DNA from: an uncultured Candidatus Saccharibacteria bacterium
GTDB lineage: Bacteria > Patescibacteriota > Minisyncoccia > Phycocordibacterales > UBA9973
Length of the DNA stretch: 64,000 bases
Direction: 5' to 3'
Assembly: GCA_964348725.1 (NCBI GenBank)
Contig: CAYGDG010000003.1
Coordinates: forward strand, 30,775 to 94,774
Part shown: piece after piece, positions 1-64,000 of the stretch
Numbering within the stretch: position 1 is the first letter of the stretch
Layout of the letters: every line of letters begins with the position of its first letter
The notes under the pieces: model-generated
Told to the model about the DNA's origin: nothing
Database searches by the model: none
Seen by the model: the letters and a program-made list of their open reading frames with translations, nothing else
Position numbers and translations under genes: made by a program

Positions 1-414
1 TGGCCTGTGAAGCGGAGTACGCGAGCTCATTGAAGGCCCCGACGATGAAGGAATCGAATCGATAGCGCGGATTTAAGTTATCTTCTGGGCTGATATAAAG
101 GTCTTTAAGAGGTAATTCTTTATTGATATACGGCTCAGATGGGGTGTGTAGTTCTTGTTTTACCCCTTCAGTCTTAGTGATGACATATTCTACGGCTCGC
201 ATTGTCTCATATGCGTCGGCAATGGTCTTGGTAATGAGCTTATGATACTTATTTTTGAGCCAATCGCGCACAAATTCATTCGGAACCCCTACAAATACGA
301 CCCCCGCTTCCTCTTTTAATATAGATGTATTTTTGAACCAGGTGCTGAAATTGGCCTTTGAAACACTGAGTTCGATTTCTGACAGGCAATTTTTCCAAAG
401 TTGTTTTGTATCCA
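1..414 (-). CDS. dnaA: Chromosomal replication initiator DnaA, N-terminal 138 aa (gene continues beyond window start)
   Basis: Minus-strand translation from ATG at 414..412 reads MDTKQLWKNCLSEIELSVSKANFSTWFKNT...LNPRYRFDSFIVGAFNELAYSASQA; LNPRYxFDxFVVG..N.LA is the canonical DnaA domain II/III junction motif; not in ORF track because truncated by window edge. Confidence 0.85.
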
Positions 415-546
415 TTGCTTCACATTATACTCCCGTTATCCACAGAGGCAAAAGGCCGGAATCTTATTAACTATGTTTACAAACTGTGGATATCTTTTTA
501 GGCTATGAAAGTTGATTTTTTTCAAACAATAATATAAACTGGCAAT
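415..546. promoter_or_regulatory. Candidate oriC / dnaA-rpmH divergent promoter region, AT-rich with two DnaA boxes
   Basis: TTATCCACA perfect at 436..444; TGTGGATAT (rc ATATCCACA, 1 mismatch) at 486..494; AT-rich tract 495..540; located between divergent dnaA and rpmH. Confidence 0.55.
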
Positions 547-681
547 ATGTCACAAACATATCAGCCTAAAAAGAGAAAGCGCGCAAGAACTCACGGATTC
601 CTCTCCCGCTCCAAGACCAAGAACGGACAGAAGACCTTAAAGCGCAGGCTACAGAAAGGACGCAAGAAACTCGCCGTCTAG
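547..681 (+). CDS. rpmH: 50S ribosomal protein L34
   Basis: 44-aa translation [44 protein letters not shown]; highly basic, classic L34; precedes rnpA. Confidence 0.9.
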
Positions 682-687
682 AGCTTT

Positions 688-1050
688 ATGCTGCCAAAGA
701 AAAATAGGGCCGACAAGAAGGCTATTGAAAAAATCTTCAAAGAAGGGAGATTCGTGAATTCCCCGAACCTGACTCTCAAGTTCGTGTACCTGCCCCTTCA
801 TGACTCCCCTCAAGTATCCGCTCTTGTGCCGAAGACTGCGGTAAAGAAAGCTTCAGCTCGCAATCTTCTCCGCCGTCGCGCATATGAAGTATTGAAAAAA
901 TATATACAGCAGCTTCCCGCACAATTTACCGGCGCGCTCGTTTTCGGCAAAAGATCCGCTGCTGTCTTCGGTGGGCGAAAAACTAAAATATATAATCCAA
1001 TTCAAAATCTTGAACATGAACTCACGATCATTCTTAATAAGCTGCATTAA
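688..1050 (+). CDS. rnpA: Ribonuclease P protein component
   Basis: 120 aa basic protein directly after rpmH in conserved rpmH-rnpA-yidD-yidC-jag order. Confidence 0.8.
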   Translation: MLPKKNRADKKAIEKIFKEGRFVNSPNLTLKFVYLPLHDSPQVSALVPKTAVKKASARNLLRRRAYEVLKKYIQQLPAQFTGALVFGKRSAAVFGGRKTKIYNPIQNLEHELTIILNKLH

Positions 1051-1261
1051 TTTCTACCAGAAAAATCTTTCACCCGATCAGGGTTTCTTAAAAAAAATTG
1101 GTCTTTTTCGAAAGTCCGTTTGCGTTTTTTATCCGACCTGCTCAGACTATACTAAACAAGCCATAGAGAAATATGGCGCAACCAAAGGAATATATCTGGC
1201 TATTCGCCGCATCCTGCGCTGCCATCCATGGCAAAAGAATCATATTGATCCGGTACGATAA
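1016..1261 (+). CDS. yidD: Membrane protein insertion efficiency factor YidD
   Basis: Internal Met of ORF 971..1261; MNSRSFLISCINFYQKNLSP...CVFYPTCSDYTKQAIEKYG matches YidD (CxFxPTCSxY motif); overlaps rnpA 3' end as usual. Confidence 0.8.
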   Translation: MNSRSFLISCINFYQKNLSPDQGFLKKIGLFRKSVCVFYPTCSDYTKQAIEKYGATKGIYLAIRRILRCHPWQKNHIDPVR

Positions 1262-1299
1262 TATTTGGAATTTCCGGTGTTTTCGTATAGAATGGGGAG

Positions 1300-2049
1300 A
1301 TGTTAACTAATATCTGGAATACTGTTTTATATCATCCGTTTATAAATCTTATGGCTTTTCTGGTCGATGTTGTCCCTGGTGGAAGTGTCGGCATTGCGAT
1401 TATTATTCTTACTATTTTGGTTAAGCTTGCTCTTTTTCCTCTTTCGCAGCGCTCTATTGAAAATCAAGCAAAAATGAACTTCCTAACTCCGGAAATCAAC
1501 AAAATCAAAGCGTCTGGAGTCAGTAAAGAAGAACAGGCCAAGCAGACTTTTGAACTTTATAAAAAGCATAAAACTAATCCCTTTTCCGGATGTCTCCTGG
1601 TTTTGATTCAGTTTCCTATAATTATCGCACTGTATTCTGTTTTTTTCAGAGGAATTAATTTTAGCCCCGAAATACTTTATTCATTTGTCCATGTTCCTGA
1701 TCAGATAAATAATCTGTTTTTTGGCACAATCGATTTAACTCAAAAAAGTCTCATACTTGCGATACTCGCCAGCGTCTCTCAATTTTTCCAAGCACACTAT
1801 ATGCCAAAGCCCCCTGCTTCCGCAACCAATACAGGATCTTTTCAAGAAAGCCTCTCTAAAAGCATGGCGATGAATATGAAATATTTTTTCCCAATTTTAG
1901 TTTTCGCTTTCCTTTATACAGGTGTACCGGGTATTAAACCTCTTTCTGCCGCGGTCGCATTATACTGGTTAACCAGCAACCTCTTCGCTATCGGCCAGCA
2001 GATATATTCGAACCGGAAGAAATTGACCTTAGTAGAAGTCATTAAGTAA
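1300..2049 (+). CDS. yidC: Membrane protein insertase YidC (short, Gram-positive-type)
   Basis: 249 aa polytopic protein in conserved position; multiple TM segments, no large periplasmic domain. Confidence 0.8.
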   Translation: MLTNIWNTVLYHPFINLMAFLVDVVPGGSVGIAIIILTILVKLALFPLSQRSIENQAKMNFLTPEINKIKASGVSKEEQAKQTFELYKKHKTNPFSGCLLVLIQFPIIIALYSVFFRGINFSPEILYSFVHVPDQINNLFFGTIDLTQKSLILAILASVSQFFQAHYMPKPPASATNTGSFQESLSKSMAMNMKYFFPILVFAFLYTGVPGIKPLSAAVALYWLTSNLFAIGQQIYSNRKKLTLVEVIK

Positions 2050-2059
2050 TTCACATAAT

Positions 2060-2527
2060 ATGAATAAAGCCGATATACAAAATTTGATCAAAGAATTGGT
2101 TGAGAAGACAAATGTCACTGTCCACGGACTGGATATTTCAGACGACAATTCCAAGATGACCTTGTTTTCCTTGGATGTGTCCGAGCCGCATCTTTTTACC
2201 GGGCGCGGCGGCGAAGCATTGTCAGCGCTCAATCACCTGGCCCGCAAGATTGCCGAGAAGAATGCTCCGGAGGGCGGCGAGAACGACGGCTTCCTGATAG
2301 ATATCGGCGGTTTTCAGAAACAGCGCATAGATTCTGTCCGCGCGATCGCTCATATGATGGCCGAGCGCGCCCGCTATTTTAAATCGAATGTGGAAGTGGA
2401 CCCGATGTCGGCTTTTGAGCGTCGCATCATTCACGAATTCCTTTCGGACGCGACCGACCTTAAGACCGAATCAATGGGCGAAGGTCCGTCCCGCCGAGTA
2501 GTCATCAGATATACCGGAGTAATATAA
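2060..2527 (+). CDS. jag: Jag/KhpB RNA-binding protein (KH + R3H domains)
   Basis: 155 aa; C-terminal R3H-like segment ERRIIHEFLSDATDLKTESMGEGPSRRVVIRY; conserved position after yidC. Confidence 0.75.
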   Translation: MNKADIQNLIKELVEKTNVTVHGLDISDDNSKMTLFSLDVSEPHLFTGRGGEALSALNHLARKIAEKNAPEGGENDGFLIDIGGFQKQRIDSVRAIAHMMAERARYFKSNVEVDPMSAFERRIIHEFLSDATDLKTESMGEGPSRRVVIRYTGVI

Positions 2528-2530
2528 AAA

Positions 2531-2553
2531 AACTCCCCACAGGGAGTTTTTTT
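2531..2553. terminator. Rho-independent terminator between jag (+) and T4SS-like operon end (-)
   Basis: AACTCCC-CACA-GGGAGTT hairpin flanked by A-run and T-run. Confidence 0.7.
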
Positions 2554-2568
2554 ATATTACAGATTTTT

Positions 2569-3945
2569 TTATAATGCGATCTCCCAGAGTTTGAAATCTT
2601 TCTTATTAATGAAGAAGAGATATTTCTCAGCTTCGTCGAGAGCGAGCTTGATGCCGTCCGCATCCTCGCCTGCCAGCGTGTAGACATCCGCGATCACAGT
2701 GTATGTGCCGGTCTTTACATCTATCTTCCAGATGCTATCGGAAAAAGATATTTCATCCCGGTACCAGGCGTCCGGATATTCATCATTCAGTACGAACTTC
2801 GGCACGGCGCAATAGAGCGTCTCGGAGAGCTTGCCCCAGACACATTTCTCCGGTAATGTCTTGGCCGGCAGAACTTGCGTGTTTCCGGTGCCTGTATCAT
2901 ATAAGTACAGAGTAAGGTCCCTGTTTCCATAGGCTATGAGGCGTCCGGACGGGCTGGTGAGCGTGGTCAGACCGGGTATTCCACCTAATATCTTATTGAA
3001 ATCTTTCAGGTTCGGGTCTATGCCGTACATATAGCCTGGCACGTTCGCGGAAGGCTTGGTGGTAAGTGTTACCATCCGACTGTTCGGCCACTCAGAGAGC
3101 CACTCAGTGAAAGGAGAATCGAAGAGCTGGATCCTCTTTTCTCCGGCAAGTCCTGCAGAAATGCCCACGGCATTTGTACCGGAAGAGAAGATGTAGAACA
3201 TGCGCGAGGTGTCCCGAGATATGGTCATGTCAGAGATGTTTTCTGGTAAAAAGATTCCCTTCAGAGAAGTGTTTGCCGAATCTGCACCAAGAACTTCCTT
3301 TGGCAGGATACCCGCAAATGTCTCGATGGTCCGTCCGTCTGTTTTCAGATAGCGGAAAATCACTGAATCGCCGTGATTGCCAAAAAATGCTTCATGGATC
3401 TGCGGGATGATAGTGGTGGTGAATTTGCGCTCATCCAGCTTATCAGCAAATGCCTGATAGATATTGCCAGTCGCTCTCTCGGCGTAACGCAGAGCAGGAA
3501 CGAATTCCGTCGGCGGAGCGATAGGTTTTACCACAGCAGCTTGAGAAGCGGTACCTGCGGCATCGGTAGAGGCAGGTTCGATGACCGGAATGATCACCGG
3601 CAGTTCCTTGAATCTTTCTTTCTGGAAGATGATGTATCCGGCGATCGATAGGTCGGAAACTTTTCTCAACTTGGCTGCCGGAGCTTCGGTCGCAGGGGCA
3701 GGTTCAAAGCCGGAAATGTCCGTCGGTTCGGTCGCAGTAGGCAGTTCGTTGTTCGTACCGCCAAAAGGCCATATTTGAGAAAGGAAATTTGTTCCGGCCG
3801 TGCTTCCCACAGTACCGGTCTTGTCAGTGGTATTATAAAAATATAAAAAGCCGAAAGCTATAGCCGTGGCGGCGATGAGGATGATAATAAGAAGTTTTAG
3901 ATTTCGTGGTGACATAATTATTTTCCGTCGTATGACCAGTGCCAA
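2569..3945 (-). CDS. Membrane-anchored protein with C-terminal beta-propeller-like region (last gene of T4SS-like operon); likely true start at Met 3915
   Basis: 458 aa ORF; N-terminal TM (LLIIILIAATAIAFGFLYF), low-complexity linker, repetitive beta-strand-rich C-terminus; alternative ATG at 3915 removes overlap with upstream gene. Confidence 0.5.
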   Translation of the reverse strand: MALVIRRKIIMSPRNLKLLIIILIAATAIAFGFLYFYNTTDKTGTVGSTAGTNFLSQIWPFGGTNNELPTATEPTDISGFEPAPATEAPAAKLRKVSDLSIAGYIIFQKERFKELPVIIPVIEPASTDAAGTASQAAVVKPIAPPTEFVPALRYAERATGNIYQAFADKLDERKFTTTIIPQIHEAFFGNHGDSVIFRYLKTDGRTIETFAGILPKEVLGADSANTSLKGIFLPENISDMTISRDTSRMFYIFSSGTNAVGISAGLAGEKRIQLFDSPFTEWLSEWPNSRMVTLTTKPSANVPGYMYGIDPNLKDFNKILGGIPGLTTLTSPSGRLIAYGNRDLTLYLYDTGTGNTQVLPAKTLPEKCVWGKLSETLYCAVPKFVLNDEYPDAWYRDEISFSDSIWKIDVKTGTYTVIADVYTLAGEDADGIKLALDEAEKYLFFINKKDFKLWEIAL

Positions 3946-5162
3946 GGCTCTGAAGCCAAATTATACATCTTATAAGTGGCCGCGTTATTTTTCAGCCAGA
4001 CGAAACATTTATTGTCTTGCGCCCCGATGCTCTGGCCTTCACAGGTGAAGTCGATGGCGAGGCCCGCTTCGTGCCTGGAAGTGCCGGGGTATGCGGTAGG
4101 CGGATTGCATTTCGCGCTCTGGTTATATATGGCAGATTGCCCGCCGCAGTGCTGGGATCGCAAGGATTCCTGCGCTTGCTTTGATCGGTATGTTCCGCCG
4201 GCCAGCTTGATCTGCGGTGTTGTCGCCCATGCCGCATCTATCAATTTTTTCAGGTTGGCCGAAATGCTCTTGCATGCCCAGAAGGTGCCTCCTGAAGTGC
4301 TGATCTGTTCGAATCCTTGAGTGCATAGTCCGTATGCTCCGCTCGGCGGCGTGCCGCTCGAGCTGGACGTCATACCGTAAATTTCACGTTCGTCCCCTAT
4401 CGTGACTGACGCTTCCGGTAGTTTGCCTAGGCCCACGTCGAGCAGGTCCGAATTCAAGGTGTTGAGGATGGCGTATGCGCCGAGAGCCAAGATGAGTCCG
4501 AGAACGGCATTCGTTATCTTGCTCTTCCCGTCCGCTTTTTCAGACACCAGCTCGCTGGTCATGTATTCTATGCCGCCTACCACTATCATGATCATGGCAA
4601 GGGCCGCGCAAATGCCTATGATCACATTTATCATGATGTTGAGGTATGCCCCGAAGCCGGACGCTGTATCCACCACTCCGTCTTTGCCGACTTTTGGAAT
4701 TGGCGCCAGCAATGTATAGTCCGTCTCGGTGTCTGTCCGTGTCACGTCACCGGAGAGTATGGTCGGGTTCGCTAACCCCCCCACCTTCTGCGCTATAGTT
4801 CCTGTTTTATCCTCCACGACTACTGATACACTGTATGTTTTTCCGGAATCCAGAATGCTGCCGGTATTATATTCGGCATGATTACCCTGTATTTTCTTAA
4901 TTACCGACTGCCCGACCTGTTTGTTCGGTTCCCCTTCTTTTTTTTCATATAAAAATACGACCGCATCTGTGTTGTCCGCTGTTCCTTCGGTGTCTATGTT
5001 CACTACCCAAGTCCACTTCTGGGTGGAAAAATTCTGATTCTGAGCGCCCATGGAAAGATTCACTTTTGTCGTAGCTGCGTTCACGGAAGCGGTAAGCGCT
5101 CCGAAAGCGACCAATACGGCCAGAGAAAAAATAACTATTTTTTTGTTCTTAAAAAGTGACAT
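3918..5162 (-). CDS. Fusion protein: secreted N-domain + VirB2/TrbC-like 2-TM hairpin + C-terminal peptidase M15 (D-Ala-D-Ala carboxypeptidase-like cell-wall hydrolase)
   Basis: Signal peptide; hydrophobic hairpin YLNIMINVIIGICAALAMIMIVVGGIEYM-loop-TNAVLGLILALGAYAILNTL; C-terminal SRHEAGLAIDF and EPWHWSY motifs typical of LAS/M15 metallopeptidases. Confidence 0.6.
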   Translation of the reverse strand: MSLFKNKKIVIFSLAVLVAFGALTASVNAATTKVNLSMGAQNQNFSTQKWTWVVNIDTEGTADNTDAVVFLYEKKEGEPNKQVGQSVIKKIQGNHAEYNTGSILDSGKTYSVSVVVEDKTGTIAQKVGGLANPTILSGDVTRTDTETDYTLLAPIPKVGKDGVVDTASGFGAYLNIMINVIIGICAALAMIMIVVGGIEYMTSELVSEKADGKSKITNAVLGLILALGAYAILNTLNSDLLDVGLGKLPEASVTIGDEREIYGMTSSSSGTPPSGAYGLCTQGFEQISTSGGTFWACKSISANLKKLIDAAWATTPQIKLAGGTYRSKQAQESLRSQHCGGQSAIYNQSAKCNPPTAYPGTSRHEAGLAIDFTCEGQSIGAQDNKCFVWLKNNAATYKMYNLASEPWHWSYDGK

Positions 5163-6117
5163 CGATCTGTTTTTCGCGATTTAAAAATAATCTTTTGAGA
5201 TTTTTGACCGTGAGGCGTATGCGGGCACTGCCTTCGCTGCCTGATTCCGGCTTTATTCCTATCTCGTTCTTCACATCGGAAGAAATGGGAGCTCCGTTCA
5301 GATACCAGGACATCTGAAGGTCCGGAGATTCCAGATCCTTCGGCGAAAAGAAATATGGTTCGGCACTGATTATGGCTCCTCCTTCGGGTATGAAAAATCC
5401 GTTCCCGATGGCGCGTGGCAGATGTTGTCCGGAAATAGGATCTTTGGCATAAAAAGTTATATGTGGTTCGGAGGGGCGGACCGTAGTCGTGCCCGTACCG
5501 ATGCCATTGCCTGCGAGGTCAGATACGGTGACATTGATCTCATTCTCAGTTTCCAAATAGGTATTCTTGAAAGTGTATGAGCTCTTGCCAAAACCGGAAA
5601 AAGTGACTGATGTCTTGCCGTCCTGCTCCCAGCGATAAGCGAAGTTCTTGGCGCTGCCGTTCGCCGGTATTGCCACTATCTTGTATGAGCCTTCGGTGGG
5701 AACAAGCGCTTTGCCTTTATAGAAAGGCGGCACATATGAGTCTACTCCTTGCCAGAGCAGATCTATGGCGGCCGGGCTGATGGCGATCGTCTTCTCGATG
5801 AGAGAGCCGTCCGCCGCTTCTATCCGTGCTTGGAGCAGTGTGCGTGACCCTGCGGCTGGGGCGGTAAAGGAAAAACTTTTCTGCCCGAATGCCTCTATCA
5901 TTACCCGTCCGTCGAGCAGCCACGTGATACGCGCGCGATCAAGATCGGAAGCGTATGTGGAGAGTGCTGCGGACACCGATTCGTTCGGCCGCGGATATCT
6001 CGGAGTGAGCGACAAAGAAACATCGCCGCTCTGTATCTGAGCCAAAGCGGAGAGTATAGGCAATGCGAAAAAAGCGATTGCGAGGACCACGACCGACATT
6101 TGTAACTTGGCGTACAT
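5149..6117 (-). CDS. Secreted/anchored protein, three beta-sandwich-like repeats (possible VirB8-position protein)
   Basis: 322 aa; N-terminal hydrophobic segment VVVLAIAFFALPILSALA; position downstream of VirB4 as in Gram-positive T4SS operons. Confidence 0.4.
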   Translation of the reverse strand: MYAKLQMSVVVLAIAFFALPILSALAQIQSGDVSLSLTPRYPRPNESVSAALSTYASDLDRARITWLLDGRVMIEAFGQKSFSFTAPAAGSRTLLQARIEAADGSLIEKTIAISPAAIDLLWQGVDSYVPPFYKGKALVPTEGSYKIVAIPANGSAKNFAYRWEQDGKTSVTFSGFGKSSYTFKNTYLETENEINVTVSDLAGNGIGTGTTTVRPSEPHITFYAKDPISGQHLPRAIGNGFFIPEGGAIISAEPYFFSPKDLESPDLQMSWYLNGAPISSDVKNEIGIKPESGSEGSARIRLTVKNLKRLFLNREKQIDVTF

Positions 6118-6138
6118 CGGCTATATTATATCACGCTC

Positions 6139-7980
6139 TTACCCTCGAGGCACAGTCTGGGCATCCGCTAATTCCTGCTTGGCCTTCTTGATGGAAAGGA
6201 TCTGCGAGGGGTCAGAGGTGATTATCTGATCTTCAGTGTATGAGGAAATGACTTTGATGGCGACGTGTTTCAGGCCGGCAAAGAATATGCCCTCTCCCAC
6301 GCCGGATTCCAGCAGGAGGTATTTCTCTTCATCGGTCAGATTAAATGTCTTTTGCAGGATGTCGATAGTAGATGGAGACTGCTTGAGGAGTATCTGGATG
6401 CTGGAGTTTGTAACGATCGGCACGCCGTACGGACTCTTCATGAAGTCAGCCGCGTCCTGAGTGATGGTGGCCAGGCCGAGGAAGTATTTGCGTCCGCGCT
6501 TGGCGATGGAGTACAAGAATGACGCAGTATCTTCTGATTTCATCATCCACCACGCTTCGTCCACCACAAGTAATCTTTTCTTCAGATTTTTTCTGACGGC
6601 ATTCCAGATGTAATGCGTGACGATGTACATGGCGATCGGCTTCAATTCATCTTCCATGTCGCGCACGGAGAAGACGACGAATTTCTTGTTGATATCGACG
6701 TTCGAGGGTTTGTTCAAGAATGTAGACCACGAGCCGCGCGTATATTTCACAAGACGCTGCACGACGGAGTCCGAACCTTCCATGCCGGAGAGCACCATCT
6801 CGAAGTCGGAAAGGAGTGGCGGTTCGATATTGGAAAAGTCAGATTCGGGCGTGATGTCTTTTATCGCATACGTTTCTGAAATGGCGCGGTCCACCATGGA
6901 GTCCTCTTCCGGCGTGAGCCCGCCGAGCATGAGACGGAACAGACCCACGAGGTTGATGATGTTCGAGCGGAGCACATCCGCTGCTGTTTCGTCTTCACGC
7001 GGGATCGGCAGGTCAAACGGATTAATGTGGTGTTCGGATGAGAGCGAAATATTGAAATAGCGTCCGCCGACGGCTTCAGCCAGGTATTCGTATTCTCGTT
7101 CCGGGTCGATGACGATGACGTCAGTGTCGAACATGAGCGAGCGTAGGATCTCGAGCTTCGTGGCATAGGATTTTCCGGAGCCGGATTTAGCGAAGGTGAC
7201 AGAGTTGTAGTTCTCCAGAGAGAAGCGGTCAAAAATAACAAGCGAAGAATTGTGCCGATTCACCCCATAGAGGATTCCTTTGTCGGACGTAAGGTCGAAA
7301 GAAACAAATGGAAAGATCGAAGAGAGTGGAGCAGAATTTAATTTCTGATGCACCGCAAGGACGTCGCTGCCGATCGGGATGACGCTCTTGAAACCTTCGT
7401 CCTGCTGGAATAGGGCCGGCTTTATGTATATGAGCTTTGATTCGAGCATGGATTTTATCTCATTCTCTATCTTGAAGAGCTCGAGCTCATTGTCGGCATA
7501 TACGGTGATGTACAGGCCCACATCGAACATTTTTTCCTGCGCTTGCATGAGGCTGTCGCGCAGGTTTTCGAGATCCTGATATGCCGTATCGAGCATCGGA
7601 TCGCGCACCATGCCCTTCCCTTCGCGTACGGCTATCTGGCTCTGCACCTCGGCTACTTTTTTCTGGAACTGGCGCAAGGCAAGCGAAGTGTCTATCGGGT
7701 GTATGAAGATCGAAACATCGAATATCTTATCGAGATTTATGATGGGCGAGAACCAATTGTCTGTCAAAAACCTCGGATACGAAATGATGAAGAATGTACG
7801 GGCTATCTTATCGCCGAGGTTCAAGGACTTTGGTTCGATCTTCAGAGCTGAAGGAGCGATGACATCCTGGAGCTCGAGCGTGGCGGATTCGTAGATTTCT
7901 TCCGGAAGCACGGCCAAGACGGACGCTCGCGCGTCGCTCTCTTTCGGTCTTCTTCCTAAAATTTTATCTAAAAGTGACAT
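6139..7980 (-). CDS. virB4: VirB4/TrbE/PrgJ-like T4SS ATPase, C-terminal ATPase part
   Basis: 613 aa; Walker A FAKSGSGKSYAT, Walker B RLLVVDEAWWMM (DEAW typical of VirB4), ATITQ motif. Confidence 0.8.
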   Translation of the reverse strand: MSLLDKILGRRPKESDARASVLAVLPEEIYESATLELQDVIAPSALKIEPKSLNLGDKIARTFFIISYPRFLTDNWFSPIINLDKIFDVSIFIHPIDTSLALRQFQKKVAEVQSQIAVREGKGMVRDPMLDTAYQDLENLRDSLMQAQEKMFDVGLYITVYADNELELFKIENEIKSMLESKLIYIKPALFQQDEGFKSVIPIGSDVLAVHQKLNSAPLSSIFPFVSFDLTSDKGILYGVNRHNSSLVIFDRFSLENYNSVTFAKSGSGKSYATKLEILRSLMFDTDVIVIDPEREYEYLAEAVGGRYFNISLSSEHHINPFDLPIPREDETAADVLRSNIINLVGLFRLMLGGLTPEEDSMVDRAISETYAIKDITPESDFSNIEPPLLSDFEMVLSGMEGSDSVVQRLVKYTRGSWSTFLNKPSNVDINKKFVVFSVRDMEDELKPIAMYIVTHYIWNAVRKNLKKRLLVVDEAWWMMKSEDTASFLYSIAKRGRKYFLGLATITQDAADFMKSPYGVPIVTNSSIQILLKQSPSTIDILQKTFNLTDEEKYLLLESGVGEGIFFAGLKHVAIKVISSYTEDQIITSDPSQILSIKKAKQELADAQTVPRG

Positions 7981-7986
7981 ATATTA

Positions 7987-8631
7987 TTACGCGTTCGTTA
8001 GGTCTATTTTACCTTCTATTTCTCCCGGATTGAAGACCTTGTAGAAAACTTCCACGATCTCTTCTGTGCCGAGCTCGACGGACTTGATGCCGGCGCTGGC
8101 CAGTCCCTGAGAGATGACCGCTACTCGCTGCTCGAGCTGCGAACGCTTCTCTTCGAAATCCGCGGCCGCGGCCGCTTTGACTTCTTCGCGGTTCTTGCGG
8201 GAAAATATTCCTTTCAGCATGCCGGTGTCGGCGGAAAATTCTTTCGGCGTATACGGCACGACCACGAAGAATGTCTTGGTCATGATATTTACCGTCTCGG
8301 TAAAATTCTTGATGAATTCCATATACTCGCGCGTCTGTACTTTCAGGAGTGGTTCATTCTGCACCTTCATCCTGTTCTCGAGAAGCAGCAAGTATGGCCG
8401 GATGTCGAGCTTCCTCGACTGCACGACTATCTGCACGGAGAAATCGAGCGTGTTCAGGAAGTTCTGGAACTGCATGATGGTGGCCTTCTGTTCATCTTCA
8501 GACTTGAGCGAAAGGTTCACTGAATTCGCGAGGACGACAGAGCGCAGCCCGCCGTCTTTCAAAACGACCACGCCGTCGCGGACTTCTTTGATAGGTACGA
8601 AATCTTGAGTTGCTCTCGCTTGTATGGCCAT
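7987..8631 (-). CDS. VirB4-like N-terminal domain protein (split from ATPase part by in-frame TAA TAA)
   Basis: 214 aa; DFVPIKEVRDGVVVLKDGGLRSVVL... resembles N-terminal domain of PrgJ/TcpF-type VirB4; same reading frame as 6139..7980, separated by TAA TAA TAT. Confidence 0.6.
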   Translation of the reverse strand: MAIQARATQDFVPIKEVRDGVVVLKDGGLRSVVLANSVNLSLKSEDEQKATIMQFQNFLNTLDFSVQIVVQSRKLDIRPYLLLLENRMKVQNEPLLKVQTREYMEFIKNFTETVNIMTKTFFVVVPYTPKEFSADTGMLKGIFSRKNREEVKAAAAADFEEKRSQLEQRVAVISQGLASAGIKSVELGTEEIVEVFYKVFNPGEIEGKIDLTNA

Positions 8632-8635
8632 AGTA

Positions 8636-9061
8636 TTATTCTACCTCATTTTGCGAATCTTTTTTCGTGTCCAGCACGTCCAAGCTCCAAGCCAGATCAC
8701 GCAATCGGCTCGCGCCCAGCTTTGGCGCGGGTATGGCACTTGCAAGAGAGGCCGCTTCTTTGGCTTTCTCACCTTTTTCTTTCCGTCTTCTCTTCCAGAT
8801 GTAGAGCTTGTCCGTGGCGGCGTAGCGGATGCTGGCCTCGAGCATATTTATGAATGGCTTATTGTTCGGACGGTAAAAAGTGAGCGCGAGCGAAAAGCCG
8901 GCAATAATGAGCATAGGAATCAATCCCCAGAAAAAGCCGAGCAGTTTATACAGGATGAAGCAAAGCCCTCCGCCGCCGGCGAGATAGACGAATTGGCGGA
9001 AAGTGAACGGGCCGAAGATCTTATCTTCGATGTCGATGAATTGTGGCACTTTGAATTGCAT
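8636..9061 (-). CDS. PrgI/VirB3-like small 2-TM protein
   Basis: 141 aa; two TM helices (LAGGGGLCFILYKLLGFFWGLIPMLIIAGFSLALTFY) then basic tail; sits immediately upstream of VirB4 as prgI-prgJ. Confidence 0.5.
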   Translation of the reverse strand: MQFKVPQFIDIEDKIFGPFTFRQFVYLAGGGGLCFILYKLLGFFWGLIPMLIIAGFSLALTFYRPNNKPFINMLEASIRYAATDKLYIWKRRRKEKGEKAKEAASLASAIPAPKLGASRLRDLAWSLDVLDTKKDSQNEVE

Positions 9062-9064
9062 ATT

Positions 9065-9835
9065 TTATTGCGGTATTTCTCGATACGGGTCTATTTGTGG
9101 TGCCGGGACGGGAGCTACGGCAGGTGCCTGCGGGCTGACAGAAACCGGCGTCTTGGAAATATTGCTCAAGGAATACTCTGTCTTTACCGTCGGCAGTTGG
9201 AAAGAGCCGGAGAGCTTCGAAATCGGTATGGAAGAGACCGAAGAAAGAATTTTTTCATTTTGTTTTGGCGTGCTTATTGTCTCGGGATGTTCCACTTTTG
9301 TCAGCATGTCTTCACGTTTTTCCATCGGAGCCGCTGCAGATATTTGAGGGGGGAGAACGGGAGATGGGGTAATATTGATGCCGACGGATTTCAATACGTC
9401 TGTCTCAGCTGTTTTCAGATCGGGTCTTGGTATTGTCGCCGCCGCCGGGCGGACAGATGGAATCGGCTCTTCTCTCACCTGAATTTTCTTCTTTTCCGTG
9501 AGCTTCATCAGTTCTTGGCGGATCTTCTTGAAAACGAGCTCGTTCATTTCATTTACCAGCTCGTCAGCCTTGGCACGCGGAATTTTCATTCGAGCCGAAA
9601 GTTCCGCCGGAAAATTTTCCGGTGACAGCAAGCCGCACAGCAATAATTCAGTTTCCACGCCGAGGTCTTCGATCTGTTCGAAGCTGAAGCCCTTTTTCTC
9701 ACGCATCGAGAGGACGATGCCGCGCCAATCTACCGCTTGTATCGCGTCGCGTGTAGCCTCTGGTAAAGCGGCTTTCGCCTTATCTATTTTTATCTGTAGA
9801 AGGTCAAGTTCTGCCATCTTTCTATTATATAACAA
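9065..9835 (-). CDS. Hypothetical protein, paralog A (shared ~90-aa N-domain with next gene, Pro/Ser-rich C-terminus)
   Basis: 256 aa; N-domain LPEATRDAIQAVDWRGIVL...ELVNEMNELVFKKIRQEL aligns with N-domain of 9825..10319 product. Confidence 0.45.
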   Translation of the reverse strand: MLYNRKMAELDLLQIKIDKAKAALPEATRDAIQAVDWRGIVLSMREKKGFSFEQIEDLGVETELLLCGLLSPENFPAELSARMKIPRAKADELVNEMNELVFKKIRQELMKLTEKKKIQVREEPIPSVRPAAATIPRPDLKTAETDVLKSVGINITPSPVLPPQISAAAPMEKREDMLTKVEHPETISTPKQNEKILSSVSSIPISKLSGSFQLPTVKTEYSLSNISKTPVSVSPQAPAVAPVPAPQIDPYREIPQ

Positions 9836-10319
9836 ATTTACTTTTTATGTCTTCTATTTTTGAAGGCGGCACGATGGCTCGTATGGTGTCCGTGAAATCT
9901 TTCGAGACCACGTGTTTTTTCATGAGTACGCCATAGTCTCCGCCGGAGAGGATGAAATCGAGCGATTCGCGCCATGTCCACTCCTTGGCGACTGAATTAT
10001 TTTTTATCGTCTCTCGAATTTTATTCGCGATAGGGACGAATACTTGCGCAAGAAGTTCCTGTGCCACTATCTCCGCTTGGTTTCTCGGGATCCCCACTTC
10101 GTCTTCTATATTCATGGCAATATCCTGCGGATATGCGAGGCCGGTCATTACCAGCACCGTTTCTATTGCCAAGTTATCAATATCTTGTTCCAGTAGACCG
10201 TGAGAATTTCCGACGGCAGTTATTTGTGCGAGCCAGTCAAAAGAATGTACCGCGTCCAAAGACTCCTTTGGTAAGGTCTTGAGCTGTTCGTTGATTTTAT
10301 TTTTTAATTCTTCAGTCAT
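9825..10319 (-). CDS. Hypothetical protein, paralog B
   Basis: 164 aa; LPKESLDAVHSFDWLAQITAV...EIVAQELLAQVFVPIANKIRETI homologous to paralog A; 11-nt overlap with it. Confidence 0.45.
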   Translation of the reverse strand: MTEELKNKINEQLKTLPKESLDAVHSFDWLAQITAVGNSHGLLEQDIDNLAIETVLVMTGLAYPQDIAMNIEDEVGIPRNQAEIVAQELLAQVFVPIANKIRETIKNNSVAKEWTWRESLDFILSGGDYGVLMKKHVVSKDFTDTIRAIVPPSKIEDIKSKFVI

Positions 10320-10324
10320 ATTTT

Positions 10325-12709
10325 TTAGTGATCAGGCGCATGTGCTCCTGCGGGTGCCGGAGCGTGGGCTTCGGCCGGTGCGGCGTGCCCATGATCCCCG
10401 TGGTCATCATCTCCCCCGTGATCTCCATGACCATCCTTCGGCGGCTTCATACCCATCCTGATGTTGTGTGACGCGTTGCGGTCTGAGCTTGCGCTGCCGC
10501 CAGTCATGACACTGATAGTTTGGTGAAGTCCACTGCCCACTCTGTCTGCCTCTTTATCTCTTCTATTGTAGTTCTTGAGCTCGATCGCATGTTCGGCGTG
10601 GTGGACAGACTCTTCCATGTCTTTCAGTGTGTTATCTCCTGACTTATATTCTTTAGCTGAGTAATTTTTGTCGACAGTAATGATATTTCCATCTATATCC
10701 TGATATTCATCTTTGAACGCCTGACCAGTCTTCAGTGCATCTTTCTGTTTCTTGAATACTTTGAGCTGGTCTCCGTATACCGCCAATGCGTCTCTCTTCT
10801 TAGCTTTATCCTCGTCAGTCAGATTCGGCATCAGGTTTGCATCCTTCAGGTTCTGTCGAGCTGCCTCGAGCTGCTTGTCGATTTTCGCCACTTCCGTATT
10901 AGTAGTCATCTGCAAGGCACGTAGATCGGTCTGCAGCTTGTTCAATTCCTGCTTCTCTTTTTCATTATCGCCGACTTCCAAATCCTTTGCTCTCTTCAGG
11001 CGCTTTGCTTCCTGGCGTTCTTTCATGCCGGCAAAGCCTCCTTGCGCCGGCTTGCCTACGCCTTTTACTAGGCCGGTGCCGCGGACATCAAATGAAGCAG
11101 CCCCGAGCGCTCCGCCTGCACCCTGTAATCCTCGTATTGCCCAACCATAGTATTTATTGCTGGACAGATCTTTCAGCTTGCCGCTGTCCGCGGCCATCTG
11201 GCCGAGTCTTCCGATGGTGGAGCGCCCCGCGAGAGCATATGCGCCGAGCGCGCCGCCGACGGCGAGTCCTGCCACGCCGCTGCCGATTTTTGACATTGCC
11301 GCGCCGATCTCACCAGACATTTTCTGGGCTATTTCTTTTGCCTTGGTAAGAAGGATAAAGATGATGGCGAATGGGATGATAGTCTTCATGAATTTATCCA
11401 TGTAATCAGTCGAATTGCCGATGTCGTATGTGATGAGGCTGAAGAAATCTCCGAACAGGATGATGACATACAGGAAGAAGATGAAGACAGGCGCGAGGAA
11501 TGCGTTCTTGAGTAGATTGCTCAGCCACTCTTCCCAGCCGAAACCCGGAATGTGCACGTGAGGCAAAGTTTTGGAAGCGAAAGCGATTGGCGCGAATATC
11601 ATGGAAAGCCACAGGGCGACCACTCGGCCGACAAAGAGCATGGCGACCGAGAAGAATATATATGCCATGAATGCCATGATGGCGGAAGACAGCAAAGTGA
11701 CGAAAATGAACAGCCCGATATTGCCGGCATAGTTATCCTGGGTGATGACGTTCTGAGGGTTGAAAGGTTTGGTGAGTCCGAGGGAGATGGATTTTTCACC
11801 CGCCGAGTTAGCCGGGAGCGGATTTCCATTGCTGTCGACGGCTTTGATGTTGTTGTAAAAAACTTTCGCCAATATGTTCGAGCCGTCTATCAGTACCTGG
11901 GTGAAGAACAGGCTGAAGTTTATGAGCAGCGCCACGATGATGATGGAGCTGATGGCTTTCTTTGCCCCGTGCCCAAGGTTCAGAATGGTCTGTATCGCTA
12001 TATATAGAAGAGATACGATAAAGAATATGTTGGCGATGTCGCGCACTGCTCCCCATGCCTTGCGGATGAATTCGCTCGAATATGAACTGCTGTTCGTGGA
12101 ATAATAGACAAAGAAGTCGAGTATTTTGGCGGCCAGTCTGGCGAATGCGGCCAAAGGTTCCCAGAATATGGTGTAAACTATGGCAGCCAAACAGCCCTTT
12201 ACTCCTTCAATACTGAGCTTACACTCAAAGCTGTAACCGTCCGACGGAATATTCGATGGCATGCTGGTGCCTTCTGCGGCAGCTTGGAATCCTGTATCCG
12301 TCTGTTGCGACCCTGATCCGTCGCCGTTAAAATTTACTGCATTGGATATCGTATTCGAGGGATTAGTGCTCGCGAGGATTCTGTATTTTTTGCTCGCTTG
12401 AAAATTGTATTCTACGAGTAAGCTAACTGTCTGTTCAGTGCCGGCATCGCTCACCTGCGATGTAAAATTGGTATGCTTTACGGAATTGACGAGCCCGGCT
12501 TCATCATATTGGAGAAGATTCAGATCAAACGCGTCTCCCGCTTTTGGACCCAAAATTTTTATTTTGAAAGTTCCGGAATTCGGCGTGATGTCAGCAGGTT
12601 GTATCGGCTGTATTTCCAGAGCGGTGACCGCGTGTGCTGTCCCGATCGGCGCTATGAAAATGCCGAGCGCGATCACCGATATCAAAATGTATGAAAAAAG
12701 CCTTTTCAT
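10325..12709 (-). CDS. VirB6/TrbL-like polytopic membrane protein with N-terminal secreted domain, C-terminal coiled coil and His/Asp-rich tail
   Basis: 794 aa; signal peptide, ~7 TM helices, Gly-rich GSGVAGLAVGGALGAYALAGRSTIGRLG segment typical of TrbL/VirB6, tail HGDHGGDDDHGDHGHAAPAEAHAPAPAGAHAPDH. Confidence 0.5.
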   Translation of the reverse strand: MKRLFSYILISVIALGIFIAPIGTAHAVTALEIQPIQPADITPNSGTFKIKILGPKAGDAFDLNLLQYDEAGLVNSVKHTNFTSQVSDAGTEQTVSLLVEYNFQASKKYRILASTNPSNTISNAVNFNGDGSGSQQTDTGFQAAAEGTSMPSNIPSDGYSFECKLSIEGVKGCLAAIVYTIFWEPLAAFARLAAKILDFFVYYSTNSSSYSSEFIRKAWGAVRDIANIFFIVSLLYIAIQTILNLGHGAKKAISSIIIVALLINFSLFFTQVLIDGSNILAKVFYNNIKAVDSNGNPLPANSAGEKSISLGLTKPFNPQNVITQDNYAGNIGLFIFVTLLSSAIMAFMAYIFFSVAMLFVGRVVALWLSMIFAPIAFASKTLPHVHIPGFGWEEWLSNLLKNAFLAPVFIFFLYVIILFGDFFSLITYDIGNSTDYMDKFMKTIIPFAIIFILLTKAKEIAQKMSGEIGAAMSKIGSGVAGLAVGGALGAYALAGRSTIGRLGQMAADSGKLKDLSSNKYYGWAIRGLQGAGGALGAASFDVRGTGLVKGVGKPAQGGFAGMKERQEAKRLKRAKDLEVGDNEKEKQELNKLQTDLRALQMTTNTEVAKIDKQLEAARQNLKDANLMPNLTDEDKAKKRDALAVYGDQLKVFKKQKDALKTGQAFKDEYQDIDGNIITVDKNYSAKEYKSGDNTLKDMEESVHHAEHAIELKNYNRRDKEADRVGSGLHQTISVMTGGSASSDRNASHNIRMGMKPPKDGHGDHGGDDDHGDHGHAAPAEAHAPAPAGAHAPDH

Positions 12710-12739
12710 TTATTATGTTGTAATTTTAGCACAAAAAAA

Positions 12740-14149
12740 CTATCTTTTGGTGAAATAATACTCGTAACCGTATGCGTTGCGTGTGGTGGAAGTCATCGTC
12801 TGAATGCTTATGATCCTGCTGTAATAATACTCATATACAGTAAGGCGGCCATTCAAGAATGCCAATTGATATGCCGCCACATCCGGCTCGGAGACGCGTA
12901 TTTCTCTGCCCGCGGTATTTATATAGCCGAAGCTGCGCGCATAAAAGTGCGCAAGTGTCCAAGCAAAAGTCTGCAGGTCTTGCCGCCCGTCCCAACCATA
13001 CGCGCGCGCCAAGGCTTCGTTCCCAGCTATTTGTCTCTGAAATACAGTCTCGATTCCTTCGTGGTAGCGGACTACTGCATCTATCGGCGGAATAACATTT
13101 TGTCCCAAGACGAACGGGCCGTTGGGATTCAAATTTCCATTACTTCCGTTATTCCCATTGTTTCCATTGTTCTGATTATTCCCATTTCCTCCCGACGTAG
13201 TATTTCCGCCGCCGTTATTGTTCACTCCCCCGCCTCCGCCATCATTTACTCCGCCGCCATCATTATTTACCGGAGTATCTCCACCCCCACCGATACCTCC
13301 GCCGACATATGTGCCTCCGCCGCCTGTGCCGTTGCAATTTTCATCGTCATCATCACCGCATGGAGCCTGGTACGGCTGTCCGCCGGGCGTTCCTCCGGGA
13401 TTCGTATTTCCCGGTGAAGCGGTAGTGAAGGACAGAACACCTCCGTAATACGTAGTGCCTCCGCTTGCCGCCGCCGCGCGGAATTCATATTGCGTGCCGG
13501 AAGTGAGACTATTGATGAGCGATACCATGTCTCCCGCGCCCGAGCTATGGCTTACGATTGAAGTTTTTTTCCAAGGCTCGCTGATATCGATTAGTAGCCC
13601 CCCAGCAGTCTCCGTCACTGGATTTATTTTTCTGTATTCGAACCACGTCGTCGAGACAGAAGTGGAATTGTAAGAACCGTTCACATACGAAGAGTCAGCG
13701 TCCACCACCAGGGCATCTTCGGTGATGACGGAAGTAGCGAAACAAGAGGCGCATGGAGTGGTGACGAATTCTTTCACATTGCCATAACGTATCTCGGTCC
13801 TACTGGAAGCGATGGCGCAGTAATAATATTTGGTGTTCGGCTCGAGCCCGGTGATTTTTTTAGAGAAGGAGGTGGTGCCGCCAGATCCGATATTCGTCTC
13901 TTTGGTATATTTCATGTCCGAACCGAAAACGTCATTACAGAACACGGGTGGGATATCGAGGGTCGCATAACGGAAATATCCGGAGCTCGGAAATCCTTCC
14001 GGATTAGCGGACCCGGAGAGAATGACCGAATTTTCCGTAATGGATGCAGCATTTCCGGTCAGGACGGAATTTATCGCCAGCGCCGAAAAGGGCATCCAGA
14101 GCAGGGCTGACATCGCTATTATATTTTTTATATTTTTTTGCATCTTCAA
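12740..14149 (-). CDS. Secreted protein: two FN3-like repeats, Gly/Asn-rich low-complexity linker, C-terminal GWDG-motif domain
   Basis: 469 aa; signal peptide; linker GGGGTYVGGGIGGGGDTPVNNDGGGVNDGGGGGVNNNGGGNTTSGGNGNNQNNGNNGNNGSNGN; C-terminal ALARAYGWDGRQDLQTFA. Confidence 0.5.
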   Translation of the reverse strand: MKMQKNIKNIIAMSALLWMPFSALAINSVLTGNAASITENSVILSGSANPEGFPSSGYFRYATLDIPPVFCNDVFGSDMKYTKETNIGSGGTTSFSKKITGLEPNTKYYYCAIASSRTEIRYGNVKEFVTTPCASCFATSVITEDALVVDADSSYVNGSYNSTSVSTTWFEYRKINPVTETAGGLLIDISEPWKKTSIVSHSSGAGDMVSLINSLTSGTQYEFRAAAASGGTTYYGGVLSFTTASPGNTNPGGTPGGQPYQAPCGDDDDENCNGTGGGGTYVGGGIGGGGDTPVNNDGGGVNDGGGGGVNNNGGGNTTSGGNGNNQNNGNNGNNGSNGNLNPNGPFVLGQNVIPPIDAVVRYHEGIETVFQRQIAGNEALARAYGWDGRQDLQTFAWTLAHFYARSFGYINTAGREIRVSEPDVAAYQLAFLNGRLTVYEYYYSRIISIQTMTSTTRNAYGYEYYFTKR

Positions 14150-16711
14150 TTAATATATTTGCAGCGTCCTTTCGAACACGCCGATCGTCTGCGAAGTCTT
14201 GTCTTGCTGCAGGTTAAAGAGATCGCTGACTCGCACATAAGTCGGGCCGCGGGGATTGCCTAAGCTGCCGCATTCTGCCGTATTTGCCAGGCCGAACTGC
14301 TCGTAGAAAGAGCAGAAGCTGGTGATGCTTGAAAGGTTTGCCAATGTCGGGATGGTGAAGACGGTAAATGAACTGGCTGAGAGGAATCCGGGGCCGCCTC
14401 CATTCGCTATGGCCGGCATGTTGTTCGTAATGCCCGCATTAAGCGGATCAGGAATTGCCGCTCCTGCAGCCAAGGTGTTGTAATCATACAATATGTCAAA
14501 AGGATAAGCTGGACGCTTGGTGTCGAGTATCTGCCATGGAGTATTACCAAGGTCATTTTCGCAGCCGGCCGCACCTTTCAGTAGGTCCTTGTAAACGTAA
14601 TTGGTTTTGTCGATTATTTCTCTCCACATGATATCTGCCGCGGCAATGTCATTGCCGGAGACCATGTCTATAGAGAGGCGGCCGAAAGCGCTGGTCCATG
14701 GCTGGAGCGCATTTTCATATGCGTCCTGTGAGAGTGAGCCGGAAGCGAGCTGGCTGTTGAGCGCATCAATTTTGTTCTTGATATTGATAAGTCGCTGCAC
14801 AATGCTTTTTTTGACTGCAATATTTGTCTTGTTGTCTTCGATTATCTTTTTATATCCCTCGGCTCGTAGGAATTCCGCTTCCGCTTCGCTGGCCACTCCC
14901 GGCTGGATGTCGCGGATGAATGTACTATTTACTGCAGTCACATATCGGTCAAATATCTTATCCAATTTTTCAACAACGCTTGAATAAGGAAGCAAGTTGT
15001 CGTCTCGTACTACAGCCAGGCCGGTAATGAGGCCGACGTATGCGGCGTAGAGTTTTTTAGAGTCATTCTCTCCGTCACCTATGCCGAGGGCGACACCTAT
15101 TTGATTTATCGGTCCACCAAATGCACCGGCCAGCTGGTGTACAGTATCCGGTGGAATAGTATCCACGTCCGGTATCTTGCTTTCGGCGGTTTCCAGAGCG
15201 ATCTGCGCTTCTTCTTCCCAATCCGGATGCGGACCAGGGATACAGTAGTCGAGCTGGTAGACTGTTTTAATGAGGTTCGGCAATGCCGCATTCTGCTGTT
15301 CAAGCTTGTCTATATATGTACGCTGCGTGTCTATCACCGCTTGGGAAAAGTCCGTACGGATATTGAAATCCGGATTATCCCGGAGCCAGGAACTTGCATT
15401 CAGCGCGGAGTCGGCAAAATCTTTTTCAGTTTGCCATTTGTCCGAGTCGCTTATGCCGAGCGAATCAAGCGAGAGTCTGTTGTCATTTTCAGTCAATGCG
15501 GCAAGGCCTTCGTTGGTCAGCTGAGCGGTGAATTTTGCGAGTAAGGCGTCAAGCACTGCGGCGATGGCGTCATTCAGATCTTGTGCTTCGAGCAAGGCGT
15601 CCTTTGGATAACCCACGGCATCTGTGGCCAAGCTGGCCACGATGGAGCCTGGTGTTACACTCTCCCATCTTTTACAGAGGCGAGGCGAGCCGGTCGGATA
15701 CATGTTCGAGCTACCGGCGAGAGCCGCATCGTGTTCTTCTTTGGTGACTCCTATCGGATCCGCGCAACGAGAATCTGGCAGCCATCCGCCCGCTGATTGC
15801 AGGCCTTTGTCGATCCATTGTGCGGTAGACATCTCTGTGCCGGCCAACCTGCCACTTAGTTCATTTGAAGCCAAGAGATTGAAACCAAGGGGATTGTTTG
15901 CTGGTATGATGGTCATCGCATTCCACGCTCCCCAGCCCCCTTGCGAAAAATCTTCACTGAAAGCAGCAGCGGTGTATTGCGGCGTAGTGTCGCGGATCAG
16001 CTTGTCTAAAGAAAACTGCGCGTTCTGGGCGAAGTGATTGTTGAAAGCATTGGCTTGTGCATAGAGGAATGCGCGGCCGAAAGGAAACTTATTCGCATCA
16101 TTTATCTCGAGCCCGAAGCCGAGGATCTCTTCTTTTGCGATATCACGGAAATATTTAGTGGATTGGACAAAGAATGACTGACCATTATTTCCGTTCCTGA
16201 TCCATTCTATGGTCGCCAAAGTTATTTTTTGCAGCAGCAATTTTATGACCATGCGGCCGATGGCTTCGGTGCAGGTAATTTTCTTCTTGATGGACTCGGT
16301 ATTTGTGTCGATATTGTCTATAGTTTGTCCTTGTTTTATTACTGCCGTATAGGTGGCCTCATCATGCACTCCGATATCGTCTACTGTGGCGGAACTCTCG
16401 GCAGATTTGCCGGAAAAACTGCCGTCTTCTAATCGAGGACCGATCTCTTTTTTGGCTTTCCTGAACAAGCCCTTTATCCCGCTGCCTATGGCCTTCTGGC
16501 ATTCCGGAAGCTTGGCGATAGTGGGCAAAAGACCTTTTACGTAGCCGTTGATATTTCCGCCGGAACTGGATCCGGTGGCACCGGAAGTGCCGGTCGAATT
16601 GCTACCGAAGACGCCGAATGTCTGAGCACTTACCAAGACAGGCGAAAGCAATATGCCCGCAAGCGTGAATATGACGACTATATTTTTAAAAATTATATTT
16701 GCTTTGCTCAT
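14150..16711 (-). CDS. Large secreted protein of unknown function
   Basis: 853 aa; N-terminal signal peptide IVVIFTLAGILLSPVLVSAQ; stop/start adjacent to neighbours. Confidence 0.5.
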   Translation of the reverse strand: MSKANIIFKNIVVIFTLAGILLSPVLVSAQTFGVFGSNSTGTSGATGSSSGGNINGYVKGLLPTIAKLPECQKAIGSGIKGLFRKAKKEIGPRLEDGSFSGKSAESSATVDDIGVHDEATYTAVIKQGQTIDNIDTNTESIKKKITCTEAIGRMVIKLLLQKITLATIEWIRNGNNGQSFFVQSTKYFRDIAKEEILGFGLEINDANKFPFGRAFLYAQANAFNNHFAQNAQFSLDKLIRDTTPQYTAAAFSEDFSQGGWGAWNAMTIIPANNPLGFNLLASNELSGRLAGTEMSTAQWIDKGLQSAGGWLPDSRCADPIGVTKEEHDAALAGSSNMYPTGSPRLCKRWESVTPGSIVASLATDAVGYPKDALLEAQDLNDAIAAVLDALLAKFTAQLTNEGLAALTENDNRLSLDSLGISDSDKWQTEKDFADSALNASSWLRDNPDFNIRTDFSQAVIDTQRTYIDKLEQQNAALPNLIKTVYQLDYCIPGPHPDWEEEAQIALETAESKIPDVDTIPPDTVHQLAGAFGGPINQIGVALGIGDGENDSKKLYAAYVGLITGLAVVRDDNLLPYSSVVEKLDKIFDRYVTAVNSTFIRDIQPGVASEAEAEFLRAEGYKKIIEDNKTNIAVKKSIVQRLINIKNKIDALNSQLASGSLSQDAYENALQPWTSAFGRLSIDMVSGNDIAAADIMWREIIDKTNYVYKDLLKGAAGCENDLGNTPWQILDTKRPAYPFDILYDYNTLAAGAAIPDPLNAGITNNMPAIANGGGPGFLSASSFTVFTIPTLANLSSITSFCSFYEQFGLANTAECGSLGNPRGPTYVRVSDLFNLQQDKTSQTIGVFERTLQIY

Positions 16712-16723
16712 TTTGCTTTATTT

Positions 16724-17632
16724 TTACTCGGTTATTATACCATTATTTTCCAATATTGCCTGAAGCTCGCGTGCCGCTTTGATGAGGTCATCACTGTATT
16801 TTTGGTATTGCGAGAGTCCGGAGAGGCCGATGATCGGGTCCGTCACCATTTTTTCCATGTTCCGCACCGCGACGCCGGTATTATTCGCGTCATTCATGAT
16901 CTTCAGATGATGCGATACGAGGCTGGATGGCACAGACATCTCGGACATCTTGGAAGCAAATTCTTGGTATGCGTCCGCGATCCCGCTCAAGCGGCTTTCA
17001 GAATTTGTTTCGCCTGTAGAAGAATAAGTAGTAATGTCACCGCTCACCGCTTCGAGCTCGTCGCCGATACCGGCCTCGGCATACTTTTCAAAAAGACCTT
17101 GCAATGTATCATAGTATTTAGCTTGTGCTTGTACCCCGGTCTCTTCCGAGAGTTTGACGTTATTTGAAGTGTAGCGATCAAGGAGCGAAGGATCGGCTAT
17201 TTTCTCGCCGATCGAACCATAGAGATTGTTTATGGTCTTTTCATCGAACTGCCCATTCTGCTTCAAAGCTACAAAGGAAGTGAAAAATTCCTGAGCGAAT
17301 TTTTCCGTCTCTGTACCTTCCATACCAGCCGTGTCTCCGGCCGGCAGAGCTTCTCGCCTTTTCCTGATATATGAGCTGTCTGGTTCGCCGTCGAATGTGA
17401 CGGCCTTGTTCACGTCTGTTCCCCACAGCCCTTCTTCCCAATCCATCACGCCGTCGCCGTCAGTATCTTTCTGCCAAAGATCATTGAGCGTCACTTTTTC
17501 CGCCCGCAATTTCTTTTCCGATATGAATCGGCTGGCGGTGGAGAAACGGGAAATAAGGAAAACGCCGGCAATGACAGCGATGCCTATTCCCATCCATATC
17601 GTGAATTTTTTGCTTGGCAGATATTTATTCAT
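16724..17632 (-). CDS. N-terminally anchored membrane protein (first gene of operon), contains DxDxDG Ca-binding-like motif
   Basis: 302 aa; TM WMGIGIAVIAGVFLISRF; DTDGDGVMDWEEGLWGTD. Confidence 0.5.
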   Translation of the reverse strand: MNKYLPSKKFTIWMGIGIAVIAGVFLISRFSTASRFISEKKLRAEKVTLNDLWQKDTDGDGVMDWEEGLWGTDVNKAVTFDGEPDSSYIRKRREALPAGDTAGMEGTETEKFAQEFFTSFVALKQNGQFDEKTINNLYGSIGEKIADPSLLDRYTSNNVKLSEETGVQAQAKYYDTLQGLFEKYAEAGIGDELEAVSGDITTYSSTGETNSESRLSGIADAYQEFASKMSEMSVPSSLVSHHLKIMNDANNTGVAVRNMEKMVTDPIIGLSGLSQYQKYSDDLIKAARELQAILENNGIITE

Positions 17633-17682
17633 CAGTTGAAGACATTATATCATTAATCCATTTTTTGTGGTATTATTACTGT

Positions 17683-18063
17683 ATGAGTAAAATAACTAAA
17701 GAAATCAGGTTATTGGCCTGCTCTGCTCTGCTTTTGGGAGGTGTTTTCCTCTTCTCCTACTCTTCTGTTTTCGGTGCTGCGGGCGCGATTGATTTTGGCG
17801 GAAATATGATAACGAGCGTGGTGGAATGCACCTGCAGCACCGGTTCTCAGATCTCTGTTACCGGTTATGGACGCAAAAATTCAAAACATACCGGTACATA
17901 TTTATACACTCCAGGGACGATAGTCATCAAAGGAAAGGTGGAGCCCGGCAAAAAAATTATCGGCCAATACACCTCTGGAGGAGGCCAATGTTTGATAACA
18001 GGAACCCCATGTGAAAAATTGCCTATAACTAAAGGCACGTTTAAGATCATCAGCACTAATTAA
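17683..18063 (+). CDS. Small secreted Cys-containing protein, divergent from T4SS-like operon
   Basis: 126 aa from internal ATG of ORF 17614..18063; N-terminal hydrophobic segment LLACSALLLGGVFLFSYSSVFGAAGA; 6 Cys. Confidence 0.45.
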   Translation: MSKITKEIRLLACSALLLGGVFLFSYSSVFGAAGAIDFGGNMITSVVECTCSTGSQISVTGYGRKNSKHTGTYLYTPGTIVIKGKVEPGKKIIGQYTSGGGQCLITGTPCEKLPITKGTFKIISTN

Positions 18064-18883
18064 CAGTTTTTGTTATTTGTATCCAATCTGTAAGCGTGAG
18101 TTCTTCCGCACGGGTATTTATGGGTATATCAGTGGGTAATTTCGCTATATTTTTCAGGTTTCCAGCCAGTATCTTGCGCTTATGTGCAAAGCCGGCGCGG
18201 ACAATAGTCCAAAATTTTTCTTCATCTACTGCTTTTTGCCCAAAAAGCTTGCGGTTTAGGTCTGTAATAGCTATAACCGCCGAATCCACCTTCGGCGCCG
18301 GGGAAAAATACCGCGCCGGCACTTTCATCACCATCTTCGGATTACCATATGCTTTGACCGATATGGAAAGGATGCTTTCTTTACCATCGTTCGCGATAAT
18401 TCTCTGCGCCACTTCCCTCTGTACGAGCAATACCATGCGCTCTGGCTGATTTTTTTCCGTCAAAAACTTTTTCAATATCGCGCCTGTGATGTTGTACGGT
18501 ATGTTTGCTATTACTTTATACCTCACCCCCTGCCCCCTCTCCTTATCAAGGAGAGGGGAAATTTCAAACTCCAAAATATCTTCATTTTTTAAAATTAATT
18601 TTTTATTTTGTATTTCATTCGCAAATTTTTCCTGCAAGTATTCAAAAAGCTCTGAATCTTTTTCCACGGCGATGACTGTCGCCCCTGCGCCAAGCAATTT
18701 TTCCGTCAGCGCACCCTTACCGGGGCCGATTTCAAGCACAATGTCTTTTGCATTCACTTCACCCGCCGAAATAATCGCGGTCAGCGCCGCTTGCGATTTC
18801 AAGAAATTCTGCCCGAGTGATTTTTTTGCTCTGTGTCCAGGCCCGGCCTGGACAGTAGATTTGGTTTTATATTTTTTCATCAT
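18056..18883 (-). CDS. rsmA: 16S rRNA (adenine1518/1519-N6)-dimethyltransferase RsmA/KsgA, carrying two in-frame palindromic repeat insertions
   Basis: GHRAKKSLGQNFL, VLEIGPGKGALT (SAM site), ANIPYNIT motifs; REP-A at 18834..18854 and hairpin repeat at 18520..18558 lie inside the ORF. Confidence 0.85.
   Translation of the reverse strand: MMKKYKTKSTVQAGPGHRAKKSLGQNFLKSQAALTAIISAGEVNAKDIVLEIGPGKGALTEKLLGAGATVIAVEKDSELFEYLQEKFANEIQNKKLILKNEDILEFEISPLLDKERGQGVRYKVIANIPYNITGAILKKFLTEKNQPERMVLLVQREVAQRIIANDGKESILSISVKAYGNPKMVMKVPARYFSPAPKVDSAVIAITDLNRKLFGQKAVDEEKFWTIVRAGFAHKRKILAGNLKNIAKLPTDIPINTRAEELTLTDWIQITKTVN
18520..18558 (-). repeat. 37-39 bp hairpin repeat family C (RPE-like), copy 1, in-frame inside rsmA
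   Basis: rc = CCCCTCTCCTTGATAAGGAGAGGGGGCAGGGGGTGAGGT; encodes SPLLDKERGQGVRY within KsgA. Confidence 0.7.
18834..18854. repeat. REP-A palindrome copy 1 (TGTCCAGGCCCGGCCTGGACA)
   Basis: Perfect 19-21 bp palindrome; 13 bp downstream of RAYT1 stop, inside rsmA N-terminal codons. Confidence 0.8.
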
Positions 18884-19526
18884 ACGTAAGCCAATTTTCT
18901 ATTTCTGCTTTTACTTCATCCGTATTTTGAAAATAATCCGGAAATGGGCTCTTTTCCAGGATCTTTTTCTCCGAGCGTTCCAGATTCAAATAATCCACAT
19001 AGCTTGAAAAATTAAATTTTTTCAAGTATTCTTTCGCGCCGGAAATATTTTTTAAGCCGGCTTCCTTCCATCGCGGCTCTATTATTTTGAGTGGATTGAG
19101 ATGAATATAAGCGTATAAGTATTTTAAATAATTGTCGTTTTCGACATGCTGCGATTTTGTTTTTCCCTGAAAAAGAGATCCGCTCCGGTCATATTTTTTG
19201 TTGAAATATGTGGAATAACTTGTGAGTAATTTTAAAAGAAACTGGCTTGCATCTTTCTCATTTTTGATCCGTACAAGAATATGAAAATGATTCGGCATTA
19301 GGCAATACGCCCCGATATCTACCAAACTCTCCCCTCTTTCCACTGTCCAGGCCCGGCCTGGACTTGTCTCAGCGTCAGAATATTTCGGCGATTCTTTGCC
19401 GTTGCATAAATAAAGTAGCTTATGAAATCGCGCATAATCTTTTTCATCCTTGAAAATCGTCATTTTATTTGTCCCACGATTATACAGATGATAATACTCC
19501 CCTTGGGCAAAAGGTATTTTCCTCAT
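18867..19526 (-). CDS. REP-associated tyrosine transposase / IS200-like Y1 HUH transposase (RAYT1)
   Basis: 219 aa; GEYYHLYNRG, HUH motif CLMPNHFHILV, catalytic Tyr region LLTSYSTYFNKKYDRSGSLFQG; flanked by REP-A. Confidence 0.75.
   Translation of the reverse strand: MRKIPFAQGEYYHLYNRGTNKMTIFKDEKDYARFHKLLYLCNGKESPKYSDAETSPGRAWTVERGESLVDIGAYCLMPNHFHILVRIKNEKDASQFLLKLLTSYSTYFNKKYDRSGSLFQGKTKSQHVENDNYLKYLYAYIHLNPLKIIEPRWKEAGLKNISGAKEYLKKFNFSSYVDYLNLERSEKKILEKSPFPDYFQNTDEVKAEIENWLTYDEKI
19345..19363. repeat. REP-A palindrome copy 2, in-frame inside RAYT1
   Basis: GTCCAGGCCCGGCCTGGAC; encodes SPGRAWT within the transposase. Confidence 0.8.
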
Positions 19527-19539
19527 CCTCCTATTATAC

Positions 19540-19560
19540 TGTCCAGGCCCGGCCTGGACA
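19540..19560. repeat. REP-A palindrome copy 3
   Basis: TGTCCAGGCCCGGCCTGGACA, 14 bp upstream of RAYT1 start. Confidence 0.8.
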
Positions 19561-19648
19561 AGGGTCTGTGATACTTGACTTTTTATTCTCTTGGGTGTAT
19601 AATCTAGAAAATACTGAAATGAACTACACTCTTTAAAAACACAAAACT

Positions 19649-20299
19649 ATGAAAAAACTTATGATCGTCCTCGCACCTTTGGTGATGTTGCTTGCTTCTT
19701 GCGGTATGTCACAGGAAGAAAAATTGCGGTATTCGGCAAAATCCGGCAATGCCGCGGAGGCGCTCTTTGGCGAATCCGCGATAACGCTTCCCACTGCGCT
19801 CAATCTGAACACAATTTCACCGGTAGATTCTTTCACCGTCCCGGCTCTCAAAAAGAGCTTTGATCCGAAAGAATTGATCAATGAGTCCGGCGGCATCGCG
19901 AACTTCTATATTTTTAGCAGTTTTCAAAAAATTCTGGACGATTTCAAGCCCGTGATGCTCGATACATATCCTATGAACATAAAAATATGGGAGACGGTGA
20001 AGAGCACTACTGATCTTGAAATTTTTGCTCAAATCAGGACCGAGCCGATGAGCGAAACGGAATTTGTGAAACTCTTCGTATATCTTATTTCCAAGCAGCC
20101 AAATGGCGAGCCGGGGAAATTGCTTACGAGCGGATACGCGAATATTTTCCATGTCCGCACAAGCTCCGGAGCGTCGGTCGCTCTCTACGCGGGCTGGGGC
20201 TCCGTCAGCGAGCGCTGGTATGTGCACGCGCGCGGCCTCGATTCTTGGGACGGTGGCGAACGCGTCTTTTCCCGGGGCAATGAGCCCTTGGATTCTTAA
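19649..20299 (+). CDS. Lipoprotein of unknown function
   Basis: 216 aa; lipobox MLLASCG; C-terminal ALYAGWGSVSERWYVHARGLDSWDGGERVFSRG duplicated downstream. Confidence 0.6.
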   Translation: MKKLMIVLAPLVMLLASCGMSQEEKLRYSAKSGNAAEALFGESAITLPTALNLNTISPVDSFTVPALKKSFDPKELINESGGIANFYIFSSFQKILDDFKPVMLDTYPMNIKIWETVKSTTDLEIFAQIRTEPMSETEFVKLFVYLISKQPNGEPGKLLTSGYANIFHVRTSSGASVALYAGWGSVSERWYVHARGLDSWDGGERVFSRGNEPLDS

Positions 20300-20347
20300 A
20301 CTCTTGGATTTTGGTTTTTAAAACTTAGATCCTTAGAAACTTATCAA

Positions 20348-20380
20348 ATGCCCTTGCAATTTTTGCAAGGGCATTTTCTA
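20348..20380 (+). terminator. Rho-independent terminator of lipoprotein gene
   Basis: ATGCCCTTGCAA-TTT-TTGCAAGGGCAT 12-bp stem followed by TTTCT. Confidence 0.7.
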
Positions 20381-20453
20381 TGAAATTTTGTATAATACAG
20401 TACACCAGACCTCATGATCGGACGGTCAAGACTTTCCGGCGGGAACGGCAGAA

Positions 20454-20745
20454 TTGAATTTCGAGAGCTTGGCCGGGTATGCCTTGCCGGGGAGTGGGAT
20501 TCATATTCCGAAACAAAAAATATTTTGCCCGTGGCGGGCGCTGGAGGATTTTAGATCCCAGATAAAATACAGCACGATCCCTGATATAAGTTATGCTTGG
20601 GTCGGCAGTGGCGCAGGTGGCGCTTGCCACACAGCGACGGTCGCTCTCTACGCGAACTGGAACTCCGACAACGAGCACTGGAATGTGAACGCGAACGACC
20701 TCGATTCTTGGAACGGAGGCAAACGCGTCTTTTCCCGATGCAGAT
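20454..20745 (+). pseudogene. Truncated paralog/remnant of lipoprotein gene 3' end (no in-frame stop before running antisense into pcrA)
   Basis: ~125 bp direct repeat of 20160..20290 at 20620..20745 (~80% identity); encodes ATVALYANWNSDNEHWNVNANDLDSWNGGKRVFSRC; preceded by extended -10 TGTATAAT at ~20389..20396. Confidence 0.4.
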
Positions 20746-20784
20746 CATTTTTTCCCGCCAGCAAAAGCCGGCGGGATTTTTTTT

Positions 20785-20803
20785 GTCCAGGCCCGGCCTG
20801 GAC
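20785..20803. repeat. REP-A palindrome copy 4
   Basis: GTCCAGGCCCGGCCTGGAC immediately after CCCGCC...GGCGGG hairpin; overlaps pcrA stop codon by 1 nt. Confidence 0.8.
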
Positions 20804-22812
20804 TAGATGTAAATGGTTTTTATGCCGCTGTCTTCCCCTTCTTTCTCCAAAATATCCGCTGGAATATCCTGTAAGAATTCACTCGGCGCATTTATCTGGC
20901 GGGAGCCGAAGATGGTGCGGAAGTTCGCGAATGACAAATGCAGTTTTTTCTTGGCGCGGGTGAGGGCCACATAAAACAGGCGGCGTTCTTCCTCGGCATC
21001 TTCGGCGCTTTTTCTGTCGCCGTCTCTTCTGTGCGGGAACAATCCGTCTTCTAATCCGGTGATGAATACGGTGCCGAATTCCAAGCCCTTTGAAGCGTGC
21101 ACGGTCATCAGGCGCACGGCGTTTTTGTTTTCTTTCTTGGTTTCCGTAATCATCATGGAGTCCTGATCGCTGGCGAGTGATGCATCCTCTAAAAGTTTTT
21201 CCACGCCCGCCCCGGCGGGTAAACCGGCACTGCCTTCCAGGTTGTCATATTTTAAGGCGAGCGTGGCGAGCTCTTTGATGTTCTCCAATCGCTCCACATC
21301 TTCATCCGTGCCGTTTTTCAATTCTTCTTCAATGCCCGAGCGCTTCACGGTGAAACGAATTACTTCGCTTGTTTTTGCCGTCTGGATTTTTTCTTGTATT
21401 TCTTCAAGTGTTTTGTAGAAATTTTGAATTTTGAGTTGCATCTTTATCGGCAGTTCTGCTTTTTGTCCGCTGAAAAGTTTTGCCATCGTCGTCTTGCCGA
21501 TACCACGTGCCGGAAAATTGATGATGCGCTTGATATCCGACAGGCTTTCCGGATTCAAAGCCGCGCGGAGGTATGCCAGGGTATCCTTGATTTCCTTGCG
21601 CTCAAAGAATTTTACGCCGAGCACTTGGTATGGGATGTTGTAGCGGAGGAGTGCTTCTTCCAATGCGCGGGATTGGTAGTTTGCTCTATATAGTACCGCG
21701 ATGTCGGCGAAAGAGTTTTTCTCAGTCGCTCGGTTCTCCTCGCTGTCGCTCGGCCACTCCTTCAAAAAATCTCTTTCACCGACATCGCAGATTTCCAAAA
21801 TTTTCGTCGCCACGAATTCCGCTTCCTCGCCTTCGCTCAACGCTTCATATAATCCGATCTTCTCCCCCGCCGCATTCTTAGTAAAAAGATTCTTGTCCGG
21901 GCGGAATTTATTTTTCTTGATCACATTGTTCGCCGCTTCCAAAATATTCTGCGTGGAGCGGTAATTTTCCTCAAGCAACACTATCTTTGCATTCGGGTAA
22001 TCTTTTTCAAATGATAAAATATTTTTCAAATTTGCCCCGCGCCAGGAATAAATATTCTGGTCAGCATCACCCACTGCTGTAATATTTTTATGCTTCTCCG
22101 ATAGCAGGCGTGTCAGCATATATTGCACCTCATTCGTGTCCTGATACTCGTCTATATGAATGTACTGCCAGCGGTCTTGGTATATCTGGCGTATTCCCTC
22201 ATTCTCTTTTAAAAGCCGCGTCGCTTTCAAGAGCAAGTCATCAAAATCCAGCGAATTTTCTTTCGCTTTTTTCTTTTCGTATGACTGCCATACCTGTGCC
22301 ACGATTTTGGAAAGATAGTCGCTCGCATTTTCAGCATAGACAGCCATATCCGTGAATTTTCCTTTCTCGCGGCTGATGATATTCCGTATCTTTTTCGGTT
22401 CGTATTGCTTTGGGTCCAAGCCGATTTCTTTTAAAGATTCTTTTACCATGGACGCGGTATCTCCCTCATCCAATATCGTAAAATATTTTGTCAGTCCCAA
22501 AGCGCGCGCATTTTCTTTAATAATAAAAACTCCGAGCGAGTGAAAAGTGGAGACGAACGGCACGGTACTCTGCCCCTTGGCATTTTTTTCAATTTCAGCG
22601 ATGACGCGCTCACGCATTTCTTTGGCCGCTTTGTTTGTGAAAGTGACGGCCAAAATATTCTCCGGCGCGATGCCCTGCTTGATGAGGTTCACGATTCTGT
22701 GAGTTATTGTTTTCGTCTTCCCCGCGCCCGCACCAGCCACGATAAGAAGCGGCCCGTCTTTATGCTGGGCCGCTTCTTTTTGTGCGTCATTTAAGCCGTG
22801 GAGGTGTTCCAT
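20803..22812 (-). CDS. pcrA: ATP-dependent DNA helicase PcrA/UvrD family
   Basis: 669 aa; Walker A AGAGAGKTKT, motifs TFTNKAAKEM, DEYQDTN, VGDADQNIYSWRGA, VHASKGLEF. Confidence 0.85.
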   Translation of the reverse strand: MEHLHGLNDAQKEAAQHKDGPLLIVAGAGAGKTKTITHRIVNLIKQGIAPENILAVTFTNKAAKEMRERVIAEIEKNAKGQSTVPFVSTFHSLGVFIIKENARALGLTKYFTILDEGDTASMVKESLKEIGLDPKQYEPKKIRNIISREKGKFTDMAVYAENASDYLSKIVAQVWQSYEKKKAKENSLDFDDLLLKATRLLKENEGIRQIYQDRWQYIHIDEYQDTNEVQYMLTRLLSEKHKNITAVGDADQNIYSWRGANLKNILSFEKDYPNAKIVLLEENYRSTQNILEAANNVIKKNKFRPDKNLFTKNAAGEKIGLYEALSEGEEAEFVATKILEICDVGERDFLKEWPSDSEENRATEKNSFADIAVLYRANYQSRALEEALLRYNIPYQVLGVKFFERKEIKDTLAYLRAALNPESLSDIKRIINFPARGIGKTTMAKLFSGQKAELPIKMQLKIQNFYKTLEEIQEKIQTAKTSEVIRFTVKRSGIEEELKNGTDEDVERLENIKELATLALKYDNLEGSAGLPAGAGVEKLLEDASLASDQDSMMITETKKENKNAVRLMTVHASKGLEFGTVFITGLEDGLFPHRRDGDRKSAEDAEEERRLFYVALTRAKKKLHLSFANFRTIFGSRQINAPSEFLQDIPADILEKEGEDSGIKTIYI

Positions 22813-22837
22813 GAGAACACTATAGCATAAAAATATT

Positions 22838-23128
22838 TTACTGAGCCGCCACTGCTTCTTTTTTAAGATTTTCCGTTTCTTCAGCTGCTATCTGTGAGAA
22901 AGCAGGCACTTTTTCCATGAAAAAATCGAGCACTGCTTCCGGTGATGCGTCGCTGTCCATCAGCTTGTCGTATTCGGACATTGTATTCTCGTCGAAGAGC
23001 GGAAGGATGCGCAGGAGCACTGCCTGGAAAATTATCTTTCCGAGACGGGCCAGCATTTCTTCCTGCTCGGCTTCTGGAAGATCGTTTATCTTGAATACTT
23101 CTACGATGTTTTGTTTTATTGGGTTCAT
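22838..23128 (-). CDS. Small acidic hypothetical protein
   Basis: 96 aa ORF, compact spacing with neighbours. Confidence 0.35.
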   Translation of the reverse strand: MNPIKQNIVEVFKINDLPEAEQEEMLARLGKIIFQAVLLRILPLFDENTMSEYDKLMDSDASPEAVLDFFMEKVPAFSQIAAEETENLKKEAVAAQ

Positions 23129-23151
23129 GATGTGATTATGATTATTAATTT

Positions 23152-25434
23152 TTAATGATCCAATTTATATTTAAGAAGTCGGTTGTAAAAAGTGTCCCAT
23201 GACTCATTGTGCTGGTCCAAAGGTATGATGCCACTTTCCTTCGACATTTCTTTGAGTTGTGCCACGAAGTCTCCCGCTCCTTCTGGTGTCTTGAAACCAG
23301 CTTCGAATATGTAGCTCGCTCGGTAATCCTTGATCTGATTCCATGTATCAGTCTCTATACCCGGAACAAATACCACGCCTGTTTCTCCGAATTCCAGATT
23401 AAGGAGCGTGTCATGGGCTTCCACCAGTGCTTTTTCAGGAGTGAGGTAGCCGGTCGCTACGTCATGCTTTATTATCGCCAAAGCGTCTTCGGGCTTCAGG
23501 TGCCACAATAGGTTTCCGATATGTAGAACGTCATGCGTGATGGGAACTCTTTCCGCGAAGGCATGCAGGTCTTCTTTTCCATCCCAGCCCATGAGCTTTG
23601 CCGCATTACTATCTCCCTCGATCATTTTTTGGATGCTATCTTCCGTCCGTTCGTAAGAACCCGAAATATATTCGGTGGTGACCGGCTTCACTTCCGCCGT
23701 GCTTCCTTCGGCTCCAGCTGGAGCAATTACTGGATGACCGTCGTGCGGCAAGTTCGATGCGCTCGGAGCATGTTCCGCGCTGGTGCTTGCGCCGCCAGCA
23801 GCAGGAGTTCCCTGCGAATGATCCGAGTCAAACATCTTTCCGTGGTATTTTTCTACGGTCTCTCCGGTCGGAGTTCCGTGTATCAGGATCTGGTCGCCGC
23901 CGGCCCGCACGTCGTCGAGCTTCAGGTTGCCCTGGGCGTCAAAGCCGAGATGGGAACCCCTGAGCAACATCGCGCTTTCCGCGCCGTTCGGATTGTTCGG
24001 ATCGAATCCTCCGAGCTCTATGGAAAGCTTCACGTTATCGGTCTTCATAAATTCCTGCACGCTGTGCGGCGCTTTTGAAAAATCATTGCCATAATCATGG
24101 CGCAGCTTTTCTTTGAGGTCTGCAAGGGTCTGAATGAATCCGCGAGAGCTGACTTCAACGCTTTCCTTGAAATCTCCGGAGATATTTTTATCTGAGCCTG
24201 GGAAGTTATGATCTTTGCCCCAGCCCGCAGTTTCCTGTTCTTTGAACGGCACCCCTTGGCCCGCTTCAGATCCGCCTGTACCTCCGCCAGGTATAGGCTT
24301 TGCAGCTGCGTCTTTATCCGCAAAGTCCGCGGCGTGTTCACTGACTGCCGCTACGGTTCCTACGGCTACGCCTAAGGAAAGTACAGCGCCGAGGACTTTC
24401 TTGATCTTCTTTATCTGGCTGGTGTTCTTTACGATCTTGTCGTATTCCTTTTCCATCCATGGAATATTTTCCATCAGCTTGTCCGGATCATAATGCTCTT
24501 TCAAATGCTTCAGTTTCTTTTCATTAGCTTGCAGCGCTCGTTCGGTGAAATAGTCCAAGCTGAGCTTGGATAATCCTCCGAGTCCTCCGACTGCCGCTGC
24601 GGCCCAGCCGCCGGCCATGAAAGAAAGGCCCAAGCCGCCGGCCATAAGCAGGCCGCTCATGACCTTCTGCGTCTTCGGAGAGAATTTCAGTTTTGTCATG
24701 GCGGTGTTCACGCCTGTCGCTATTCCCATCCGCCACAAGAGCTTGCTGCCGATGTTTTGCGTTCCCCCATATCCTAAAGCGCCGGCCGTGAGATACGTGG
24801 CTGCACCCACCAGTCCGGCGGTGACGGCGAATTTGCCCGCTTTGGTCCAGGCATTGTTGTCGAGTCCATCCCATTTCTCTCTGAATTTCTTAAAATGTTT
24901 TCCAAGGCCGGAAGCTTCCGCTTTTGCGAGCTGCTCGGCATCTTTGCGCTCCAGGAATTTCTTCATGGTTTCGCGGGTCTCGGCGGCCGTTTCTTCGGAA
25001 GCCTCAGGGCCATTCTTGAAATCTTCGTAAAATTTCTGATGCATCTCTTCTATTCTGTGCTGATTGCCGGAGAGGAGGACTTCCACCATTTCTTTTTCTT
25101 CCGGCTTCTCCTTTGTGCCAGCCTCTTCTGCTTCTGGGGTAGTGTCTTCTTTGACATCCTCAGTCTCGCCAGTAAGTACCGTCTCTATGTCAGACGTATC
25201 TGTTTCAGGATCTTTTTCTTTTTTGCCGCCGAAGAGTTTTTTGAAAAAGCCGGGGGTGGCTTCGTCTTTGGTGTTTTTTACTATTTTCTTGAATGCCGCT
25301 CCATAGGTCTCCGGATTTTCCTCGGGAATAACGCCCAATTTTCCCGCTGCTTCCAGGGCGGTCATGCTACCTGATTTGGCTTTTAATTTTTCCGCCAGAG
25401 ATTGAACTTTATTCGGATCTATTCCTTCTTTCAT
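23152..25434 (-). CDS. Large hypothetical protein: charged coiled-coil N-region, Gly-rich TM region, C-terminal GWDG-motif domain
   Basis: 760 aa; TM cluster AVTAGLVGAATYLTAGALGYGG...GLLMAGGLGLSFMAGGWAAAAVGGLGGL; C-terminal AAKLMGWDGKEDLHAFA resembles C-domain of 12740..14149 product. Confidence 0.5.
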   Translation of the reverse strand: MKEGIDPNKVQSLAEKLKAKSGSMTALEAAGKLGVIPEENPETYGAAFKKIVKNTKDEATPGFFKKLFGGKKEKDPETDTSDIETVLTGETEDVKEDTTPEAEEAGTKEKPEEKEMVEVLLSGNQHRIEEMHQKFYEDFKNGPEASEETAAETRETMKKFLERKDAEQLAKAEASGLGKHFKKFREKWDGLDNNAWTKAGKFAVTAGLVGAATYLTAGALGYGGTQNIGSKLLWRMGIATGVNTAMTKLKFSPKTQKVMSGLLMAGGLGLSFMAGGWAAAAVGGLGGLSKLSLDYFTERALQANEKKLKHLKEHYDPDKLMENIPWMEKEYDKIVKNTSQIKKIKKVLGAVLSLGVAVGTVAAVSEHAADFADKDAAAKPIPGGGTGGSEAGQGVPFKEQETAGWGKDHNFPGSDKNISGDFKESVEVSSRGFIQTLADLKEKLRHDYGNDFSKAPHSVQEFMKTDNVKLSIELGGFDPNNPNGAESAMLLRGSHLGFDAQGNLKLDDVRAGGDQILIHGTPTGETVEKYHGKMFDSDHSQGTPAAGGASTSAEHAPSASNLPHDGHPVIAPAGAEGSTAEVKPVTTEYISGSYERTEDSIQKMIEGDSNAAKLMGWDGKEDLHAFAERVPITHDVLHIGNLLWHLKPEDALAIIKHDVATGYLTPEKALVEAHDTLLNLEFGETGVVFVPGIETDTWNQIKDYRASYIFEAGFKTPEGAGDFVAQLKEMSKESGIIPLDQHNESWDTFYNRLLKYKLDH

Positions 25435-25502
25435 ATATGTTTGATTGTATCAACTAAATACGTTATTTAATAACCTATTTTTACATTATACACCCAAAAG
25501 CT

Positions 25503-26855
25503 TTACTTGTCAATACTTACCTTTCCTTTCTGCGCCAAGAACTTTTCTCGTTCGGCATCCAGATCTCTGACGAAGCCGGCCATGTTTTTTTCCGAGTTTA
25601 TCTTCCCCCAGTCAGCTTTTTTGAACTTGCCGTCTTCTGGCATAATGAAGAAGAGCATGCTCCCCATACCTCGATACTGATCCCAGATGTATTGGATCTG
25701 ATCGTCGAACATGTTTGTGCAGCCCCAGCTGACTCGCCTGTCCTTCGGATCCTTGCTCATCATCGCTTTTTCTCGTCGTTCCTGCTCTGTTTTGTATATG
25801 GAGTGTATGGACATGCGGTATGCTAGTTTATTTTCTTGGCCGGGGAGTGGTTTCAAGTCATAGCCGAAAATACGGAAGAGGTCCTTGCCATATTCTTCGG
25901 CTGTCTCGTGTTCGTTGCGGATAGTGCTGAGCGTGTATGCGCCCGCGCCGGTCTTGTGTCCGTCGTTCTCATCGCCGACCTCCGTGCCGATGCCCACATT
26001 GTCCGCGCGTACAAATCTGCCGTTCCCGTCATATGTCTCCACTTCCGCTTTTTGTTTGTTCAATATCATCACCGTCTTCCCTTTCACAAAAGGCAGATTC
26101 AGGAAATATTCCCGTGCCGCTTCCATGGATTCAGGGTCCATAGCCTGTTGTTCTGTTTTCTGCCTGAAAGCATCTTGTATCTTCTCAGCATTGTATGCCA
26201 GGACGCCTATGCCTATGGCGACCGGTATGCCAATGCGCATGAGATATTTGCGCAGCTCCGGATCCATCGCGCTCTTGTCTTTTACCTTCACGATCTTTTC
26301 CTTGATATATTTTATTTTCGGAGCTTTCACTTTCTTTCCCTTCACGGATACTTCCGGGCCTACGGCATCTTCTATGATCTGCTGTATGTCCGGCGGCATA
26401 CTCTCAGTCATGACTTGTATGCTAAAGTCCGCGAGATCCTGTTCATCAAGTTCTATACCGATTTCTCTGGCCATTTTCTTCACCGCTTGCGCGCGCTTCT
26501 CTCCAGCAGGGAATTTCATCGCTTCGCTTAAAATTTTCTCCGCCACGCTGCCCCAATCTTCTTCAGGGCTGCCCATCTCTTCTTGTATCAGTTCTCGTGT
26601 TTCCATGTGCTGCTCCGGTGAGCCAAGCTGCTCGAGCATGGTGTCCACGATCCTGTTCACTTCATTTTCTTTTTCCTGGCCGGAGAGGTGGCCGGTCATG
26701 CTTTCCGCGCGCAAAAGAAGCTCGGCTGCGAGATTGTTCCAGTCGTATATATTTTCAAAAGTATTCTCTTTGTTTCGTTCCATAAGCATCAAAATTATAC
26801 CATTAAATAAAAAAAATGGTCTTCTTATAAAGAAGACCATAATGATCGCAAACAT
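25503..26855 (-). CDS. Hypothetical membrane-anchored protein; weak L,D-transpeptidase-like SWGC motif near C-terminus
   Basis: 450 aa; N-terminal TM; ...RRVSWGCTNMFDDQIQYIW (low-confidence similarity to YkuD SHGCIR motif). Confidence 0.45.
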   Translation of the reverse strand: MFAIIMVFFIRRPFFLFNGIILMLMERNKENTFENIYDWNNLAAELLLRAESMTGHLSGQEKENEVNRIVDTMLEQLGSPEQHMETRELIQEEMGSPEEDWGSVAEKILSEAMKFPAGEKRAQAVKKMAREIGIELDEQDLADFSIQVMTESMPPDIQQIIEDAVGPEVSVKGKKVKAPKIKYIKEKIVKVKDKSAMDPELRKYLMRIGIPVAIGIGVLAYNAEKIQDAFRQKTEQQAMDPESMEAAREYFLNLPFVKGKTVMILNKQKAEVETYDGNGRFVRADNVGIGTEVGDENDGHKTGAGAYTLSTIRNEHETAEEYGKDLFRIFGYDLKPLPGQENKLAYRMSIHSIYKTEQERREKAMMSKDPKDRRVSWGCTNMFDDQIQYIWDQYRGMGSMLFFIMPEDGKFKKADWGKINSEKNMAGFVRDLDAEREKFLAQKGKVSIDK

Positions 26856-26862
26856 CTTACGG

Positions 26863-27675
26863 TTAGTGAAAAGTACCGACTTTTCCCAACTGTTTGCCGG
26901 TAACTCCCCGGCTGGCGAGTGCTTTGGCTGCCCACTCGAGGTTGCTTACGCGGCATTCTTTAACCTTTTTTATTTTGCCGGTGAGAGGCACTTTGTTGCC
27001 GCATCCGTCAAAAAATTCAGAACCTCCATCGCAGGTTTTCTTCATGGTCAGTTCTTTACCGGTTTCGGTGATTACAGGCACCTCATCTTTTGGAGTGGTG
27101 GCTTTTGGCAAATACTTCCATTTGATTTCTACGCCGCTGCTTACATACACATCAGGTACCGATGATTTTTTGCTTGCAACAACATCCTTCATGCGCCTTG
27201 GAGCTCCGCTTGTGGCGGGCTCTGTCGCAGGAGGTGTGTTTGCAGCAACATCATTGCTTGCCTGTTCGGTGGGAGTCGGTGCATCGCTGATGGAAGCAGT
27301 TACATCAAGCTTCTGCTCAGGTTCGTCCACGGCGAGTTTACTATGCTCTTCCGCAGTCTTTTTGGCCTGAGCGGAGATGTATTCGCCCACCTGTTTTTGC
27401 ACTTCCTGGTTGATCCGGATCGCTTCCCCCTTCTTGTCCTGATTGTACCTTTCCCGGTCCTCATCGCGAGCTTTTTTCTCAGCGGTGATTTGTCCCTGTG
27501 TTGCAGTCTGTACCGAATCGTACTTCGTCTGCATTTTTTTGTTCTGAGAAGCCAGGTTCTCAACTTCCTGTTTCAGCTGTTTCCTGGTCTGTTTCTTAGG
27601 CTGAGCCGAAGCATCAGAAGTTCCGAGCGCGAAGAGCGCAACCATCGTAAGGATGGCAATGAATGTTTTTTTCAT
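26863..27675 (-). CDS. Secreted coiled-coil protein of unknown function
   Basis: 270 aa; signal peptide MKKTFIAILTMVALFALGTSDASA; lysine/glutamine-rich. Confidence 0.5.
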   Translation of the reverse strand: MKKTFIAILTMVALFALGTSDASAQPKKQTRKQLKQEVENLASQNKKMQTKYDSVQTATQGQITAEKKARDEDRERYNQDKKGEAIRINQEVQKQVGEYISAQAKKTAEEHSKLAVDEPEQKLDVTASISDAPTPTEQASNDVAANTPPATEPATSGAPRRMKDVVASKKSSVPDVYVSSGVEIKWKYLPKATTPKDEVPVITETGKELTMKKTCDGGSEFFDGCGNKVPLTGKIKKVKECRVSNLEWAAKALASRGVTGKQLGKVGTFH

Positions 27676-27852
27676 CGTTTGTGTAATTAAGGTTTATAAA
27701 ATTGATTATTTGTAGCAATCCGCGAAATTGCGGACTGCATTCAAATAACCAATTCAAACCTTGGATTTTAAGGATCAAAAAATACTATGGAAGTATAGCA
27801 AATAAAAGAGCCTTTGTCAAGGCCCTTTCGATGTGTCTATAAGTGGAAGATT

Positions 27853-28794
27853 TTACAGCAATTCCTTGAGCTCTTTCAGCTTCTGCAATTTGTTTCCATA
27901 GAATCCCTGTATTTCAGGCGCACTATATTTTGCCATCATGCTCTCATAGTATTTTTCAAACATACCCATTTCTTCCATGTTCTGATTCGGCATTTCTTTT
28001 TTCAGCGCGGCGACTTTTTTCCGCTTTTCTTTTTCGAGACGGTCTTCTTCCGTTTCTGGCTGTGCCGCGTCTTCCGGTGCGGCTGCATCGGTCTCTTCAG
28101 TCGGCGCCTCTGCGGTTTCTTCTGCATTTGTGTCTACATCATTTGTTTCCGCTTCAGCCTCTTTCTCAGATGCTGTCGATGCTGTGATGATGGGCTCTGT
28201 GCCGCCTTCAGGCAGGACGATATAAACTTCGTTGTTATTGAATTTAGCCGTAAAGTCTTTTGCCGCCATGTCTATGGAGTCCTTCGCATTGTTCACATTT
28301 TCCATCCGAAGCATGGCACCGCTGTTCCTTACCAATCTGTACCGTGTCTTACTCTTCTTGAACATCATTTCCGTGCCGATAGGAACTTCCCTTTTCTTGC
28401 CATCCATAAGGTCGATGAATGCCGGAGGATCTATCTTTACTTTTGGCGCGGCTGCCGGAGCCGGTGCTGGAGTATTTTTCGGCTTAGGTGTTTTGTTCGG
28501 AAAGCCGACTTCCACATCTCCTTTTCCTGTTTTCCAGGTTATCTTCATCGTGTCACCTTCCTCTTTGCTGTCGATCATTTCAAATTTCTCGCGCTCCCCG
28601 CTCTCTGCTTTTGCTTCGATGACGATGCGGCCGCTCTTGCTGGCTTGGATCTTCATGATCTTGAATCCCTGAACTTCATCTCCCCACTTAAGCGTATGTC
28701 CGCCGGGCAATTTTACCTGCTTGAAATTATCAAGCCTGTTCTTCGTGTCTATGCTCGCCCCTGCGTCGCCATTTAAAACTTCTCCTTTAATCAT
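27853..28794 (-). CDS. Hypothetical protein with acidic Glu/Thr/Ala-rich C-region
   Basis: 313 aa ORF; no recognisable motif. Confidence 0.45.
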   Translation of the reverse strand: MIKGEVLNGDAGASIDTKNRLDNFKQVKLPGGHTLKWGDEVQGFKIMKIQASKSGRIVIEAKAESGEREKFEMIDSKEEGDTMKITWKTGKGDVEVGFPNKTPKPKNTPAPAPAAAPKVKIDPPAFIDLMDGKKREVPIGTEMMFKKSKTRYRLVRNSGAMLRMENVNNAKDSIDMAAKDFTAKFNNNEVYIVLPEGGTEPIITASTASEKEAEAETNDVDTNAEETAEAPTEETDAAAPEDAAQPETEEDRLEKEKRKKVAALKKEMPNQNMEEMGMFEKYYESMMAKYSAPEIQGFYGNKLQKLKELKELL

Positions 28795-28955
28795 ATGTTC
28801 TTATTATAAATTAAATTCCGTGAACTGCTAATCGTAAGATCTATTAATTATGTATTTTGAAAATTATTTTGTCAAATCTACCAGTCATATCCGTGACCAG
28901 TAGATTTGCCTGTATCGCTATTTTAACACATTTATTTCTATGCTATTATTTGTGC

Positions 28956-29576
28956 ATGAAACCAAACAGATTCGAACAGCTCTCCGACGGCATCTTCGCC
29001 ATCGTCATGACGATCCTCGTATTTGAAATTCGCGTGCCGGATTTTGCCCTGTATCCTACGAATGCTGACATGGTACATGCCTTCCTTTCCATGGTGCCGC
29101 TTTTTCTGACCTACATCCTGTCTTTCGCCATGCTCTTCACGTACTGGCGCGCGCACCATTTCTTCGTATCAGTGTACGCGCAGAATATAGACATGACGCT
29201 GACAAATATAAATGCCCTCTTTTTCCTGTTCGTCGGTCTCGTTCCCTTTTCCGCATCGCTCCTCGGCGAATACACTGCTATAGAGATGCCGATAATTATT
29301 TTCGCGCTGAACACTATACTTATCGGCCTGTGCTTGTACTGGATGCGCAATTATGTCTTGCATTCGGACCACATAAAAAATATCAAAATAGGTAAAGATG
29401 AAATCCTGCGTGGCACCATCCGCACGCTTGTGCCCGTCTTTTCCGCGCTCATCGCTATTCCTCTGTGTTTTTACAATAAAGAGCTCGCGCTCTCGCTCCT
29501 GACCCTCGCCATCCTCTTTAACTTTTCGCACACGAGCACGCGCTTTCTCTCCACACTCTTCAGCCCGAAAAAATAA
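28956..29576 (+). CDS. DUF1211/TMEM175-like membrane protein (putative K+ channel family)
   Basis: Internal ATG of ORF 28857..29576; RFEQLSDGIFAIVMTILVFEIRVP is the family hallmark; several TM helices. Confidence 0.65.
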   Translation: MKPNRFEQLSDGIFAIVMTILVFEIRVPDFALYPTNADMVHAFLSMVPLFLTYILSFAMLFTYWRAHHFFVSVYAQNIDMTLTNINALFFLFVGLVPFSASLLGEYTAIEMPIIIFALNTILIGLCLYWMRNYVLHSDHIKNIKIGKDEILRGTIRTLVPVFSALIAIPLCFYNKELALSLLTLAILFNFSHTSTRFLSTLFSPKK

Positions 29577-29673
29577 AACAGATAATCCACCGCGCCTCTT
29601 TACATGCTCGTGAGCTCCTGCTACACTAGGAGAATATTTTTAGTTCTTTTAAAGTGCTTGCAGTACCTCTGAG

Positions 29674-29731
29674 TATGAAAAGCGCCAAGGATACCCACTT
29701 TTTCCATCGGGCATCTTTCGCGCTTTTCATA
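29674..29731 (+). promoter_or_regulatory. 12-bp long-range inverted repeat upstream of small Cys-rich peptide gene
   Basis: TATGAAAAGCGC (29674..29685) ... GCGCTTTTCATA (29720..29731), 34-nt spacer. Confidence 0.4.
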
Positions 29732-29804
29732 AATTCCGGCCGGGTTTATGCAAGCTGGGCAAACAACTCCCCCAATCCGGAGTTTTACTTTGAAATAAAC
29801 CACT

Positions 29805-30194
29805 ATGAAAAAATTCATTGGTTTGATTTTTATACTCTGCACGGGATTTCTTCTCGCGCATGCGGATGCTGTAGGTACAACATCTCGCCTTGAATTCACC
29901 GTAGTAAAAGTAAACACGAGTACAGCCGATGCAAACACAGCCGGACTAACAGCCGACCAGTTTCCACCGGGAACGCAGCAGCAGAAATGCCTAGCCGCAA
30001 TCCGGTCCGGAAACAGTATTCCTGTAATCGTAGCTTACCAAACGAAAGACGTAGACAAAAAGCTGGCAGCCCAGAGCCTCAAAGACGGGAAAAACCGTAA
30101 GTTTGCAACGGCGAAAAAAGGAGGTTTGGCGCGAGCTCCTATTGCGTTTAACGCACCTGGTTGTTCATGCGGTGCATGTTCAGCTTACAGTTAA
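29805..30194 (+). CDS. Small secreted protein with Cys-rich C-terminus (GCSCGACSAYS)
   Basis: 129 aa; signal peptide MKKFIGLIFILCTGFLLAHADA; terminal Cys cluster. Confidence 0.5.
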   Translation: MKKFIGLIFILCTGFLLAHADAVGTTSRLEFTVVKVNTSTADANTAGLTADQFPPGTQQQKCLAAIRSGNSIPVIVAYQTKDVDKKLAAQSLKDGKNRKFATAKKGGLARAPIAFNAPGCSCGACSAYS

Positions 30195-30470
30195 CATGCC
30201 GAGGAACACAAACAAAAAAAGCGTGTCTATACAGTAGGCATGCTTTTTTATTTTGCATCCAGCCTTTTTGCTTCCGCCCAGGCGAGCTCGTAAATTTTTT
30301 TCATCGCATCCGCTATTTCGTGCGATTCTATGATAATGCCGAGCTTCTCGCGCCAGGAGGCTATCATCACTTTATTGTCATAAATATTTATTTCCGGAAC
30401 GAAATAATACTTGTCTGCTGGTACGATTTGCCACTTCCTCTTTCTTCTCTTTCGCTTTTTCGCCGAGAGA

Positions 30471-31421
30471 TTAATCCGCGATTATTTTGTATCCATCTAA
30501 AACGGCATTGCAGATGAAAAGCTCTATCGCTTCATATTGCTCTTTGAGCTGGGCTTGCTGGAGAGCTTTGTAATATTCAGGCCTTTTCTTTCTTTTAATG
30601 ATAGCCGGCGGGGTGTTTTTTGCCAGAAGCATTCCAATCAGAAGCAATCTGCCTACCCGGCCGTTACCATCGCTGAATGGATGGATTTTTTCAAAATCAG
30701 CATGAAAATGCGCCGAATCTTTAAGGTAATCATTCGATTTTTTCTGCGCAAATAATTCTTTCATCAAAATTGGAACCTTCAGATAATTTGCGGTAGGTAC
30801 GAAAGAACCTGTGATTCGCACTGGGTGTGTCCTGTATCGTCCGGCATCATCGCGAATACCGGCCATCAGTATTGTATGCAGTTCTTTCGCCAGTAATTCT
30901 TTTACTGGTTGTTTTTTGGATAATGCTTCCAATAAATAGCGGAACGCCCTGTCGTGATTTTTTGCCTCCAATTGCTCATTGAGAGTTTTATTTCCGAGTG
31001 TTTTTTTATCAAAAATAACTGAAGCTGTATCTGCTATAGAGAGGGTGCTTCCTTCTATCGCGTTGGAGTTGTATGTTATTTGGAGGGATAGCTCATCAAT
31101 CAGGTCTTTGCGGGATAGGATTTTTTGCAGGATGTTCTTGTTTTTTTTAGATAGGTCCGAAATAAGGTTTTTTTTGACCTCAAAAATTGAATTTTGATCC
31201 TCAGTCCTGACACCGTAAGAAGAAAGCAGTTTATTTATTCTGGTCTCCGCATCTCTGCGCGGAACAGCTTTGCCTGTCCACCAATTATTAAAAGCGGCAA
31301 AGGATACGACAAGCTCGCTTGCCAGCTGGGTCTGGGTCTTGCCAGAAATATCTTGCAACACTTGTAATTTCTCTGGCACATTCATATCAGCTATCCTATC
31401 AAACTTTATAAAGAAAGTCAA
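30471..31421 (-). CDS. Fic/Doc family protein with N-terminal XRE-like HTH
   Basis: 316 aa; canonical FIC motif HPFSDGNGRVGRLL; N-terminal LQVLQDISGKTQTQLASEL HTH. Confidence 0.8.
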   Translation of the reverse strand: MTFFIKFDRIADMNVPEKLQVLQDISGKTQTQLASELVVSFAAFNNWWTGKAVPRRDAETRINKLLSSYGVRTEDQNSIFEVKKNLISDLSKKNKNILQKILSRKDLIDELSLQITYNSNAIEGSTLSIADTASVIFDKKTLGNKTLNEQLEAKNHDRAFRYLLEALSKKQPVKELLAKELHTILMAGIRDDAGRYRTHPVRITGSFVPTANYLKVPILMKELFAQKKSNDYLKDSAHFHADFEKIHPFSDGNGRVGRLLLIGMLLAKNTPPAIIKRKKRPEYYKALQQAQLKEQYEAIELFICNAVLDGYKIIAD

Positions 31422-31442
31422 ATTCAGAAACTTTATAAAGTT

Positions 31443-32951
31443 TTACTTTCTCACCCCATGCTTCTCATGTAATTTTGCCACCTCCTCTTCTTCCAATTCC
31501 TCTTTCTTTTCTTTTGCCTTTTCGCCGAGAGATTTTAATTCAGTGTCGGAAAGAGTGTCTAGCTCTTTCACGCGTGCATCCAAATACTCCCGCGTGTTTT
31601 TTGCCGGATCGTCCAATACTTCTTCAAGCAACGCATGTAGCATCCAGCCCATGCGGGGCCCTGGTTTTATATTCAATTCTTTCATCAAAATAACGCCGTC
31701 CACTTTCAGTTGGGATACGGATATTGGATCCCGCAGGCATTCTTCTATCATCGCGTGATATTTGCGCAGGCGGTATGGCGCTTCTTTTTTCTTCATGCCC
31801 ACACGGTCGCACTCGCGGATATTCATAAGGGTCCAGATATTGTCCACGCCGATTTTGGTGATGATGCGGCGTACGGCGGAAAGGGTGATCTGCTCCGTGT
31901 CGGAAAAGAACATGTGGTTTCTCACCAATGCAACTATGAGTTCGCTTTCTTTCTTCGGGAATTTCAGCCGAGCCAAAATTTTTTCTGCCATTCGCGCGCC
32001 GACGACTTCATGCCCGTAAAAAGTATAGGCCTTCTTCTCCCCTGGCCTCCTGGTGCGCGGCTTGCCGATATCGTGAAAAAGCGCGGCCAGGCGGATTTCC
32101 AATGACCACTTTTTATCCGCCGCATGCTGGAGCGCCTGGAGGAGGTGCTCATACACATCAAAGAGATGCGCGCCGCCTTGTTCACAGCCTATTCCCTCTT
32201 CTAATTCGGGGACGATATGTTTGAGCAGTCCGAGCTTTTGCAAAAGCACGACGCCATTCGCCGGTGCGGGGGATTCTATGATTTTTATAAATTCATCACG
32301 TATTCTTTCGGCGGAAACTTTAAGCAACAAATTATTTTTTTTGTAAATGCTTTCAAGAGTTTCATGCGAAAGAGTGAAACCGAGCTGTACAGAGAAACGG
32401 ACAGCGCGGAGCATACGCAGGGCATCCTCGGAAAAGCGCTCATCCGGCTCCCCTACTGTCCGTAAGGTTTTATTTTGTATGTCCTTTATACCTTCAAACA
32501 AGTCTATTATCTGTCCTTTAGACTTGTCCGCCGTGGCGGGGTCTAGAGCTAAAGCATTGACCGTGAAATCACGCCTCTTAAGGTCATCTTCCAGCTTTTG
32601 GCTCCATTTTACCTCATCTGGATGCCTGGAATCGCTATATTCTGCTTCAGTCCTATAGGGCGTTACCTCTATAATGTCATATTCCTCAGGGGATGTTCCC
32701 GCCACGGCGGGTAGGTCACGAGGAACACACACCCCTACAGTACCAAAAGTATTTTCATATACTGTCTTTTCAAAAAGTCCGATAATCTGCTCTGGTGTGG
32801 CATTGGTGGTGATGTCCCAATCTTTTGGCTTTCTGTCCATGAGGAGATCACGGACACATCCGCCTACCAGGTACGCTTCAAAACCCGCTTTTTCTAAAGT
32901 CGCTGTTATTCGTGAAACTTCCGGAGGGATTTTTTCTTTGAGGTTATCCAC
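31443..32951 (-). CDS. cca: CCA-adding tRNA nucleotidyltransferase with HD domain (GTG start)
   Basis: 502 aa; LVGGCVRDLLMDRKPKDWDITT polymerase-beta head, HDIGKP HD motif. Confidence 0.8.
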   Translation of the reverse strand: MDNLKEKIPPEVSRITATLEKAGFEAYLVGGCVRDLLMDRKPKDWDITTNATPEQIIGLFEKTVYENTFGTVGVCVPRDLPAVAGTSPEEYDIIEVTPYRTEAEYSDSRHPDEVKWSQKLEDDLKRRDFTVNALALDPATADKSKGQIIDLFEGIKDIQNKTLRTVGEPDERFSEDALRMLRAVRFSVQLGFTLSHETLESIYKKNNLLLKVSAERIRDEFIKIIESPAPANGVVLLQKLGLLKHIVPELEEGIGCEQGGAHLFDVYEHLLQALQHAADKKWSLEIRLAALFHDIGKPRTRRPGEKKAYTFYGHEVVGARMAEKILARLKFPKKESELIVALVRNHMFFSDTEQITLSAVRRIITKIGVDNIWTLMNIRECDRVGMKKKEAPYRLRKYHAMIEECLRDPISVSQLKVDGVILMKELNIKPGPRMGWMLHALLEEVLDDPAKNTREYLDARVKELDTLSDTELKSLGEKAKEKKEELEEEEVAKLHEKHGVRK

Positions 32952-32965
32952 AGATTAAAAAAGTG

Positions 32966-33038
32966 TGCGGCGTAGGAGAATCGAACTCCTGTCTCATCCT
33001 TGGCAAGGACGTGTTCTACCACTAAACCAACACCGCGC
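32966..33038 (-). tRNA. tRNA-Gly(GCC)-like, with two central acceptor-stem mismatches
   Basis: Anticodon arm CGTCC-TTGCCAA-GGATG, T-arm GGAGT-TCGATTC-CTCC; acceptor GCGCGGT vs ACGCCGC gives C:C and G:G at pairs 4:69 and 5:68. Confidence 0.55.
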
Positions 33039-33105
33039 AAAAACAGTATAATATTTTATACCTAGAAATGCAATATATCTATAAATAATGTACTATATTA
33101 AGGAC

Positions 33106-33180
33106 GCACTCGTAGTGAAATGGATATCACGACTGCCTTCGAAGCAGTTATTGGGGGTTCGAATCCCTCCGAGTGCACCA
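33106..33180 (+). tRNA. tRNA-Arg(TCG), CCA encoded
   Basis: Acceptor GCACTCG/CGAGTGC perfect; anticodon stem ACTGC/GCAGT, loop CTTCGAA; T-loop TTCGAAT; 75 nt. Confidence 0.75.
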
Positions 33181-33274
33181 GCGTCAAAAAGCTATTTTAG
33201 TCAATAGTGTCCAATAATATCTCTTTATTTAATCTTTATCACCTATAGGTATAATAGGTAAAAGGGTTGAAAAC

Positions 33275-33283
33275 TGTGGATAA
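33275..33283 (-). promoter_or_regulatory. Perfect DnaA box (TGTGGATAA) in AT-rich tRNA-flanking intergenic region
   Basis: rc = TTATCCACA. Confidence 0.4.
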
Positions 33284-33400
33284 CTATGTTGGAAAGGTGT
33301 ATAACGGACACTTTTCCTGTCTCATATTAGACCCTTATTTTTATAAAATAGCCTTATAAATAAAGCTATAATGTAAAAGACAGCAAAAATAACTGTATTT

Positions 33401-33414
33401 GTTTCACGTGAAAC
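33401..33414. promoter_or_regulatory. Perfect 14-bp palindrome GTTTCACGTGAAAC overlapping start region of yraN-like gene
   Basis: Self-complementary; GTTTCACGTG recurs at 33601..33610 and CATGTGAAAC at ~43031 upstream of pnp. Confidence 0.35.
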
Positions 33415-33419
33415 ATATT

Positions 33420-33833
33420 ATGCCAAAGGTTTTTACTTCAAATACACAAAAAATAGGTGAAATAGGCGAGAATATAGCCTGTGAGTTCCTCATGAAACAT
33501 GGTTTTTCGGTAATTGAACGCAATTATACGAAAAAATGGGGTGAAATTGATATAATTGCCGAAAAAAGCAACAAAATATACTTTATAGAAGTTAAATCTG
33601 TTTCACGTGCAACTTTGCCGGATGTTTCGCATGAAACAAAGGGGAATGACGAATATCGTCCAGAAGACAACATGCACCCTTGGAAATTAAAGCGGCTTTC
33701 ACGGACAATACAAACCTATATTCTGTCCAAGAAGCTGGATGAAAGGGAATGGCAGGTAGACCTATTGGTGGTGTATATGGACATACGGAACCGCACGGCC
33801 AGGGTAAAGGTCATGTCAGATATTATTCTATAG
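33420..33833 (+). CDS. yraN: YraN/UPF0102 family endonuclease-like protein
   Basis: GEIGENIACEFLMKHGFSVIERNY..GEIDIIAEK...IYFIEVK PD-(D/E)xK-like pattern; ATG 33420 preferred over TTG 33399. Confidence 0.6.
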   Translation: MPKVFTSNTQKIGEIGENIACEFLMKHGFSVIERNYTKKWGEIDIIAEKSNKIYFIEVKSVSRATLPDVSHETKGNDEYRPEDNMHPWKLKRLSRTIQTYILSKKLDEREWQVDLLVVYMDIRNRTARVKVMSDIIL

Positions 33834-33843
33834 AATGAAAATG

Positions 33844-33914
33844 TCGGGGCGCTGGGAATCGAACCCAGTCTATCTGTTCCCAAAACAGACGTACTACCGG
33901 TATACTACGCCCCG
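33844..33914 (-). tRNA. tRNA-Pro(TGG)
   Basis: Acceptor CGGGGCG/CGCCCCG; anticodon stem TCTGT/ACAGA loop TTTGGGA; T-loop TTCGATT; 71 nt. Confidence 0.75.
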
Positions 33915-33943
33915 ATGCTTTTTTGTGCCGGGATATGAACGGC

Positions 33944-34017
33944 TGGTGCGGGATAAGGGAGTCGAACCCTTCACCACAGTTTGGAAAACTGTTATTTTAC
34001 CGATAAACTAATCCCGC
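33944..34017 (-). tRNA. tRNA-Gly(TCC), CCA encoded
   Basis: Acceptor GCGGGAT/ATCCCGC; anticodon stem ACAGT/ACTGT loop TTTCCAA; T-arm AAGGG-TTCGACT-CCCTT. Confidence 0.75.
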
Positions 34018-34080
34018 CTTCGGCGGGCAAGCCCGCTTCCGTCTTTACAAGATAGCAAAAAAAGCCTCTATTGGCAAATA

Positions 34081-34122
34081 AAAAGGCCAACTATTGTTTT
34101 GTATAATAGCTGGCCTTTTTTA
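34081..34122. terminator. Bidirectional terminator hairpin between desaturase gene and tRNA cluster
   Basis: GGCCAACTATT...AATAGCTGGCC stem (1 mismatch) flanked by A- and T-runs. Confidence 0.55.
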
Positions 34123-34124
34123 AT

Positions 34125-35189
34125 TTAGGCTTTTCCCATGTACCGTAGATACACGATATGCGCGATAATTGCATCGAGCATAGTCGAGTATTCGTAATAG
34201 GCGATATTCTTTTCCACACAAAGCTTCTTCACGAGTATCCTGATATTTGGATAATGCACGTGGCTGATGCGGGGAAACAAATGATGCTCAATCTGGAAAT
34301 TTAGTCCGCCGGAAAACCAGCGGATCAGCCTGCTCCCTGTGGCAAAATTTACCGTGGCGTCTTTTTGGTGATGATGCCATGCTTGCAGATCTTCGCCTTC
34401 CTTAGGAAAGTTCGCCTTTGGCACGACGTGCGCCAGCTGGAACACGATGCTGATTGTGAGTCCGCACGTGAGCATGATGATCAGGAAGCCGATGCACCAT
34501 TCTAGAAAAGGCATGAAGCACAAAGGTAGGATGATGAAAAAGCCGACATGCACTGCTTTACTGAACCAGAAAATAAAATGTTGCAATCCGTTCATCTTTT
34601 TAAATCGCCGTCCTTCTATTTCTCCGCTGAAATATTTCACAAAATCATTTATGTATACCCAAACAAAATATATCCATGGGTATAAGACTACCCAATAGAT
34701 ATGCTGGTATTTGTGAAACCATTTCCTCGGCTGATCCGGGTGCAGTCGCATAAATGGGCCAACATTGATGTCTTCATCATGATCTTTTACATTTGTAAAT
34801 GTATGATGCAAGACATTGTGTTTGAATTTCCAGAGGTACACATTTGCACCGAGGAAATTCAGCGAGTGACCCATGATCTCATTTACCCATTTTTTGGAAG
34901 AATAGCTTCCGTGGGCGCCGTCGTGCATCACATTGAATCCGATGCTGGCAACGGCGATTCCGAGGCCCACGCATACAAGAAATGCGGGCCACCAGGACAA
35001 GGGCGTGAAAACGAACACATAGTACAAGGCCCAGAAGACCGAGAATAATATGCCGGTTTTCAGGTAGAGTGCAATATTTCCGTTCTCGGAAATATTATTC
35101 AAAGAAAAGTATAATTGTACTCTTCTTTCTATCTCACGCGCAAAGTCATCGCGCGGGGGGAATGTAGGAATTTCTTTTTCCAGTAGCAT
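34125..35189 (-). CDS. Membrane fatty acid desaturase
   Basis: Three His boxes HDGAH, HNVLHH, QIEHHLFP; multiple TM helices. Confidence 0.8.
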   Translation of the reverse strand: MLLEKEIPTFPPRDDFAREIERRVQLYFSLNNISENGNIALYLKTGILFSVFWALYYVFVFTPLSWWPAFLVCVGLGIAVASIGFNVMHDGAHGSYSSKKWVNEIMGHSLNFLGANVYLWKFKHNVLHHTFTNVKDHDEDINVGPFMRLHPDQPRKWFHKYQHIYWVVLYPWIYFVWVYINDFVKYFSGEIEGRRFKKMNGLQHFIFWFSKAVHVGFFIILPLCFMPFLEWCIGFLIIMLTCGLTISIVFQLAHVVPKANFPKEGEDLQAWHHHQKDATVNFATGSRLIRWFSGGLNFQIEHHLFPRISHVHYPNIRILVKKLCVEKNIAYYEYSTMLDAIIAHIVYLRYMGKA

Positions 35190-35280
35190 GTGATTTTTAT
35201 TTATTAAAGAAGTTTAGATATCTGTATTTTTCGTATTTGCTCGTATTATAGCATCTTATATTTGTATTTAGTCCGCCTTC

Positions 35281-36036
35281 ATGTATGATAAAGGGATGTT
35301 TACACCGTACATATATGCATTCGTATCGGTCATCGTCGTGTCACTCGTCTCACTTGTAGGCGTCTTTACGCTGTCCCTTAAAGCAGAAACAATACGGAAG
35401 TATACATTTATTTTTATGAGCCTTGCTGTGGGGGCGCTTCTCGGCGACGCTTTTATTCACCTTATCCCGGAAGCGATGGAGGGGGGAGGGCCTGTGGGTA
35501 TTCTCATCATCGCCGGTATTCTGCTTTTCTTTATTTTGGAAAAATTTCTGCACTGGCATCATCACGGCGAAGATGCGGGCGAGCATCATATTCATCCTGT
35601 CGGCAAATTGGTCCTCCTTTCTGACGGCGTGCACAATCTCTTGGACGGTGTCATCATCGGCGCGAGCTTTTTGGTATCCGTGCCTGTGGGCATCGCCACC
35701 ACGCTGGCCGTCATATTACACGAAATTCCCCAGGAAATAGGGGACTTTGCCGTGCTTCTGCATGCCGGATATTCCAAAGCGCGTGCCTTGTGGCTCAATT
35801 TTCTTTCCGCGCTTCTTTCCATAGCCGGTGTGGTGCTGGTATTGCTCCTCGGCTCTGCCGCTGAAAATTTTTCCGTATATTTTGTGCCTGTAGCCGCAGG
35901 CGGATTTATCTATATTGCTATGGCGGATCTGATACCGGAGCTCCATAAAACAAAAGAAGGAAAAAATTCCTTCTTGCAATTGTTTGCAGTATTGGCGGGC
36001 ATCGGCGCGATGCTCGCGCTCACTTTAGTGGAGTAA
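35281..36036 (+). CDS. zupT: ZIP family zinc/metal transporter
   Basis: HEIPQEIGDFAVLL signature, 8 TM, His-rich loop HWHHHGEDAGEHHIH. Confidence 0.8.
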   Translation: MYDKGMFTPYIYAFVSVIVVSLVSLVGVFTLSLKAETIRKYTFIFMSLAVGALLGDAFIHLIPEAMEGGGPVGILIIAGILLFFILEKFLHWHHHGEDAGEHHIHPVGKLVLLSDGVHNLLDGVIIGASFLVSVPVGIATTLAVILHEIPQEIGDFAVLLHAGYSKARALWLNFLSALLSIAGVVLVLLLGSAAENFSVYFVPVAAGGFIYIAMADLIPELHKTKEGKNSFLQLFAVLAGIGAMLALTLVE

Positions 36037-37101
36037 TTAGTAATTCCAGGACTTATAGGAATTATCGATACCCGGATGGCGCATGTTGCGTACCTCGAAA
36101 TGCAAGTGCGGTCCTGTAGAGCGTCCAGTAGAGCCTACATAGCCGATGACCTGGCCTTGTGCTACCTGTGCGCCTTGTGATACGGCAATGCGTGATTGGT
36201 GGGCGTAATATGTCTTTGTGCCATTCGCATGGTCTATGATGACAAGGTTTCCATATCCGCCGTTGTATCCCGTTCTGGCGAAAGCGACCTTGCCGGCTGC
36301 TGCAGCATATATCGGGGTTCCGGTTTTGGCGGCGTAGTCGTAGCCATAATTATCGTGGAGTCTTTGGCTAATGCGAGAGCCCGGAAGCGGATGTATGAAG
36401 TATCCGTTTGAAGAACCCGAATATGTCTGTCCTTTCTGCGGCTTGGACGAGCTGGAAGCCGGCTTTGCCTCATTGTGCACCATCTGGCCGTCCGGAATAA
36501 AGATCTCTTCGCCTACGGCAAGCTTTTCATTTTCCGCGATGCCGTTGAAGCGGGCGATTTCTTCCGTGTCGCCCTTGTAGAGCTTGGCGATGGAGGCGAT
36601 CGTTTGCCCTTTAGCGACAGTATGCTTTGCGCCGTTTATCGGCATGACGAGCAAGACCTCGCCTACTTTCGGCTTGTCGCCTTTTTTCATATCGTTTGCC
36701 CAGAGGATAGTATTCACGGATACGCCGAACATGTCAGCGATGGCGGAGAGGGAATCACCCTGACGGACCACGTACACTTCTATGTCCTCAGTGGACAGCT
36801 CGGAGTCGGTGCCATCAGATACTCCCAAGGGGCCGGTGGCGGGGAGGAGGGCATTGTCAGAGGTGATGTTCACTTGCGCGTCTTCTTTGATTTCCGGCTC
36901 GGTCTTGCTCTTCTTTTCGTCTATGATGGTAGCAGAAGAGACGTTTGCCTCAAGGAGGGGCATGTTTTGAGAATTCGGTACGGCTTCAGCATTGGCTTCC
37001 TCGGCGGAAGCCTTAGTTCCAAAAATGGCAGAGAAAAAACCCGCTTCAGCGCTGGTCGGGGCCACAAACAGGCCAAACAGCATAGAAAAGGCTACAAACA
37101 A
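36037..37101 (-). CDS. LysM-domain M23 family metallopeptidase
   Basis: Two LysM repeats (YVVRQGDSLSAIADMFGVSVNTILWAN; HTVAKGQTIASIAKLY) and M23 motifs HxxxD...GSTGRSTGPHLHFEV. Confidence 0.8.
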   Translation of the reverse strand: MFVAFSMLFGLFVAPTSAEAGFFSAIFGTKASAEEANAEAVPNSQNMPLLEANVSSATIIDEKKSKTEPEIKEDAQVNITSDNALLPATGPLGVSDGTDSELSTEDIEVYVVRQGDSLSAIADMFGVSVNTILWANDMKKGDKPKVGEVLLVMPINGAKHTVAKGQTIASIAKLYKGDTEEIARFNGIAENEKLAVGEEIFIPDGQMVHNEAKPASSSSKPQKGQTYSGSSNGYFIHPLPGSRISQRLHDNYGYDYAAKTGTPIYAAAAGKVAFARTGYNGGYGNLVIIDHANGTKTYYAHQSRIAVSQGAQVAQGQVIGYVGSTGRSTGPHLHFEVRNMRHPGIDNSYKSWNY

Positions 37102-37857
37102 GCTAAAAATTTTAAAATGAGGTTTTATAAGCCTATTTTTGTGTGTCGTAAGAGTCTTTTTTCCAGCTTATAAAATAAGGATGGAATTTGGACGACCCAA
37201 AATTGTCTTGAAAACAAAAGGTCTTACGACGGTTACGAACGGACGGGATTGTCTGATAGGCTCTTTCGTGCTCCTGTACGGTATGTCTAAAGGGTACCCG
37301 ATAGGCTTCCCGAAGTCAACCCTTTTGGGGATAACTTTTTTTGACAAAAATTCGGAATAAATGTTAAATTATAAAGGTATTTAGCTCTTCAAACATACAA
37401 AACCCTAGCATTTATGGAAAAGTTATATATTCTACTTCGTGCACCCGTATCGGGGAATTGGTTTTTCTTCCTTGTGGCTATGACCGGGGCAGCTTTGTGG
37501 TTTGCTTTGGCTTGGCTATTAATAGAGGAAAATCCTAGAAATAAAAAAAGACCGCCCTAAACGCGGCTTTTTGTTTTTTTGGATAAAAAAACTCCCCCCG
37601 AACCACCAGGGAGAGTTAACCATTAAACAAAACCGACAATTATTTATAGGCTATCGCCTGCGCCGACCTTGATTGGCCGTGAGATTTCTTCCACTACGTC
37701 GTGTACGACGTGAGTACACATAAAATTTTTCTTCATCGGCAATACCTTTTGGCCTGCCAGGTCTAGGGGCTATTTTTTTTCGAATCATAAAGAATAGGTT
37801 TAAAGTTCATTGTAATAATATTCCTGTCTGGGCTGCAAAGCAAGAGGGGATAACTAG

Positions 37858-37939
37858 TGCCGTGGGAGGGATTTGAACCCTCAAGCCCGAAAGCATACGC
37901 TTCTGAAGCGTACGTGTATACCAATTCCACCACCACGGC
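37858..37939 (-). tRNA. tRNA-Leu(CAG)
   Basis: Acceptor GCCGTGG/CCACGGC; anticodon stem TACGC/GCGTA loop TTCAGAA; long variable arm; T-loop TTCAAAT. Confidence 0.7.
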
Positions 37940-37944
37940 ATTAT

Positions 37945-38712
37945 TTATATTTCAATCCACAGCGGGCAATGGTCTGAGCCATAATATTGGTCCAGGATGC
38001 CCGCGCCTTTCACTTTACCAGCAATTTCGGCGGATGCAAAGAAATAATCTATCCGCCAGCCGACATTGCGTTCGCGGGCGGCAGTTTTTTGATCCCAGTA
38101 GGTGTATGCGCCCGTCTTGCCCGGATAGAACTTCCGAAACATGTCCACATAGCCGGAAGCCACCACTTCATCCAGCCAAGCGCGCTCCTCCGGCAGGAAG
38201 CCGGTATTTTCTTCATTCGCTTTCGGACGGGCCAAGTCTATCTCTTCATGGGCGGTGTTTACGTCGCCGCAGAAAATTACTTTCTCACCAGCTTTGCGTA
38301 ATTTCAAAATAAATTTCAAAAATTCATCGTAAAAATCCAACTTGTATTGCAGGCGTACCGGTCCGCCGCCTCCATTTGGGAAATATACATTAATCAGCGT
38401 GAAGTCTTTGTACTTCGCGCCCACGATGCGGCCTTCGTCATCAAAGCGGCTCTGACCCATGCCGTAAAAAACTTCTTTCGGTTTCACTTTAGAGTAAATT
38501 GCCACGCCGCTGTAGCCCTTTTTTACTTTAGAAGAAGAAAAATACGAAGTATGGCCCGGAACATTGCGGGTGGCTTCGTCCAGCTGTTCCATTTCAGCTT
38601 TGGTTTCTTGTAGGCACAAAATATCAGGATCTTCGCCCTGAAAAAGGGGAGTGAAGAAGCCTTGCCTGACTGTGGCCCGGAGGCCATTTGTGTTCCAACT
38701 GATAATTTTCAT
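37945..38712 (-). CDS. xth: Exodeoxyribonuclease III (AP endonuclease)
   Basis: MKIISWNTNGLRA...ILCLQETK...SDHCPLWIEI. Confidence 0.85.
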   Translation of the reverse strand: MKIISWNTNGLRATVRQGFFTPLFQGEDPDILCLQETKAEMEQLDEATRNVPGHTSYFSSSKVKKGYSGVAIYSKVKPKEVFYGMGQSRFDDEGRIVGAKYKDFTLINVYFPNGGGGPVRLQYKLDFYDEFLKFILKLRKAGEKVIFCGDVNTAHEEIDLARPKANEENTGFLPEERAWLDEVVASGYVDMFRKFYPGKTGAYTYWDQKTAARERNVGWRIDYFFASAEIAGKVKGAGILDQYYGSDHCPLWIEI

Positions 38713-38721
38713 TGCTTTACT

Positions 38722-39360
38722 TTATTTTTTTCTAAAGAGGGTTTCTCTATAATATGCATCTTTCGTCGGTATGATTTCGGAAGAGATGATCTCACATGCG
38801 TCGCCGAAAATTTGTCGCATTTCTTCCTCAGTGAAAAAATGATAGTGCACGCCGTATTTTTCAAAGTCTCCGTCAGCAGATGCTTTCGGAGAAAAATCCA
38901 TAAATTTCGGTGTTTCGCGAGAAAGGGAGACATTTAAATAATACCCGCCAGGTTTCAGCACACGAGCCACTTCTTCCGCATACGCGCTCCAATCCGCGGT
39001 GAAAAGATTTTCCATGAGGCCAAAATCCGTCGCACCATCAAAGCTGGCGTCCGCGAAAGGGATTTCCAACGCGTCCGCTTCCATGAATCTTAACTTACCG
39101 GCAAGTCCCCAGTCTTTTATATGAGAGTTCGTTTTTGCCACTGCTCCACTTTCAAAGTCGATGCCAATGACTCGCAGCCCCGAGTCAGCCATGTGCTTGC
39201 CAAAAAGTCCGCGGCCGGAGCCAATGTCGAGCACGAGGGCGTTCGGCTGGAGCTTTTCCATCAGCTTTTTCCCGCGTGCGGGCAGCGGCAGGTGCGTCCA
39301 AGAATCCGAGCCGGTCTTGTATGCTTCTTCAAAATATTTTTTATGCCCGCGGTAATCCAC
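38722..39360 (-). CDS. Class I SAM-dependent methyltransferase
   Basis: LVLDIGSGRGLFGKHMADSGLRVIGIDF motif I. Confidence 0.7.
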   Translation of the reverse strand: MDYRGHKKYFEEAYKTGSDSWTHLPLPARGKKLMEKLQPNALVLDIGSGRGLFGKHMADSGLRVIGIDFESGAVAKTNSHIKDWGLAGKLRFMEADALEIPFADASFDGATDFGLMENLFTADWSAYAEEVARVLKPGGYYLNVSLSRETPKFMDFSPKASADGDFEKYGVHYHFFTEEEMRQIFGDACEIISSEIIPTKDAYYRETLFRKK

Positions 39361-39480
39361 ACACAGAGTATATCACTGTATTGCTTTTTCCGAAAAGAAG
39401 CGTATATTGTAAATCTGTCCTTTCTGTCCGATTTCTTCTTCGTCAAAAAAATATGTACTAACCATCTAAACCATCTCGCC

Positions 39481-39624
39481 ATGATTTTACTCATACTCAC
39501 CGCCATCACTCCAATCTGGAAAATGGGTGTAGCTATCCTGCTGCTCCATTTTCCTATTATCTTTGCCGTCCTACTAGTATTGTTGGCCTTGTGGGAGAAG
39601 CGTCAAAGAAGCTTTAACTTCTAA
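39481..39624 (+). CDS. Putative small membrane protein (47 aa)
   Basis: MILLILTAITPIWKMGVAILLLHFPIIFAVLLVLLALWEKRQRSFNF; internal start of ORF 39121..39624. Confidence 0.3.
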   Translation: MILLILTAITPIWKMGVAILLLHFPIIFAVLLVLLALWEKRQRSFNF

Positions 39625-39656
39625 ATCAAATTGTTTCACCTCTAAACAGACTTATT

Positions 39657-39797
39657 ATGAAAAACACTTCCACTGCGAGCCTCCGCTCTTACTTGTATGT
39701 TTTTATTATTATGGGGTTGATTGCATTTATGTTGCCTAAGCTTTTTCCGTGGCCTGCCACAAAAACAGCTTCTGTATCTTCTGCAGTAAGAAAATAA
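39657..39797 (+). CDS. Putative small membrane protein (46 aa)
   Basis: MKNTSTASLRSYLYVFIIMGLIAFMLPKLFPWPATKTASVSSAVRK; followed by terminator. Confidence 0.3.
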   Translation: MKNTSTASLRSYLYVFIIMGLIAFMLPKLFPWPATKTASVSSAVRK

Positions 39798-39816
39798 AAA
39801 AAGTTTTAATGTTAGA

Positions 39817-39850
39817 AAAATCCCTTCTCTTTTGGAGGGATTTTTTATTT
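39817..39850. terminator. Bidirectional rho-independent terminator
   Basis: AAATCCCT-loop-AGGGATTT followed by TTTTTATTTT. Confidence 0.65.
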
Positions 39851-40813
39851 TCGGCCATGAAATTTCTGATGCACTTCGCGCAGATGCTTATCCGTCACAT
39901 GGGTATATATCTGCGTGGTGGCGATGTTCGCGTGCCCCAGCATTATCTGCACGCTGCGGATGTCCGCGCCATTGCCGAGCAGGTCCGTGGCAAAGCAGTG
40001 GCGGATGACGTGCGGAGTGACTTTTTTTGAAATGCCGGCTTTGATTGCATAGTGTTTTACGATACGCTCCACGCTGTGCCTGTTCAGCGCGCCGGCCGGC
40101 ATGTCCCCGCTTTTGTCTTTTCTTTCGGACGGATTACGCTTCATTTCTTGGCCGATTTGCACAAAGAGCGCTTCCTCCATGTCTTTGCGGATGGCGAGAT
40201 ATGCCCGTACCGCAGCACGTGCCGCTTCAGTGATGAAGATAACCCGCACTTTTCCGCCTTTGCCGCGAATGCTGTATTCGGAAGCGGTCCAATCCAGATC
40301 GCGAGGTAAAGCGCACAGTTCGGATACGCGTAGCCCAGTGGAAAAAAGAAGTTCCAATATCGCCTTGTCCCGCAGGCTTTTCAAGTCCGTACCTTCAGGC
40401 GCTTGCAAGAGGCGTTCCAGCTCCGACGGCGTGATGAGGTCAAGCAGTCGTTCCGGTACTTTGGACAGTTCTATCCGGTCGGGGGAGAGCGACGGTATGC
40501 CACGCTTGCCGAGATATTTCAAAAACATACGGAGCGCGATCAGGTAATAATTTTGTGTTTTTTTAGACATTGTCTTTCCCACGGGCATATTCGGCGAGCG
40601 CTGGCGGTTCAGCCAGAGGCGGAAATTTCTTACCAGGGAATCATCTATGTCGCCCGCGTTTTGTATATTCGCCCATGCCAAAAATCTAGACAGGTAACCT
40701 TCGTAATTTTCTATCGTTCGTAGTGCCGCGCCCTTTTCAATCTCCATGTATTCCAAAAATTCTCGCAGGTGACGGTATATTTCGCTGGTATTCGCTTTTT
40801 CGGTTTCAACCAT
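39845..40813 (-). CDS. xerC: Tyrosine recombinase XerC/XerD family
   Basis: 322 aa; RHCFATDLLGNGADIRSVQIMLGHANIATTQIYTHV catalytic region. Confidence 0.8.
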   Translation of the reverse strand: MVETEKANTSEIYRHLREFLEYMEIEKGAALRTIENYEGYLSRFLAWANIQNAGDIDDSLVRNFRLWLNRQRSPNMPVGKTMSKKTQNYYLIALRMFLKYLGKRGIPSLSPDRIELSKVPERLLDLITPSELERLLQAPEGTDLKSLRDKAILELLFSTGLRVSELCALPRDLDWTASEYSIRGKGGKVRVIFITEAARAAVRAYLAIRKDMEEALFVQIGQEMKRNPSERKDKSGDMPAGALNRHSVERIVKHYAIKAGISKKVTPHVIRHCFATDLLGNGADIRSVQIMLGHANIATTQIYTHVTDKHLREVHQKFHGRK

Positions 40814-40909
40814 AGAGTCATTTTATCATAATATTGTGCGACATCGGTGAAACAGCATCCGGGAGAGGAGCACTTGCATTTTTCTGGGCTTTATGCTAGG
40901 ATATGAAAC

Positions 40910-41173
40910 ATGTTAGCAACCAAGAAAAAGCAGACAATAATCAAGAAACATCAGGTCCACGAAAAGGATACCGGTTCTACCGAGGTCCAAGTGGCCGTGC
41001 TTTCCGTCCAGATAGACGAGCTTGCCAAGCACTTGAAGAAGCACAAAAAGGATAATCACTCCCGCCGCGGCCTCATCAAGATGGTGGCCGATCGCAGGAC
41101 GCATCTGAAGTACTTGCTCCGTAAGGACAAGACTCGCCACGACGCTCTCGTCAAAAAGATGAATCTCGCCTAA
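40910..41173 (+). CDS. rpsO: 30S ribosomal protein S15
   Basis: 87 aa; DTGSTEVQVAVLSVQIDELAKHLKKHKKDNHSRRGLIKMVADRRTHLKYL. Confidence 0.9.
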   Translation: MLATKKKQTIIKKHQVHEKDTGSTEVQVAVLSVQIDELAKHLKKHKKDNHSRRGLIKMVADRRTHLKYLLRKDKTRHDALVKKMNLA

Positions 41174-41177
41174 ATTA

Positions 41178-41214
41178 CCCCCTCTGCTTAATAAGGAGAG
41201 GGTCGGGGTGAGGT
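41178..41214 (+). repeat. Hairpin repeat family C copy 2 (intergenic, after rpsO)
   Basis: CCCCCTCTGCTTAATAAGGAGAGGGTCGGGGTGAGGT. Confidence 0.7.
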
Positions 41215-41219
41215 CAAAT

Positions 41220-41244
41220 CCCGCCTCTGGCGGGTTTTGTTTTA
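41220..41244 (+). terminator. rpsO terminator
   Basis: CCCGCC-TCT-GGCGGG then TTTTGTTTTA. Confidence 0.7.
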
Positions 41245-41270
41245 TCAGTAAAAAAGTTATACTTATATAT

Positions 41271-41783
41271 ATGGCAGTAATCAAACACAAAGAACAGCGC
41301 GTGGGCGTCTTTATCGACACGCAGAATCTCTATCACAGCGCGCGCAATTTATACAAAGCCCGCGTGAATTTCGGTGCAGTGTTGAAAGAAATAGTGGCAG
41401 GCAGGAAGCTCGTGCGCGCGGTGGCCTATGTCATTACCACTGAAGCGGGGGATGAGAAAAACTTTTTCGAAGCATTGGCAAAACTCGGCATTGAGACCAA
41501 GACTAAAGACCTCCAGATATTCGCCGGCGGCGCCAAGAAAGCCGACTGGGACGTCGGCCTCGCCATGGATGCCATCAAGATGGCCAGCCGCTTGGATGCA
41601 GTAGTGATAGTCTCCGGCGACGGGGACTTTATCCCGCTCGTGGAATATTTGCAGACCCTCGGCGTACAAGTGGAAGTGGCATCCTTTGGTAAATCAACTT
41701 CCGGTAAGCTCAAAGAATCCGTGGATGATTTCGTAGATCTCTCTGAAAACCCGAGAAAGTATCTTTTGGGCAGCGGGAAATAA
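41271..41783 (+). CDS. NYN/LabA-like (PIN-like) domain protein
   Basis: VGVFIDTQNLYHSAR...VVIVSGDGDFIPLVEYLQTLGVQVEV. Confidence 0.65.
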   Translation: MAVIKHKEQRVGVFIDTQNLYHSARNLYKARVNFGAVLKEIVAGRKLVRAVAYVITTEAGDEKNFFEALAKLGIETKTKDLQIFAGGAKKADWDVGLAMDAIKMASRLDAVVIVSGDGDFIPLVEYLQTLGVQVEVASFGKSTSGKLKESVDDFVDLSENPRKYLLGSGK

Positions 41784-41875
41784 AACTCCAAAAAAACTTT
41801 ATCTTTTCTTTATCTGCCGTGTTTTATAATATATTTACTCTTTGATTAAAGATAATCGGGGAGTATACTTACAGT

Positions 41876-42622
41876 ATGAAAACAAGTTACACGCTTTCGA
41901 ATTTCGATCTGCTTTTTGAAGAAGGCACTGTGCCTGCTGGCAAGACGTATGACATCTTGAAAATAAAAGACATGCCGAGTGAGGACAAGCCGCGCGAGAA
42001 GCTCGGTAAGTATGGACCGGCAGCGCTCTCGGTGGCCGAACTCATCGCTGTCATCTTGAATACCGGCACCGTGAAAGAAGAAGTTATGATGATGTCTTCG
42101 CGTATTATCAAAGACTATGGCGAGCGCAGTCTGGCTGGACAGACAGATGCGAGCAAGCTTTCCAAAGATATGGATATTCCACTTCATAAGGCGATGCAGA
42201 TCGTCGCCTGTGCCGAGCTCGGCAAAAGATTTTTCGAGCGCAAGGTGCAGGGCATCCAGACCGTGCGCACAGCAAAAGATGTATATGAATATCTGCGCGA
42301 CATGCGAGATTTGCCAAAAGAGCACTTGCGAGGTATTTATCTGAATACGCATCACCGCGTCATTCGCGACGAAGTCATCTCCATCGGCACTATCAATTCG
42401 AATCTCATCCATCCGCGCGAAGTTTTCAAGCCGGCCATCGAGTACGGTGCCGCAGCAGTCATTCTCGCGCACAATCATCCTTCCGGTATACCGACTCCTT
42501 CAGAGGCGGATATTGAAATCACCAAGCACATCATCGCCGCCGGCAAGATGATCGGCATTCCGCTCCTCGACCACGTCATCATCGGAAAAAATAAATTTGT
42601 CAGTATTGAGGCGGATTATTAA
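41876..42622 (+). CDS. radC: DNA repair protein RadC (JAB/MPN domain)
   Basis: HNHPSGIPTPSEADIEITKHIIAAGKMIGIPLLDHVII. Confidence 0.8.
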   Translation: MKTSYTLSNFDLLFEEGTVPAGKTYDILKIKDMPSEDKPREKLGKYGPAALSVAELIAVILNTGTVKEEVMMMSSRIIKDYGERSLAGQTDASKLSKDMDIPLHKAMQIVACAELGKRFFERKVQGIQTVRTAKDVYEYLRDMRDLPKEHLRGIYLNTHHRVIRDEVISIGTINSNLIHPREVFKPAIEYGAAAVILAHNHPSGIPTPSEADIEITKHIIAAGKMIGIPLLDHVIIGKNKFVSIEADY

Positions 42623-42655
42623 TTTACCTGCCCGCGAGGCATTAAAAATATTTTA

Positions 42656-42904
42656 ATGAATGCAGTAAAAAATAAGACATACGATATTTCCAATCACGCG
42701 TCACCATACTTTGGTGAACTCCTGCGCGACGAGCCGCTAACATTGACCAAAGCCGAACTAGCCCTCCATCTTTCCGATCTGCACTATTTGTTTATGAGAA
42801 AGTTCTCCGACCTTGCCGCTTCGTCCCGTGTGTCAGAAGCTGAAGCACAAAAGCTCTTGGCGATGCTCCAAGAGATAATTAAAGTAAAAAAGCTGCTCGT
42901 ATAA
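42656..42904 (+). CDS. Hypothetical small protein
   Basis: 82 aa ORF followed by terminator AGCCCCTTCGGGGGTTTTTT (42906..42926). Confidence 0.35.
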   Translation: MNAVKNKTYDISNHASPYFGELLRDEPLTLTKAELALHLSDLHYLFMRKFSDLAASSRVSEAEAQKLLAMLQEIIKVKKLLV

Positions 42905-43087
42905 AAGCCCCTTCGGGGGTTTTTTGCATTTTATACGCAAAATGCTAGTATAATCTTATAAATTAATAGTTAATCAGGTTCGTCTTTAGATAGAGCTATG
43001 TGTTGCGCATGCACGTTCGTCATGTGAAACAATACTTTATTCTAAAGAGGAATCCCTGCCCGCCTTTGGCGGGTCAAAAATAAACAT

Positions 43088-45202
43088 ATGCAAAAGAAAG
43101 AATACAGCGTAGAGATCGGCGGCAAGAATTTGACCGCGATTTTTACTGACTTAGCAGATCAGGCGCACGGAAGCGTGATGCTGAAATACGGCGAGACGAT
43201 CGTGATGGCGACGGCGTGTATGAGCAAGGATAAACAGCAGGGCCTCGGCTATTTTAATCTCACGGTAGACTATGCGGAAAAGTTTTACGCGGCCGGAAAA
43301 ATTCTCGGCTCGCAGTATGTGCGTCGCGAAGGCAAGCCTTCCACCGAAGCGGTGCTCGCTTCGCGCGTGATTGACCGCACCATCCGCCCGCTTTTTGATC
43401 AGAATATCCGCCATGCAGTGCAGGTGATAGTCACCGTCATCGCTTGCGATGATAATGATCCGGCCATGCTCGCCGTGAATGCCGCATCCTTAGCGCTCGC
43501 TGTTTCAAATATTCCGTGGAAAGGCCCGATCGGCTGTGTACGCATCGGAAAATATGATGATGATACACTCAAAATAAATCCTTCCACTAAATTGCGCGAA
43601 GAAGAATACCCGTACCAATTTGATCTCACTGTGTGCGGCAGGGAGGGCACTATAAATATGATAGAAGCGGCGGCTCGCCAAGCAAAAGAAGAAGAGCTAG
43701 AAATGGCGCTCACTCGCGCAAGCGAAGAGATAACGAAGCTGGAAGATTTTCAGAAAAAGATCGTCACTGAAATCGGCCACCCGAAGCGCGTGATAGAAAA
43801 AGAAACTATTTCCGCCGAGTCAGTCGCGCTTTTCAATTCTGAAATTTTGCAGAAGATGGAAGCCGCTATTTTCTCTGGACCGGGCAAAAAAGAAATTGAT
43901 GCGCTTCATAATGTATGGAATAAAATGGTCCGCGAAAAATTTACAGAACAGAAAGATTTCCAGCTGGAAGACGATTTATTTGACGATACGGAAAATGATT
44001 TGCTTCATGAAAAAGCAATCAAAGAAAATAAGAGAGCCGATGGTCGCGCCATGGACCAGGTACGCGAACTCTACGCACAAGCCGGCGGACTTTCTTCTAT
44101 ATTGCACGGCTCCGGAATTTTTTATCGCGGCGGCACGCATGTACTTTCCGCGCTCACTCTCGGCGGCCCTGAAGACAAGCAGGCGGTGAACGGCATGGAT
44201 GTCACCGCTGAACGTAGATTTATGCATCACTACAACTTCCCGCCATTTTCCGCGGGAGAAACTGGACGCTCCGGATTTACGAATCGGCGTGAAGTAGGAC
44301 ATGGCGCGCTTGCAGAAAAAGCGCTCGCGATGGTGCTCCCAAACAAAGAAGATTTTCCATATACCATTCGCATCGTCTCCGAATCGATGGCTTCAAACGG
44401 CTCCACATCGCAGGCATCCATTTGTGCCTCTACGCTCGCACTCATGGACGCTGGTGTGCCGATCAAAGCGCCGGTCGCGGGCATTGCGATGGGATTGATG
44501 TATGAAAATGACAATGCATATAAAATTCTGACTGACATTCAAGGACCGGAAGATCATCATGGCGATATGGATTTCAAAGTCGCTGGTAGCCGCGACGGCA
44601 TCACCGCTATTCAGCTGGATGTAAAAGTGGACGGCGTGCCGATAAAGATATTGGGCGAAGCCATGAAGCAGAGCAAGCAGGCGCGCCTCACCATCCTGGA
44701 TGCGATTGAAAAAGAAATTTCAAAGCCGCGTGCAGAAATATCTGCCAATGCGCCGAAAATTCTGATCATCAAAATCAAGCCGGACCAGATCGGCATGGTC
44801 ATTGGTGGAGGTGGCAAGACGATCAAAGAAATCCGCGAAAAGACTGGCGCTGAAATTACGATTGAGGATGATGGCACTGTGTATCTCACCGGTAAGGGCG
44901 GCGCCGCTGAAGCGGCCAAAGCGATCGTGGAAGGCATGACGCGTGAATTCAAAGTGGGCGAAATGCTGAAAGGCGAAGTGGTAAAGATCGCGGACTTCGG
45001 AGCCTTCGTACGCTTAAATGAATTTACGGATGGCATGGTACATATCTCCGAACTCGCCCCATTTCGTGTGGAGCGTGTTTCCGATATAATAAAGGAGGGC
45101 ATGATCGTGCCGGTGAAAGTTATTGCTCTTGATCCTCAAAGAGGCAAAATATCTCTTTCTATTAAGGAAGCTGATCCGGAATTTTTCAAACCGAAAGTAT
45201 AA
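43088..45202 (+). CDS. pnp: Polyribonucleotide nucleotidyltransferase (PNPase)
   Basis: 704 aa; two RNase PH domains, KH (IKIKPDQIGMVIGGGGKTIKEI) and S1 domains. Confidence 0.9.
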   Translation: MQKKEYSVEIGGKNLTAIFTDLADQAHGSVMLKYGETIVMATACMSKDKQQGLGYFNLTVDYAEKFYAAGKILGSQYVRREGKPSTEAVLASRVIDRTIRPLFDQNIRHAVQVIVTVIACDDNDPAMLAVNAASLALAVSNIPWKGPIGCVRIGKYDDDTLKINPSTKLREEEYPYQFDLTVCGREGTINMIEAAARQAKEEELEMALTRASEEITKLEDFQKKIVTEIGHPKRVIEKETISAESVALFNSEILQKMEAAIFSGPGKKEIDALHNVWNKMVREKFTEQKDFQLEDDLFDDTENDLLHEKAIKENKRADGRAMDQVRELYAQAGGLSSILHGSGIFYRGGTHVLSALTLGGPEDKQAVNGMDVTAERRFMHHYNFPPFSAGETGRSGFTNRREVGHGALAEKALAMVLPNKEDFPYTIRIVSESMASNGSTSQASICASTLALMDAGVPIKAPVAGIAMGLMYENDNAYKILTDIQGPEDHHGDMDFKVAGSRDGITAIQLDVKVDGVPIKILGEAMKQSKQARLTILDAIEKEISKPRAEISANAPKILIIKIKPDQIGMVIGGGGKTIKEIREKTGAEITIEDDGTVYLTGKGGAAEAAKAIVEGMTREFKVGEMLKGEVVKIADFGAFVRLNEFTDGMVHISELAPFRVERVSDIIKEGMIVPVKVIALDPQRGKISLSIKEADPEFFKPKV

Positions 45203-45219
45203 AAAATTGAAATAAAAAA

Positions 45220-45247
45220 ATCCCCACATGTCCGACATGTGGGGATT
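45220..45247. terminator. Terminator hairpin (strong for minus-strand gene 45270..45686, possibly bidirectional)
   Basis: AATCCCCACATGT-CCG-ACATGTGGGGATT; A-run on plus side upstream. Confidence 0.6.
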
Positions 45248-45269
45248 CCGGTAATCAACTTTTGCATTA

Positions 45270-45686
45270 TCAACGCACTACAAATACTGCGGATACTGTC
45301 TGAAGAGTTTTTCCGTTCAAGCTAAATTCAGCGTTGAACGTACCACGAGTTTCATCTTTTTCATCAGACACAGCAGTACATGATACATCAATATCTGTAT
45401 CCATCGGTGTCACATGGTAGGCTTTACCTGTATGTTCTACACACCATAGATGTTTTTTCTCCCCTTTAAAAAAGAGAAAGGATAATACATGCGCGCAATT
45501 CCACATAGCAAGCATTGAATGAGCAACATTCACATGTCCTCTATCGCGGACACTTGTTTCACTTGAGGGGAAATTCATTTTCCCTGAAATTCTCTTAGCA
45601 TCATCAGATATGACTACGGTCTCCGGAATTAGATAATGAGGAACTGGGGATTTTTTTAAAACCACTGAAATAAGGTTCTTTTTCAT
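45270..45686 (-). CDS. Hypothetical protein
   Basis: 138 aa ORF with terminator; no recognised motif. Confidence 0.4.
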   Translation of the reverse strand: MKKNLISVVLKKSPVPHYLIPETVVISDDAKRISGKMNFPSSETSVRDRGHVNVAHSMLAMWNCAHVLSFLFFKGEKKHLWCVEHTGKAYHVTPMDTDIDVSCTAVSDEKDETRGTFNAEFSLNGKTLQTVSAVFVVR

Positions 45687-45853
45687 TTTCTTTGTATTTA
45701 ATTATCAAGGAACAATTCCCCGACTTCTTATTTTACTTTACGCAAAATTTCAAAAAAATGCCATTAGATGCTGACTTTATAAGGATAAAATTATAAGGAT
45801 AGCCTAAAAGCTTTACAAAATAATAGTATTCTACTAGAATAAAGTGACATAAT

Positions 45854-46630
45854 ATGTCGACACTTTCGCAGATAAATGAGCTTTTAAGAAAATCATCTCT
45901 TTTAAATGAAAAAGAGATTTTAGTATACGAGGCATATATCGGGCAAAAATTTTTGAGTCCGACACAGATTTCCCGCATAACAGGGATAAAACGCACGACT
46001 GTCTACCTTGTATTGGAAGAATTAAAACAAAAAGGTTTATTGATTGAAAAAATAAAAGGCAAAAGAAAAGTGGCCGGCCTTGCTCCGGCTCAAACACTGA
46101 GGCATTTAGTGAATCATGAAGAGGAGAAAGTAAAAGAAAAAAGTAATATGGTGCGCAATATAATTCTTCTTTTGGAAAATTTGCAAAAAAATGCTAACGA
46201 AGAAACTGAAATAGAAATCTTGGAAGGCAAAAATGGAGCTATTGTACTTTTAGAAAAAATTCTAGAACAAAAAGAAAATATTTATTGGCTTGGCTCTTTA
46301 GACACTATTTTGCAAATATTTGAAGAAGAAAAACTGTATAAATTGTTTACTTGGAAGCGAATGGATACAAAAACAGTTTCATATGCCATTACTGATAGGA
46401 AAATATTGAATAATAAAAAATTTGGAGAAAAAATAGAAGGATTTAGGCAATTTCGTTTTTTGCCTGAAAATTTTGATATACCGGCTCTTATTATTTTGTT
46501 TGGAAATTCAGTCGGGTTGATTCGGATTCATAAAAAAGATTTGAAAATAGTATTTGTTCGGGATAAAAATATTTCAGGAATAGTCAAATTTATGCTCGAT
46601 ATTTTATGGAAGTCGCTTCCGGAACACTAA
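45854..46630 (+). CDS. TrmB-like HTH transcriptional regulator
   Basis: N-terminal winged-helix EILVYEAYIGQKFLSPTQISRITGIKRTTVYLVLEELKQKGLL. Confidence 0.55.
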   Translation: MSTLSQINELLRKSSLLNEKEILVYEAYIGQKFLSPTQISRITGIKRTTVYLVLEELKQKGLLIEKIKGKRKVAGLAPAQTLRHLVNHEEEKVKEKSNMVRNIILLLENLQKNANEETEIEILEGKNGAIVLLEKILEQKENIYWLGSLDTILQIFEEEKLYKLFTWKRMDTKTVSYAITDRKILNNKKFGEKIEGFRQFRFLPENFDIPALIILFGNSVGLIRIHKKDLKIVFVRDKNISGIVKFMLDILWKSLPEH

Positions 46631-46710
46631 AATAAAATTGACGCTAAAATTAATAATTTTTTGGTGTACTTATGATACAATAAACGGAACGAGGCATATT
46701 ATGTCCATTA

Positions 46711-46731
46711 GTTAGCGCTTTAGACCCTAAC
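46711..46731 (+). repeat. REP-B copy 1 (GTTAGCGCTTTAGACCCTAAC)
   Basis: 11 bp upstream of RAYT2 start; exact reverse complement at 47401..47421. Confidence 0.75.
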
Positions 46732-46742
46732 TTATATATATT

Positions 46743-47405
46743 ATGCGCAAAGAACCTTTAATAACAGGAGAGTATTATCACATTTATAATAGAGGCGTTG
46801 ATAAAAGAGATATTTTCAACGATCTCCACGACTCGGAGCGTTTCAAGGAAAGCATCAAAGAATTCAATCAAGTAGATATAGTGGGCAGCCTGCAACGACA
46901 GCATAAAGTAGTTAGGGCTTTAGACCCTAACTATTGCAAAAAACCGCTCGTCGCCATCGTTTGTTTTTGTGTTAATCCTAACCATTTCCATTTTGTTCTA
47001 AAACAGTTGGTTGATGGCGGAATAGCAAAATTCATGCAGAAACTTCTTGGCGGGTATACTTCTTTTTTTAATCAGAAACATCAGCGGTCAGGGTCTTTAT
47101 TTCAAGGAACATTTAAATCAAAATTATTGAGCGATGAAGGTTATTTCAGAAAGATTTTCGCTTATGTTAATCAGAATTATTTAGTGCACTCCATACCGGC
47201 AGAGAAATTGAAATTTATTTTTGCCAGCGATGCGGAATACAGCAAAGGGAATTTTGATTTTATTGACGCTCAAGAGGGGAAAGAGATGCTTGAAGTTTTT
47301 GATGGGGAAGCCGGTTTTAAAAATCATTGCAAAGAAATCATAAGTCTCATCAGGGAAGAGCGAGGCGCGCCTTCCTTGAATGAACCGGATGAACTGCCTT
47401 GTTAG
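46743..47405 (+). CDS. REP-associated tyrosine transposase / IS200-like Y1 HUH transposase (RAYT2)
   Basis: 220 aa; GEYYHIYNRG, HUH CVNPNHFHFVL, LLGGYTSFFNQKHQRSGSLFQG; paralog of 18867..19526. Confidence 0.75.
   Translation: MRKEPLITGEYYHIYNRGVDKRDIFNDLHDSERFKESIKEFNQVDIVGSLQRQHKVVRALDPNYCKKPLVAIVCFCVNPNHFHFVLKQLVDGGIAKFMQKLLGGYTSFFNQKHQRSGSLFQGTFKSKLLSDEGYFRKIFAYVNQNYLVHSIPAEKLKFIFASDAEYSKGNFDFIDAQEGKEMLEVFDGEAGFKNHCKEIISLIREERGAPSLNEPDELPC
46911..46931 (+). repeat. REP-B copy 2, in-frame inside RAYT2 (GTTAGGGCTTTAGACCCTAAC)
   Basis: 7-bp arms GTTAGGG/CCCTAAC; encodes VVRALDPNY. Confidence 0.75.
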
Positions 47406-47421
47406 GGTCTAAAGCGCTAAC
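47401..47421 (-). repeat. REP-B copy 3 (inverted), overlaps RAYT2 stop
   Basis: GTTAGGGTCTAAAGCGCTAAC. Confidence 0.75.
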
Positions 47422-47471
47422 CGTAAGGTATTACATTCCACATGCCTGTAAAATAATGCTAGAATATCATC

Positions 47472-48347
47472 ATGCCAGAACCGATACAATCGAATGCCCC
47501 CACTCCTCACGGGGCGGTGAAAACGTATTCCGAGGACATGGCCAAAGCCATAGAAGGCAATGAAGCCGGCCTCATCAAGCAGATAATCAAAGAAGAAGAA
47601 GAGAAAGAACAGGTGAAGAAAAATCTTTCACCCGAAAGCCAGCGGAATAAAACATTCATGCTGATCTCAGTTGTGCTCATTTTCGCCGCATTCATGGCAC
47701 TTGGCGCTATAGTCATAATTGGCAAGCGCATGCACACAGTGGATGTGACGCCGCAATTCGTGCCGCTCATTTTTACCGACAGCATGAAGACGCTGGAAAT
47801 CGCCGGGCTGAATAAAGAAAAAATATTGGAAACGATACATGCCGGAGTTTCCGGAAGCAAAGTAAAGGCAGGCGGCGTGGAAGGAATTTATCTTACTGAA
47901 GGCGGAAAATATATCGGCTTGCGCAGATTCCTGAGTTTACTCAAAGCGAATATAGATCAGGCAAAGCTCACATACGTTTCTGATAATTTTTTCATCGGCG
48001 CCGTAAAGGACGGAGCGAGTGAAAATGCGAACGAGCCGGCAGTCTTGATAAAGACCCGTGCTTTTGAAGACATATTTGAGCCGCTGCAGGCATGGGAAAG
48101 CAAGATGTACCAAGACCTACACATCCTGTTCGGCGATACTATAAATACAGACACAAATTATTTGCTGACCAAGAATTTTGAAGCGGGAGTGATAGAAAAT
48201 AAAGACGCCCGCATCCTATACCGGACGGACGGCACCATCGCTCTGTTTTATCTTTTTGCGGACGATACGTCCGTCATCATCGCCCGTTCCGAAGAAGCGG
48301 CCCGCGAAATCGTCATCCGCCTTGCTTCTTCCAAAGTGAAACGCTAG
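47472..48347 (+). CDS. Hypothetical single-TM protein
   Basis: 291 aa; TM FMLISVVLIFAAFMALGAIVIIG. Confidence 0.45.
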   Translation: MPEPIQSNAPTPHGAVKTYSEDMAKAIEGNEAGLIKQIIKEEEEKEQVKKNLSPESQRNKTFMLISVVLIFAAFMALGAIVIIGKRMHTVDVTPQFVPLIFTDSMKTLEIAGLNKEKILETIHAGVSGSKVKAGGVEGIYLTEGGKYIGLRRFLSLLKANIDQAKLTYVSDNFFIGAVKDGASENANEPAVLIKTRAFEDIFEPLQAWESKMYQDLHILFGDTINTDTNYLLTKNFEAGVIENKDARILYRTDGTIALFYLFADDTSVIIARSEEAAREIVIRLASSKVKR

Positions 48348-48363
48348 GTGATATACTTGTTAT

Positions 48364-48723
48364 ATGACTTTAGACAAGAAACAACTGAAAGAGAAGCTGG
48401 AGGCGGAGCGCGACGTCCTGTTTGAAGAGATGAAAGATATCGGGGTTTTTAATCCGGAGACTAAGACATGGGAAGCTACTCCGGAACCGCAACCTTTTCC
48501 TGAAGCGGATCAAAATGATGCCGCGGACAGATTTGAAGATTTTGAAGAGCGTACCTCACTCCTTCGCGATTTGGAAAAGCGTTTAAAGAGCATCCTGAAT
48601 GCCATTAAAAATTTCGGCAGTTCAGGCTTTGGAAAGTGTAAAGTGTGTAAGAAGGAAATAGAAGCGGCGCGGATGAAAGCAAATCCGGCGGCACGTACGT
48701 GCATGAAGCATTTGAATGATTAA
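48364..48723 (+). CDS. DksA/TraR family C4-type zinc finger protein
   Basis: CKVCKKEIEAARMKANPAARTCMKH. Confidence 0.65.
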   Translation: MTLDKKQLKEKLEAERDVLFEEMKDIGVFNPETKTWEATPEPQPFPEADQNDAADRFEDFEERTSLLRDLEKRLKSILNAIKNFGSSGFGKCKVCKKEIEAARMKANPAARTCMKHLND

Positions 48724-48733
48724 ATAAAAAAAT

Positions 48734-50281
48734 ATGAGTTTCGCTCGCGTATATTCCGCGCAAGTGAGCCTCCTCGAAGGTCAAATAGTTACCATAGAAG
48801 TGGACACCTCCCGCGGTCTGCATTCTTTCTCCGTTGTCGGCTTGCCGGATAAGGCGGTGGATGAGTCTAAAGATCGCGTGTCTTCCGCTATCAAGAATTC
48901 GGGTTACAAATCACCGAAAGCACAGAATCAGAAAATCATCGTCTCCCTTTCGCCGGCAGACCTGAAAAAAGAAGGACCGTTTTTTGACCTGGCCATCGCT
49001 CTTTCTTATATGCTCTCAGCCGGGGATATAAAATTCGATCCGGAGAAAAAAATATTCCTCGGTGAGCTTGGACTCGATGGAGCGCTGCGGCGTACGCGCG
49101 GCGTGTTGCCTATTGTGCAGGAGGCAAAAAAGCGCGGCTTTGAAGAAATTTATCTGCCGATGGAAAATGCCGAAGAAGCAGCTTTAGTTTCTGACATCAA
49201 AATATTTCCAGCCGGCAGCCTACGCGAAGTGGCGGATCATATCAATACGCTGCGCGATATGCCTGAAGGGAAACGCCGACAGATAACCGTGCAGCCGCAG
49301 ACGGAAATAAAATATGAAGCCAAGCGTGGCGGAGAATTTGCCGATATTCGCGGTCAGGAGAGCGCCAAGCGCGGGCTTGAGATCGCCGCTGCCGGCGGGC
49401 ACAATATAGCGATGTACGGCCCGCCGGGCACAGGTAAGACAATGCTCGCTCGCGCTTTTACCGCACTCCTGCCTGATTTGTCGCTTGAAGAAGTGCTGGA
49501 GATAACCGGCATTCATTCGGCCGCAGGTGCAGCGCGTGGGGAGCTCGTGTCCTCACCGCCCTTTCGCGCACCGCATCATACTTCTTCATATGTATCGCTC
49601 ATCGGTGGCGGTACTTTTCCGAAGCCAGGTGAAGTGACCCTCGCCCATCGCGGAGTATTATTTCTTGACGAATTTCCGGAATTTGAAAAGCGCGTGCTGG
49701 AATCTTTGCGTCAGCCGCTTGAGGATAATGTCGTCTCCATCGCTCGCGCCAAAGGCACCGCCATCTTCCCGTCAAATTTTATTCTGGTCGCCGCCATGAA
49801 TCCGTGCCCGTGCGGCAATCAGGGCAACAAACAGAAAGCATGCATCTGCAAGCCGACTGACCTGGACAGATACAAAAGAAAACTTTCCGGACCGATAATG
49901 GATCGCATTGATCTATGGGTGTCGGTAGGAAACATTGATTATAAAAAGCTTGGCGAAGAAGGCGGCGGCGAGCGCACCGAACACATCCGCGCCCGCGTGG
50001 AAAAAGCGCGAGAAAAACAGAAAGAAAGATTTAAAAATGCGGGCCGGAATATCCGCGCGAATAGCGATATGTCAGCCAAAGACCTTTCTGTACTCATCAA
50101 GCTCGCGCCCGAAGTGCGCGAAGTCTTGGATAACAGCGCTGAACGCCTCGCGCTGTCCGCCCGCGCATACCACCGCGTCATCAAACTCGCCCGCACCATC
50201 GCCGACCTGGAAAACAGCGAAGACGTCAAAGAAAATCACATCATGGAGGCGATACAGTATCGGCCAAAAGTTAATTTATAA
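48734..50281 (+). CDS. comM: YifB/ComM Mg-chelatase-like AAA+ protein
   Basis: 515 aa; Walker A GPPGTGKTM, Walker B VLFLDEFPEF, Cys cluster CPCGNQGNKQKACIC. Confidence 0.85.
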   Translation: MSFARVYSAQVSLLEGQIVTIEVDTSRGLHSFSVVGLPDKAVDESKDRVSSAIKNSGYKSPKAQNQKIIVSLSPADLKKEGPFFDLAIALSYMLSAGDIKFDPEKKIFLGELGLDGALRRTRGVLPIVQEAKKRGFEEIYLPMENAEEAALVSDIKIFPAGSLREVADHINTLRDMPEGKRRQITVQPQTEIKYEAKRGGEFADIRGQESAKRGLEIAAAGGHNIAMYGPPGTGKTMLARAFTALLPDLSLEEVLEITGIHSAAGAARGELVSSPPFRAPHHTSSYVSLIGGGTFPKPGEVTLAHRGVLFLDEFPEFEKRVLESLRQPLEDNVVSIARAKGTAIFPSNFILVAAMNPCPCGNQGNKQKACICKPTDLDRYKRKLSGPIMDRIDLWVSVGNIDYKKLGEEGGGERTEHIRARVEKAREKQKERFKNAGRNIRANSDMSAKDLSVLIKLAPEVREVLDNSAERLALSARAYHRVIKLARTIADLENSEDVKENHIMEAIQYRPKVNL

Positions 50282-50285
50282 AAAT

Positions 50286-50672
50286 ATGCAAAAAGATTTT
50301 GATTCTTGGAACAGACTTAAAAAAGAGATTGACCGAAAAGACATTACAAGAGAGAGATTTTTCAACGAACGAGAAATATATTGGGGTTCTTTGGGTTTAA
50401 ATATCGGTTTTGAACAAGACGGCAAGAACGAAAACTTTGAAAGACCGCTTTTAATAATAAGAAAGTTCAATAGAAATATTGTCTGGGCGGTCCCGCTTAC
50501 GAGCGTGGCTAAAGAAAACAAATTTCATTTCAAATTTAAAAATAGCGGTTCTTTTGTGATTCTTTCGCAAATCCGACTCGTAGATACGAAAAGAATGCTC
50601 CGTTTGATAGAAAAAATAAACGAAGAGGAATTCAAAGAAATTGTCTCTAGAATAAAAGCTCTTTTCCCATAA
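50286..50672 (+). CDS. MazF/PemK-like endoribonuclease toxin (no obvious cognate antitoxin)
   Basis: REIYWGSLGLNIGFEQDGKNENFERPLLII ... VWAVPLTS; starts 4 nt after comM stop. Confidence 0.55.
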   Translation: MQKDFDSWNRLKKEIDRKDITRERFFNEREIYWGSLGLNIGFEQDGKNENFERPLLIIRKFNRNIVWAVPLTSVAKENKFHFKFKNSGSFVILSQIRLVDTKRMLRLIEKINEEEFKEIVSRIKALFP

Positions 50673-50681
50673 AAAGCGAAA

Positions 50682-50699
50682 CCCCGCCGTGAGGCGGGG
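50682..50699 (+). terminator. GC hairpin after MazF-like gene (no clear T-run)
   Basis: CCCCGCC-GTGA-GGCGGGG. Confidence 0.4.
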
Positions 50700-50776
50700 A
50701 ATCTCGGGGGACTTACGTCCATTTACCTTTATAGTATATACCTATTAAAAACTAAAGTCAAGCATCTCATATAGAT

Positions 50777-50995
50777 TTAATGATTTAAAAGCCGTTTTTC
50801 AAATTTCTCCGCTATGATAGAAATTCCGCCGGAGGCGACAATAACTAAAAGACCCATAAAGACACCGCCCGCAATGTCATCGTCGGGCCGAACTATGAAT
50901 AAGTATGCTTCCCCGGTAAGAATAAGAGCAAGGACGGCTCTCGCGCAGTATTTTATAGTTCGCGCTATGAGAAGAAATGTTTTTGTTCGTTTCAT
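50777..50995 (-). CDS. Small membrane protein
   Basis: 72 aa; two hydrophobic helices. Confidence 0.4.
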   Translation of the reverse strand: MKRTKTFLLIARTIKYCARAVLALILTGEAYLFIVRPDDDIAGGVFMGLLVIVASGGISIIAEKFEKRLLNH

Positions 50996-50996
50996 G

Positions 50997-51194
50997 TTAT
51001 TTATATTCCAAGATATCGCCGGGCTGGCACTCTAAAGCTTTGCAGATGGCTTCCAATGTCGGCAGACGAACAGCTTTTGCTTTTCCGTTTTTCAAGATAG
51101 AAAGGTTCGCCATCGTTATGCCCACTTTTTCTGAAAGCTCGGTCAGACTCATTTTTCTTTTCGCCAGCATTACATCTAGGTTTATGATAATCAT
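50997..51194 (-). CDS. XRE-family HTH transcriptional regulator (Cro/CI-type)
   Basis: MSLTELSEKVGITMANLSILKNGKAKAVRLPTLEAICKALECQPGDIL. Confidence 0.7.
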   Translation of the reverse strand: MIIINLDVMLAKRKMSLTELSEKVGITMANLSILKNGKAKAVRLPTLEAICKALECQPGDILEYK

Positions 51195-51198
51195 ATAT

Positions 51199-51702
51199 TT
51201 ATACAGTTAAGTCGTTCTCATTTTTCATATCAATCGCATTTTGCAAGAGCCGCTCCAGCACTTCGGCGCATATGCCGACAGTTATCGGTACGCAGGCGAA
51301 GACAAAACCGAACAAGAGAAGGCCCGGCGCATCATCCGCATCGGCGATAGGGTAGAGGAGGGGCAAGCCGGAGAGATATATGATACCGATGATGACCGCC
51401 GCGTATTTTATTTTTTTCAAAGCCCGCATAGATTCGTCCGAAAAAGTTTTCCCTTTATCAATATAGCGGAGTAATTTCAAAATCTGCCACAGTCCGAAGA
51501 AGAAAGGTATCACGGTGGCATAGAGGCCCAGCACGAGAGGAGGGAACACATAATAAAGCCCCGGAAATTCTATCGGACCGTCTTTCCAGATGCTTGGAAA
51601 TACAAAAATGCAAAAAAGAACCACAATTCCTACTATCACGAACAAAGCTACTTTTAATATGAGCGTCGCGCCCTTTCTCACTATAAGATTATTTTCTTTC
51701 AT
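51199..51702 (-). CDS. Polytopic membrane protein (DUF2975-like partner of XRE regulator)
   Basis: 167 aa, 4 TM; adjacent to XRE regulator. Confidence 0.45.
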   Translation of the reverse strand: MKENNLIVRKGATLILKVALFVIVGIVVLFCIFVFPSIWKDGPIEFPGLYYVFPPLVLGLYATVIPFFFGLWQILKLLRYIDKGKTFSDESMRALKKIKYAAVIIGIIYLSGLPLLYPIADADDAPGLLLFGFVFACVPITVGICAEVLERLLQNAIDMKNENDLTV

Positions 51703-51864
51703 ATCTTAAATATAGCATATTATTATCGTATTGCAATACTTTCTTATCGTTTAACGATATATTTATTACATAGGCCAGGGATACGATGTATGTGGCCTCA
51801 AAAATTACAAATCAGGGTGAATTCATCGTTGTTAGACTTTCTGCTATCACAGAGTTTCTAACAT

Positions 51865-52632
51865 TTATTTCTGGAGCGCTTTTGCCCCCAGCCAAGCCAG
51901 TTCAAATATCTTTCTCTGCGAACTAGAGATTTCTTCGCTCTCAATAATTACGGCAAATTTTTCTCTCCAAGAAACTGCCAGGACTTTATTGTTGTAAATA
52001 TTAGTTTCCACTGAAAAGTAAAATTTATCTTTCGGGATTAGTACCGATTCGCGCAATTCTTCTTTATCGTGGGCGACGACTGCGCGGCTCTCGGCGTCAT
52101 CCGGAGCGATGACTCTCACTCTGATACCTTCTTCAATTTTTCTTTTTGTATAATCTTTAAAATACTCTCGGCTGATTGCTCTAAACATATCAGTACCGAC
52201 AGCGTACGCTAAAATTTCTCCTTTTGCCGTCAAAGTATCTTCAAAAGCCTCTTTCATCCTATCAACTCCCTCATAAAATTTCACTTTAGGTTTTTCTTTC
52301 ACATTATATACAGACAAAAGCTCCGGCATTAAATTTTGCACCAGTCGGATTTTTTCTTTGTCCTGTTTTATCTTATTTTCCAAAAAAGAAATAACCTTCT
52401 CCGGGTTTTCCGGCGCGAATTTCTGGATTTTACTTTCCCCGACAAAATTTACCAATCCTTTATTCGCCAGAGATTCTAAAATAGGGTAGCCGGTAGTCCT
52501 GTTTATCTGTGCCGCCCTGGCTATTTCTGTCATCGTGGAAGTGCCGAGCTCTAAAAGGGCAAGATATACGCCCGCTTCTTTATTGCTCAATCCTAAATCT
52601 TCTAATTGTTTTTCGCTGACCATATTAAGCAA
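51865..52632 (-). CDS. TrmB-like HTH transcriptional regulator
   Basis: NKEAGVYLALLELGTSTMTEIARAAQINRTTGYPILESLANKGLV. Confidence 0.55.
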   Translation of the reverse strand: MLNMVSEKQLEDLGLSNKEAGVYLALLELGTSTMTEIARAAQINRTTGYPILESLANKGLVNFVGESKIQKFAPENPEKVISFLENKIKQDKEKIRLVQNLMPELLSVYNVKEKPKVKFYEGVDRMKEAFEDTLTAKGEILAYAVGTDMFRAISREYFKDYTKRKIEEGIRVRVIAPDDAESRAVVAHDKEELRESVLIPKDKFYFSVETNIYNNKVLAVSWREKFAVIIESEEISSSQRKIFELAWLGAKALQK

Positions 52633-52873
52633 GTATATACCTAAGTATAAATTGTGTCAATCTCTTTCAACAAATTATGTTAATAATTTTAATCTTATAA
52701 ATTAAGATTATTTATGAATAAGTAGGGACTATTTTAAATAAATTGTCTAAATAACTTGACAAATAGGAAAACTCTTGCTAAACTACCAAGCAAGAAAGGT
52801 TATTTGAAAAATGATTTGATTGGTTGCCCGGGGCGATTCTAGAAGCCCCGACCAACCAATTAATCTACATAAC

Positions 52874-53584
52874 ATGAAAAAAATACAATTAAACAATGAA
52901 TCTTATTTATTCCACATGGGATGTAAATACAACCCCGATTCAAAAAAAGCAATATTGATAGTACCAAGTGGTGCTGGATACTATGCTGAAAATGAAACAT
53001 ATGGAAAATTCAGCAACCATATTGATAACTTCGTCTTGAGTTTGAGTGATACACACAATGTTTACTACTTAGTTCTTCCTGGGCAGGACCCAAGTATTAA
53101 CGAAGGGTCATATTCATGGGAAGCAAGTGTGCGCGCAACAGCAGAAGCGGTAAAACTTATACAAAAAAATCATTCTCTTATAGGAATCGTCGGAATGTGT
53201 ACCGGTGGAGTGATTGCTGTGGAAGCGTTAGCGTTTCTTGGCTTAAGTTCTTTGCCAATTGTCCTGTACAACAGTTCGTATTGGGTAGGTTGGCAGAAAC
53301 CCAAAATTCAGGATGATTTTCATAATGATTATCCTCATGTGCGCTTGGACCGGCAATCTCTTCTAAGAGCGCCAAATCCTGTTGATATTATTCCTAAACA
53401 TAGAGGAAGAATATTTCAGATACTGTGTCGTGTTTCACGCTATCCTGTAGGATTTCAACAAAAAATGAAAGACAAAAAGAAAGACATTGAACAGGTACTT
53501 TTCGATAATCTTGGAGATGTTCCTGATTCGGAAGCGTATGAGTATCAAGGAATGATTAGTATAATAACTCATTTCTTTTCTTAA
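52874..53584 (+). CDS. Alpha/beta-hydrolase-like protein (GxCxG nucleophile elbow)
   Basis: Internal ATG of ORF 52820..53584; IGIVGMCTGGVIAVEA resembles dienelactone-hydrolase-type Cys nucleophile. Confidence 0.45.
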   Translation: MKKIQLNNESYLFHMGCKYNPDSKKAILIVPSGAGYYAENETYGKFSNHIDNFVLSLSDTHNVYYLVLPGQDPSINEGSYSWEASVRATAEAVKLIQKNHSLIGIVGMCTGGVIAVEALAFLGLSSLPIVLYNSSYWVGWQKPKIQDDFHNDYPHVRLDRQSLLRAPNPVDIIPKHRGRIFQILCRVSRYPVGFQQKMKDKKKDIEQVLFDNLGDVPDSEAYEYQGMISIITHFFS

Positions 53585-53638
53585 CTCAAAATTAATTAAA
53601 TTTTTGAAAGCGCCGGGAGGTTATTATCCTGGCGCTTT

Positions 53639-54295
53639 TTAATTTTCTAAACTTCTAAAATGTTCTAGAGTGAATTCCTTGAGAGATGCGAGCGTGAGGT
53701 CGGCGATGCCGAATCGTTTATCATTGAATACAGTGGAATCCGGTACGGCGACACATTTCATTTTTGCGGCTTTAGCGGCCAATACGCCATTCGCAGAATC
53801 TTCAAATACCAGGCATTCGCCCGTCGGAACCCCCAGCTTTTCAGCAGTGGTGATGAATACGCCCGGATGCGGCTTGCCGTACGGTTCATGTTCTGCGGAA
53901 TGAATCACTTTCATTTTGTCTTTAATAGAGACCCGTTCAAGCACTGCATCAATGACGGCCATAGTGGAAGATGAAGCGATGGCCATTGGGATTTTCTGCG
54001 AAGCGAACAAGCTGATAATTTCTTCTACGCCAGGCATCGCTTTTCCTTCAGCGCGAATCAGGCTTATTACTTCTTGCAGAATATCTGAAACCATTTTTTC
54101 TTTTGTCACCGGTAAAGCGTACCTGCCTGCCCAATATTCCACGACTTCATCTATCCGCATACCCATCGTCTGCTTACACATGTCTATGGTAAGGGGAATA
54201 CCCATGCCGTTATATACCTTTACTAAAGACCTGCGCCAGACAGGCTCCGAATCAATCAGCAGTCCGTCCATATCAAATATTACAGCTCGTATCAT
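53639..54295 (-). CDS. HAD-IA family hydrolase (beta-phosphoglucomutase-like)
   Basis: MIRAVIFDMDGLLIDSEPVW motif I; VFEDSANGVLAAKAAKM motif IV. Confidence 0.75.
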   Translation of the reverse strand: MIRAVIFDMDGLLIDSEPVWRRSLVKVYNGMGIPLTIDMCKQTMGMRIDEVVEYWAGRYALPVTKEKMVSDILQEVISLIRAEGKAMPGVEEIISLFASQKIPMAIASSSTMAVIDAVLERVSIKDKMKVIHSAEHEPYGKPHPGVFITTAEKLGVPTGECLVFEDSANGVLAAKAAKMKCVAVPDSTVFNDKRFGIADLTLASLKEFTLEHFRSLEN

Positions 54296-54342
54296 CGGTA
54301 GAGTATAGCAAATAAAAGATAGATTTTAAAAGGATTATTCGG

Positions 54343-54351
54343 TTATCCACA
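54343..54351 (+). promoter_or_regulatory. Perfect DnaA box TTATCCACA upstream of small ORF 54429
   Basis: exact 9-mer. Confidence 0.35.
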
Positions 54352-54428
54352 CATTTCCTTTGACAGTGAACGAGCGTTCACTTATACTATATACATAACA
54401 AATTATTAGCGATAAGAAATATAAACCT

Positions 54429-54626
54429 ATGTCACAAGCACAATACTTAAAGATGTTGGAAAGGGAAATACAGAGGATTAACAAGGTCATAGACCATAAG
54501 ATCCTCCAGGGCCAGAATTATATGAAAGAAGCCTCTGAGCATAAACTCTTGCTCCGCAAAGTGCGCTATCATTCCCGCCGCGGAATCTTAAGCAAATTTT
54601 TTCCATCTCTCGCATTTCAATTCTAA
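54429..54626 (+). CDS. Hypothetical small basic protein
   Basis: 65 aa ORF upstream of lexA. Confidence 0.3.
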   Translation: MSQAQYLKMLEREIQRINKVIDHKILQGQNYMKEASEHKLLLRKVRYHSRRGILSKFFPSLAFQF

Positions 54627-54633
54627 GATACCT

Positions 54634-54699
54634 GTCCCGTTAGAAATTCTACTGACGGGAATAAAGATAGAAAATTATTATTTTAAATTTCTGACGGGA
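54634..54699 (+). promoter_or_regulatory. Candidate LexA operator(s) upstream of lexA
   Basis: Inverted repeat TCCCGT-N14-ACGGGA (54635..54660) containing TAGAAATTCTA; CTGACGGGA repeated at 54652..54660 and 54690..54698. Confidence 0.35.
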
Positions 54700-55265
54700 T
54701 GCGATCAATACACCAGGCTCAAATTGAAGAGTTCTACAAAGAGAACAAGCGCATGCCGACGTATTCGGAGATGATGAAGCTTTTCTCCTTCAAGTCAAAG
54801 AATGCGGTCTTTAAGATAGTGGATAAATTAGTGGAAGCGGGCATAGTAGCCAAAGACCATCTTGGCCGGCTCATCCCATCGGATTCCTTCGGCGAAATCC
54901 CGAAGCTCGGTTTTGTGACTGCTGGCTTTCCGGCGAGCGTGGAAGAAGAATTAGTGGATACTATTAATTTGGACGATATGCTTATCAAAAGAAAATCGCT
55001 TACCTATATGCTGGAGGTGGATGGGGACTCTATGATAGACGCGCACATTGCAGACGGGGACATGGTGCTGGTAGAAAAGACTAATCAGGCAAAAGACGGG
55101 GACATCGTGATAGCAAATGTGGACGGCGAATTCACGATGAAATATTTCAGGAAGAAAGGGGAGAAAGCGTGGCTGGAACCAGCGAATAAAAACTACAAGC
55201 CTATCTACCCCACGCAGTCTTTAGAAGTGATCGCTATATTGAAAGCGGTAGTAAGGAAATATTAG
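54699..55265 (+). CDS. lexA: LexA repressor (S24 peptidase)
   Basis: N-terminal wHTH; C-terminal LEVDGDSMIDAHIADGDMVLVE (Ser) ... FTMKYF (Lys) catalytic region. Confidence 0.8.
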   Translation: MRSIHQAQIEEFYKENKRMPTYSEMMKLFSFKSKNAVFKIVDKLVEAGIVAKDHLGRLIPSDSFGEIPKLGFVTAGFPASVEEELVDTINLDDMLIKRKSLTYMLEVDGDSMIDAHIADGDMVLVEKTNQAKDGDIVIANVDGEFTMKYFRKKGEKAWLEPANKNYKPIYPTQSLEVIAILKAVVRKY

Positions 55266-55355
55266 TCGCTCCGCCGAAATAAGAATTTTGTCGCTTTACC
55301 CGCAAGCGGGCTCCGACACGCCAAAATTCTTTATTCCGGCTGCGCTTACAAAAAC

Positions 55356-55392
55356 AAAAACCGCCCATAAGGCGGCTTTCGCTTTTTCTCTC
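55356..55392. terminator. hup terminator (bidirectional)
   Basis: CCGCC-CATAA-GGCGG flanked by A-run and T-rich run. Confidence 0.65.
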
Positions 55393-55403
55393 GAGAGAAA
55401 AGA

Positions 55404-55676
55404 TTATTTGACTGCGTCCTTCAACGCCTTTGCGGCGCGGAATTTTGGAACCTTAGTCGCTGGCACTTTGACCGCTTCTCCAGTCTTTGGATTGCGAGCC
55501 ATGCGTGCGGCGCGAGGCTTTACGGAAAAGATTCCGAAGCCGGCGATTGAAACTTCACCGCCCTTCTTCATGGTGCCGACGATAGCTTCAAACATTCCGT
55601 CTACGATCTCTTCAGCTTGTACCTTGGTGCCACCGAGCTTTGCGTGTACCCATTCTGCCAATGCTTGTTTGTTCAT
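55404..55676 (-). CDS. hup: DNA-binding protein HU
   Basis: 90 aa; GFGIFSVKPRAARMARNPKTGEAVKVPA arm. Confidence 0.9.
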   Translation of the reverse strand: MNKQALAEWVHAKLGGTKVQAEEIVDGMFEAIVGTMKKGGEVSIAGFGIFSVKPRAARMARNPKTGEAVKVPATKVPKFRAAKALKDAVK

Positions 55677-55833
55677 AGTATTGTATTGAAATTTATTTTT
55701 AAATCTATTTCGACCGTACCCGTCGAAACGGGCCTTTAAAATAGTACCCTTATATTATATAGCAAGGGTTTTTTAAGGCAAGCTTTTCAAGGGTATTTTA
55801 GAACTCTTTCAATAAGCCAAAAAAACCTTTATT

Positions 55834-56802
55834 TTATAAGGCTTTTTCCTCTTCAAATGCCACTTCCATGATTTCCGTGAAACGATCCCAAGGGATAGCG
55901 GTCGCTTCCGTGGAATCTATGTTTACTCCGCCATTTTGGATGGAATTTGTAGCCGGATCATAATACCAGTTCGGAACTTCTTTTATTTTTGCCGGCGCGG
56001 CGAGAACATCATACTCTATCTGGGGATTTTCGCCGGTCCTTGTCAGGAGTTCTGTACCTCTGATGATGGCAGCCAGACGGCCGAGAGGTATTTTTTCATT
56101 TTTCTGCGGCCTGGAAAGTATATTTACATGCCCGCTCGATCTTCTTTGCACCACGATGTCATATCTCCCACCGGCTTGGGCACGCAAGTATCCCGGCAAG
56201 CTTATGTTGTCCGATTCTATGAGTACGGCTCTCAGGTTTCCGAGCCGCATTTCGATGGCCTTGCCCTCTTTTTTCAGATCTTCGTATGCTTTTGGCAGTT
56301 CATAAATACGGCGGACTTCTTCCATATGATGCGCTTCCATAAGGGGAATCACGACATTTACTACTTTCGAAGGATCGCTCGGAAATTGCTTATTCAATGA
56401 ACCAATCAGGCCTGAAAGACCAAAGGCTTTGTTCAGAGGATCTTTGGATAATGTGCCTAATCCGAATTTATCATCACGTTCGGCATATCGGAGGAGCTTG
56501 CTCAAGGCCGGGTCGTTCTCGATCCTGAGATATCTCGCTACCAAGAAAGATGCTGTGGTCGACTCGCCGGTGCCATGGTGATTGAAAGGGCCTTCGCCGA
56601 CGTCTATGAGCAGCTCTCCCTTTTTGATGTGATCTTCGAACTTCTCTTTGTCAGCATTCGGATTAAGGGAGATGTCTGCTTTGTCCGCTCCGGGGAAGTC
56701 CTTGCCACCAAAATGACGCAAGAGGTAAATGGCTAAGATGGTGTCTGGCTGAGGCCTGACCGGCAGCACGATGCGGGAAATTTGCATAAAATCATTATAC
56801 AT
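55834..56802 (-). CDS. Hypothetical protein
   Basis: 322 aa ORF, no recognised motif. Confidence 0.45.
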   Translation of the reverse strand: MYNDFMQISRIVLPVRPQPDTILAIYLLRHFGGKDFPGADKADISLNPNADKEKFEDHIKKGELLIDVGEGPFNHHGTGESTTASFLVARYLRIENDPALSKLLRYAERDDKFGLGTLSKDPLNKAFGLSGLIGSLNKQFPSDPSKVVNVVIPLMEAHHMEEVRRIYELPKAYEDLKKEGKAIEMRLGNLRAVLIESDNISLPGYLRAQAGGRYDIVVQRRSSGHVNILSRPQKNEKIPLGRLAAIIRGTELLTRTGENPQIEYDVLAAPAKIKEVPNWYYDPATNSIQNGGVNIDSTEATAIPWDRFTEIMEVAFEEEKAL

Positions 56803-56972
56803 TTTAACCCTTTTCTAAGCACTTGACAAGTTACATATAATTTGCTATACTGTATATATAGTTCTTTACAAGAGTTGTTGTCGGCAGCCTAGTTATAAGA
56901 TACAAGCCTCTGAGCCTTTGGCGGCTTATATCTTATAACTATCGCTACTTAACTTCTAAAAACAACTCACAA

Positions 56973-57317
56973 ATGAATAACATCGGAAAAAAGATCGTAA
57001 CACACATGGGCAATATTTTGTTCTGTGTGGAAATCAATGGTAAAGAATTCTATGGTGCAATGACCAGCCTTGGTCACCGGTTCGCTTTCAAGCATGAGCT
57101 CGTCAGGGGTAAATACCTGGACCACCGGGAGTGGGATAACGCTCTCGAGAAATGGAACGGACCAAATGGTGGCCGTGCTCAAGCGGAAACCATGACCCCC
57201 GATGAGCTTGCCCTGGCGAATCTGCTTGCCCATAACATGGCAAAAGATTTCACCTATGACATGACCAACGCGCAAAAACATAAGTTGCGTCACAAGCATG
57301 TCCTGAGCTTCCAGTAA
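56973..57317 (+). CDS. Hypothetical protein
   Basis: 114 aa ORF with strong downstream terminator. Confidence 0.4.
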   Translation: MNNIGKKIVTHMGNILFCVEINGKEFYGAMTSLGHRFAFKHELVRGKYLDHREWDNALEKWNGPNGGRAQAETMTPDELALANLLAHNMAKDFTYDMTNAQKHKLRHKHVLSFQ

Positions 57318-57337
57318 GAAGCAAAGATTAAAACATT

Positions 57338-57379
57338 CAGCCTTTGAAATAATATATTTCAAAGGCTGCTTTTCTTTTT
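57338..57379 (+). terminator. Rho-independent terminator
   Basis: CAGCCTTTGAAAT-AATAT-ATTTCAAAGGCTG then TTTTCTTTTT. Confidence 0.8.
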
Positions 57380-57441
57380 ATATGGCAATTTTAATAAAAA
57401 AATCCCGTACTATTTCCAGTACGGGATTTTTTGTGCGCAAT

Positions 57442-58974
57442 TTATCTCGCGTATTCGGTAATCCTGGTCTCGCGGATCATGGTGACTTTGATTTCGCCTG
57501 GATATTTGAGCTCCTGCTCTATCTTGATGGCGATATCACGCGCCATCAGCTTCGCTTCGGCATCGGAAATCTTGTCTGGGGTGACGAAGATGCGGATTTC
57601 ACGGCCGGCGGAGAGGGCGTAGGATTTTTCGACTGCCGGGAAAGCATTTACGAGGGCTTCGAGTTCTTGCAAGCGCTTCAAGTAATTTTCCACTGAATCG
57701 CGGCGCGCACCCGGGCGTCCGCCGGAGATGGCGTCCGCAGTCTGCACGATGACCGCTTCCACGGTCTCATACGGATAGTCTTCGTGGTGGGATTTCATCG
57801 CGGTGATGATGCGCTCATCCGCGCCAAATTTCTGGAGGATACGGATACCGATCTCGATATGCGTGCCCTGCACTTCGTGATCGAGCGCTTTACCGATGTC
57901 ATGTACCAGGGCTCCGGCCTTGGCGATGGCCACATCCGCGCCGAGCTCTTCGGCTAGCATGCCGGCGATGTGCGCCATTTCAATAGAGTGCTGGAGCACG
58001 TTCTGCCCGTAGCTGGTGCGGAAGTACAGGCGGCCGATGATGGCCACAATGCGCGGATCAAAGTTGAATATGCCGCATTCGTACACTGCTTGCTCTCCCT
58101 TTTCTTTGATTATTTTGTTGATTTCTTCTTTGGCTTTCTCTACCAATTCTTCAATCTTTGCCGGCTGGATGCGTCCGTCGAGAATGAGGTTCTCGAGCGC
58201 GAGGCGGGCTACCTGGCGACGTACTGGATCAAAAGAAGAGATGACGATAGTGCCTGGGGTATCATCCACGATGAGCTCTACGCCGGAAGCGCGTTCGAAA
58301 GCGCGGATATTGCGGCCTTCTTTTCCGATGATCTTGCCTTTGATGTCATTGTTCGGAATGGCGACGATGGTGGTCATCATGTCACTCGCAGTGCTGGAAG
58401 CGAGGCGTTGGATGGAAGTGGAAAGGATATCCTTGGCGCGGCGATCAAGCTTTTCTTCATTGGAATTTTCAAGCTTCTGGATGCGCACGAGGATGTCTTC
58501 CTCATACTTCTTCTCAATATCGGCAAGCAGAGCTTCTTTTGCTTCAGCTTCCGTCAGGCGAGCGACTCGTTCGAGTTCGACACGCTTTACTTCTTCCATA
58601 CCTGCCACTTTTTCCTGCACTTTTTTCACTTCTTCTGTCTTGATCTTGATATTCTCGATCTCTTTATCTATCTCGTGCTGACGCGCGTCGAGGAGCTCAT
58701 CTTTCTTGATGAGTCTTTTTTCCGTCTCTTTAAATTCTTCCACGCGCTTCTTCTCTTCTTCGCGCAGTTCAGCGAGTTTTTCTTCGCTCTTTGTTTTCGC
58801 TTCGTCGAGGATGCGCTGCGCTTCTTCCTTGGCGCCGACCATCATGTCCTTGATGTCGATCTCGATGCTTCGCTTCTTGCCGAGCGCGATCAAAAAGCGC
58901 AGGTAATAGCCGATGCCCGCGCCTAAGAGGAGCGCTCCGGCTCCTATCAAAAGTATTGTTACTGTTAAGCTCAT
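57442..58974 (-). CDS. rny: Ribonuclease Y
   Basis: 510 aa; N-terminal TM, coiled coil, KH domain, HD domain (HDIGKALDHE). Confidence 0.85.
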   Translation of the reverse strand: MSLTVTILLIGAGALLLGAGIGYYLRFLIALGKKRSIEIDIKDMMVGAKEEAQRILDEAKTKSEEKLAELREEEKKRVEEFKETEKRLIKKDELLDARQHEIDKEIENIKIKTEEVKKVQEKVAGMEEVKRVELERVARLTEAEAKEALLADIEKKYEEDILVRIQKLENSNEEKLDRRAKDILSTSIQRLASSTASDMMTTIVAIPNNDIKGKIIGKEGRNIRAFERASGVELIVDDTPGTIVISSFDPVRRQVARLALENLILDGRIQPAKIEELVEKAKEEINKIIKEKGEQAVYECGIFNFDPRIVAIIGRLYFRTSYGQNVLQHSIEMAHIAGMLAEELGADVAIAKAGALVHDIGKALDHEVQGTHIEIGIRILQKFGADERIITAMKSHHEDYPYETVEAVIVQTADAISGGRPGARRDSVENYLKRLQELEALVNAFPAVEKSYALSAGREIRIFVTPDKISDAEAKLMARDIAIKIEQELKYPGEIKVTMIRETRITEYAR

Positions 58975-59172
58975 AGACCTTTGTGCGGCCTACAAGAACA
59001 CGCCTATATTAGGGTTTTGTTTCGATACGCTGCGTCAAATTTGTATCCTCTGCTGTCCATATATGGAATATTCTTATAAACCGATTGAAATAAAAATTAT
59101 AAAATCTAACATCTCCACTATATCAGATAGAGGAGGGCTTTGTCTAATTATGAGGCTGGAAGGGCTTTGTAG

Positions 59173-59778
59173 CTAGGTAGTTGGTTTTGCGACCGGAGCT
59201 TTGGATTTGGTGACGATTTCGTCTATGATGCCGTACTTTTTTGCTTCTTCGGCGTCCATGAAGAAGTCGCGCTCTACGTCTTTTTCTATCTGGGCTACTG
59301 ATTTGCCGGTATTTTTCGCGAGGAGCTTGTTTAGATTATCGCGGGTTTTCAGAATATGCTTCGCAGTGATGGCGATGTCGGATGCCTGGCCTTCCACGCC
59401 GCCGAGGGGCTGGTGAATCATCACTTCGGCATTCGGCAATATGTAGCGCTTGCCTTTCTTTCCTGCGGACAGGATGATGGCGCCGCCGGAAGCAGCGAGG
59501 CCGACGCAAAAAGTGGCGACGTCTGGGCGGATATGATTCATTGTGTCTACGATGGCCATAGTGGAAGTCACCGAGCCGCCAGGGGAGTTCACATACAAGA
59601 AAATGTCTTTCTTGGAATCTTCATTTTCCAAAAACAGCAGCTGGGCGATGATGATATTCGCGTTGTTGTCATCTATCGGTCCGCCGAGGAAGATGATGCG
59701 CTCGCGGAGGAGGCGGGAATAGATGTCGTACGCGCGCTCACCGAACTGTGATTTTTCTATTACGGTTGGAATTAACAT
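59173..59778 (-). CDS. clpP: ATP-dependent Clp protease proteolytic subunit
   Basis: 201 aa; catalytic Ser context GLAASGGA, His (MIHQP), Asp; downstream of tig. Confidence 0.9.
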
Positions 59779-59898
59779 CTTTTAATAATAGCTCTTTTAG
59801 ACGTTTTTGCAAGTTATCCCCATTGTTCTTGGATTTCAAATAGTGCATAATAAGCCTTTAGAGCTACTCCTTTATATAAATAAAAAAACAAAAAAGAG

Positions 59899-60078
59899 AT
59901 GATAACTACCTTATTCTGTCCTGCCTGTCAGCAAGATACTGAACACGGCATCACTGACGGCAAGTTCAAGATCTGCTATCCGTGCCTTGGGCGAGAAGGC
60001 GCGAAACACAAGCTGAATGTACAGAAAGAACTTTCAGCAGAAGAAAAACAAAAAATCTTTACAGAACTCAAGACCTAG
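59899..60078 (+). CDS. Putative small zinc-ribbon protein (59 aa)
   Basis: MITTLFCPACQQDTEHGITDGKFKICYPCLGREGAKHK... CxxC-N17-CxxC; followed by terminator. Confidence 0.35.
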   Translation: MITTLFCPACQQDTEHGITDGKFKICYPCLGREGAKHKLNVQKELSAEEKQKIFTELKT

Positions 60079-60099
60079 TGGACTTGAGTTTTTATTTTT
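60066..60099. terminator. Bidirectional terminator
   Basis: ACTCAAG-loop-CTTGAGT then TTTTTATTTTT. Confidence 0.65.
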
Positions 60100-61135
60100 G
60101 GCTTTCGAGAAAATTGAAAACTTTCTCATTCGTCAGCACGTTCTCGGCATGGGCGCGGGCGCGTTCTGGGTCGGCATCTTTATAATGTTCTAAAATATGC
60201 TCGACTTCGTGGTTCACCTGTTCTTCATCGGCTTTGATATTTTCAGTTTCAGAGATCTTGTGCAACACGAGAGAGAGCTTTGCTTTCTTTTCGCCGTCGC
60301 CGCGGAAGTCCTTACGGATCTCTTCGCGGGTCTTTTTGAGGTGCACTAAATAATCCTCGAATTTGAGGCCCATCTGAGTGATGTCGCTTTCCATGCGGTG
60401 CATGATCTTGTCGAGCTCCACTTCGATTAGGATTTCCGGCAAGTCTGCTTCTGTTTCGTCGATGATCTTCTCGATAGTCTTCAGGCGGTTTTTCTCCTTG
60501 AGCTGATTCTCTTTTTCGAGCTTGATATTGGCGCGGAGTTTTTCCTTGAAGTCTTCGACGTTCGTAAACGGCCCGAGCGCCTGCACGAATTCGTCATTTA
60601 ATTCCACGATGTCTTTTTCTTCGACTTCTTTCGGCTTACCGTCGGCATCTTTGTTCTGCGGAGAGCGGGACTTCCTGATATCGAGCAAAGTTTTTTCAAA
60701 TTCTTCGTCCGTGACGGCAAGATCCTTTTCCTCATCCTTCATCTCCATATTTATTTTTGCCGCGATCTTTTTATAATCCGGCAGTTTTACTTCGGGTAGT
60801 ACGGCGGTCTTGATGATGAAGCCGAGGGGATTGTTGCGCACGAGCTTGGTGATCGTTATTTCCGGACGGCTGATGGCGTCTATCTTCTCATCCATCAATA
60901 TTTTTGGATAATGTTCGCTTATAGCAAGTGAGGCCATTTCTTCGAGGATGCTCATCTCTGGCACGCGTGACAGCAGAATATTCTCAGGCACTTTGCCTTT
61001 GCGGAAGCCGTCCATCTCTATATGCGCGCCGATATTCGCCAAAGCCTTTTGGAAATATGTTTCAAAGTGCTCTGTCGGCAGTTCGCCGCTGATTTCCACT
61101 TCGCTTTTTGGTAGTTTCTTTGTTGTGATTTGCAT
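60092..61135 (-). CDS. tig: Trigger factor (short form)
   Basis: 347 aa; N-domain signature MDGFRKGKVP; tig-clpP order. Confidence 0.8.
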   Translation of the reverse strand: MQITTKKLPKSEVEISGELPTEHFETYFQKALANIGAHIEMDGFRKGKVPENILLSRVPEMSILEEMASLAISEHYPKILMDEKIDAISRPEITITKLVRNNPLGFIIKTAVLPEVKLPDYKKIAAKINMEMKDEEKDLAVTDEEFEKTLLDIRKSRSPQNKDADGKPKEVEEKDIVELNDEFVQALGPFTNVEDFKEKLRANIKLEKENQLKEKNRLKTIEKIIDETEADLPEILIEVELDKIMHRMESDITQMGLKFEDYLVHLKKTREEIRKDFRGDGEKKAKLSLVLHKISETENIKADEEQVNHEVEHILEHYKDADPERARAHAENVLTNEKVFNFLESQK

Positions 61136-61225
61136 TCCGGTATCTTATATCAAAAAGGGAATTTTATCAATTAGCATATATTAATAAGTTGCAAAGGTAT
61201 TATTATATGTTAACATAAAGAAATT

Positions 61226-62548
61226 ATGAAGAATTCGGAGGACCTTTTTATCTCTACTACTGAAGCGGCAAAACTGCTCGGCATCTCCGGTGTAGCGGTT
61301 TTTCATAAGATAAAGAAAGGTATAATCAAGGCGCAGAAAGTCGGGCGCAACTATCTGATACCGCAGAAAGAAATAGAATCTATGTTAGGAAAAAATATTT
61401 TTCCTGTTTCTTCTTCCAAACCGGGGGATGAGAAGTTATTCTCCGAATTCAAGAAGCTTGAAAAAAAGATCCTGAGCAATCCAAAGCACTCAATTTCATT
61501 GCGCGAAGCGAAAGAAATATTCTTGTCGCACGAAGAGCTCTTCAATACGGACATAGACCTCGGCGGCAGAGACATCATCATAGGCTTCAACGAGCCAGCA
61601 TTCAAGAAATCAGAAGAAAATTCCGAGCCCGACTTGGATTCTCCGGTAAATGCCCGCCTTCTTTCCTATTTCCTCCCGGCGGTCCTCTTGGCAAAGATGC
61701 AGAAAGAGCGCCCACGCCTCATACTGGTGAGCGGAATCAATGCCGCCCTCAAATGGAATGCAAATACTGATAATGAGCGAAGAAGAATGATGATAAATAA
61801 TGCGCTGAAGATGCGATTTATTACGGACGCCCTGCAGACTTTCTTTCCCGATGCCTTTTCCCTGGTGGAGACGAGGGCTTCATATGACTTCCTGAAGATT
61901 TCCGAGCGCAAACTGGAAATGCTCTGGAATATTTTTGAAAAGGAATATCCGGATAAAATAGCAGGATTAAAGACGCATCTTCTGCGTTTCAAGAAACCGA
62001 AGCTCTTCGCGGAAGATTTGTCGGAAAAAGACATTGAGAAATTAGTGAATCTGAATCAGGCGGAGCTGAAAGACGCATTCAAATACGCGATGGTACACTT
62101 GTTCTGCCTGGGGGACATAAATTTGAGCTACGACTTTGCCCATAATCCGAAAGGATATTGTTCAGTAGGCGAATACAATGAAGCTATCTTCAATGTGGTT
62201 CGGAAAATAGGATATGAAATATTGAAAAACGTGGGAGAGGCGGTCTTTGACCAAGAGGTCTATTGTTTTAATAATTCAAAAATAGTTCTGCAAGACGAAG
62301 TGAAATCTCCGCCGCCGTACAACGGAGCTTTTCGCGCCACCAGAGGAATCACCAGCTTGGATGAAGCTACCTTTGAGAACGGACGCCCGCTTTCTTATTA
62401 CGATGAGCGCCCTCGGCTGAAGCCGAGTATGGATTTCTTTTATAAAATAATTCCGAAAGAAACTTTTGAAAAATATTGGGATTCTTATAAGAAAAAATAC
62501 TTAGATTTGAAAGCGAGATACGAAGAAGCGTATCAGATGGAGAAATAA
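61226..62548 (+). CDS. Hypothetical protein with N-terminal excisionase/MerR-like HTH
   Basis: ISTTEAAKLLGISGVAVFHKIKKGIIKAQKVGRNYLI; remaining ~380 aa unrecognised. Confidence 0.5.
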   Translation: MKNSEDLFISTTEAAKLLGISGVAVFHKIKKGIIKAQKVGRNYLIPQKEIESMLGKNIFPVSSSKPGDEKLFSEFKKLEKKILSNPKHSISLREAKEIFLSHEELFNTDIDLGGRDIIIGFNEPAFKKSEENSEPDLDSPVNARLLSYFLPAVLLAKMQKERPRLILVSGINAALKWNANTDNERRRMMINNALKMRFITDALQTFFPDAFSLVETRASYDFLKISERKLEMLWNIFEKEYPDKIAGLKTHLLRFKKPKLFAEDLSEKDIEKLVNLNQAELKDAFKYAMVHLFCLGDINLSYDFAHNPKGYCSVGEYNEAIFNVVRKIGYEILKNVGEAVFDQEVYCFNNSKIVLQDEVKSPPPYNGAFRATRGITSLDEATFENGRPLSYYDERPRLKPSMDFFYKIIPKETFEKYWDSYKKKYLDLKARYEEAYQMEK

Positions 62549-62586
62549 AAAAGGACCGGCGCTTCTGCACCAGTCCTTTTTTCATG
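62549..62586 (+). terminator. Putative terminator
   Basis: AAAAAGGAC...GTCCTTTTTTC with structured loop. Confidence 0.45.
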
Positions 62587-62596
62587 AGGATACTTT

Positions 62597-63340
62597 TCAC
62601 TCTCCATTCACAAACACTGAGGCTGTATTCCAGAACTTGGACATATCCATAGAGTCCGAAATAAAGATACTCATTATTTTCATGCGGCCATTGTAGATGT
62701 TTTTGAATTCACCTACTGCTTGCATGACAGGATACGCACAGGTAGCTGGAATGAAAGCCACCATTCGCTCAAAGCCTTTTTTCTCGCATGCATCAAAAAG
62801 AGGCATGAATTCCTGGGCACATCCGTTCTTCAGCGAACAAGACTTATAGCGAGCATGATTATCAAATTTATTTCTCAGTATTGTTTCACTGAAGAAATAG
62901 CTGTGATGGTACGTCATTTCTGGCGGCGGGTTGAAAACCTTGCTCACAAGATTTAATTCTTGTTTCATCGCTCTTTTTGCAAAAGAAGGAGGGATTTCCG
63001 ATGCGCGATAGAATTCCTTCCTAGCTTCGCTTTTCGGTTGCGTTGTTTTTTCCACATGTTGCCAGTCATTTGCGAGGAGCAGAACTTTTGCTCCCACAGT
63101 CTTCTTTACAAGTTCAGCAGTGATAGAAAATGTTTCTGTTGGGAAATGAGACATATAAGGATGTTTCTTAACCCAGTCAGAAGTTTTTTTATTCTTGCAG
63201 TCCTCAAAGATGCCCGGAACAAGAATGTCAGAGCCGGGCGTTTCGTGGACGAGCGAGAAATGTCCTCCTAGAATTACGGAGGCGGAGCTTTCAGAAAGGA
63301 AATCCAGTGAAGTTTGGCGGATGGCGTCTTTATTTTTCAT
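62597..63340 (-). CDS. Hypothetical protein
   Basis: 247 aa ORF. Confidence 0.45.
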   Translation of the reverse strand: MKNKDAIRQTSLDFLSESSASVILGGHFSLVHETPGSDILVPGIFEDCKNKKTSDWVKKHPYMSHFPTETFSITAELVKKTVGAKVLLLANDWQHVEKTTQPKSEARKEFYRASEIPPSFAKRAMKQELNLVSKVFNPPPEMTYHHSYFFSETILRNKFDNHARYKSCSLKNGCAQEFMPLFDACEKKGFERMVAFIPATCAYPVMQAVGEFKNIYNGRMKIMSIFISDSMDMSKFWNTASVFVNGE

Positions 63341-63428
63341 GGTGCGTTTGTTCAGGTTAGTGTTGTGTTTTATTGTTTTGTTTTTACAAATTATAGTATA
63401 TTTTTATGATAAAGTCAAAAAACACAAA

Positions 63429-63464
63429 CCCCTCTCCTTTTCAGGAGAGGGGTAGGGGTGAGGT
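63429..63464 (+). repeat. Hairpin repeat family C copy 3 (intergenic)
   Basis: CCCCTCTCCTTTTCAGGAGAGGGGTAGGGGTGAGGT. Confidence 0.7.
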
Positions 63465-63480
63465 GTATTCTCTTATTCCT

Positions 63481-63729
63481 TTATTCTAAATCCTTATCCA
63501 GAGAATCAAATTCCGCATTTGTGCCGAGGTCGGCTTCTATGTCGGAGATGTCATCCGAAGATGAAAGGGTGTCAGCGGCAGTTCCCGTTCCTGTGTCCTG
63601 CACATTGCTTCTTTCGAAGCGGCCCTGCTTCGCGTTGCTGATGAGGTATACACCTCCGATGACGAGCAGGATGATAATGATGACCGAACCTACGAGCGCA
63701 CCGTTTGATTTTTTGTTGGTGGGTTCCAT
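63481..63729 (-). CDS. Small membrane protein with acidic C-terminus
   Basis: 82 aa; TM ALVGSVIIIILLVIGGVYLI. Confidence 0.4.
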   Translation of the reverse strand: MEPTNKKSNGALVGSVIIIILLVIGGVYLISNAKQGRFERSNVQDTGTGTAADTLSSSDDISDIEADLGTNAEFDSLDKDLE

Positions 63730-63753
63730 ATGTTTTATTTTTTTATTTATAAA

Positions 63754-64000
63754 TTATTGAACGGTGGTTGTGGTGGAAGTGCCTGTGGAAGTATTGACAG
63801 AAGTATTCTGCGAAGCGCGGTATGCTTCAGCTTTTGCTTTCAAATCTTTTACCGCTTCGGACAGGTATGTGTGCGCCTGCTTCAATGAATCCTTTGCAGA
63901 AGCGAGGTTCGCTTTTATTTCGTCCAATGAGCCGTCCGCTTCAGCGATCGCTTTTGCTTTCGCGCCGGAAGTTTCAGCGGCCATGATGGATGCTTCAGCT
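63754..64000 (-). CDS. Hypothetical Ala/Lys-rich protein (5' end may lie beyond window)
   Basis: ORF 63754..63984 with open frame continuing to window edge. Confidence 0.3.
   Translation of the reverse strand, partial: AEASIMAAETSGAKAKAIAEADGSLDEIKANLASAKDSLKQAHTYLSEAVKDLKAKAEAYRASQNTSVNTSTGTSTTTTVQ

Follow-up and report, generated by a model that had tools for sequence, protein, structure and literature searches.

The present analysis suggests that positions 46,711 to 47,421 of the window, by which we mean the whole 64,000-nucleotide stretch of DNA that was analysed, probably represent a minimal REPtron- or TIRtron-like unit, in which a gene for a Y1 HUH enzyme (RAYT2), a predicted endonuclease/ligase of single-stranded DNA, is combined with three cognate hairpins (REP-B), one at either end of the gene and one in frame within it. 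This three-position layout is conserved across a gene family dominated by Patescibacteria, and the three hairpins match one another within a locus and differ between loci, syntenic orthologs included. To our knowledge, REP/RAYT systems have hardly been studied outside Proteobacteria and Cyanobacteria. The features of the RAYT2 locus are as follows:

46,711-46,731, plus strand: 5' REP-B hairpin with 7-bp arms, one C.C mismatch and a 7-nt loop
46,732-46,742, plus strand: AT-rich tract TTATATATATT between the 5' REP-B hairpin and the RAYT2 ATG
46,743-47,405, plus strand: RAYT2 coding sequence, 220 aa, a Y1 HUH enzyme by sequence and model
46,909-46,933, plus strand: internal REP-B hairpin, core at 46,911-46,931, in frame
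46,983-46,991, plus strand: HUH motif H81-F82-H83 (NPNHFHF), alignment columns invariant
47,163-47,165, plus strand: Tyr141 in the motif YVNQNY, invariant, on a helix (132-147) taken from the model
47,401-47,421, minus strand: 3' REP-B hairpin, overlapping the final sense codon and the stop of RAYT2

As a sequence-only reading of this DNA had stated, the gene is bounded by exact inverted 21-bp copies: the left one reads GTTAGCGCTTTAGACCCTAAC, and the right one, within which the stop codon TAG lies (47,403-47,405), is the reverse complement of it without a single mismatch (100% complementary over 21 nt, at a spacing of 669 nt). The third copy that had been seen inside RAYT2 (GTTAGGGCTTTAGACCCTAAC) indeed has perfect 7-bp arms (GTTAGGG/CCCTAAC) and is in frame; its arms lengthen to 9-10 bp (TAGTTAGGG/CCCTAACTA), which together with a loop of 7 nt gives a hairpin of -8.6 kcal/mol as ssDNA. 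This copy encodes residues 56-63 (VVRALDPN), and the extended stem reaches K55 and Y64. The consensus given in the earlier reading corresponds to the internal copy, and the flanking copies carry a G to C change at position 6 that causes the C.C mismatch in their stems. Between the 5' hairpin and the RAYT2 ATG lie 11 nt. By chance, no copy would be expected at any of the three positions, since 100 dinucleotide-preserving shuffles gave no REP-B match at up to three mismatches. REP-B did not show up as a repeated family in the DNA covered: the three cassette copies are the only ones in the window and the 9.3 kb beyond its right edge (about 73 kb in total, the 9.3 kb being free of REP-A as well), and the JGI metagenome collection contains no match.

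RAYT2 exceeds the cut-off of the Pfam Y1_Tnp profile (34.4 versus 23 bits), and its AF2 model (pLDDT 78) has IS608 TnpA, ISDra2 TnpA and the E. coli RAYT 4er8 as best Foldseek matches (2a6m, 2xm3 and 4er8 at probability 0.99-1.0). It is the fold comparison alone that gave such matches, a PDB sequence profile search with RAYT2 returning nothing significant. Tyr141 is the putative catalytic residue by analogy with the family. The peptide encoded by the internal hairpin lies within residues 46-64, which are modelled with a pLDDT below 50, and residues 153-207 form a C-terminal helical domain in the model; neither an HTH nor a DnaA_C domain was matched by Pfam in RAYT2. The earlier identification as a RAYT can hence be kept in part: the protein is a RAYT-like, class-2 Y1 HUH enzyme, but it misses the cut-off of the NCBIfam RAYT equivalog REP_Tyr_transpos (25.7 versus 80 bits), its hairpins lack the GT[AG]G foot and the motifs of the two paralogs look more like those of subclass 2.1. 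A frameshift or attenuator reading of RAYT2 was rejected, with no slippery site found by eye and the terminator-like match being antisense.

The tract between the 5' hairpin and the ATG contains -10-like hexamers (TATATA at 46,733-46,738), while a clean TATAAT at 6-nt spacing is absent upstream of the RAYT2 ATG. Directly 3' of the 5' hairpin and exactly 6 nt upstream of the ATG, a -10-like hexamer is present in 31 of 82 loci, and from this family pattern we infer that the tract could be the core promoter for a leaderless RAYT2 mRNA. If the enzyme binds the 5' copy, which adjoins the -10 box of this candidate promoter, autoregulation would be the probable outcome.

RAYT2 was also correctly described as a paralog of a first transposase of the window, RAYT1, with which it shares 40% identity (tblastn E 4e-28). 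RAYT1 has the same arrangement of 5', internal and 3' copies but a different palindrome (REP-A), in agreement with the earlier view that each paralog has its own:

18,835-18,853, minus strand: 3' copy of REP-A, 14 nt beyond the RAYT1 stop
18,867-19,526, minus strand: RAYT1, 219 aa, motifs NHFH, FQG and YIHLNP
19,345-19,363, minus strand: internal in-frame copy of REP-A, encoding SPGRAWT
19,541-19,559, minus strand: 5' copy of REP-A (GTCCAGGCCGGGCCTGGAC), followed by TATAAT, 6 nt and the RAYT1 ATG
20,785-20,803, no strand assigned: solitary copy of REP-A, adjoining the stop codon of a 669-aa ORF (20,803-22,812, minus strand)

The internal REP-A copy occupies the same protein loop as the internal REP-B copy does in RAYT2, and the 3' copy falls within the ksgA/rsmA ORF, in the part that codes for its N-terminal tail. 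One solitary copy of REP-A was found in the window. Like RAYT2, RAYT1 scores below the 80-bit cut-off of the REP_Tyr_transpos equivalog (40.2 bits).

Across the family, we compared 77 homolog loci that were drawn from species-representative genomes of GTDB (Patescibacteria MAGs with few exceptions) and that, together with the two window genes, gave 79 usable loci. One locus-specific palindrome is present at all three positions in 48 of these, and in pairwise comparisons the upstream copy matches the internal one in 54, the internal copy the downstream one in 56 and the upstream copy the downstream one in 67 loci, whereas only 1-3 loci passed the same threshold in shuffled controls. The gene is flanked by cognate palindrome copies in 67 of the 79 loci. 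As such, the internal copy, which had been treated as incidental, turned out to be conserved family-wide. The hairpins of the nearest relative (L003) differ from REP-B by one compensatory pair, with the C.C mismatch kept. That the three REP-B copies reflect chance similarity or an assembly duplication, the latter having been named as part of what would overturn the claim, is in our opinion hardly conceivable: apart from the shortness of the repeat (21 nt) nothing speaks for it, the shuffles gave no match, and an assembly artefact is excluded because dozens of species, each assembled independently, show the same layout (the 48 loci, and 11 metagenome cassettes besides). The inverted orientation of the flanks is not a constant of the family, as loop orientation varies among close relatives, for which (-,+,-), (-,+,+) and (+,+,-) were all found; orientation-specific models therefore misfit.

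The compact 711-bp unit, with exact 21-bp inverted repeats at its bounds and an IS200-like size, could also be imagined as an autonomous IS200-like insertion sequence, in which case the hairpins would form the ends of the transposon and the cassette would move as one piece. In related genomes, the site flanked by the TrmB-family gene and the 291-aa gene holds other genes, and the cassette has therefore arrived or been lost there; moreover, the flanks of RAYT2 match none of 80 loci. At the protein identity of about 55% shared with these genomes, the intergenic DNA around the site cannot be aligned. We nevertheless consider this origin improbable, as near-identical cassettes were not found, the window paralogs being 40% identical and paralogs in other genomes having different palindromes, while orthologs hold syntenic sites across species and the hairpin disperses without the gene. 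In addition, the Y motif is not the Y[IV]ENQ of IS200, and the cassette ends are inverted rather than on the same strand as in IS200/IS605.

Within the cassettes, the hairpins show the pattern that selection on pairing would leave. In a set of 46 internal hairpins, 94% of positions are Watson-Crick paired, a percentage that is biased upward as the set was picked by hairpin score, and double-sided changes occur at 10 of 10 stem pairs (152 compensatory cells versus 47 in shuffles). No signal of RNA-type wobble was seen, with about 9 G.U cells in 460, a count lowered by a selection of hairpins that penalised G.U. Among 11 cassettes of one type, hairpin identity amounts to 0.92, compared to about 0.77 in coding and 0.4-0.5 in intergenic DNA, the first of these values being biased upward by the retrieval of the cassettes through an exact palindrome match. 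Hairpin similarity correlates with protein similarity (Mantel r 0.37, p 0.001), and the members of synteny groups, which span species and have both flanks in common, differ from one another in their palindromes, both of which uphold the co-diversification of transposase and palindrome proposed earlier. RAYTs are known to act on their cognate REP hairpins in the form of ssDNA, which they process, and to co-evolve with them (PMC8266576), and RAYT/REP co-evolution had been established before (PMC6006769, PMC8266576). Taken from the sequences, these patterns suggest that the hairpin is under selection and undergoes concerted evolution in situ, which we count as support for the REPtron/TIRtron-like reading.

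The palindromes are strictly symmetric in their Watson-Crick pairing and contain few G.T pairs, which would also suit double-stranded operators for a dimeric protein, be it the RAYT-like C-terminal domain or another factor, instead of processed hairpins. The 5' copy adjoining the -10 box, the helical domain 153-207 of RAYT2, the HTH-like tails of subclass 2.1 (PMC6006769) and the DnaA-box-like 9-mers that adjoin the hairpins in one other clade are all compatible with operators. On the other hand, stems of 9-20 bp with 3-7-nt loops, in which the sequence is free but the pairing is kept, are typical of structure-based recognition, and the HUH Y1 relatives 2a6o and 4er8 bind hairpins. Since, furthermore, Pfam detects no HTH in RAYT2 and solitary copies reside at ORF 3' ends or within ORFs where an operator role is not obvious, we regard operators as an unlikely explanation.

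From our point of view, the finding owes most of its interest to the internal copy. It is conceivable, although we hold it for the less probable option, that this copy has been selected as a cis-regulatory or 'master copy' element and is not a tolerated passenger. In the regulatory form, RAYT binding to the non-template strand, to ssDNA at the fork or to a leaderless mRNA would throttle the expression of the gene itself; in the master-copy form, enzyme and substrate would be inherited together. With the same tentative standing, the HUH enzyme would have the DNA structure that it recognises built into its own gene. There, the in-frame hairpin might work as a brake by which the system senses itself and limits expression or activity; or it might be a sheltered master copy from which flanking and dispersed copies are seeded anew and by which enzyme and substrate stay co-inherited. 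It would be kept up by concerted evolution in a family that is almost entirely Patescibacterial in our sample, a view to which we likewise give limited credence. The idea draws on the occupation of one loop family-wide and in both window paralogs, on compensatory changes by which the internal copy follows the flanks, and on a hairpin quality that equals that of the flanks despite the coding constraint and is accompanied by a much longer stem in some loci (20 bp in the internal hairpin of L040). A second permissive internal site at nt ~440-475 is occupied in other clades, and the phase of the internal hairpin relative to the reading frame differs between clades, which points to repeated re-copying and not to passive descent. 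However, the internal copy is decayed in about one quarter to one third of the loci and is consequently not indispensable, loop length is equal in loci with and without a detectable copy, solitary copies from the same palindrome family, in frame within unrelated genes, indicate that in-frame residence requires no special function, and G.T pairs are not in excess, as they might be if the hairpin had a role in RNA. Two related expectations were rejected: the loop is not shorter in loci without an internal copy (37 versus 39 aa), and the internal hairpin is not stronger than the flanking ones, stem lengths being alike at the three positions (10.6, 9.9 and 10.4 bp).

Dispersed copies were found for one palindrome type (L007), of which metagenome contigs contain 62 solitary copies next to 11 cassettes; the majority of the solitary copies are located at the 3' ends of ORFs, and some lie within ORFs in frame. 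Their density is low, with about one per 30-40 kb, and given the shared metagenomes they presumably reside in the same genomes as the cassettes. The flanks of ±4 kb at 80 loci had suggested that palindromes are private to cassettes, a view overturned by these 62 copies; few copies occur in such flanks because of a density of about one per 40 kb. Within 500 kb of locus flanks, 12 extra copies were genuine (17 counted, of which 5 are low-complexity matches in the single locus L049).

According to the REPtron/TIRtron-like reading, hairpins extruded on ssDNA would be the predicted substrate that the encoded enzyme binds and cleaves. The three copies could be kept homogeneous by the enzyme acting in cis, or by gene conversion, the copies being separated by less than 700 bp, and either process may occasionally seed solitary copies at gene 3' ends and in frame within genes. 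The internal copy would persist because of its location in a disordered loop, which in the model is flexible, lies at the surface and connects helix alphaA with the HUH strand.

Patescibacteria have very small, streamlined genomes that are thought to be short of room for repeats, and their family offers a minimal readable unit of one gene, three matched hairpins and few dispersed copies. Since syntenic orthologs have different, locus-matched hairpins, they constitute a natural experiment on how enzyme and substrate co-evolve and on the concerted evolution of short repeats, and the conserved intragenic copy allows a direct test of whether such enzymes have their own gene as a target or are subject to regulation by it. 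The palindromic repeats further rewrite protein termini and loops, namely in ksgA here and in large ORFs elsewhere.

With regard to known systems, REPtrons consist of a RAYT (TnpA_REP) gene with flanking REPs, as described for E. coli YafM, Pseudomonas and Stenotrophomonas (PMC3333891, PMC3479197, PMC8266576). The present system resembles them as a low-copy Y1 HUH gene bracketed by cognate palindromic hairpins, in that each window paralog has its own hairpin family with which the enzyme co-evolves, in the position of solitary hairpins mostly just 3' of ORFs, and in the coexistence of divergent paralogs with synteny groups spanning species, which indicates vertical inheritance. It differs in the hairpin foot, which is (TA)GTTAG in REP-B, (T)GTCCAG in REP-A and CAGATAG or GTGAG in relatives instead of GT[AG]G, in its low equivalog score, in the small number of copies (REP-B being found in the cassette alone over the ~73 kb covered), in the conserved in-frame copy and in its host, a Patescibacterium with a tiny genome. 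The class-2 motif Y-x-x-x-N-P (PMC6006769) is fitted by YIHLNP of RAYT1 but not by YVNQNY of RAYT2.

By its motifs, the gene looks closest to TnpAY1 subclass 2.1, which equals Bertels group 1 and the TIRYTs or 'TIRtrons' (PMC3733652, PMC6006769), rather than to a classical RAYT. Compared with Table 1 of PMC6006769 only, RAYT1 has all three TIRYT motifs (NH[YF]H, FQ, Y[IV]HLNP) and RAYT2 two of three (YVNQNY being the exception). The TIRs that flank TIRYT genes may be self-complementary, can overlap the gene ends and have few dispersed copies (PMC3733652); the present inverted repeats likewise flank the gene, can pair with themselves, overlap gene ends and have few or no dispersed copies, and the length of ~220-240 aa with a C-terminal extension also agrees. 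However, REP-like hairpins or intragenic copies are not reported for subclass 2.1, the Pfam HTH and DnaA_C domains have no match in RAYT2, and the TIR motif GGGGWSAS is missing from REP-B and REP-A; G-rich tops resembling it (GGGGTGAA) occur in two other loci (L070 and L077).

To the IS200/IS605 TnpA proteins of IS608 and ISDra2, RAYT2 is linked by the best structural matches, the compact element of ~700 bp and a predicted recognition of ssDNA hairpins, and it is set apart from them by its Y motif, its inverted ends, its syntenic sites and the lack of identical multiple copies among those found. Rickettsia palindromic elements and intragenic REPs (PMC3733652) resemble the present repeats as in-frame palindromes tolerated in loops and tails (ksgA, metagenome ORFs), whereas the repeats described here go together with a cognate HUH gene next to them, which has one such repeat within its own sequence. 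Lastly, in-frame REPs within tnpA_REP genes were described for TnpAY1 subclass 2.4 (Bertels group 4) of Cyanobacteria and Bacteroidetes and called unique to it (PMC6006769). Both systems share a cognate REP that leaves the frame of the transposase gene intact and sits in a peripheral variable region, as well as symmetric 'double-foot' hairpins. In contrast to the WQ and YIxNNP motifs of subclass 2.4, the window genes have FQ and YVNQNY or YIHLNP, and the internal copy is located before the HuH motif, in the alphaA-beta2 loop, where it encodes aa 56-63 and thus precedes H81. Some clades of the family have a second site, which follows the Y helix. As in-frame REPs in tnpA_REP have previously been reported only for subclass 2.4, and at another site, the RAYT2-type layout extends the REP/RAYT system.

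The sequence bears out the exact inverted 21-bp copies of the palindrome REP-B that bracket RAYT2, a Y1 HUH RAYT-like gene, with the right one over the stop codon, as well as the third copy that the sequence-only reading placed inside the gene:

46711-46731, + strand: 5' copy of REP-B, GTTAGCGCTTTAGACCCTAAC (sequence search)
46743-47405, + strand: RAYT2 open reading frame, 220 aa
46911-46931, + strand: internal copy of REP-B, GTTAGGGCTTTAGACCCTAAC, in frame, encoding VVRALDPN
47401-47421, - strand: 3' copy of REP-B, perfect reverse complement of GTTAGCGCTTTAGACCCTAAC
18867-19526, - strand: RAYT1, paralog with 40% identity to RAYT2

The stop codon TAG of RAYT2 (47403-47405) falls in the 3' copy, within its left arm, and no dinucleotide-preserving shuffle contained a REP-B match at ≤3 mismatches. 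The consensus quoted for REP-B holds for the internal copy, but both flank copies carry a common G->C change that leaves the stem with a C.C mismatch. Folded as ssDNA, the internal copy has a stem of 10 bp (-8.6 kcal/mol, z -3.7), and the flank copies fold more weakly, one strand better than the other.

The layout recurs at RAYT1 with another palindrome, REP-A (GTCCAGGCCGGGCCTGGAC), so that each paralog is indeed paired with its own. REP-A is found 15 nt before the RAYT1 ATG, in frame within the gene, where it encodes SPGRAWT in the same protein loop as in RAYT2, and 14 nt beyond the stop; a fourth, solitary copy adjoins a convergent ORF of 669 aa at its stop codon. The 3' hairpin of RAYT1 also forms part of the ksgA ORF (window 18835-18883), in whose N-terminal tail it covers aa 9-17, the Pfam RrnaAD match beginning at aa 17; ksgA begins with a start codon that overlaps the final codons of RAYT1.

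RAYT2 reaches Pfam Y1_Tnp with 34.4 bits (cut-off 23) and scores 25.7 bits against NCBIfam REP_Tyr_transpos, far short of the equivalog cut-off of 80 bits; its H81-F-H83 (HUH) and Y141 are invariant among relatives. A sequence-profile search of the PDB gave no significant match, and the best Foldseek PDB matches of an AlphaFold model (input 25 sequences, mean pLDDT 78) were IS608 TnpA, ISDra2 TnpA and the E. coli REP-associated transposase 4er8 (probability 0.99-1.0, E 1e-3 to 1e-2). Only residues 46-64 have a pLDDT <50, and the REP-B-encoded peptide lies inside this segment, between helix 28-41 and the HUH-leading strand of the model. NHFH and FQG are present in both paralogs, with YIHLNP in RAYT1 and YVNQNY in RAYT2; on a comparison of motifs alone, these would match the second of the motif sets listed for TnpAY1 subclass 2.1 by Quentin et al. 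(PMC6006769), not the classical RAYT subclasses. Subclass 2.1 corresponds to Bertels group 1 and to the TIRYT of Di Nocera.

RAYT2 has ~2,550 database relatives, and every named one belongs to the Patescibacteria (Nomura-, Yonath-, Paceibacterota). About half of the 80 loci fetched from GTDB species-representative genomes have a perfect-stem hairpin at gene nt ~165-190, and the same palindrome occurs again both 35-60 nt 5' of the ATG and at the stop codon or across it. With a mismatch-tolerant score applied to 79 usable loci (77 fetched, RAYT1 and RAYT2), the upstream palindrome matched the internal one in 54/79 and the downstream one in 67/79, internal and downstream matched in 56/79, and all three matched in 48/79, against 1-3 loci at threshold in shuffled controls. 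The palindrome sequence varies between loci, and stem length is equal at the three positions. In a centre-anchored alignment of 46 internal hairpins, Watson-Crick pairs filled 94% of the cells, a value biased upward by their selection on hairpin score; not biased in this way is the covariation, with double-sided changes at 10/10 stem pairs and 152 compensatory cells vs 47 in shuffles. In some clades, an in-frame copy at nt ~440-475, directly past the Tyr helix, is present in addition to or in place of the first. REPIN-like doublets, in which a pair of inverted hairpins makes up a larger one, are seen in the stop regions of L054 and L076, and L052 has a five-copy hairpin array 5' of the gene (-371 to -43).

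Flanking genes define synteny groups (e.g. L008/9/10/12/16/18, L025/28/30/37/38/47 and L001/3/4/5) whose members have both flanks in common and yet differ in their palindromes, the copies of any one locus matching each other. The RAYT-like genes are therefore long-term residents whose three hairpin copies evolve in concert in situ. Under such concerted evolution, the internal copy could be a tolerated passenger that is kept matched to the others; less probably, it may be a selected cis element. The postulated co-diversification of transposase and palindrome agrees both with these groups and with the correlation of hairpin similarity and protein identity, computed after masking of the loop that the palindrome encodes (Mantel Spearman r 0.37, p 0.001), similarity being 0.8 at >80% protein identity and at background at <60%. 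The hairpin closest to REP-B, that of L003, retains the C.C mismatch, its difference being a compensatory G/T...C/A pair. Since the protein loop is of almost unchanged length in loci without and with a detectable internal copy (37 vs 39 aa), the copy has decayed in the former rather than been absent from the start. The phase of the hairpin centre relative to the reading frame varies between clades, which suggests re-copying instead of simple descent. Inversion of the flank copies, although true at RAYT2, is no constant of the family, as their loop orientation varies even among close relatives.

REP-B is a putative repeat family: related palindromes disperse, but REP-B itself was found only in its three cassette copies, with none elsewhere in the window, in the 9.3 kb past its right edge or in the JGI metagenome collection. 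Zero extra copies in ~72 kb are not unlikely, because 500 kb of flanks of related loci hold ~12 genuine extra copies (17 counted, minus 5 low-complexity matches in L049), i.e. ~1 per 40 kb. A scan of metagenome contigs for the palindrome of locus L007 yielded 63 stretches. Eleven L007-type cassettes have the full triple at about -40, +173 and +657, each copy with ≤1 mismatch, and 62 solitary copies lie on contigs without a RAYT gene nearby, the majority directly past or over ORF stop codons and about one-fifth in frame within ORFs, including ORFs of 964-976 aa (L082, L137, L142) and 182-185 aa (L087, L089, L103, L106, L114, L135). The in-frame solitary copies or doublets apparently occupy one position in homologous host ORFs of different metagenomes, and resemble Rickettsia palindromic elements. 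Several solitary copies share a metagenome with a cassette identical to that of L007, which suggests, short of proof, some tens of copies per genome. Identity among the 11 cassettes is 0.92 for hairpins, a value subject to ascertainment by exact palindrome match, ~0.77 for coding and 0.4-0.5 for intergenic DNA. Judged from these sequences, the family behaves as a REP-like system of low copy number.

The window also contains a third palindrome family, CCCCTCTCC-loop-GGAGAGGGG, without a cognate RAYT gene there; similar CCTCTCC...GGAGAGG palindromes occur in metagenome contigs L099 and L102:

18534-18558: in frame within the ksgA/rsmA ORF, encoding SPLLDKERG
41179-41203: weaker copy
63428-63453: ~28 nt 3' of an 82-aa gene

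The two closest genomes with the downstream 291-aa gene (L144, L146) point to a variable spot at which the RAYT2 cassette was gained or lost. The slot (within window 45854-48723) lies 5' of a conserved block of the 291-aa gene, a dksA-traR zinc-finger gene and a Mg-chelatase (ComM-like) gene, and follows a TrmB-family regulator gene in the window and L144. In L144 it is occupied by a HATPase_c_2/DUF4325 gene of 349 aa, and in L146, where the TrmB-family gene is not nearby, by a YafQ-like toxin-antitoxin pair; at 55% protein identity, unit boundaries are unreadable. Five tRNA genes unrelated to RAYT2 (Gly-GCC, Arg-TCG, Pro-TGG, Gly-TCC, Leu-CAG) lie at 32965-34017 and 37857-37939.

A -10-like hexamer (TATAAT/TATACT, often with an upstream TG) stands exactly 6 nt 5' of the ATG in 31/82 loci, 7 nt before it in five further loci and, after start-codon correction, in another five; this sharp peak implies that the genes are probably expressed from leaderless mRNAs. 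The 5' hairpin lies directly upstream, at the expected place of the -35 (in RAYT1: hairpin-AG-TATAAT-6 nt-ATG), and RAYT2 has an AT-rich TATATA tract only, as its putative promoter. Enzyme bound at this 5' copy could thus act as a repressor of its own gene, as happens at many transposon ends. At the 291-aa gene, TAGAAT, a -10-like hexamer with a TG 5' of it, stands at the same exact distance of 6 nt from the ATG (window 47460-47474), so leaderless expression may be common in the organism and not RAYT-specific. DnaA-box-like 9-mers TT[AT]TNCACA reach 0.85/kb within 150 nt of cassette ends, an enrichment of ~5.5-fold over 0.15/kb (L026-L058, e.g. L041 at -54 and stop+26, L048, L053, L054), in several loci as part of an extended flanking repeat; none was seen adjoining RAYT1 or RAYT2. 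The C-terminal tails of subclass 2.1 reportedly resemble the DNA-binding domain of DnaA (PMC6006769).

The association of RAYTs with REPs, one REP family per paralog and the co-evolution of both are established (PMC6006769, PMC8266576), and TIRYT genes are known to have terminal inverted repeats, possibly self-complementary, that overlap the gene ends, with few dispersed copies (Di Nocera et al., PMC3733652). The literature searched included no paper linking REPs with Patescibacteria. Taken as a whole, the original observation is confirmed and its interpretation partly supported. In contrast to the intragenic REPs of TnpAY1 subclass 2.4, the in-frame hairpins described here occupy a different conserved site in a subclass-2.1-like clade and belong to a family almost wholly from Patescibacteria. 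RAYT2 and its hairpins are a unit like a REPtron (a RAYT gene with flanking cognate REPs) or a TIRYT, in which the conserved intragenic hairpin is what is new.
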